Positions 1-39,454 of a DNA stretch of 39,454 nt are shown piece after piece. The stretch is from Hyphochytrium catenoides (Eukaryota; Protista; Hyphochytriomycota), in contig FLMG01003824.1 of the NCBI GenBank assembly GCA_900088475.1, positions 1-39,454 on the forward strand, given 5' to 3'. Each line of letters begins with the position of its first letter. The stretch's first letter is position 1. Position numbers and translations under genes: made by a program. The notes below the pieces were generated by a model. The model searched no databases. It worked only from the letters and a program-made list of their open reading frames with translations, and had not been told where the DNA came from.

Positions 1-849
1 CGGACAAAGGAGGTGTAAGATGGCCAGGAAGGGGAGGTGGTGGCGTACTCCTTATATTTCGAGTCTTGTTGTATGGGTTACTTGTTCGTTAGCAGTCTTC
101 TATAGTCCAATTCTCTCTCTCTCTCTCTCCCTCAGATGAAGACGTCTGCAATACAGAGGAAAATTGAGATGGATTATTGATGTCATAGAGATCTCTCTCC
201 TCTTGAGCTTTTCTCGCAGAGTTCTCAAACCTCCCATCAGCTGGGTCAAAGGACCAAATTCTGGTCTTCTCTGGGCTGTTACAGCTGCTTCTCAATCCCT
301 GAAGTCCTGTAACGGGCAGGAAGCAAACCCCTCTCTAACACAATCAATCAATCAATAATTGAAGACGTGCTGGAGCTCAATAGAACTCTTTGTTGGCAAT
401 TCTAGACATTCTCTTTCAGAGAAAATTGCCAAGTCCCCTTCTACCACCAAAGGCAGAAGCGATGCATCGTAATCCCAGCCGCTACAAAGAACAATCCCCG
501 CAACTGATGATAACTATTCACATGAAGTAAGGTTGTTAACGGCACGAAACATTCAACCTTCGAAGAACACTATCCCGCTGAACTGAGAAAGACTCGATGA
601 GCTCCTTCTCACCAGTCTCAAACAACTCAATCTAGGGAAGTGAGCAGAGGAAGCTTGAGTACTTGTCCCAGCAGAAGGAATACAGGTTGGAGGAGATGGC
701 CGAGGAGTAGGATACGCTTTCAGATGTTTGACATGGACTGCTTTCCTGCCCCATTGCTTTCGTAGGCCTTTCGCTAGTCATGTCTGGATCAATTCCCTCG
801 TTGGCTTGATCTCATAAAAATCGACAGGACTCAGATATCCCCTGTGACG

Positions 850-3800
850 GCTGTTGGTCAGACCAATTGTCTAATGACTTCATAAGGCCCAATCCAGAAC
901 GACTCCAACTTCTTGGTCTGACCCACAGCCGTCATAGAGTATATCTAAGTACCTTTTGCCCAGGTTGGAAGGTGGGAATGACTCTCCGCAGCACTTCAGT
1001 ATTGTGGTATAGCTCCTGATGAAGCTCCTGAGCTCGTTCAGTGTTCAGATTAGCCTTCAAGAGGGCCTTCAGATACTGTCTAAGACCTTCCTGAACGTAG
1101 TCAGACATATTCTCAAACATAGCTTCTCCAAACTCTGTTTCTAGGGTGAGGTCAGAAGGCAGTCTTGGTTCTCTACCGAAGAAGAGCCTGAAGGGAGAGA
1201 ATTGCCTTGTGCGGTGCTGCGACGGACATCCAGTAAGCACGCACCCATCAAAAGATGGATGTTCTCTTCTCAGTCAGTATGGTCCTCGTTGACATACTTC
1301 TTCAGGAAGCTGCGAATTGTTCTGATACATCACCCTCTCTGCTGCTGCTGTAGCTCCGTGTGAGTAGGGGACGCCTGCGTTTCCTTGAGAACCTAGCCAA
1401 GAATTGACCTCCTCCATAATCCTTGCCCGATTGAGAGAGCTGGCACTTGCCGTAAGGATCACCTTAGCGACCGAGTAACGAGCCATCCATTCTCCAACAA
1501 TTATCCTGGCCACCACTTTGGTTTGCTCCTGACTGCCTACGCTTCAGCCCGTCGAGAGAAGACGTCAATGATTAATAGAATGTAGATGTTACCTGACCTG
1601 GAGCACTTGAGAGGACGGATGTGTCCACCTGGATGCTCTCGTTAGGGTAAGTGGCCTTCCACGCCGTTATATCCCCTTGCATCTTCCTGCTGAATGGGTG
1701 TCTTCTAGCACAAAGCAAACAGCTCAGTATGAACTGCTTCACGTCTCGGTACATATTCGGCCAAAGCTTCTCGTAAGTCTTGGTATTGTCTAAATGTCCT
1801 CCAGCGAGTGGACTGCTCTAGAAGGGGAAATCATATCACCTAATACGGGCTCAATGACATTAGCCTTCCCTCCTGAGCCCCGCATCTCGTCTGCCATAGA
1901 GCTTGCCGTTTGAACTCCCGATGTCTTTCTTCCCTCTCTCACAGAGCTGGACAAGCTGCGAGCTTCACCAGAGAGCTGTGACGATCCAGCTCCTAATCTA
2001 TCCTTGATGGATGGTGATCCTCCTTCACAAGCTCAATCCTCGGCTCTAGTGAGCTATTGTCACTTCGAACTGCTTGGACAGAAGCTTCAGGAGCTAAGCT
2101 CATTCCACCTGCATAGATAAAACCTTACTTCTCCTTCTATTTCTCTTCTTCTCCACCTGTCCATCCCGCTCCTTCTTTTGAGAGGCTGTCGTCTTTGCTA
2201 TGACCTCTTGTCTAGCCACTGACAGAGACACCGTTTTAGCTGTAAATCCTTTATAGTAGGTTCAGACTCCAAACTGCTAGACAAGACAGCAGCCAGATTC
2301 TTCTCCCCCCAGAGATCTACCTGACGACGTTCTTGGCTATTAGGAAGCACCTAACCTCTTCCTTCTCTTAGACTAGGCCTCTTTGGACCAGCACTAATAT
2401 GACCATCTCTGATTGTAGGAGCTTCATTGGCAGGGCCATTGCCTCTGTCACCTTCACCAGAAGCAATATCAGCACTACTACACCGCTGAACGCCTCGGGT
2501 CTTCGCCTCTTTCCGTCGAATAATGAAATAAGGCCAACCACCTACCCAGCCTCTTTGCTTCTGCAGTCTTGTTCGTCATCAGCCAGAGAGCCGCTTTGCT
2601 CCCTATCGTCGTCGGGTAAGCCTCTTAGCTCCCCGCTTCTTTTCTCAAAACGAGCTCTTTCTCGCGTATAATAACCGCGAGCTCCTTCTCGCAGTTCAGG
2701 TACGGGCTCTGTTCCTGGATGGACGAGCTCTTTCTCTCATCCAACCACTACGAGCTCTTTACTCTTTCTCGCAGCTGAGGTATGGGCTCTTACCCTTCCT
2801 ATTTTTGACAAAACTGTGCTGCTTCTCCCTCTAAAGCCTGAAGCCATGGATCTCTTCGCTTCCTTTGCTTTGCAGGAGCTCTATCGTATAGAATGCCATT
2901 ACGATAGGATAATAGTTTGCCCCTGTTGGTGCATTGAGCAGGCATATGTCCAGTACAGCGTTGCAATAGACAGTCTATGGATCTCCTTTATCCAGTTGTC
3001 ACTTGACTGTTGCTGACAAAGCCATTCGTGTTGGTGCTGCTGTGACCCAAATCTGAATAATCGTTTTACTATCCTTTCTTTGAACCTTGGATCTCTGGAC
3101 AACGCATCTGCGTTCATATGCTCTAGACCTGGCCTATGCATGCTTGTAAATTGAGCTTGTGCGAGAAGCTAATGTATCTTGCCTTTGGGCCATACGAGTC
3201 TTTCGTCATCATCAGCTGTGTAAAAGGCGCATGATCTGTGACGACGTAGAAGTGTCTTCCCGTGAGATAGTACTGAAGCTTCTTTATAGCCCAATAAATT
3301 GCTTTAACTTCAAAATGATGAAGATCTAAACCAAGCTTCCGCCTCTCAAGTCTCTTTCTTGTCCTTACCTCATTGCAATTGTGGCTTTTTGAGGTTCCTC
3401 CTTGGTACTATGGAGAGTCGGAGATGTAAAGAATGGGATGCCCTCGCCGTCCTCTGTTTGGCTAAGCACAGCTGCAATACCATCCTTACTGCCATCACAC
3501 TGTAGCACAAAAGGTAGATCAAAATTGGAGCTCTCATAACAGGTGGTGAGGCTAAACAGTGTTTTAGCCCGTCAAAAGCTTCTGGACAAGCATCATCCCA
3601 TGACGACTCCCTTTCGAAGTAATCGAAAGACTGGAGAGCAATGCAGGAGCCACCTTTAATGATCCTCCTATAGTAATTAATCATGCCTAAGAAGGTCCTC
3701 CAGTTCCCGATTCTGGGCCTTCGTCTTCCTAATATTGCATCCACTCTGCTTTGGGTTGGTGTTATCCCTTCTTTGAGACCACATGGCCTAGGTATTCAAG

Positions 3801-3935
3801 TTGAGGTTGACAAAAAGTGCACATCACCAGCTTCAACCTTAAATTAGAGTCCCTTAGGCGTCGCAGCACCTCTTTGAGCTGGCTAATATGGCCTTCTCTA
3901 GGTTTGGAATAAGCTAGAATGTCATCGATATAGAT
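850..3935 (-). mobile_element. Degenerate Ty3/gypsy LTR retrotransposon pol (RT-RNase H-integrase), truncated or interrupted inside RT
   Basis: Minus-strand motifs occur in gypsy order: IYIDDILAYSK (~3935-3905), FLGMINYYRRII, LKHCLASPPV, RNase H end HRPGLEHMNADALSR (~3140-3095), integrase His2Cys2 (GGHL..WPNMYRDVKQFILSCLLC, ~1805-1710), core SPFRLFFGREPRLPSDL, and C-terminal FQPGQKVLRY..KKLESFWIGPYEV. Many stops and frameshifts. Confidence 0.93.
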
Positions 3936-4020
3936 TTCCTTCTGCTCACCTGGATGACGTCACAGAGCATGCAGATGAATATTAAGCCCCCGGCTGGGGG
4001 ATCAAACTGGCGTTTGACAT
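3936..4020. repeat. ~85-bp direct repeat, copy 1 (copy 2 at 4424-4505)
   Basis: ttccttctgctcacctggatgacgtcacagagcatgcagatgaatattaagcc matches ttccttctgctcacccggatgacgtgacagagcatgcagatgaaaaataagcc. This copy starts where the gypsy RT breaks off. Confidence 0.9.
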
Positions 4021-4206
4021 TACTAGGTTGGGAGCGCTCCTTGCCGCCTAGCTGGTCAAGCGGGAGGAGGATCTGGCCCGTTAGTGATCGCCGAGGTGTC
4101 CTAACTCTACGACTAACTCACAAGACCTAAGCTAACCAACGGAAACTGAACACTCCTTACCGCCCCGACTACAGCTGAACTACGTACTCACTCTTCTACA
4201 TAGGTT

Positions 4207-4217
4207 TGGCGCAGCGA
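4207..4217 (+). promoter_or_regulatory. Possible retrotransposon primer-binding site (TGGCGCAGCGA) 6 nt after a ...CTACA possible LTR end
   Basis: TGG-initiated 11-mer complementary to a tRNA 3' end ...UCGCUGCGCCA, resembling Ser tRNA acceptor ends. No matching 3' LTR was confirmed. Confidence 0.25.
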
Positions 4218-4240
4218 AGAGAGGGCGGGCGGGCGGTTGA

Positions 4241-4420
4241 CTGTTCCTGCTGCGCCGCACAGGTGCAGTCAGCTGTGCCTCCCCTCTCCGTTGCCGCCGT
4301 GTCTAGATCTGGGCAGGCGGCAGAGGCTGAGGCTGACCGAGAGAATCTGAGACTGAGGCGCGAGGTCAGCCCCATCCTCTAACCGCGCCAGGAAGACCTA
4401 ATATCCCCCCGGCTATTCAA
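4241..4420. repeat. ~180-bp dispersed repeat with hairpin potential, copy 1 (copy 2 at 14592-14771)
   Basis: ctgttcctgctgcgccg...cctctaaccgc.ccaggaa.acctaatatcccccc.gg.tattcaa is shared, and both copies end at the same TATTCAA. Confidence 0.93.
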
Positions 4421-4423
4421 CCT

Positions 4424-4505
4424 TTCCTTCTGCTCACCCGGATGACGTGACAGAGCATGCAGATGAAAAATAAGCCTCTGGCTGGGAGATCAAACGGGCG
4501 CTTGT
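4424..4505. repeat. ~85-bp direct repeat, copy 2, at the 5' edge of the copia gag
   Basis: Direct alignment with 3936-4020. Confidence 0.9.
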
Positions 4506-4507
4506 AA

Positions 4508-7500
4508 TTGTGGAGTCTAGTCCAAGACCATCCAGAGAGTGACCATGCCAAAGCGATAGCCAAACGTACTGCTGTAAACAGCAGTGAGTTGCAACAGAGG
4601 TATCCGCAGGCTTTGTCGCACCTTGCAATCCCGGTGACCAGGACTATATCAATCCCACATGTTCTGGAGGCTGCGTCGGCTGCTGAAGCATGGGACAACC
4701 TCAGAAGAACATTTGATCCCGCGACAGTCTCAAATGTTCGAGATATGAGGAAGCAACTCATCCGGCTGCAGATGAGAGAGGGAGAGTTAGTCCAGTCAGG
4801 CGTACTTTGGTCAGACTGAGACTCTGGAGGCTAAACTTGCCAGCCTGAGGAGGCCTGTAGAGGATGCCGACATGGTAGACTACCTACTGCAGGGGTGATA
4901 CCTAAGCTCCACCACGTCGCTGACTTACTGGAAGCGGACCAGAAACTCACAAAAGAAGAAAAAAGATGACTAGTGCCTTGCTTGGCGCAGAGCATAGAAA
5001 TGCGCTTGCGAGAGGGAAAGCTAGGGAGGGGTTGATAGCGAGGCGGAACAGTCCCTGGCAGCCGCCACTCGTCGCGGGAGGACCAAAAAGAAGCCTCCAC
5101 CAAAGTGGGGAGCCAGCAAGAAGAAGTTTGCCTGTTGGACGTGTGGTATCCCTGGTCACAAACAACCAGACTGCCCGGATTATGAACCCTCAGATGTAGA
5201 CGACAGTGCCAAGGCAGGAAAAAAGAAGGAAAAGGAACGCAGGGGACCGCAGCAAGAAGAAGGTCGACGGTCACGCCAGCATGAAGGTGACAACGATCTT
5301 AACCCAAAGTGATCCCATGTTGTGCAAGGATCAGCGATGGATTCCCGACTTGGGTTGCACAGCCCACACGTCCCATCATGACACGACGGTGTTCAAGAAT
5401 TATCAAAAGGTGTCCGAGGCCGTGAGAGTGAAGGCTGCAGGGGTTGAGGACCTCATGGCAATTGGCAAGGGAGATGTTGAGATGGTGCTGGAGACGGACG
5501 ACGACAGTATTACCCCCTGTACCTTCAAGGATGTTCCATGTGCCTGAACTGCATCTAAACTTGTCTCTGTGAAGAGGGTGGTCGAGAGCAAGTACTACTA
5601 CGTCACCTTCAAAGTGTCTGATGGGGGGAAGATCTACCGGGTCGTCAAAAACGGTCGGCAGGCGCGGCGCCAGCTGCTAGGAGTGACCCAAGAATCTATT
5701 GAGGACCGGCTTTATGTACTCCGAGGGCAAGTTCAAGTAACCAAGACCAAAGGCAGCAGCAAGGAGGCTGCAGCAACCACAACAGCAAATGGCTCCAGCC
5801 TAACCCTTCAAGAAGAGTGGCACGCCGTCTAGGCCACCTCCATCACGAGGCGGTTAAGAAGCTGCTAAGGGACTTCAACATCCCTCTGAAGAAAGTAGTT
5901 AGGCAACCGGGGTGGGGTCATAGGGCCCAGCGACGAGAGCTAAGGACCTCCCTAAATTTGTGCACTCGGACCTGCTGGCCTTTAAGGTCAAGACACTCAA
6001 CGAGGAACGGTACATGCAGAGCTTCATCGACCACCGATCTGGACTCTCTTGGGTCTACCTCCTCAAGCATAAGGGAGAAGCTGGCGCTGCATTTCGTAAA
6101 TCCGGGCCTATGTGGAGAAGCAGACTGGGACGGCTATAAAATGCATCCGTACTGACAATGGTGGAGAGTAAACCCTTCACTGAATTCGAGAACTACCTAG
6201 AGAGCGGTGGGATCGAGCACCAGAAAACTGCAACCAGGACCCTTGAGCAAAATGCTGGGGCGGAGCGCTTTAACAGAACGATCTTAGGGAATGTCCGGTG
6301 CATGCTCAGGCAGGCAAGCAGGACTAGCGGATATGTATTGGGGTGAGGCAGTACGAACAGCTGTCTACCTACGTAACAGGTCGCCCTCCGCAGCACTCGC
6401 GGGAAGGGAAACACCTTATGGCATCTGGCATGGAAAGAAGACGCCAAGTTTGCACCTCATCTGCCCCTTTGGCTGTGAAGCATATGCGTTTAACAAGGAG
6501 CACAAGCGCAAGCTAGAGTCACGAGGGATTCAGAGCATTCTGCTGGGCTGCAGCCCTCCTGTACAGAAGGCGTACCGGCTGTTGGAAGTAATGAACAGGA
6601 GAATCATTATTTCCAAAGATGTCAGTTCAATGAGACCTCATTTCCTTACCTGGAGCAGAAAGGAGTAGAAAGGAACAGACAACCACCGGAGCGAGCTGTC
6701 ATTTAATGAGTGAGCGCGCAACAACACCGGCAGCAGCACAATTGCCGATCAGGCACTGCATACGTCAGACAAGGAGAGCACTGTGAGGCTAGCATTCAGG
6801 AGAAGGAGCCAGACGAAGACACATTTGCTAGTGCAGACTCATCGACTGAAGACTCACACTCAGAGGATTCGCTCTCTGACAAGGAGGAGGCAGACAGTGC
6901 TGACACGGAGGCGAATCTACCCACTGATCATGGAAACACTCCACCGAAGAGACCACCCACCACCCAAGCACAACAGCTAAGAAGGTCTGAGAGACCAAGG
7001 AGGTCCAAAGTACGCTTTGCCATTGAGGAAGAGTCCCTACTCACTACGACGGAGCAGCTGGGAGAGATTGAATATGCCTACTACTCCGGCGGGGTCCGAG
7101 CCAGAAATGAGACCTCTACTTACAAAGAGGCCATCAGATGTACAAAAAGCAGAAAGTGTCAGGCAGCCATGCGTGAAGAATACGATTCTCTGATGTAAAA
7201 TGGTACATGGGAGCTCACTGACCTGCGAGCTGGACGCAAGCCAATCGCCTGCAAATGGCTCTATGTGATCAAGACTGGTGCAGACGGGAAAGTCACTAGA
7301 CATAAGGTACGGCTGGTAGTCAGAGGCTTCGCCAAGTCTTTGGTGTAGACTACTTCGAGACCTTTGCCCCAGTTGCCAAACTCTCCACGGTACGCCTAGC
7401 CCCTAGCTATGACTGCAGTTCAGGACCTCGACATCATCCACCTGGATGTCAAGACAGCCCTTCTCCATGGCCCCATTGAGGGGGAGGTGTACATGCTGCA

Positions 7501-8700
7501 GCCAGAAGGGTTTGCTGCACATGGAAAGGAACACATAGTGTGCAGGCTCAAAAAGCCACTCTGTGGACTGAAGCAGACCCCTAGAGTGTGGAATGAAAGG
7601 CTATCTAGCTTCCTAATCTCTGAGGGGTATTGCTGGAGCCAGGCGGATGACCGCTTGTACCTGAGGAGTGGCGATGAGCTAACACTGGTTTTGGGTATGC
7701 TGATGATCTTCTGGTGATCGGCCACTGTGAAGAGGAGGTCTAAAGGCTTGAACGAGGATTGAATGCAAGGGTTTAAGATGAAAACTCTGGGGGAAGTTGT
7801 TTTCTCCTTGGCAGCAGGGAGACCATTTGTGACCACAACTCCAGACAGATCTGGGTAGGCCAACGCGCCTACATACAGCGAATCCTCGAAAGCTATTGGA
7901 TGGCTGACTGCAACGGCGTGCAGACACCCTGGAGGCCAAGCTCCGCCTGTTGAAGGACCTCGGGCCTCAGCCGAGTCAGAAGGATCAAGCATCATTGCAC
8001 CGGAGTCTTGTGGGATCTTCGATGTATGCAATGATGGCAACAAGGCCGGACATTGAATAATTTGCAGTGGGGATGCTGGGAAGGTTTGTGAGTAACCCCG
8101 GCCAGGGCCACTGGCAAGCAGCAAAGAGAGTCCTGCGCTACCTAAAAGAGACATCTGACCTTGGTATTGTGTTTGGAGGGGGTGACCGATGCAAGGGCTT
8201 GAACAGCCTCCTTGTCTTCGGCTACGCAGATGCGGACTGGGGCAACTCTGTGGATGACTACAAAGTCCACTATGAAATATGCCTTCATCGCTGCAGGAGG
8301 TTGTGTGAGTTGGCAATCTAAGAACCAGAGCTTGGTGGCCCTGTCAAGCACAGAAGAAGCAGCGTATGTTGCACTCTGTGAAGCTAGCAGGGAAGCAGTG
8401 TAGCTCAGGAGACTCTCTCGGGATGTTTTGCCTACAGGTCATGCCTCCAAAGGCAAGCCCACCCTCAATTATGAGCATAACCAATCTGCTTTATGCCTGG
8501 CATCTGAGGAGGTTGCCGGAAGCCATGAGCGCGCAAAGCACTTCTCCATCAAGTACCACTTCACTAGGTAGGAGGTGACCAAGGACAAACTCCTACTGGA
8601 GTACCAACCTACGCACGGAGGAGATGGTCGCAGACACCCTCGCAAAGGCCTTGCCGCGCCCTGCCGTCATCAAGCAGCGGGATGGATTAGGCCTGCCACC
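4508..8700 (+). mobile_element. Pseudogenised Ty1/copia LTR retrotransposon (gag-PR-IN-RT-RNase H)
   Basis: Motifs occur in copia order: gag SAAEAWDNLRRTF..LIRLQMREGE, zinc knuckle CWTCGIPGHKQPDC (~5130), protease WIPDLGCTAH, pre-integrase W(H)RRLGHLH, integrase CIRTDNGGE / QNAGAERFNRTI / YWGEAVRTAVYLRNRSP, RT FETFAPVAK, HLDVKTALLHG, GLKQTPRVWN, and RNase H GYADADWG, WQSKNQSLVALSSTE, EMVADTLAKAL. Many frameshifts and stops. Confidence 0.96.
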
Positions 8701-8777
8701 AGCAGCAGCAGTCTCGCCTCTCGGACAAGATGACATGGGCTGAGAGAGTACAGTGCTGGACACAGCTGCCACAGGAC

Positions 8778-8795
8778 AAAGGAGGAGAATGTAAG
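8778..8795 (+). promoter_or_regulatory. Putative polypurine tract followed by the TG start of the copia 3' LTR
   Basis: aaaggaggagaa|TGTAAG lies ~80 nt after the end of RNase H. LTR extent not verifiable. Confidence 0.4.
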
Positions 8796-9189
8796 TGTGC
8801 TGTAGTAATAGTTGTTGTCCTGCGCCCTATCCAGCTCTGCCTACTCTGGCTGTAAGTCCAAGGACTAACTACTGCTGAAGCTCCTGACAACTGAAGGCTG
8901 GCAGCGATGCAATCCTAGTAAGAGTTGCAAGAACTCTGGGAGCCCTTGGTAGGTGTAGGGGCACTCTGCAGCAGTAGTGATTCATCTGTGAGCAAGACTC
9001 TGACAGGGCAGAAGAGGAATAAGCCAAGAGTCATAGTCAGCAGTAGATGAACAGTGTGACAGGAGTATCTTCCCACCAACCAGGAGATCAGGATGATATG
9101 CAATGTCCAGTCCATGCATCTACAACGAACTAAGTTAAAAGAGTGATATTGCAAAACAGAGATCATTGGATTTCTCTTGAGCTTCGGAA

Positions 9190-9790
9190 AACGCTGTATC
9201 TACATGAGTTCTAAGAACGGACACTGGGACTAATCGCCCAAAGGCTACGCTGAGTAAAAAGGCTAATATGGACGAGGACCAGACGAAATTGGCCGAGGCC
9301 TTAGAAAGCCACTTGGCAGCGTATCGCTTCTCTGTGACTCAGTCACGGGCTTCTAACCCTACTATCTGATGGACGAGGGACGCCAGGCGAATGTACCGTG
9401 AGACCTGTTGTTACGCGAAAAAATCACAATGCGAACGAGGTTTCGGACCACTAAGAAGTATATCACGTACCTCCAGAGACATTTGCGCTAAAGCCTACTT
9501 ACGGCTAGAGCTCGGAAGGCTCCTAGGGCGCAGGCTCAGATAGCTATTGGCCAACCAGCACCATACGAGGACACTGCAGGAGGACTGCCGGAGGACACAC
9601 GAACGCCAGCTAAATCGTTGCCCTTCGTTGCCAGGCGTATGTGGCCTTTACCCAGGCCGTCGCTGGGTCTACTTCTGAAGACAAAGTTTGGCGTTACATA
9701 CCTAATAAGAAGTTGGCAGCAGGATCTCCAATACTTGCCACGAAGTGATGGGGACCTTATTATGAATTGGATGTCAAGTAGGGCCGCTCA
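9190..9790 (+). mobile_element. Second gypsy-type integrase remnant (end of core plus GPY C-terminal motif)
   Basis: Frameshifted reading gives AAYRFSV..(ST)GF*PYYLMDEGRQANVP*DLL, then DKVWRYIPNKKLAAGSPILATK*WGPYY. Confidence 0.65.
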
Positions 9791-10699
9791 CGTTGTCAGG
9801 AGGGGAGCTATAGCTATTGAGCACAAGGGTGCATATAATGTGCTCTGGAAGGAGGTTAGGTGCATAGGAAGCACTTCCGCTTGATCTACTATCAAGCCAA
9901 AGAAGGGACTTCTACGCTGGTTCCCGTCGTTCAGATTCTGTGTCCTACCCAGCTAGCGGCAGTGGGTCAGCAGCACGACGTTTGTCGCTGGTTCGTAGAA
10001 GTTAGGGGCTAGCGGAAGCAATGTGCTTCTGTAGTAGCGAGGACATGGTTCTCTTACGAGTAGGAGGAAATTATTAGCTTCATGGGCACGAACAGCACGA
10101 TGGATCTAGGAGAACTATCTGTGGGTTTTCGTCCAGCCTGAAGCCCTCTGTAAGTAAGTAAGTACGTAGTTAGGACTTGTCTGAAACAGGCTAAGAATTA
10201 TTGAGTAGTTGTAGAGGAGTAGGGAGGCCTCCTAGAGTCCGCTGAGCCGTAAGTAAAGTATGCTCAAGCGTCCCAAGCTGTCAAGCGGATGAACCCTCCA
10301 AATAAATCGTCAATAGCCAAGCACAGGAACGCAATGAGTATCAAAGGAAGACAGAGGCTAATCAAGCACAAACACACAAAGAAAGTGGGGAGATGAGAAG
10401 GGAGAAAGGGAGACTCTACACAAAAGAACAAAAGGCAGGACAGCAGGTGTCAGGGGGCAAGCAGCAATAGCAGCACAACAGCGGCCAGAAAAGCCAGCAC
10501 ACGCAGCTGCCACGCAGCTGCACAAGCACTCAGGGAGGTGTATCATATCTGAGCAAACAGCAGTAGTACGGCTCCTACCCGTAGTACGACCAATAAAAAG
10601 GAGGTCTTCCCATAACCAAGGCCCATCCACCCCTCAAGCTAGCTCAAAGATCTCTTCCACTTCTCCTCCACAACCAACAGCTTGATACACTCAATGCTT

Positions 10700-10913
10700 G
10701 CTTTCTGGTGACCCTTGTAAGGTTTGCTCTGCTGCTGCTGGAGTCTTGTAAGACGACTTGGCGCACTACAACGTTGTACGCACGTACCTTCACTCTCACT
10801 TTTCAAACCCACTTGCTGAAAAGCCGAGATCGATTTTAGAAGGCTTTCTAATATTAACAACCCAATCTTGACAGATACGAAATTGATGCTGGAAATGGCT
10901 CTCAGAACTCATC
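10700..10913 (+). mobile_element. His-Me nuclease repeat copy D (3' fragment with putative right TIR 10889-10913)
   Basis: 10700-10797 aligns with 11590-11686 (ggagtcttg...tacaacg.tgt.cgcac.tac.ttcactctc). The reverse complement of 10889-10913 matches 12913-12937 at 21/25 nt. Confidence 0.7.
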
Positions 10914-10979
10914 AGGACCAACCTAAGCAAACTTGGATTCCCCCGTGTTTGCCCCCACTTATTACTCTTCGGTAGGGAC

Positions 10980-11688
10980 TGATTGAGATTTCTCCCGTCA
11001 GAAGCCCCAGCTCACTTTTCATTTTCCAACCAGGGCGAAGGATGGAGCCAACGACTCCGCAACAACAAGCCACCCCACCCCACCTACACCTTCTTCCAGC
11101 AGAGAGCGGTCGCTGCGGAGAAGACATCACCAGCAGCTATCTCAAGAAGATGGGCAGGAACGTCCCACGGAGGAGATTACTCCTCTCAAACGAAAGTTGG
11201 TGACATACTTCAGGTGAGGAAGGAAGTCAGCAGGCGCAAGCTCAGATAGCGCATAGATCAGAGAGCGACACCGGATGTTTCCAGCTGCTGGATCCGAAGA
11301 TGAAGGCGAGTCACCCAAATCGTTACACGAAACTAAACCTTAGGAATGCCAGCGATGTCTCTGGGAGGAGATTTGGGGCATCACCTCTCTGTGCTGGCTT
11401 TCAGGGACTTGGCCAAACAAATCTACCCATTGGCGGCATGGCCAACACACATGGTGACACTGGCAGTGAGTTGCTGCCAGGGAGTCGTCTTTGCCAGAGT
11501 GGGCGCTGCTTCATCCCTGATCAGCTCTTTCTAAAGACGATGAGGAGAAAAAAGTGAGGAACCCTTGCAAACATGTCAGCAAGGTACAGTTCCTACTAGG
11601 CCTTATATTACTAAGGTCTGCTCAGCTGTTGGAGTCTTGCACTGCGGCTTAGCGGTACAACGCTGTGCGCACCTACTTTCACTCTCTG
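10980..11688 (+). pseudogene. His-Me finger (His-Cys box, zf-His_Me_endon-like) endonuclease pseudogene, copy A
   Basis: Across frameshifts: SSCWIRR.MKASHPNRYTKLNL..GHHLSVLAFRDLA..SRLCQSGRCFIPDQLFLKTMRRKK(V)RNPC. This fits the CW..GY..H..SHLC..CxNPxHL..E..N..R..C pattern. Confidence 0.75.
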
Positions 11689-12390
11689 AATGGGTAGGAT
11701 GCGGCATGGCGTAGTGGTTGACTCCAGCAGCTGAGCAGACATTAGTGATCTAAGGGCTACCAGGAACCTGTACCTTGCTGGCATGTGTGCAAGGGTTCCT
11801 CACCTTTTTTCTCCCTCATCGTCTCCAGCAAGAGGTAATCAGGGTTGAAACAGCGCCCATTCTGGCGGCTCACTGACAACTCACCGTTCAACGTCACAAT
11901 GTCTCTTGGCCATGCCAACGGCTAAATAAGGCCAAGTCCCTGAAAAGCCAGCACAGAGAGGTGATGGAGGTAGTGATTGCCCCCAATCTCCTCCCCAGAA
12001 GCATCGCGGGTATTGCGGAGGTTTATTTTCGTATAGCCATTTGGATGGCTCGCGGAATCCAACAGCTGGAGATCTCAGGCGTCGCTCCTTCGTCTATGCG
12101 CTGTTTGACCTTGCGCCTGACTTCCTGGAGTAAGTGACCAGCTTTCTCTTGAGAGGAGTTATCTCCTCTATGGGACGTTCTTGACCCTTCTGAGACAGCT
12201 GTTCGTGATATCTTCTCCTCAGCGACCGGGTGCTTCCAGTAGTACAAGGTGCAGATGGGGTGGCTTGCAAGGTCGTTGGCTCCATCTTTTGCCTGGTTGG
12301 AATTTCGGAGTGAGCTAGCTTAAGAGACAGTCGGCCTCTGAGAGAAGTCTCAGCCTGTTATATGTGTATCTCCTCTGACGGCTGGTAATC
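11689..12390 (-). pseudogene. His-Me finger endonuclease pseudogene, copy B (inverted, tail-to-tail with A)
   Basis: Minus strand reads EVRRKVKQRIDEGATPEISSCWIP..HHLSVLA..ELSVSRQNGRCFNPDYLLLETMREK/VRNPCTHASKV..VCSAAGVNH/TPCRIL. Confidence 0.78.
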
Positions 12391-12912
12391 ACCTGATCGC
12401 GCACTGGAGACACGGATCGACCGGTGTATGGGATAGGACCTCTCCTGCTTGAGAGTACTCTCAGGGCGTGTAGTCCCGACCAGAGTCGGCAACGAATGGT
12501 TCTGACGATGGATGGTCTCTTCCTTTCCCTTTCTTCCCTCTTTCTCTTTGCATGGCATTATTAGAATAGCCTGTTGTTGACACTACTTCTCTTGCATGTC
12601 TCTTTTATCTTTGCATTTCTCAGGTAGACTGACTCTCTCGCAAGGGAGACTCCCTCTTACCCTCTATATCTCAGTTAGTAAACTTCTTTCTGAAGTAGAA
12701 GACCCTTTGCTACTTGCGTGTGTTCCCGCGAAGTCTTCCTCTGCGTGGTGCTTGTCTGAACTGGAGGCCTGGCCAGCCAAGTTACAGAGCACCTTCTCGC
12801 TCTCTCGCTCTCTCGATCTGCGTCAGTCTCACATATTACACAGCCCCTACCGGATGAGCAAAAGACTGGAGCTGAAGGGTAAGGGAGGCAAGGCGGAGAA
12901 GCCCTTTTGCTA

Positions 12913-13328
12913 GATTGGTTCTAAAAGCCATTTCCAGGATTGTCGAGATATAGTTACGGCTGAGATTGCCCTCAAGAGGCCGACTATATCTTTGGCCAGC
13001 TCACTTTCTTTAATTTTCCGACTATGACGAAGGAAGGAGCCAACGACTCCGCAACAAGCCGCCCCACCTACACCTTCTTCCAGAAAGCGGTCGCTACGGA
13101 GAAGATATCACCAACAGCTATCTCAAGATGGACGGGAACGTCCCACGGAAGAGATAACCCCTCTCAAGAGAAAGCTGGCGACATATTCTAAGAAGAAGGA
13201 AGTCAGGAGCAAGCTCAGGCAGCGCAGAAGATGAGAGAGGGACAATACCGGAGATTCCCAGCTGCTGGTGGGTCCCAAGAATAAAGGTCAGTAGTCACGC
13301 TAATGGGTACACGAGACTAAATAGCCGC
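12913..13328 (+). pseudogene. His-Me finger endonuclease repeat copy C (5' half with putative left TIR 12913-12937), truncated next to the CRE-like remnant
   Basis: Aligns with A (ggagccaacgactccgcaacaa..cacctacaccttcttccag) and encodes IPSCWWVPRIKVSSHANGYTRLN. Confidence 0.75.
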
Positions 13329-13329
13329 A

Positions 13330-14345
13330 GGCGGGTTGAAAAGAGACTGGGAGGACAAGCCCAAGAGTGTGGGTAAAACAAAACGCTAAAAAACTAATCA
13401 TAGCAGGACGAGTGATACGGTAGCGGGAAGGAGACCCACACCGCCAAGCTTGACGGGAAGAGAAGCCTGATGATCCCATGCAGAGTCAAAAACGAACGCC
13501 GAGAAGTCCTAACCCACAAGACGGCCACGAAACCGCCTTGCCTTCAGATCAAGATCAGGCAGCTGTCCAGCAGGTAGAGCAGGCGGGGGACAAGTGCGGA
13601 GAAGGTGGTTATCTTCTTGACCACACTTAGACAGCCCCTACCCTACACATGGGGAGACGTACTTGGAGGTCTTCAAGCCGATTAAGAAAGGAGGTAATAG
13701 AAAGCAGCCCGAGCTAAGAGTGAAGATGAGAAGGAAGAAGAAGCGAAAGCACGGGAGTCGATAAGGCTCCAGGTAGTTCTAGTCCACAGAGAGAGACACA
13801 TTTAGTCGCAGCGGGGGATTCTTTCAAGGAAGTGAGTCCAGCTCGCCATATATTACTCGCAATTAGCAAAAAAAGTTCCTGTCCAAAAAGGGAGCAATGA
13901 TTGATTAGATTGAGCGGTCAGGAACAGAACCACGCCAGCCTATCAAGGTACCGTCGTCACGATTAGAAGCGTGCAAGAGGAGGTCCGCAGCTTAAGAACC
14001 AAGGGCTGGAGGGGGAGAGGAAATTCAGGCGGGCCCAAAGAAGGATCACCCTGTTGAACCCCAGAAGAGGAGCCAGACAGGTGGAATGGGCCCTGGAAGG
14101 GATGGGATGGCTGGCCGTAACAGAAACTCACCCATGGACGACAGAGACAGGGAAAGTGGAGACGAATCTGAGTGATGATGAGAGTCGATCTGCTGACACA
14201 ATCGAAGGCATTGGTGAAGTCCATTTGAGCATAACAAGGTCTGAATCGTGACCTTGCTCATCAACCACTTGATAGTGCATGGACAAGAGCAAAATCCTTC
14301 CATCTGCAGATGATGAAAGTGCTGGGTGACTTCATTGGCTCTCAT
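13330..14345 (-). mobile_element. CRE-like (early-branching, RLE-type) non-LTR retrotransposon RT remnant
   Basis: DFTNAFDCVSR, SSSGVQQGDPSLGP, DDGTLIG, HLLRTCPP and QASLPVKLGGVGL occur in the expected order. Confidence 0.88.
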
Positions 14346-14591
14346 GATGGTCCTTTCCTTTCAACACGTTTCTTCCCCTCCCCTCTCTACGCATCCTCAG
14401 GTTGACTGCCCCCGACAACTGCTTGCTGCTCGCGCTTCCACAAACTCTCTTAACGGGTGACTCTTTTTTTCTCTTTTCTTCTCCCTATTTAGTCTCAAGT
14501 ATCCTCTCTTTCTCTCGAGTTCTCACTTATTCTCTCTTTTCCCTCTCTCTCTTCCATCTGGACAAGTAGAATGGGTGGCTTCTGTCTGGTG

Positions 14592-14771
14592 CTGTTCCTG
14601 CTGCGCCGAATAGGTGCAGTCAGCTGTGACTTTCCTTCGTCGCCGCTGTGTCTATGTCTGGGAAGGCGGCAGAGGCTGAGACTTGACCGAGCAAATGTGA
14701 GACTGAGGCGCGACGTCAGCCTCATCCTCTAACCGCACCAGGAAAACCTAATATCCCCCCAGGATATTCAA
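14592..14771. repeat. ~180-bp dispersed repeat, copy 2
   Basis: Direct alignment with 4241-4420. Confidence 0.93.
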
Positions 14772-16119
14772 GAGGTGCAGGGGAGGATAGATCGTTTACT
14801 TTGACCTTCTGCGCTGTACCCGGTCACTGTGGTTATTATATCCGTGGTGGGCGCAGTCTCCTCAGAGGGGTCATGGTAGCGAATGCTTTTTGTTATCTTG
14901 ACTCGCTGATCTATTCCTCGGTACGTTTGTCTATCCCGCCATGGTGGCCTGTCTCTTCTTCTCTCCTCTATCCTCTCTTGGCACTCTTCAATTGCGCGGT
15001 GTCTCTCTTAACTTCCTCCTCTTGGCTTTATGATTCGCTGTGTGATATATTAGGATACCCCTTTGTCTCCGTCCGGGTGGTGGTGGCTGTCTTTCTTTTA
15101 GCGCTTATCGTCTTCTCCCTCACAGTACCTAAGAACGGCCTTCTGGGGCGCTGAACGCTGTTCCCGTGTTACATCCGAACAATCTTTACCTTGGCTCTTT
15201 CATCTATCAGTTTTCCAACACGGCGCGATGGCCAACTTTCTTCTCTCTCACCTCTTGGTATTCTTCTCCCTCTCTCTGTGTCACATTCTAATAGGGAATG
15301 GTCTTTCTTCTTTCTCTGACCTACGTCACGGCTCTTTCTTTGTGGCGGTGGCGGTGGCTGTCTTTCTTCTCTCTTCCTCTCTCTCTGTACTTCACACATA
15401 AATACGAAGAGATAGAAGCCCAACATCTACAGGCCTCACCAGAATTTCTAGTCCATTAGGAATGGCTACGAAGAGAAAAATTAAATCTGAACGAGGTGGC
15501 ACTAGACTTCCCTCTTCGTGCAACTGAACACCTCAAACGAAAGTGCCTAACCTGCCACTGAACACCTCAAATGAAAGCGCGGAAGACTCAAATGAGGGAA
15601 AGAAGGATAAACCCAGATCTGCTGGTGGTTAACGACTCTACGAACCTTCATAATATTGTTTCCATCATGCTCTCACTTTGCCAAGCATTAATCTCTTCTT
15701 ATCCCTACAATGAACGACCTGTTCCTGACCTGTTCAAGAGGACCTGCTGTTCTTTAGGCGCTCCCAAAGAGGCGGAGAGCGATTGATTAGGGTCCTCTCC
15801 TGTCAAGAGAAAACTTGTTGCCAGCCTAATAAGCAATGCTCACCCTGCCAAGATGGACCCCCAATCGGAACACTTCGGTGACGACGAAGACTATGATTGG
15901 TGCAGTAGAAAAGGACACTATATTATCCTACCTCTGGAACAGTCTCAGGAACAAACAACGGAGTCTGTGCCACGGGATTGAATCTGCGCTGAACTGGCAG
16001 CGCCACAGTCAGAAAGGCATCTTTGTAGCTTCAAGCGCCGTAAAGCAAGCCAGCGCTTTCAGGAAATCGCCTGTTCTGCTTTACCAAGATAGAGCTATTT
16101 TATCCTGACCGCCACTGCC

Positions 16120-16640
16120 CGCTGGTTATTCCTTTCTCCTGCTATTTCTCCTACATAGTATATACTACTTCACGCCAGCCCTATCCCTGGCTTGGCTCAA
16201 CGACTTCAACTCCAGTATATTCCGCTTGTGGGTAGGAGATACCTTAGTGTGCCGATGGTTGATGCGCCTTGGTTGTGCATATTGTGTCAACAAGTGGACT
16301 ATGACGTTTTGGGGGCGACCATCCGATGGTCTGTCGCGTGGTGGCTCGTCGATGCATGACTATTCGTCATGATGATGGCTTGCGGTACCTTCTTTTTGGC
16401 CTAGCCCGCGTTAGGCTGGACTGTTGCCGAGAGCTGAACAGGAACTATCCAATCGTCAGTGCCCACGTGGCATAGCCATTGAGAGCTTTGAGCCCCAAGG
16501 AGTCCGCACACTGTTTGACGTTTCTGTCTCCGACTCGCGCAACCCAACACCTTACTTCACGCAGCGGCACAGACAAAATTACGCCGCAGATCATGAGCAT
16601 AGGGTGGAAACTTTTGCACAGCGTCCACCATAGTGACACG
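16120..16640 (+). mobile_element. CRE/R2-type non-LTR C-terminal remnant: CCHC knuckle plus restriction-like endonuclease
   Basis: FRLWVG..CILC..GDHPMVC..TIRHDDGLR..CCRE..(R)GIAIE..LFDVSVSD matches the C-x2-C..H..C, RHD, E, PD..D pattern. Confidence 0.8.
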
Positions 16641-16689
16641 CTCATCGCCAATGCTTAGTCGCCGACTCTTACCGTCAGTATATCCCGGC

Positions 16690-17350
16690 AAGACATTCCT
16701 TGTACCTGCCTTTGCAATATCCATTGCTCTTTTTCCCACCTGCTTGCTTGTGCCTAGTCGCTCTCATGGACACTACAATTAGACCGCCTTTACGATGCCC
16801 TTTTTGTTTGATCCAAAGTGCTTTCGCGTTTCTCTCCATCTCCACCTCCCACTGACCAGTGAAGCTTTGAGGGTTGATATAGTGATGGTTTCGCCGCTGT
16901 TCAACACATATTACATAACTCACTATGATTCTCTCCTCAATCTTCTGCCCCCGATCTCTGAGCTGCCGCATCAATCCCTTGGCTCGAGGAAAACATTGGT
17001 GAATGCATTCAGTTACACCCTCTCGAAGGCCCTAGGTCGTCCCTTATCCTCATTGCCGTAGCCAGGTGGAGTCTCCCATAATAGTGTCTTAAGAATATCT
17101 CATACCTCCGAAGCGGCCTTCACGCCGATGACGTCGGAGAAGATTCCAGAAGTGATGGTTGACAGGATAACACCCTGGGCGACACCAGCTTTTCTTCTCC
17201 AATCGCCATAGTTTTTTGCCGCGTGGCTGGTGAAGTTCACGATTCCCCTCATCGCCCACGATCGACCATAGAACCTCTGCTTGCGAGATGGTATTAACAT
17301 TTCTTCGCCACATGCGGTAATCCCTGCCGTAAGCCTAGGAATGCTGGCTG
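16690..17350 (-). mobile_element. Second Ty1/copia gag remnant
   Basis: IPRLT../YRMWRRNVNTISQAEVLWSIV (copia gag N-terminal W..LW motif), then DWRRKAGVAQGVILSTITSGIFSDVIGVKAASEV*DILKTL and LMRQLRDRGQKIEE (UBN2-type gag). Confidence 0.7.
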
Positions 17351-18369
17351 TCAGCGGCTTCTGCTCCAACCTTGTGGTAGGTGTAGCCATGGTTGTCCAG
17401 GGAAGTGCACTTGAGTTCTGTGGGGCCAATAACCCTTGTACTGGTTTTCGTCTAGAAGAGTTGGGTGGCACAGAAAGAGTTGTCTCTTTGAACACTGGAC
17501 TGGCAGTTGGCACCTGTCTGCCGCGTTCTTTCCCTCAAATAAATGAACTGACACTAGTTCTTACCGGTACAAGGTATCCTCCCCTCACCTCTTACATTCC
17601 TGCCTGTAACCCTTGGTTACGGCCGCGGCTACTAGACCGACGATTTCATCTGACTAATCATTAATATAGAGTCTAGAAGAGGACAACGTGCTTGCGTAAG
17701 GAGAAGGCTTCTCCTTACATGTAGGAAGGAGTCCGCCCAACCTCTTCCTGACACCTTCTGGAACTAAAGGCTTTACACTAGTTCCTACCTGTAGAACAAC
17801 TCCTATACTACTACCGGTAGTACATTTAGGCTCGTCAACTCGACCTGCGAAACAATGTCATCGAGTCCTGCGAGGTCTGTTGCCTGCAACTTGTTGTTTC
17901 TCGGAAGTGCCCATTTTTGTTCCTGTTCCTTTATCGTGCGGTGAGAGCTCTCTTTCGCCTGCATTACCCCTGCTCCTTTCTGTCCGTAAATACCGCTTCC
18001 GCCCCATCGTCACTCCTCTGTCATGTCTTTTTTGTGGTGGCTTTGTGTCCTGCTTGCCTCTTTCCTCTTTCTCTTCTCTCTCTCTCCCTCTCTCCGCCTC
18101 TGACCCGTCATTCTCTCCTCCCCCCTCTCCTCCTTCTCGGCGCCTGTGTGGCGTCCTCTTTTTCTCCTCTGCAGACCTAAGCTTCTCCTTCCCTCTCCTG
18201 TGCCAAGTACGTCAGCGCGCCCCCAGGAGTGGGGGCCCACCAACAAATGACAAAAGAGAAACAGGGAAGCAAAAGGTAATGATGGAAGAATTATTGCTTC
18301 ATTATTATTCATTATTTATCCCCCTTTTGAAAGAGGAGGGATAATAGCTACTGCTATTATAACAACTTA

Positions 18370-18445
18370 AGAAAAAGTAAAAGTAGAGGAAAGAAAAGAA
18401 GAAGAGCAACGAGAAGAAGAAGAAGAAGATGAAGACGAGACGAGA
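18370..18445. repeat. (GAA)n-like low-complexity tract
   Basis: Seen directly. Confidence 0.8.
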
Positions 18446-20229
18446 GCTACAGAGTCCTGGACTCTTCTTCAACATGCTCTCCTCCTCCACCATCATTATT
18501 AGAAAGGAAGAAGAATCATAGTTGAACTCTTCGGTAATCATGATCGGAGAGGAGAAGCAGAAGAAGAGGGCGTGGCACCGAGACCATCATCATCATGGCG
18601 CTCAACCATGCAAGCTAGAGCGGAGTCCAACTGCTGAAGAGGAATACGCTTCAGAATCTGTAGCGCATTCTCCTCATGAACCGCGAAAGAGATTCTGGTA
18701 TGAAGAGTCAGAGCCTTTGCTAACCGACACCCACTATTGACCAAGAGGACGGGAAGCCTCAAGTGGGGCACGCGCACACTGAAGCTTAAGTATCTGGTGC
18801 ACAGTATAATTAGTTATAAGTTAGGAAGACCAACACAAAGAGCACAAGAGATCAAGTTGTTTGTTCGTTGACAGCAATGAGCAGGTACGCAGGTATTATG
18901 GAGGTAAGGAGATAGAAGCTTATGATGTGATGTGTAAACTTGTGATGGAAGAAGGGAAAAGAGAGGAGGGGACGCTTTGCGCCGCTTGTAAAGGTTAGAC
19001 CCAGTAATCCAAGAAAATGTTAAGAGCTTCTTATTACCCATCATACTACCCTTTCCTATTTAGTTAGACCTTGTCTTCTTCTACTTACCATGTTAGTACT
19101 CCTAGGTGCGATAACACCCCTCAGTAAAAAGCCCATAATGACTAATGTTTATACCAGCTTGTCCTTACATGAAGATATTACGAGGCCTCGCCGCTCTCAA
19201 CCAAGAACGGCCACGGACTACCCGCAGAAGCAAGGAAGAGCTCTCAACCCATCAACACTCACCATGTCGGACCTGATAAGTTTCCCCGTGCTAAGACAAA
19301 ATAAGCCGCAGACTCAGGCCGCTCTCCTAGCCTGTTTTCAAGCTCTAGTCTAGGACCACTTCATTATTGCACACTACGGAGTGCCGCCGCCACCGGCTCC
19401 TAGTGAACTCGAGGAAGCTGATCGAAGATATAGAGAGCTTCTGGATGAGGTCATTATGCTTCCCCGACAAAGCAGAGCTCAGTCCTAGCAAAAGCTGGAG
19501 GTTACGAGGTTATGAGGACGGAAAGTGAAGCCTAGCAGTTGATGATGGTGTTGATATTTATTATGATTTATATTCTAGCCCTTGCCTGTGGGAGATTGTA
19601 ATAAACGTTGTTAGATGGGCTGCGTTCTATCGATCCAGTCAATTACCCCGAGGATAGAGACGACCGGACGATACTCTAGCAATCAGCAAGGGCCAAATAA
19701 ATAGAGAAGAAGAGCAGCCGTTTTCTGAGTTTCAGCCTGCGACCATGTTCGGACTCCAGAGTCCAAGACTTAACTTTCATAATACTATGGGGCATCAAAC
19801 GACTGTTATTGCGTCCAGCTTCCTTTGACGAGCCATCCACCGCAAAAGCAGTAGTGCAAGAAGAGATATGCCACAAGGTCACTCCTGAATGTGCTCTTCC
19901 ATGATTCTAATAAGGTTTCAGCCCTTCGAGACCATTCTCTCGCTACCCAAAGACCTGATAATATCTAGTACAGGGGCTTCTTTCCAAGAAACGTCAGGCC
20001 CGGTATTACCGACTAGGGGAGAAGATGTTGGCATGCCAGCTGCCACATTTTACCGCCTGTGGGACTGGGGACGTTCTCAGGTTTCTCTATAAATATCTTA
20101 TATCTCCTAATTGCATTAAGTTTGAGCTCCCTTTGCTATACGATCCATGGGGCACATCGTGGTTCTGTAAACAAACGCCTTTCCTTGCGTGTATTAGAGT
20201 GTTTGTTAGCGTGCAGCTTCATTCTGTCA

Positions 20230-21560
20230 AAAAACTTGGCCATAATAAACCCATATGTGAACGCGCCGCTTTCCTTACGACATTACTAGTGAAGTGAGCC
20301 TGACTGCTGATGTTACAAAGCAGGACCCATACACAGACTACTGTCAATGATGGATTGTTATGCAGCACTCCTGATCTACCCTAGTGCCGCAACATCATGG
20401 ACTCAAACAAAGTCGTCCCTCCCCCAGACTGCATAACAAGCTCGACCGCGACGTCACCAGATTGGGACACCACCGGTGGGCGACCGAAGGTGGTATGAAG
20501 TGAGTTTCCGCACTGGCACTTGAGTGAGTGACATGGAGCACCTATTGAAGCACGCCATCCACCACGTTCCTAGATAGACCTCAGAGGTGAGATGTCCTAA
20601 GCGCTGGTCCCAGAAAGGACCTGGCAATAAAGGAAAAACCGTTACCGTGGACTTGGCGATCCCAGACAGCTTCCGGCGTATCTTATGGCGTATATACGTA
20701 GGGCATCTGGATTATTGCTCTCACCTTTTCCTGCTGTTGTGGACACCAACTCATGGGCTACTGTAGTCGTCGCGACGCCTTGTTGAAACAGAACTAATAG
20801 TGTGTTGTCCGGTTTTCTCCAAGATGGATTTCTAGAGCCTCTTGAGCAATTTTGGGGAACGACAGACAAGAGTATAAATCCTCAGGCTGAGGCAGAGATT
20901 GATTAGCCGAAATGGTGGCCTCAGCTTTGAGGGCTGTAGGGTGGGCTTTCCTCTTCTACCTTTGTGAATAAGGGGTTCTTGGCCCGATTGGATGAAGGCG
21001 CCGTCTGATATGGGCTTTCAGACAGCTTTTTATATGCCCGACCCGTGTCTGCTCCCTCTCTTGAATCGTTGAGGCGCATGACCCCGAGGGCATGGTCCAA
21101 GCAATCTTGATTTACATCTCTTCCGCTACGAAGAGCCTCAAGATATACCGAAACCCCAACACTCGTCACGCTCTGCAAGGATGTGGTGGTGGTCGCCTTC
21201 CGACGGGGATAGCTGAATCCTTCATTTGCCAACGCAACCATGCAGCAACCAAGAGCCGCATTATTTGCTCGTTTCCCATCGGATCAGCGCCATAATATCC
21301 TGACGGCGCCGGTCAATGACTAATGAAAGGGCAACTTTCAGGATGAAATCGCTTGTTGGAGGTACCTGACACCATCCAAACCCCCTTCCGATAGGCTCGA
21401 ATTGAGGTAAATGACTGATTGTCTGCTGCTAGCAACACTGGACCACCAGAGCTCACCCCGAAGGTAGACTAAAAAAGTCGCCCCAATCTCCTGTGCTAAT
21501 TTGAGACCTCGCAGATCCCTAAAGTCCCATCGTCCCAGTACCAAGACAGTCAAAGTTCTT
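20230..21560 (-). pseudogene. Tentative Ulp1/SENP-like cysteine protease relic, possibly transposon-borne
   Basis: Loose matches only: WW..SVIYLNSSL, LEALRSGRDVNQDCLDHAL, ETHFIPPSVAHRW, a frameshifted N..H(W)TVVC, and ESGAFTYGF (DCGxF-like). Catalytic residues are not intact. Confidence 0.3.
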
Positions 21561-22435
21561 CACCTTCTTTCTGCTCGGTTTTCTCGTAGGTGGATCCTAG
21601 ATATAGTTAACGATGAGCCAGAGGTAAGAGACTGTCAGCTATAGAAGCCCTGATAACGCTTCCTAAGCAATGGATAGTCCATAGACTGAGGATAATAGAC
21701 ACCGTAAGTTCCGCCTAACACAGGTGCACCCAAATGACCGTTGAGAAAGCTGTCCAAGCGCAACACCTGGTAGGACAGTTCTGATGTTAATGTTCTCTCC
21801 AGGGCCTAAGGCATATTGGCAGCACCGCGTGTGGCAGGCGAAGCAAGCTCCCAAAATTAGCGGCATAATAAGCGGCGCGTCCGCACCACACCTATATTAT
21901 GGGCACCAGAACTTGGCTCACTGCGGTTGGGCGTATTCTTAATGAAGCAGCCATTTGTGTCTAGCGGTGACACTTCCCATTTTGCTTGATCTATTGTGAC
22001 CACCATCCTCCTCCTTATCAATGGCACCCTGCAGTGAGCGCAGGGAAATGACAACCGCAGGAGAAATAACGCCTCAAAGTACCAAAGAAGACGTTAAAGG
22101 AGATTTGCCAAGGCAGCAGCTGCTTTTGTCTTCCAGATGCAGGAGGGGCAAAACTGCCCTTAAGGATTGCGGACAGAAGCTGGAGGCGAGTGCGGTTGAG
22201 CCCGAAAGTTAGTAGCCCGCAATGGTTCCTGGGCGGTCCTCTATCTGCAGAGAGAGAGACTTCGGCAGAAGAACTTTGTGGGGTTACTTTGTCTGATCAG
22301 TGGGCCTGGGTCATGTTTGCCTATCATTGTTGGTGGTGTTCCTTTGTGGAAGGTTGACAAAAAGCATATTAGAGACGTATCAATAACTGCTTTGGTCTGC
22401 GGAGTCTCTTCAGCGCAGCTCACAAGTGGCTGGTT

Positions 22436-22578
22436 GTGCTGCTCATTCGGGCCCACGGCACGCGAAAGGCGAAGCAGGGTTTGGAGAGACGAGAGCAGGA
22501 GCGATGAAGAGATTGCTGCTCATTCTGGCCCACGGCACGCGAAAGGCGAAGCAGGGTTTGGAGGCGAGAGCAGGAGCG
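22436..22578. repeat. Tandem duplication, two copies, period ~77 bp
   Basis: gctcattc.ggcccacggcacgcgaaaggcgaagcagggtttggag..gagagcaggagcg at ~22441 and ~22518. Confidence 0.9.
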
Positions 22579-23706
22579 GACGAAAGAGCTGTGCTACAGA
22601 AGAATCTTCGTTGCATGGTAGCGCCGCGCTAGTCGTCGTATTAAATCAGCTCTGACAGCCCTTGTGGTCCTGTAGCTCAACAGTGCCCTCTACCACGAGC
22701 ATGGATGTCCCATCTCAAGGAAAGATACTGCTACGTGGCAAACATTGTTCAACCTCATCTCGAATCCATGGCGAGACGGATTTGGACCGAGCAAGTGGAG
22801 GAGAATGAGAAGAGAAGAAGCTAGCAGGAACTTGTTGGTGGAAGGTAATACTCGCTGTAGTGGTGCGACATACTTTATTGCACTAGGAGCAAGTTCTTTT
22901 GCTACTTGCGCAAGGGCTGGAAACGCGAAATCAAGCAAAGAAGCTACTCTGGAGGACGGCCGTGAACTGAACTAACTTAGGATGCGTGATCCCGACTTCG
23001 AGGGCAAGAAGGAGTGGCTAATCGAGAAGGAGGGATCTGTCTCATCTTCGCCATCCTCCTGGTCTATAGCTCTCTATCCTCCCCATAGTAGCATTATAGT
23101 TCTTCGTCATTCTTTTTCTCATGCCATTTTGGTGTTGAATCTGACTGTGTAATATAAGGACCAAGGACTGGTCCTGAAGGAGAGTGAAAACTTGCTTTGT
23201 CCGTACCTTCGCTGGCCAGGCTCAAGTCACACAAGCACCACGCAGAGGAAGACTTCGAGGACAACGCGCGCAAGTAACAAAACCTTCAACTTCAAAGAGA
23301 GACTTTAATTAACTGGATATAGAAGGTAAGGAGAGCGTTTCTCTCAGGAGAGTCAGCTGTAACAGGACACCGGAGTTGAAGCGGGTGCGAGACCTTCTTA
23401 TGGAGCTTCTGGCTAGTCAAATTCCGATAAAGATAAAGAGATCTGGGCTTCTCTCAATGCTAACTGGAAATGATTGGAGCTTCACAGTGCGTCCTCGGAA
23501 GAGCAGAACAAGCCGGGGACTAGGAGCTGTCCGAGGTAAGGAAGGAGTAGGAGAGGGCAGCTAGGGAGCCAAGAAGTGATGGTCAGAAGAGAGCGATCTT
23601 CGGGTGGGAAGGACAGCAGACGAATGATTGAATCAGGTGTATCAAGCAATAGAGTCGAGTACGTGAAGATGTAGGGTGGTAGGTAAGATCGGCCAAGAGA
23701 CGAGTA

Positions 23707-23741
23707 GAGAGAGAGAAGGGGGAGAGAGAGAGAGAGAGAGA
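23707..23741. repeat. Interrupted (GA)n microsatellite
   Basis: Seen directly. Confidence 0.9.
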
Positions 23742-25739
23742 AGCTATGGTAGATAAGTAGGAGCAGTACGAAGTAGAAACTAGCAAGCAGGCAGTGGAAA
23801 TTAGTCAGGATTTGGCTATATCTTTGTGAAGCTAAACACTATATTTCCTGCTTGAAGACCACTCGGTAGACGTACTGCATTGAAGCTGCAAGGAGGCTCT
23901 TCTGACTGTTGCGCTGCCATCTCAGATTAGTTCTCTTAGCAGATTCGTTATCGGTATCTGTCGGCCGTTATCGGGAGCTTATTGCGGCTCCAGCACCAGT
24001 CTGCAGATTCGATCCATGGCTCAGTCTTGGTTAATGCCGAAACTGCTTCACAGTCTACCTGATAATGTACAGGTAGAAGTAGTAACAAGCAAGAGAGATT
24101 GGAACAAGAGGCTGTCCTAAGAACTTGCAAAGAGGAAGTGAGCAGAAAGGGAAAAGAAGGAGAGCGTCCTTGATCAAAGCCATTAGTTGGCGCTTCTAGT
24201 CAGGACTATTCCTTCTGATGAGGACACTCTCAAAAGAGAGGCTGCTGCACCCATACAACGGCCGGTCCTCATCCAGCGCTCGATCAGGTAGTCAGTAGCT
24301 GAGGAAGGCCAAATTTATAGCAGACTGCACTTCGCTAGAGAGAGATTCTGTCAAGAAAGTTCATCTGTAACAGAGGTAATAAGGAGGAGCACAATCTCAA
24401 AGTCATTGCTTCTGAGGATGGTGGGCCTGAGGCCCTGGCCACCCGAAGAGAGATGTTATTTAGTAGCTAACACTTGCCCTCTTGCAGCTCTCTTCTCAGC
24501 GGACAGAAAGAGTCCGCATCTAGCCAACCGCACGGAGCTTTAGGAGGCCCAAGGTGCGCCAATGGAAGGTCGACAACATGTGCTTAACAATGCGGATGGA
24601 GATGAGGCTCCGGCAGCATCTGGACTGCCTACATCTGACTATACATTGTGTTGGCCGTAATGATTCTCATTCGCCCTATACGGTTGCAAGGCCCTGGGAT
24701 GGGACTGCTGGCAGGCAGGGCACATCTTGGGAAGAGCAAAGGGGTTATAGATGATCATCTCAGCATCATTGCCGTGGGGCTGAACAAAGATACCACGGTA
24801 GCTGAGGATCCACAGGAAGGCAGAGCTATCAATCTTTCTCAGTGTTAAATCTCGCCCCCTAGTGGACGGAGGTGGATGATCGGTCAATGACCGCGTAGAT
24901 CGTCTCTCATCAGGCAAGAGCGGATATATGTTTTCGGTCAGCCCGACACACGACAAGCCGTGAATGAATATTCCTCCATATGCCCTCGAGGCAATGCTCT
25001 GGAAGGGTACTCTACCCTTGAGCTCTAAATCTCTCTTGTTACCAGTTCACCCGACGAAGCAATTAGATCGCCCTCCGATAGGATAGCTGCCTACGAGAGC
25101 CTCCCAGATTACCATCGGACGGTAAACTTGCTTATTTGATAGGGAAAACCACCTCGGCAGTTTATGATTACTGTCGGTCCACCCTCGGCTGACTCTGACG
25201 AACCTCTTCCAACACGTGCTGCTTCACATCCTGGCCAAGACGAAAGAGGTTATCTCTTACTGGGTGCGGACATTTGAACCGAAGTAAACAACTCTATAAA
25301 TGGCCTGTGCACGATCAAAGTCGAGCCGCCAAGCTTACTCTACTGCACAGGATGCTTTTGGTGAACAATCTCCTGACACCTGCGAAGATCTGAGCATAAT
25401 TTCCGAAAAAAAGGCTTCAGACGATTGCAGGCGCTGGCCAAAATGTTGAATTTGAAGCTTCCATGCGTCTTGAAAGCGAGAAGCGGCGGAAGGAGAGATC
25501 TTAACTATTCTTCAACATCCAGGCAGCCTTATGCAAAGGTTCCTTTGCTGCTTAGTGGTACCTTTGCAGAGCTTTTGAATGTTCTTAGAATTGCTCTACT
25601 TGGAACGGTAAGACTGCCATTTATTGACTGTGACAATGATAAAAAAGGGAAATCTGAGTGTTGTCATAAACTACGGCTGTGCTTCTCTCTGAGTCAGCTT
25701 TTTGCGCCATCCGCACTCCTGAGGGCCGTTTCTACCATC

Positions 25740-26717
25740 TCACTTTCCCGTCCGTTCAGTACTGTGAGAAATGCAAAGCCCTTTAAGGGCCACTCGCCTT
25801 TCACAACCGGACACAGAGCAGCGTCTGACCGGGGCGCCATGGGCTATGCAAAGGTCCCTTGCCTGAACATGCTTTTGGCAGCCCGCTACAACGCATCTCT
25901 TGACCTTGGCTCCATGAGAAATGCATAACCCTTGGCCTTTAGCGTACTTGGCACAGCCAGCCACGGCACACCTTCGATTCTTAATCTTTGCTCCGTGAGC
26001 AATACACACCCCTTTCGCGTATGCTTTGTTTGCACAACCAGTCGTAGAGCAAACTTTGGTTGGAGCACCATGAGCCTTGCACAGGCCCTTGGACACGACG
26101 TGCTTGTGGCAATTAGGTACCATGCATCTTCTGACCTCCGCTCCGTGTGCTATGCACCGTCCTTGGCCTTTTGCGTACTTGTTGCAACCGACCACAATGC
26201 AACATCGCCAGCTCCGGACGGCATCAAAAAAAGGAGATTTCTCCTCGACGAGGTCCCCCCTTTGGGCCTCTTCTGTGGTCGTAGACTGATGGTGAGTGAG
26301 ACAAAGGCTACCTGCGGAGCAGTTAGCGTGTTTATCTTTGGATTTTCTGCAAATAGGGAAAGAAAAAGTGGCCTTCTTGGAGTTACTGTCCTGTGTCCTG
26401 CGAGTTCTTCGTGCACGCCGCTGCTGGCCAGAGCTTCTTGGAAGGTCGGAGGAGCTGTTGCTGATTGCGGAAGGAGACCACGACGACGAAGAACAAGAAC
26501 TTTGGTCTTCTAAGAAGGTCATTCTTTCTTCCCCCTCATCCGCAACCCTCCCTTCAGAAGAGTTGCTCTCTGCACAATGCAGAAGCGTTCGTGTAGGCGA
26601 TTCAGTGCTCTTTCTCTCTGACTGTCCGGTTCTATTATTGCCTGTCAGGCCTCCAATAGGCGCCTCTTCTAGAGACGACGTTTCTGCTGCTTGCTCATCA
26701 TCTAGCTCGCCCTTCAT
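25740..26717 (-). CDS. Protein with six tandem C-x4-C-x9-C-x2-H(G) repeats (WRKY19-like Cys3His zinc fingers) and a disordered Ser-rich N-terminus; upstream exons possible to ~27311
   Basis: 325-aa open ORF containing CIVVGCNKYAKGQGRCIAHG, CMVPNCHKHVVSKGLCKAHG, CSTTGCANKAYAKGVCIAHG, CAVAGCAKYAKGQGLCISHG, CVVAGCQKHVQARDLCIAHG and CSVSGCERRVALKGLCISH. Confidence 0.85.
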   Translation of the reverse strand: MKGELDDEQAAETSSLEEAPIGGLTGNNRTGQSERKSTESPTRTLLHCAESNSSEGRVADEGEERMTFLEDQSSCSSSSWSPSAISNSSSDLPRSSGQQRRARRTRRTQDSNSKKATFSFPICRKSKDKHANCSAGSLCLTHHQSTTTEEAQRGDLVEEKSPFFDAVRSWRCCIVVGCNKYAKGQGRCIAHGAEVRRCMVPNCHKHVVSKGLCKAHGAPTKVCSTTGCANKAYAKGVCIAHGAKIKNRRCAVAGCAKYAKGQGLCISHGAKVKRCVVAGCQKHVQARDLCIAHGAPVRRCSVSGCERRVALKGLCISHSTERTGK

Positions 26718-29700
26718 TCTGGGCTATTGACACCTTCTTCTCGTTCGAACTCGGCAGATATTGCTGCGATCCGCCGATCTTCGAGCTGCCTCTTGTCGGC
26801 GCTACTTTTTTGGAACAGAAGTTCAGAAGTAAGAGCTTTGCATTTGGAAAGAAGCCCGCGCATTCACTATCAATCTAATGCCCAGCCAGCCCCGCCTCTC
26901 TGCACCGCAGCGGCGGGTGGTCGACGTACTCTGCTGCTCTGTACAGTCAACTGGCCTCCTCTTCTTTCTTCCTGCGCTCCGATCCCTCATAATCCGAGGC
27001 GACTCTTCTTCTGCTGCTGCATTCATCTGCACAACAGGGGAAGATACGTCCAAGCTTTGAGCTTTGGCAGCGGAGAGTTCTGCAGCTGCCCAGCGTGGTC
27101 ACATGGCTTACTATTCTCACAGCAAAGAAACACTGCACTTTGTTGTTACCCTTTGTTTACAAGCAGACGTTTCAGGCTTAGAGTCTGCGTTTGGGGTTAT
27201 TTCTGCAAGATCGTTGTATACGACTTTACGTGGCAGGACCGAATCTAAAGTCTTTTTGAGCTCAGCTTTCGTACGAGGGTTGTACGAGGGTCTCGAAGCT
27301 AACTTTAGCATTGCACACTAAAATACCGAAACTACTATTATTAGCACGGGAAGGAGGTGCCTTTCAGAGTTGGGAGTACTTTTGTGCCTGATTACTATTC
27401 TATAGCGGTCTACACTAGTCTTCGTCAGTATTTTTATGAAAAGCAATTAGGGGACTACTGATGATGATTATTAGTTATTAGCTTTTTCTGACTTCTTCTA
27501 GTTGGCGTCTTCCTTCTTTTTCATTTCCATAATAATGCCTGCTCGCGACCTGTTAGAGTTATTTATGATCTATGATGGTTACAAGGAACTCGTTTTCTAC
27601 TCAACGACCTGCCAAGAAAAGGCTATTTCTCTTAAGCCAACAATCTACGGTCTGTTTCTTCAACCTCATCGCCTCCGTCTCTTCTTCCCATCTGCTTGAA
27701 ACCTTCTCACCCTCTATTAGTTCTATTCTTCCTTAACTACTCTGGTGAAGAAGAGGCAGGTTAGCAAAGACCAGCAGGACCAAACAATGCCACTTCACTT
27801 GCTGCTCGCAAGATCTCACCGTCTATTAGACTTTACTTTTGACAAGAAGCAGGCGACGAAGGGGTCAAGAATGATGGGTAAGCTGATTGAGATGTAGGAT
27901 TATAGGTAAGGTCCATCGGTGTATGGGCCTATTTGCGACGGCCATACAGTGTTAATGCCTTGTGAAGTTCGAATGTAAATGTTCAGCTCTAATGCAATAC
28001 GGCTTTTTGGCCTCGTTGTTCTTCTTATCTTGTCGAGGGCCTATCGCACTCTTCAGTTAAACTCTTCTTCTTCTGAAGCGCTCGAGCTTTTCTGCTTATA
28101 CTCATCATGTCTCTCGCTCTTTTTCTTTGTTTGCGGCGAGAGATCAGTATCCGGTAGTCATTCCCTTTTTTGTTGGGTGACTGAAGAGAACAGCCTTTTT
28201 CCAGGGTTGTTGGGGTCCTCGCTGGGTTCTTAAGATTGGAAAAGAAGAAGAGAGAATTAACATCACTTCTTCAGGAAGAAGTTAGCATTTTGAGGGCACT
28301 CTCTTAGATAAAGGCCGGACTTAGTGAGGGAGAGAAACTCGGAAAGTGAGATAGGAAAAGGGGAGAGACTAAGAAAGAGACAGAAAGAGAGGAAAAAAAG
28401 AGAGGAAAAAAAGAGAGCAGAAAGAGAGAGAGGAAGAGCCAGGCAGACAGCAGCAGAGGCTCCTAGAGAGTGTGCTAGCTATGCGACTGGGTGGAGGATT
28501 GCACAGCGTGAGGCTAATGGACCCATAGAAGCTCTGATGATGTTATGAAGGTTATCAAGAACGCGAATCCTGCGTCTGTTTGCCTTCCTCCACTTTGACA
28601 CTGTCAATAACTAGTACCCGGTGGAGGAAAGAAGTTTTGCCAAGAAGAATGATCTAATATCAGATAATTATTGGGCCGCCTGTCGGAGGTCAGACTACCA
28701 GCAGCCGTGCCACTATCCGTGGTACTCCCGTCCGTCGGTTATACTTGTCGTTAGATTGAATCATTATTATGCAGCTTCCTGTGTCGCCGGAAAAGTCCTA
28801 TCATTACGTGGGCGTGCTAGAGATATATAGGAAGAATCATAAGGTGAGTGAACAGTATAAGACGCAACCACCAATTGAAAAAAAAAGTGTACTACCCGCA
28901 AAAGACTCAGGAAACAAGGTGGATCCCATCACTAGACGAAGGAAGATGATGCATGCATGTTGCATGGTGCGTACTAAGTTGAAGCAGGTTACTGGTGAAA
29001 ATATATCCCATTTCTCTGTTTGATTTAAATTGTCATTGTCAAGCTGAAGAAAAGCCCTCCTCGATGACCTTGTGGAACATGTCGCCGAGTACCCATCAGT
29101 CTGGAGGAAGATCAGCAAATAAAAGAGAAGGAACAGAGAGGAAGACAATAAAACACCTGAACGAGGCTAATTTTGCAGGGAGACTGAACAAAAGAAGAGG
29201 AAGAAGCTGTCGTATAGGAAGACGAAACGAAGCAACAACGGGGAGGAAGAAGAATAAGGAACCTACAAGTAAGCCTTCGTCTTTGGCATTGTTGCGTTTG
29301 TCCAATAGTGACACCTACTCATGGTCAGCATGAGGCAAATTTTACATGCCTTAATGCATTTGAGCTACCCAAGGTTTGACATAAGAAGGAGCGAGAGCAT
29401 GAAAGACTATGACGAGGACGACGGCGCAAAATGAACTTGGGAGACAGAAAATCTTTAGAAGGCAGAAGGCTATACTCAAGCCAAAGAGTGAGATGTAGAT
29501 CAACGAACAGGAAAAGGGCGAGGGAGGAGAAGCGGAGTGAACAGCCGAGTGATAGATGCACTCAGACAAGAGAGAGAGAGAGAGAGCTATGCCAGTATCA
29601 CCTACAAGCTTCTGGAAGTCAGGATAAAATATGAAGGAAGCTCCATGTGCTTTCGTTCATATGGAGGCTAGAGTTAGTCACAAGAAATAGTAAAGGAGTA

Positions 29701-29829
29701 GAAGCTATAGACTGAAGATCTCTTGACCTATTGTTTGTTCAAGACCTATTTATTGTTCAAGACTACTTTCTTCAAAGACCATGATGAACATAGAATAACG
29801 GTACAGACAATCTCTTGGTCATGGGTTAG

Positions 29830-31760
29830 ATAGCACTTGCCGGCTTAGATTAGTCACGGGACGCCTGCGGCCACTGAAGAAGAGAACTAGACTAGCTCCT
29901 CCTGACACCTTGCATCCAGCAAAGTGTCATCGCTTTGGGTATGATCCTTCTTATCTAACTAAGGGAGCTTCATAATACAGTCCATAATAGCCTAGTCGTT
30001 AGCTAAAAGAACCAACGTACACCACCACTGCAAGACATTGGAGGTTTGATAGTCGACATCACCATAGTACTAAGTAGGACCATACCGCCTCCTCGACCTA
30101 TCCGGAGGCAAGCTTCTTCAGGTGTGTCCTGCGAGAGGTCTCGTATAATGATTAGTTGACTGATACTTTGTTTGCTGCTGCCAGCATTGTCATTTTGACC
30201 AACCCCGACAAACAGCAATAGGCAGCAACAGCCACCGTCTCCTAGGGCACGGTTTCAGAGGTATAGTTCACCTCTCACAAGCAAGTATAGCCGCCTTTTT
30301 GCCACTGTGCTGGCTAGCCATGAGGCACAATCTATGAGTGGGCGGGGTAGGAAGTAGCGTCAGCAGCCTGGACGTACGCTTATTCACTAAGATAAAAAGA
30401 AACGTCTCTCGCTATCAAGAGGAGAGAGGAGAGGAGCGATAGTAATCACCAAGGAAGGTGACATTACTATGGAGATTGTCAGGATAAACAGAAATAGTAG
30501 AAGCTCTCGCGATATTGGCACGAACTTTACATCTCCCGCTCTCAAGACGCGTCATAAAAAAGACGTAGGTAATAAGGTATGCTCGATTGAGCTCCTGGTA
30601 ATGATGATGGCCAGTCTTAACAATAAGAGCACTACTACGGTGACTGGTACTAGAAGTGATGGTTTCCCGTTGATAGCTAGCTCTTAGGAGGAGGCAACAA
30701 TCATCATCCGTCATGGAGTTGTGAGCAAGAATGAGTAACAGGATTTGGTTACGCACTCATTGCTTTTGCTCAGCAGAGTGTTCATTCTGCTATCAAAAAG
30801 GCCAAGATCATCCCAGAAACTCAAGCGTGCATCTCCTTATTATCTACCATGAGCACAGGACCACAATCAACAACTTGCACAGCTCTTGGTCTTCTTCCTC
30901 TTTGCAACCTATGCCAGTCTACCTAGTTACCACTGCTACACAACAGGCTGCACAGCAGGTTTCTCGTCTCGAGGACTCTGTTTGGTCAACTAGTCGGCAC
31001 CCATAGTTGTTAAGCTATTATCAATGCCTAGTTGTCACACCTTCTCGAGAAAGAGAACAAGAGTAGGGTACCCTTGAGATGATTCTCATACATCAAAATA
31101 TCAACACTCGCCTCCTCAGGCAGCCTAATGACGCAGAATGCGAATCATCAGAGTGCATCTGATAGAAAACAGTCCAGAATGTTCTAGGAGGAACCCTCCT
31201 TTTATACTTCTTAGCGTACAGACCTGTCAAAGAAGGCTTCGATAGTCCCTCTGGACAGATATTGAGTGAAAGAGGCCAAGAGTATAGCACCCGATAACAC
31301 TATTAAAGAACAAGGATACTAACTAAACGAGCGCTTGTGCGGGTGGACACCTCGGTCGGGCTGCAGGACAGTGTAAGTGACCTGCCACTTATCATGATCA
31401 GGAGCCTTCTTTCCCGGTATACCTTCTACCTTACTAATAGTTCCTGTACTGGCTTTAACAGCGTCGTGTCACTTCTATGTCCGTAAATGGACTACTACCT
31501 CATATCATCATGTGGACAATCTCTATCTCCTCCTTCCTCGTTCTAAGCTATAGGCTGACGGTTGGGCCTACAAAGTTCAATGTCCTGATAGAGATTTCTA
31601 CCGATCTGGTTGCGTCGGTGCAACTACTGCAGAGTGCCCTCTCTTCTTCTCTCTTCACTGTTCTTCGATACAGGACATAGTGCTCTTTGATTTTATTAGT
31701 GCAGTCTAACTTTACCACCAGCTCTTTGTAAAACGGTACAAGTATTTTACGGATCATCAA
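29830..31760 (-). mobile_element. Highly degenerate hAT-family transposase relic
   Basis: Collinear hAT-like fragments: BED-like IKEHY..ALCSSC, LSLNI../.TIEAFF (first Asp region), IDNSLTTM (DNAxNM-like), SCAH, FMTRLE..STISVYP, and dimerisation-domain-like NVLQWW..FS.AAG..VTN. Each is weak; the order is the main support. Confidence 0.5.
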
Positions 31761-32072
31761 GAAGCAAAGGTGAATGCGTCCTTTGGCTTGAGGTTCTCAG
31801 CCCCAACACTACTACTCTCACACTTCCATTCTTCTGCTTAGGAAGAAGCGCTGACTGTGAGTAGATCGATAGCGCTGCTATACAAGCCGCTAGGTAAACT
31901 GAACCCAGCAAAGCTCTCTTCTTAGATGATGCGCTGCTACTACTTTAACGCTTCTTGGTGTTGTTGCTTCATTTCGCCAGAAACTAGCAACAACACAGCT
32001 TCTTCTGGCTACTACTAGCCGCACAGAAGTCATTCTTCTATTAGTAGTTCTACCGAGCTAAAATACCCTCCG

Positions 32073-32195
32073 TAACTTTGGTCAGTCTGGTCGAACGTCA
32101 TCTCAACTCCTAGAAAAGGCATCGAAACATCTAGCACCGCCCTCTGGGGGGCCAGAAGACCAGTTTGTGGCGATCGACCAGACTGACCAAAGTTA
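32073..32195. mobile_element. 123-bp MITE-like element with perfect 22-bp inverted repeats
   Basis: taactttggtcagtctggtcga (32073-32094) and tcgaccagactgaccaaagtta (32174-32195). TA lies at both ends and TTAA on the right. Confidence 0.75.
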
Positions 32196-34531
32196 AGTTA
32201 CCCGTCAGTGGTTAGTTACCAGTAGGTCAAGAAGTCGTTCGTTCTGAGCAAGACGAAGAAGCTGACCGCCCTCACTGCCCTAACAGGACTCTGTAGGGGA
32301 AACCCTCCTTGCATTGCGCATGCATTCATTGCAGGGACCAATTACCGAGAAGGGGCATTGTTGTCGCGACTAAACACAATGAAGAGCGAGACTAAACCTC
32401 CGGGAGTGTAAACCCAATACATCGGTAGCAGCAGAACGGCATTTGGCCTAATCATCCATCCGTTGCGCCACTTTCAACCACTTGTTGGGCTTCTGGTGAG
32501 TGAGTGAGGACAGGCAGGCGCTTCTCGCTTCTGCTCTCCCACCAACAACTACTAGTTATTAGTGATGGCAGCAGAGATGTAAGGATTGCATAGGCCGTCC
32601 TCTCTATTGCGACAGAGATTAGGGACAGAGGTGCAGCGTACATGCTAAGTGCTGCAACGTTCCTTCCCCACTCTTGAGCTGGGAGCTGGAGGAGATATGC
32701 TGTGGCCCCGAACTGAAACCTACTTCCTAGTCATAAACGCTTTGCTACCCAGAGCGTAAAGTTGTATCTGCCAGCTGCTGGGAAGGAAGGCGAGCAGCAG
32801 GCAAGATTAACAGGGACCCCAACTAAATTGGAGGACCCAGCAGGTGCAGCAGCGGGAGCTCTGGTCCCAGGAAAACTGTGGCAACATTCCTGCAACTTCC
32901 GGACGAGGATGCGTCCATTTTCCGCCGTTCCGCCAGAACTCAGTCCTTGAGAAGATCCACCTTATTCTGAGTGCGTAGCACTCCTACTGACAATCTTTTA
33001 GCGCGCTAAAGAAGGAGGAAGTACACTTGTAACCTCTAAACATGGGGAACAGGAAGGGAGACATAGCATATCTATTAAGGAAATAGTAGGGTTGCTGCTT
33101 GGTCTTGCGCGACCTGGTACAGCTGAAAGACGTCGACAAAATAACTCGGACTGGAAGTACTGTTGGCGATGAGGAAAGAGTCATGATTCCATCTCACAGC
33201 CAACCTTCTAACATACGACAGGTGAACTCATGACAGCCAATGAGAGTGCCCACGCGCTAATCAAAACAACCGCAAAAGAGGAATCATGACCGACATAGTA
33301 GTCTTCAGACTAAACCAAACTCGAAGGAGACCTTCTTCGGGGCTAGTAGAGTCAGCCAAGAACGCGAAGGGACCCTTCAAAGCAACAAACAACCGCGTGC
33401 TGACGAGCATGGCCCTTGACCCTTTTGATGACCAAAAAAACAAGCAAGTAAGCTACGGCCCGCAAATTAGCCAGATCAGTTTGGATTGTAGCGACTGGGA
33501 TCATTAAGGAGCCTCATCGGCTGCTTGTCAATTTTAACGGCGTTATGAAGCTGCCCTGATGGAGCAAACTCCCAGTAGAGAGAAACCACCATAAAGAGCT
33601 ATTCTTCTCTTGGAGGAGGTCTTACTATCCCCGGCACGCCTCTGGGCTCTGGATAATCAACTACTGAAGCTTGCCCCGACTCAGTAAAGGATGAAGCTCC
33701 CGCTGGCAAGGCGACTTCCTCCCTCACCCAGACTTGCGTTCGCCTTCCTAACCCTTTAGGCTTCGTCCATGCTCTTTTAATAAATAAAGATGTGCCTGAC
33801 CTACAATTCCTCCGTGCCGAGGATCGTTTGATGCTCAATTGCAGAGCAGAGTCACTATTGCGCTAGATCCTCCGAGTACCGTTCCCCGACCTTTTGTTAA
33901 TGGACAGGTAAAAGGGCAATCTCCAACGCCAGATTCGTCTGTGGAGAGAACATCTTGACCACTGTCGCAGGCAGGGGAGGTTTAAGCGAGGTCGGATGTT
34001 TCCGCGATAAGACCTCAAACGTTGGAAGATGATGACGCCTCGGCACTCCGAAGTCGTGATCTATCTCCCCGCTTTGCCTTCTTGTCCTGGTGATTGCCAT
34101 TGTTCCCATGTTACAACTTGTAAACCTCCTCCTCCTACGGGTGCAAGGGATGATGTCCGAGCTAGCTCTCCCGTCTCCGGAAGCGCCTTGAGGAGAAGAT
34201 CTATCCCCTGATAGCAGATCTTCCCATCAGAAGTATCCGACATACAGCTGGGAGACCGACTGGTTTCCAGCGGATGGCGCCGATGAGACTCACACTAAAG
34301 CTCCGTATTGTAGGTCAACTTAACTCCGTGCACCACCTTTTTCCTCATGGGAGTCCGCTGGGACGGTTCCTTCCTCTAAGTTTTACCTCCATAGAGGCAC
34401 TTCAACCTACAAGGGACTAGCAGAAAGTGCACCCATCTTAAGGAACCAAGGGCATGATAAAGCTTTGAATGCTACAGGCGATGGTGGAATGCTTACCTTC
34501 CAAGATAAATAAGGACCATATCTTCTTTGCT

Positions 34532-37500
34532 CTAGCTCTTGCGCCTACTAGTTCCCACTCGCTTGAATCTGGACTTCGATTTGGAGGACCGACCTTTCCC
34601 CTTCTTGCCTGTCCGAAGCCAAGCTTGAGCGATGATCAAGGTAAGGGGCATTTGGGAAGTAATGGAACTAACGTTTGCTATGATACGGCTTCTCCCCTTC
34701 TTGAATCTTCCGCGCCCGACCGACCGACTCCCTCCTTCTAGCACCCTTTCTTGCAGTGTATTCGCTTTGCACGCCATTAGAGCTGAGTGGGAGACAGAAC
34801 GCGTTAGACAGGCTTAATGACTCCTCTCTACGTTGTTCTCACCTTGCGGACCCGAGAGCCAAGGCAAAGTCAATTCTGTTCGGGCCCAAGTGTGAAAGCT
34901 GTCTCACCGATCGGAAGTGCTGGTACTTTAACTCCCATCGACGAACCTGTGGCCATGTAGAGGCAAACGGCATGGATGCGGTTGAGCGAAAGTCTCACGG
35001 GGACCATTGCAAGCGGTTCTAACTAACCTCAGATTCTGACCCGGAGAATTCATCGATCTCCTCGAGTCTTTCTCTCCGAGTAGGAGGTCCATTACTCGGA
35101 ATTTCTAAGACTGAAGAAGAACCGCGAGAGGGGGGAGGCAGGCTTTGGATGTGTTCCATAATGAGCAGCTGTGTGTCCTCCCAGCCCTCGTCATCAGGAA
35201 ACTCTTCGTGCTCAAACTTTTCACTGAGACTTGACTCTGCTGATCCACTTCCGACACTAAGGATTTCCTAATAACAGTACCAGCGGACAAGCCAACGAAG
35301 AAGGGTTAGGACAAAGAACATCATGTCTGGAGTCTCATCTCATGAGCAGTTAAAGCGAACCTGATCTTCGTCGTCTGAATAGTCCTTTCCATTTGTCCTT
35401 CTGTTGTCTTCTTCCATGGAAGAGGAGCCACACCCTTCGCAGAGTTGAGCTGATGGATCATTCTCGGCACCACAATTCGCGCAGATCCTGCAGGCGAGGG
35501 CCTGGTCCAAACGATAATAGCATTTCTCACAGCCTTCTTCAGGTCCTTGTACTTTGTTATTGAAGACACAGCGCTCGCAGACCCAGCCACTGTCATTTTC
35601 CTTATTACCCGCCATGGTTCTCAGGAGTGAGTCATCAGGGCGGCAGGACTGCCGGGTGTTGAGCGCACCTGCCGCTTGCTTTGGAGGTACACTCTGCTTC
35701 TCGGCAAGCTTACGTAAACGTAGCCGAGCCGTCTGCGGCCTGTTCTCACGACCATTCCCGTCCGAGTCAGTCCCTTCCTCGTCGGAGTCAAGTAGGCCGT
35801 GGTCTGAGTCTTGTTGCTCCTCATCCTCATTCAAAGGAAACGGTATCTCCGAGAATGACTCTGACTGTACCTGATCCGGAGGGTCAACGTGATCTGGACT
35901 CTAACTCAGAGAAAATGTTTGTTCAGCAGCTATTCACACTCTCGAAGTCTCAAAGGGCTCACCAATCCAGAATTTGCAGCTTTAGCGGTATCCGTGAAGT
36001 TGTCAAGCTGCATTCCTTTGGTGACGGTCCCCTATTTTCAATGACAACGCGGTTTGACTTTACTCGGAAGCTTCGAGGCTTATAGTCCCTGATATCTGTA
36101 CCTGATCACTTCGCGTGGACTGACAAGGTCTGAAGTCCGCATTGGGGCTATCATCATTTGGATTTGCCGGAGATTGCTGTCGAGAGGCGTATTCAGAAAG
36201 TCTACGCTCGGAAACTAGCTCTTTTGAACCAAAGTACCTTTGCCTCCTTCTTGTGGGAGAGTGGAGATGGAAAGCTCTTCTCATCTATTGCAGCCTTGCT
36301 TGCGAACTCTAAAGGCTCAGTCTCCGTTTCCAAAGCGTTCAGCGGCTCTGAGCCGGCTCCATGGTCCTGGTTACTTGAGCTATTGCCCGTCATGGAGGAC
36401 TGCTCTTGTGAAAAGAGTTTAAAGTCGGGCAGGCCAATGTCCAGGTCCATTCTTCGAGTTTCACGCTTGCTGGGAGGAAGCGCGCCATCCTGAGCCTCAA
36501 TTGGACTTATGTCCTCTGCGAGTGGTAACGACATTGATGCCGCCTCATTGTCAGTCGAGGGTTTGGCGTCCTCATCCTTTGCAAGTGATGGAGAACTGAA
36601 GCTCCTTGCTTCCACATCCCGACACTTTGGGTCTTTCTCTTCCGCGTTAACGGCCTGTGAAGAGCTTGTCATGCCAGTGGGCGTGTCCTCTAAAGTATGG
36701 TGCTCGTGAGCAGGTTGCGCATTCGAAGGCTGCTCCTCGGTTTGGGCCTTATCTGGTGTCTCTGGCAAAGCCTTCGGTAGAGAACCTCCTTCAGGATCTA
36801 CTGATGAGACAGCTATATCATCCTTACTTTCTATTCCTAGTAGGCTATGAAGCCAGAGCTTGCTGGGAACGTACGACTCGCCAAGCTTCGTGCTGAAGCG
36901 ACGGACAGGCTTCCTTCCACATGGCGTTTTCTCAGTCCTAGCTAGCGTAGGTGACACACACAGTCGCTTTGAAGGTGCTTCTCCAGTCACAGAAGTCCTC
37001 TGCGAGGTAGAGCAGTCGGCTTGCTGACTTTGGGCCGGGATGGAAGTGGTAGTGGAGGCCGTTTGACCCTCATGGCCTTTCATAGACTGGAAAATAGCTG
37101 TCAGGGAAGTAGCTGTAGTCATCCGCTCCTGAGAAGAGCAGCGTGAATCCGAAAGTGACCGAGAAGCCGTGTCGGAAGCACGAGCTCCACGCCGACGGAT
37201 AGCCTGGGGTCAGCAAAGCACAGTGAATGCCAGGAGGAAGAGCCCAGAACGAGCGGAAAGAAGCTGACCTTTCCCATATCGTCTTCTAAATAGCGTCTCT
37301 TCCTCTTCAAAGAACTTGAGGCAGTCTCCGGGGGTAGGTCCTCGCCCTGAGAGACCTCCGGTTCAGAAGCTACCTCAACTTCAAGCTTGCGCTCTGGTGT
37401 CACTTGAAGCTCATCGTTGGACCCTGAGAAAGGCTGAGCGGCTGTGCTGTTTGCCTTTCGATCGTCAACAGCGTCATCCGAGCTGCTGGAGTCCACCATC

Positions 37501-38613
37501 GCCATCGCTGCCTTCTCAGGAGTCTCGCCTTCGCTAGCATCGTCCGAGCTAGTGGAGACATTTCTTGCCATCAGGTGCCTGCCTGCATTCTGGTCCTCAA
37601 TACGTTCATCTGAACTATTGGAGACGCAGCTCGCAGCGGCTGTTCCAGCAGAGACCAGAGGGATGCCTTAGTTAGAACGGCACAACGCTGTCTATGGAAA
37701 TGACTGTGAAGCTTAAAGGCCTACCGTCAATCTTGCTTTCCACTGCCACGGAGGCCAGTGGTCGCACACTTCCCTTGCACATTTGGCACTTGAGCTTGTG
37801 TGCGTCATTGTGGAACGTGCACACACTGCAAGCCCACTTTCCACTATCAGTCCATGTGCCCCTGAGATCAGAAGAAAACTCGCTCTTTCCAGGGCCTAAA
37901 AGGTTGCAAAAAGGAGAAGATGAACAGTTGGGCCTACATCATGGCAGAAGTCGTCAACGTATCAGCCTTACTGCTTCGCGCGGAGCGCCGTTGTCGGACT
38001 TCCCCGCTGCCTGGAGCCTGGGATAGGCTGGATGGCTGATAAAACTGAGCTTTCGCAGCCTTCTTGGCTGAGACAGACAACTTTTTTTTCAGCATCTTCG
38101 TGGAGAACGCGCATCGTCTAGGAGCTGGAGAGCTCCTCGGCTAGGTTCTGACGCTCTTCCACTGTCAGCACCTAATGACTGTTAGAGCCTTGATCTCATG
38201 ATTATCTGCAGATCTTGCGATCGATTGAGAATGTCTTCAAGGTCTCAGCCTTCCACATCCTCTGCAGGCAAGTAGATGTGCAGAAACTCGAAGAGCGAAA
38301 GGAAACAGAGGCAATGCTGGCGCCTTCTATAGAAGTGACGAGAGAGATGAAGNNNNNNNNNNNNNNNNNNNNNNNNNNNNNNNNNNNNNNNNNNNNNNNN
38401 GAGAGAGAGAGAGAGGAGAAAGGCAGATGGACAAGGAGAGGAGAGAGATGAGGGGAAGAGCAAGACAGCAAGGGAGAGAGAGAAAGAAAAAGAGACACGA
38501 GAGAGAGAGAAAGAGAGCACGAGAGAGAGAGGAAGAGAGCAAGAAAGAGAGAGAGAGTGGAAGGAGAGAGTGAAAGAGAGAAGAGAGAAAGAGTAAGAAA
38601 GAGAGTGTGTGTA

Positions 38614-38645
<32 letters not shown>

Positions 38646-38649
38646 GAGG

Positions 38650-38680
<31 letters not shown>

Positions 38681-38945
38681 GGGAGAGAGAGAGAGAGGGA
38701 GAGAGAGACTTGTTTCGCAAAGTGATTCGCGCCAAAAGTTTTATTGTAGCCGTTAACGGCCCTAATGTGCCAACAAGAAGAGAGCGATCAAAGTCTTCCC
38801 AACTCTTCATGAGCAAGAATTTGAGGGAGACATGCAGTTGTGCTGCATCGACCTGTTGAGAGCTGCTGCAGCTGCTCCGCCACGCATCATCGCCTTGTCC
38901 ACACAGCCATTTTGCTTGACCTCCAGCGACCAGCTCCATCATTAG
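34532..38945 (-). CDS. Multi-exon gene: large disordered acidic/Ser-rich protein with three RanBP2-type (NZF) zinc fingers and a basic C-terminus; 5' end uncertain and may extend past 39454
   Basis: Fingers KWACSVCTFHNDAHKLKCQMC (~37835), GWVCERCVFNN..CEKC and CANCGAENDPSAQLCEGC. Frame-preserving GT-AG introns at 34624-34672, 34783-34842, 34947-35027, 35268-35360, 35901-35962 and 37204-37268. Ends ...KRVGTSRRKS*. Confidence 0.8.
38401..38708. repeat. (GA)n / purine-rich low-complexity tract next to an assembly gap (N 38353-38400), probably intronic
   Basis: Seen directly. Confidence 0.95.
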
Positions 38946-39111
38946 GGTGCGCCAGTTGCGTTAGGAAAGACACCAATCTCAATGGCTAATCGGCGATCAA
39001 GCTCTCAGTCCAATGGATATGCCATCAATGCCAGCCTTCCCATAATCTTTGAGACGCGTTTGTACGGACGTGCGGGGCCGTGGCCCGATATGGACGTAGG
39101 CTATCATCTAT

Positions 39112-39149
39112 CGTTCTTCTACTAAAGTGACGTTCTTCTACTAAAGTGA
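39112..39149. repeat. Perfect 19-bp tandem duplication
   Basis: cgttcttctactaaagtga occurs twice. Confidence 0.95.
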
Positions 39150-39454
39150 CGGCCTTCCAACTGGCCTCAAACGTTGTCATAATTGGTGGGAGGCGCTCGG
39201 AGCTGACCAAGGATGCCAAAGACGAAACCGTAGCTAGCGTGAGTTGTGTCCATTATGAGCAGAGGCGAAGGCGTGATGGGAGGGATTACTATTTAGCCGA
39301 GACCGATAAACAGGCACTGCGGGATGGAAGAAAAGGAGAGGGAAATTAGAGTCTGAGCATGCGGGAAGAAGGCCGGGGAACTCGAGTGCATATGCTGTCA
39401 ATAGGTGCATAGTGTGTGACCTGCCGGATGCTCTTCTGGAACAAAACTTTGGAA

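Follow-up and report, generated by a model that had tools for sequence, protein, structure and literature searches.

His-Cys box nucleases are classic residents of rDNA group I introns, and in the literature searched they are found outside introns only as cargo of animal KolobokP transposons; TTAA duplications are general among Kolobok elements. KolobokP carries a His-Me finger nuclease related to I-PpoI, a cargo that the first-pass annotation of the DNA studied here had correctly mentioned, and forms multimers (Kojima and Bao 2022, PMC9587614). More specifically, KolobokP has a gene for a DDD/E transposase, has long terminal direct repeats (~450 or ~660 bp) with short inverted ends of their own, shows 5'-RR...YY-3' termini and a TTAA target-site duplication, and has been recorded in seven animal phyla only; its nuclease gene adjoins a terminal repeat, and non-autonomous derivatives and multimers arise (PMC9587614). 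Free-standing homing endonuclease genes are known from phages (PMC13565253).

Within a 39-kb window (the whole stretch of DNA analysed, 39,454 nt) of a probable stramenopile, we characterised four decayed copies, A to D, of a unit whose closest precedent is the nuclease that KolobokP transposons of animals carry as cargo. Both have an I-PpoI-related His-Cys box nuclease gene (predicted in our case) in a nuclear element with inverted ends and no intron, and both are associated with tandem, multimer-like arrays; of the residues conserved in the KolobokP nuclease, S97 and E114 are each seen in one copy, and the His at H110 is a reconstructed one. Unlike KolobokP, the unit measures only ~0.87 kb, lacks a transposase and direct terminal repeats, and lies in a probable stramenopile rather than an animal, and no relative at the sequence level was detected outside the Pfam profile. 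The likeness to I-PpoI lies in PF05551 membership, in a spacing (S-x, +12, +4) that fits S97/H98, H110 and E114, and in a similar pattern of Cys/His ligands (CW..., C..C, RNPC.H, ...C......H). In contrast to I-PpoI, the gene lies outside introns and rDNA, has an extra basic N-terminal region of ~75 residues, carries Lys at the N119 position in A and B, and has no pairwise match to any solved structure. As a stand-alone nuclease gene without an intron it also recalls phage Seg and Mob (HNH_3/NUMOD4 type), and similarity to HNH endonucleases is weak at the level of features and PHROGs; however, phage free-standing homing genes sit between conserved phage genes and lack inverted ends.

Copy D (10700..10913, + strand), delimited by blastn to A, by translations and by the inverted match with C's 5' terminus, is a 3' fragment only, in which the translated tail of the ORF (10713-10868, +) has one internal stop and is followed by a TGA stop codon (10869-10871, +). 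Copy A (10960..11690, +; MAFFT, translations and blastn) retains a nearly full ORF with a start ATG at 11042, ~6 frameshifts or stops and the final ~180 nt missing. Copy B (11708..12390, - strand; repeat finding, MAFFT, translations and blastn) is inverted and has its ATG at 12285-12283, four breaks in the domain region plus one farther upstream, a 9-nt deletion over the catalytic strand and a truncated 3' end; at its 5' end an unrelated high-copy repeat either cuts into it or lies directly against it. Copy C (12913..13331, +; MAFFT, translations, blastn and local alignment) is a 5' half with a ~95-nt leader, AAG in place of the start codon (13034-13036) and the N-terminal 68 codons in frame, truncated after the motif SHANGYTRLN. 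The 3' end of D and the 5' end of A may adjoin head-to-tail; A and B meet tail-to-tail, and B and C lie head-to-head across the repeat insertion.

Identity among the copies is 72-78%, with blastn matches (E-values from 1e-106 to 6e-10) of 74% over 633 nt (A-B), 78% over 345 nt (A-C), 73% over 317 nt (B-C) and 76% over 80 nt (A-D); the pairwise divergences are roughly equal (22-27%). Neither DNA-level blastn nor a protein-level search found copies beyond these in the 39-kb window. None of the four is complete or has an open frame, and none carries both ends. The first-pass annotation had proposed four homologous decayed segments, none with an informative ORF alone, and a peptide merged across their frameshifts; repeat finding, MAFFT and blastn place the segments where it had put them, with refined limits, the lack of an open frame holds for every copy, and the peptide agrees with our three-frame translations. 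A frameshift at an A-run common to A and B was considered and rejected, as the two indels are independent (A is without a G in AGGGAG, and B has an extra G in AAGGTG). An intron after ...SKVQ was likewise rejected: B is in frame there, TAG in B corresponds to TAT in A, and A has a 1-nt deletion.

As pieced together from these fragments, the reconstructed unit is ~0.87 kb long. Its putative 5' terminal inverted repeat (GTTCTAAAAGCCATTTCCAGGAT, 12918..12940, +) lies in copy C and is, by local alignment, the reverse complement at 20 of 23 positions of the putative 3' terminal inverted repeat (ATGCTGGAAATGGCTCTCAGAAC, 10886..10908, +), which starts 15 nt past the stop codon of copy D. A match of this score was reached by 1 of 5000 shuffles, and it exceeded all 271 control segments of the window; it is a single pair, drawn from two different partial copies (C and D). 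The 23-nt repeat is not clear at the 5' ends of A and B, and in A it is not recognisable. A single ORF of ~240 codons fills the space between the inverted repeats, beginning ~95 nt inward of the 5' repeat and ending 15 nt short of the 3' repeat, and a unit of ~0.87 kb has space for this one ORF only. The ORF has no direct terminal repeats on either side, and apart from the 23-nt inverted ends only the copies were found as repeats; TTAA was not seen beside the 5' end of C or the 3' end of D, where both flanks are decayed. Two matches to the inverted repeat from a DNA pattern scan were discarded as chance, since the 23-nt pattern alone matches there, with no other DNA or protein similarity.

To assign the product to a family, we compared read-throughs of the copies, with an X at each break, with the PF05551 profile (zf-His_Me_endon; gathering cut-off, 27 bits). 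Of the 131 profile positions, the X-joined copy B matched 2-114 with 34.8 bits (E=2.3e-8) and the X-joined copy A matched 1-115 with 29.1 bits (E=1.3e-6), the two matches being collinear over profile positions 1-115; unbroken single pieces reached at most 20 bits (a piece of B). Atlas features of the catalytic piece pointed to HNH_3 / zf-His_Me_endon clusters. An HNH endonuclease family was hit in PHROGs at E=0.2 only, Pfam HNH_3 was not matched, and a single-sequence AlphaFold2 model of X-joined B had a mean pLDDT of 33.5, which is too low to use. The ORF product is thus predicted to consist of the basic N-terminal region followed by a beta-beta-alpha-metal nuclease domain of the I-PpoI family (His-Cys box, PF05551), and the His-Me / His-Cys box assignment of the first-pass annotation is upheld by two X-joined copies, each above the gathering score.

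None of the copies preserves an intact set of catalytic residues. At the position of I-PpoI H98, copy A has Arg (CGT, one transition from CAT) after Ser (AGT); in B this position falls within the 9-nt deletion, and it is outside the stretches kept in C and D. At the H110 position (+12 from H98), A has Gln (CAG) and B has Tyr (TAC); an ancestral His is a candidate here, CAC being the sole sense codon one step from both. The two His residues that had been bracketed as not intact are therefore Arg or deleted at the first site, and Gln or Tyr at the second. Glu at the E114 position (+16 from H98) is present in B and replaced by Lys in A. At the N119 position (+21 from H98) both copies have Lys (AAA); an Asn four residues farther on (VRN) might be a substitute. 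Given that the H98 position is Arg or deleted and the N119 position is Lys in A and B, nuclease activity of the ancestor is only putative.

All copies are dead and now pseudogenes. In a DNA-only alignment of A and B, the mismatch rates at codon positions 1, 2 and 3 were 0.18, 0.10 and 0.28, respectively (p=0.0025), a codon-position bias was also found between B and C (p=0.044), and dN/dS between copies was 0.22-0.33 (70-157 codons). The third-position excess and the dN/dS of ~0.2-0.3 indicate that the ORF of the unit was formerly a real gene.

The locus had been described as lying outside any intron or rDNA and as having no linked transposase, and the surroundings agree. Rfam at gathering thresholds revealed no family, group I intron or rRNA in the whole window, an E-value scan of 10000-14000 gave a sub-threshold snoRNA match only, and ARAGORN detected no tRNA in the window. 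Among 18 of the larger window ORFs, scanned with Pfam, the only domains were of Copia-type retrotransposon (Pol_BBD and SH3_retrovirus) and host zinc-finger kinds, and none was a DNA transposase domain. Relatives were sought more widely. A word-indexed search of 5.8 billion proteins with a stretch of A that is free of stops for 117 aa, the N-terminal 68 aa of C and X-joined B retrieved no relatives; an exhaustive HMMER search with a 50-aa piece of B against 1.84 billion representatives returned two spurious repeat proteins only; PDB sequence searches with the pieces and with X-joined A and B matched neither I-PpoI nor any nuclease; and scans of metagenome and viral contigs with X-joined B yielded no relative.

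The segment that separates the 5' end of B from that of C (12391..12819, unstranded) is a high-copy repeat with a word depth of 30-190 times baseline in three DNA runs. It was rejected as part of the element, as parts of it recur elsewhere in the window without the nuclease (24289-24051 and 23356-23200). At >=80% likeness, A and B are covered by reads to a depth close to baseline, and the DNA read data contain at least one further contig that is ~82% identical to B and carries the same A|B inverted junction. The copy number of the nuclease family therefore looks low, with at least one additional locus.

The account we favour, tentatively and at somewhat less than even confidence, is that the copies are relics of a now extinct family of small selfish elements of ~0.87 kb with putative terminal inverted repeats, whose sole gene encoded a His-Cys box nuclease and which were mobilised in trans. 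Such a unit would have moved as a short inverted-repeat transposon, with a transposase acting on its ends supplied from elsewhere, and its nuclease cargo may have cut at or near element ends, thereby provoking recombinational repair from which tandem and inverted multimers could have arisen locally, as has been suggested for the nuclease of KolobokP. Fragments of diverged lineages, four in all, would have gathered at this locus, with the repeat inserted later between B and C, and all copies would afterwards have decayed to pseudogenes. We infer the mobility, the trans-acting partner and the role of the nuclease alike. The first-pass annotation had already proposed a small selfish element with the nuclease as its only gene, and of this proposal the inverted ends and the ORF-filled unit speak in favour, whereas the lack of a complete copy, the low copy number and the missing catalytic residues do not. 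Further points count against the favoured account: the inverted repeat comes from one pair, and no transposase or autonomous partner was seen. The account is weakened as well by the roughly equal divergences (22-27%) and the second A|B locus, both of which could also result from duplication, local or segmental, of a gene cluster.

That last account, which we regard as unlikely, would make A to D tandem and inverted paralogues in a lineage-specific cluster of host genes for a domesticated His-Me protein, once under selection and all now pseudogenes. It would explain why all window copies lie inside 2.6 kb with similar pairwise divergences; the codon-position bias would then mark the period of selection, the second contig with the same A|B inverted junction suggests segmental duplication, and with Arg or Lys in catalytic positions the protein could have bound DNA without cutting it. 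However, the inverted repeat lies exactly outside both ORF ends, no homologue emerged from the protein, metagenome or viral contig searches, and every copy is dead amid transposon debris.

I-PpoI-type enzymes are homodimers with near-palindromic recognition sites. The unit could accordingly be imagined as a free-standing nuclear homing gene that spread, with no transposase, by target cutting and repair copying, its terminal inverted repeats being the two halves of a split palindromic target. The ORF does fill the unit, a transposase is absent among the ORFs scanned, PF05551 is the family of a classic homing enzyme, and free-standing examples exist in phages (PMC13565253). Yet 23-28 nt would be a long half-site for a homing enzyme, homing does not usually leave three diverged lineages stacked at a single locus, no empty target site was found, and eukaryotic end joining has been argued in a review to make nuclear homing less adaptive (PMC13565253), so that we hold this explanation to be doubtful. 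The broader proposition that the nuclease was the unit's own mobility enzyme, either in a nuclease-only transposon with terminal inverted repeats or in an intron-less homing gene with a split palindromic target, strikes us as quite improbable. It is also rather improbable that the unit arose by internal deletion from a larger autonomous transposon (KolobokP-like or other) or from an integrated virus-like element, of which the nuclease gene alone survives: the KolobokP nuclease gene does adjoin a terminal repeat, and KolobokP does leave non-autonomous derivatives and multimers (PMC9587614), but long terminal direct repeats and TTAA flanks are missing here, as is a transposase remnant among the ORFs scanned, the viral-contig scan gave no relative, and the seven animal phyla of KolobokP are at odds with an apparently stramenopile host.

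If the favoured reading of a trans-mobilised selfish unit is true, a nuclease-only unit of ~0.9 kb would carry the connection of homing enzymes with transposons into a further eukaryotic supergroup, with an architecture far simpler than that of KolobokP, and it raises the question of whether a His-Cys box nuclease alone can make a DNA element spread or enhance its spread. With its copies dead and incomplete, the present locus is of value as a pointer; intact or commoner relatives suited to testing nuclease-driven spread may be present in the same genome. In particular, a far more abundant relative may survive there, because a 47-nt module of the leader is matched by contigs at ~100 times baseline depth.

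Our analysis shows that the four segments described below derive from a unit that once encoded a protein of the I-PpoI Pfam family, is restricted to this lineage and is now dead. The unit lies outside any intron, has inverted ends, and occurs here as a cluster of tandem and inverted copies. Repeat search, MAFFT alignment and blastn bore out the first-pass annotation, which had reported four homologous segments; with refined limits, these are copy D (10700-10913, +; 3' end only), copy A (10960-11690, +), copy B (11708-12390, -; tail-to-tail relative to A) and copy C (12913-13331, +; 5' half only). When the copies were compared with the window by blastn, A and B were 74% identical over 633 nt (E = 1e-106), A and C 78% over 345 nt, B and C 73% over 317 nt, and A and D 76% over 80 nt. 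No fifth copy was found in the 39-kb window, either at the DNA level (blastn) or at the protein level. The 3' end of D may directly adjoin the decayed 5' end of A, which would form a head-to-tail junction, the alignment there being weak.

Three-frame translations and coordinate mapping recovered the merged peptide that had been assembled earlier across frameshifts. The ORF (~240 codons) has its ATG at 11042 in A and at 12285 in B, the corresponding position in C being AAG (13034-13036), and ends with a TGA seen in D (10869-10871). Its product has a basic N-terminal region (RSLRRRYHQQLSQ..ERPTEEITPLKRKL.TY), followed by SSCWIP..(K)ASHPNGYTK(I/L)NLRN, HHLSVLAF and PLAWP..VTL, and then by S(R)LCQ(N/S)GRCF(N/I)PD(Y/Q)L.L(E/K)TMR.KKVRNPC.H.SKVQ and ..VCSA.GV.H. 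An intron after SKVQ was considered and found unneeded, because B is in frame past this point and the TAG in B is TAT in A. The disabling breaks are not identical among copies: A carries ~6 frameshifts or stops, B has a 9-nt deletion and, within the domain region, four breaks, and the frameshifts close to the A-run before VRNPC are independent (A lacks one G in AGGGAG; B has one extra G in AAGGTG). With frames picked partly by peptide similarity, dN/dS (Nei-Gojobori) was 0.30 for A-B (157 codons), 0.33 for A-C and 0.22 for B-C, and DNA-only alignments gave A-B mismatch rates of 0.18/0.10/0.28 at codon positions 1/2/3 (p = 0.0025), a bias for B-C (p = 0.044) and no significant bias for A-C. Divergence among the copies happened partly as coding sequence.

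As noted previously, single segments give no informative ORF, their unbroken pieces being too short for classification; the only such piece matching PF05551 (zf-His_Me_endon, the family of I-PpoI-type His-Cys box nucleases) was SHPNGY...HHLSVLAF of B, at 20 bits, under the gathering cut-off of 27. When one natural copy was translated with X at every frameshift or stop (X-joined), both A and B exceeded this cut-off, and the His-Cys box assignment made at first pass was upheld. More specifically, X-joined B (136 aa, 4 X) scored 34.8 bits (E = 2.3e-8) as a single match spanning positions 2-114 of the 131-position profile, and X-joined A (143 aa, 5 X) scored 29.1 bits (E = 1.3e-6) over positions 1-115. 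No other Pfam family matched the X-joined copies, even at E up to 10, and these profile scores establish the predicted protein as a member of PF05551, in the sense of the family only and not of nearness to a given member. As leads only, Atlas features placed the catalytic piece with HNH_3/zf-His_Me_endon clusters and the N-terminal piece with NUMOD4/HNH_3 clusters. In PHROGs, an HNH family came up at the GRCFNPD core with E = 0.2, and the AlphaFold2 single-sequence model (pLDDT 33) was unusable.

The residues listed for I-PpoI-type nucleases (S97, H98, H110, E114 and N119; Kojima and Bao, PMC9587614) were mapped by the spacing of copy A. In A, the S97 position is Ser and the H98 position Arg (CGT, one transition from CAT), both being lost from B in the 9-nt deletion. 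The H110 position is Gln (CAG) in A and Tyr (TAC) in B, CAC (His) being the sole sense codon one step from both; the E114 position is Lys in A and Glu in B; and the N119 position is Lys (AAA) in both, with an Asn (VRN) four residues further on. The extant copies are certainly inactive as nucleases; the ancestral protein was likely an active one.

Over 23 positions, the 5' flank of C (12918-12940) matches the reverse complement of the 3' flank of D (10886-10908) at 20, a score equalled in 1 of 5,000 shuffles and in none of 271 control segments. This pair is drawn from two separate partial copies; none of the four in the window has both ends, and at the 5' ends of A and B the inverted repeat is only faint. 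In the unit built from overlapping fragments (~0.87 kb), ~95 nt separate the 5' repeat from the start of the ORF, and 15 nt lie between its end and the 3' repeat, leaving no space beyond this one ORF. The earlier proposal of a small selfish element with the nuclease as its only gene fits an ORF that fills a unit with inverted ends; that the unit was mobile is something we infer.

Read depth over A and B in three DNA runs equalled the single-locus baseline at a likeness of at least 80%, a test blind to members as diverged as the copies here (~25% apart). The exception is a 784-nt contig at half baseline depth, ~82% identical to the 5' half of B, in which the A|B inverted junction recurs 235 nt shorter (11625-11702 joined to 11938-12286). 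This contig points to another locus, or a divergent haplotype, of the whole cluster, and the shared junction therefore implies that the cluster was duplicated en bloc. A leader module of 47 nt (at 12309-12355 in B and 12958-13005 in C) also occurs in contigs at ~100 times baseline depth, which differ in their outer flanks and are similar in the run up to an ATG (loose end TTTCCATATTCCAACAACCAGGGAATATGA); they may come from a more abundant relative or reflect the sharing of a promoter module. In an RNA-labelled run with a different organism label (X4), a 205-nt contig matches 12814-13018 with one mismatch, a region that takes in the leader and inverted repeat of C and its 5' flank; DNA carry-over or mislabelling could explain this contig, which is no evidence of transcription.

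Rfam at gathering thresholds gave no match in the whole window and no tRNAs were found; therefore the window contains neither rDNA nor a group I intron, consistent with the original placement of the gene outside both. A permissive Rfam scan of 10000-14000 returned only a sub-threshold snoRNA match. Likewise, no DNA transposase domain was found among the window ORFs scanned, in line with the initial report of no linked transposase. No protein relative was found among 5.8 billion proteins (word-indexed search) or, for a 50-aa piece, in an exhaustive HMMER search; a PDB sequence search and scans of metagenome and viral contigs also gave no relative. Two matches to the terminus pattern were taken as chance, because they have nothing in common with the element beyond its 23 nt.

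The closest known system is KolobokP, animal DNA transposons that also form multimers and likewise carry a His-Cys box nuclease gene that is nuclear and not intronic (PMC9587614). However, KolobokP measures 4-4.7 kb against ~0.87 kb here, has long terminal direct repeats that our unit lacks, and encodes a DDD/E transposase, whereas the unit has room for the nuclease ORF alone. Kolobok elements in general typically have TTAA duplications, and KolobokP is reported from seven animal phyla only (PMC9587614); for transposons with a protein-based homing-type nuclease, the one example given in a 2026 review is still KolobokP (PMC13565253), and PF05551 is scarcely discussed beyond KolobokP work in the literature searched.

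We tentatively prefer a short inverted-repeat transposon mobilised by a transposase supplied in trans, the nuclease cargo of which would favour DNA breakage and recombinational repair at the element ends, with repair there building local multimers; the same role has been proposed, as a hypothesis, for the KolobokP nuclease (PMC9587614; PMC13565253). It is unlikely that the unit was a free-standing nuclear homing gene, in which case the 20/23 "inverted repeats" would be halves of a palindromic target, and just as doubtful that the copies are a cluster of host paralogues, since dead. It is still less probable that the unit is what deletion left of a larger element, or that the nuclease alone mobilised it. 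Every copy here is broken and incomplete.

Several other features lie nearby. An unrelated high-copy repeat (12391-12819) sits between the 5' ends of B and C. In three DNA runs its word depth is 30-190 times baseline, further stretches of it are found at 24289-24051 (-) and 23356-23200 (-), and some copies elsewhere in the genome have TTAGGGTTAGGGTTAGG, a telomere-type repeat, in place of 12639-12697. Just past the truncated end of C, an ORF at 13943-14224 (-) has reverse-transcriptase-like motifs (FDCVSR..., GVQQGDPSLGP) that suggest a LINE-type fragment; it has no Pfam match. A decayed Copia-type retrotransposon at 5206-6668 (+), with Pol_BBD and SH3_retrovirus domains, probably spans about 4000 to 8700, with an RNase H-like tail near 8540-8660. 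A host gene at 25740-26717 (-) has an intact ORF of 325 aa with at least five Zf_WRKY19 repeats (E = 2.5e-34); the Atlas clusters nearest to it come from diatoms and oomycetes, a hint of a stramenopile host. An assembly gap of 48 N (38353-38400) adjoins a long CT/SL-type low-complexity tract (~38400-38750).
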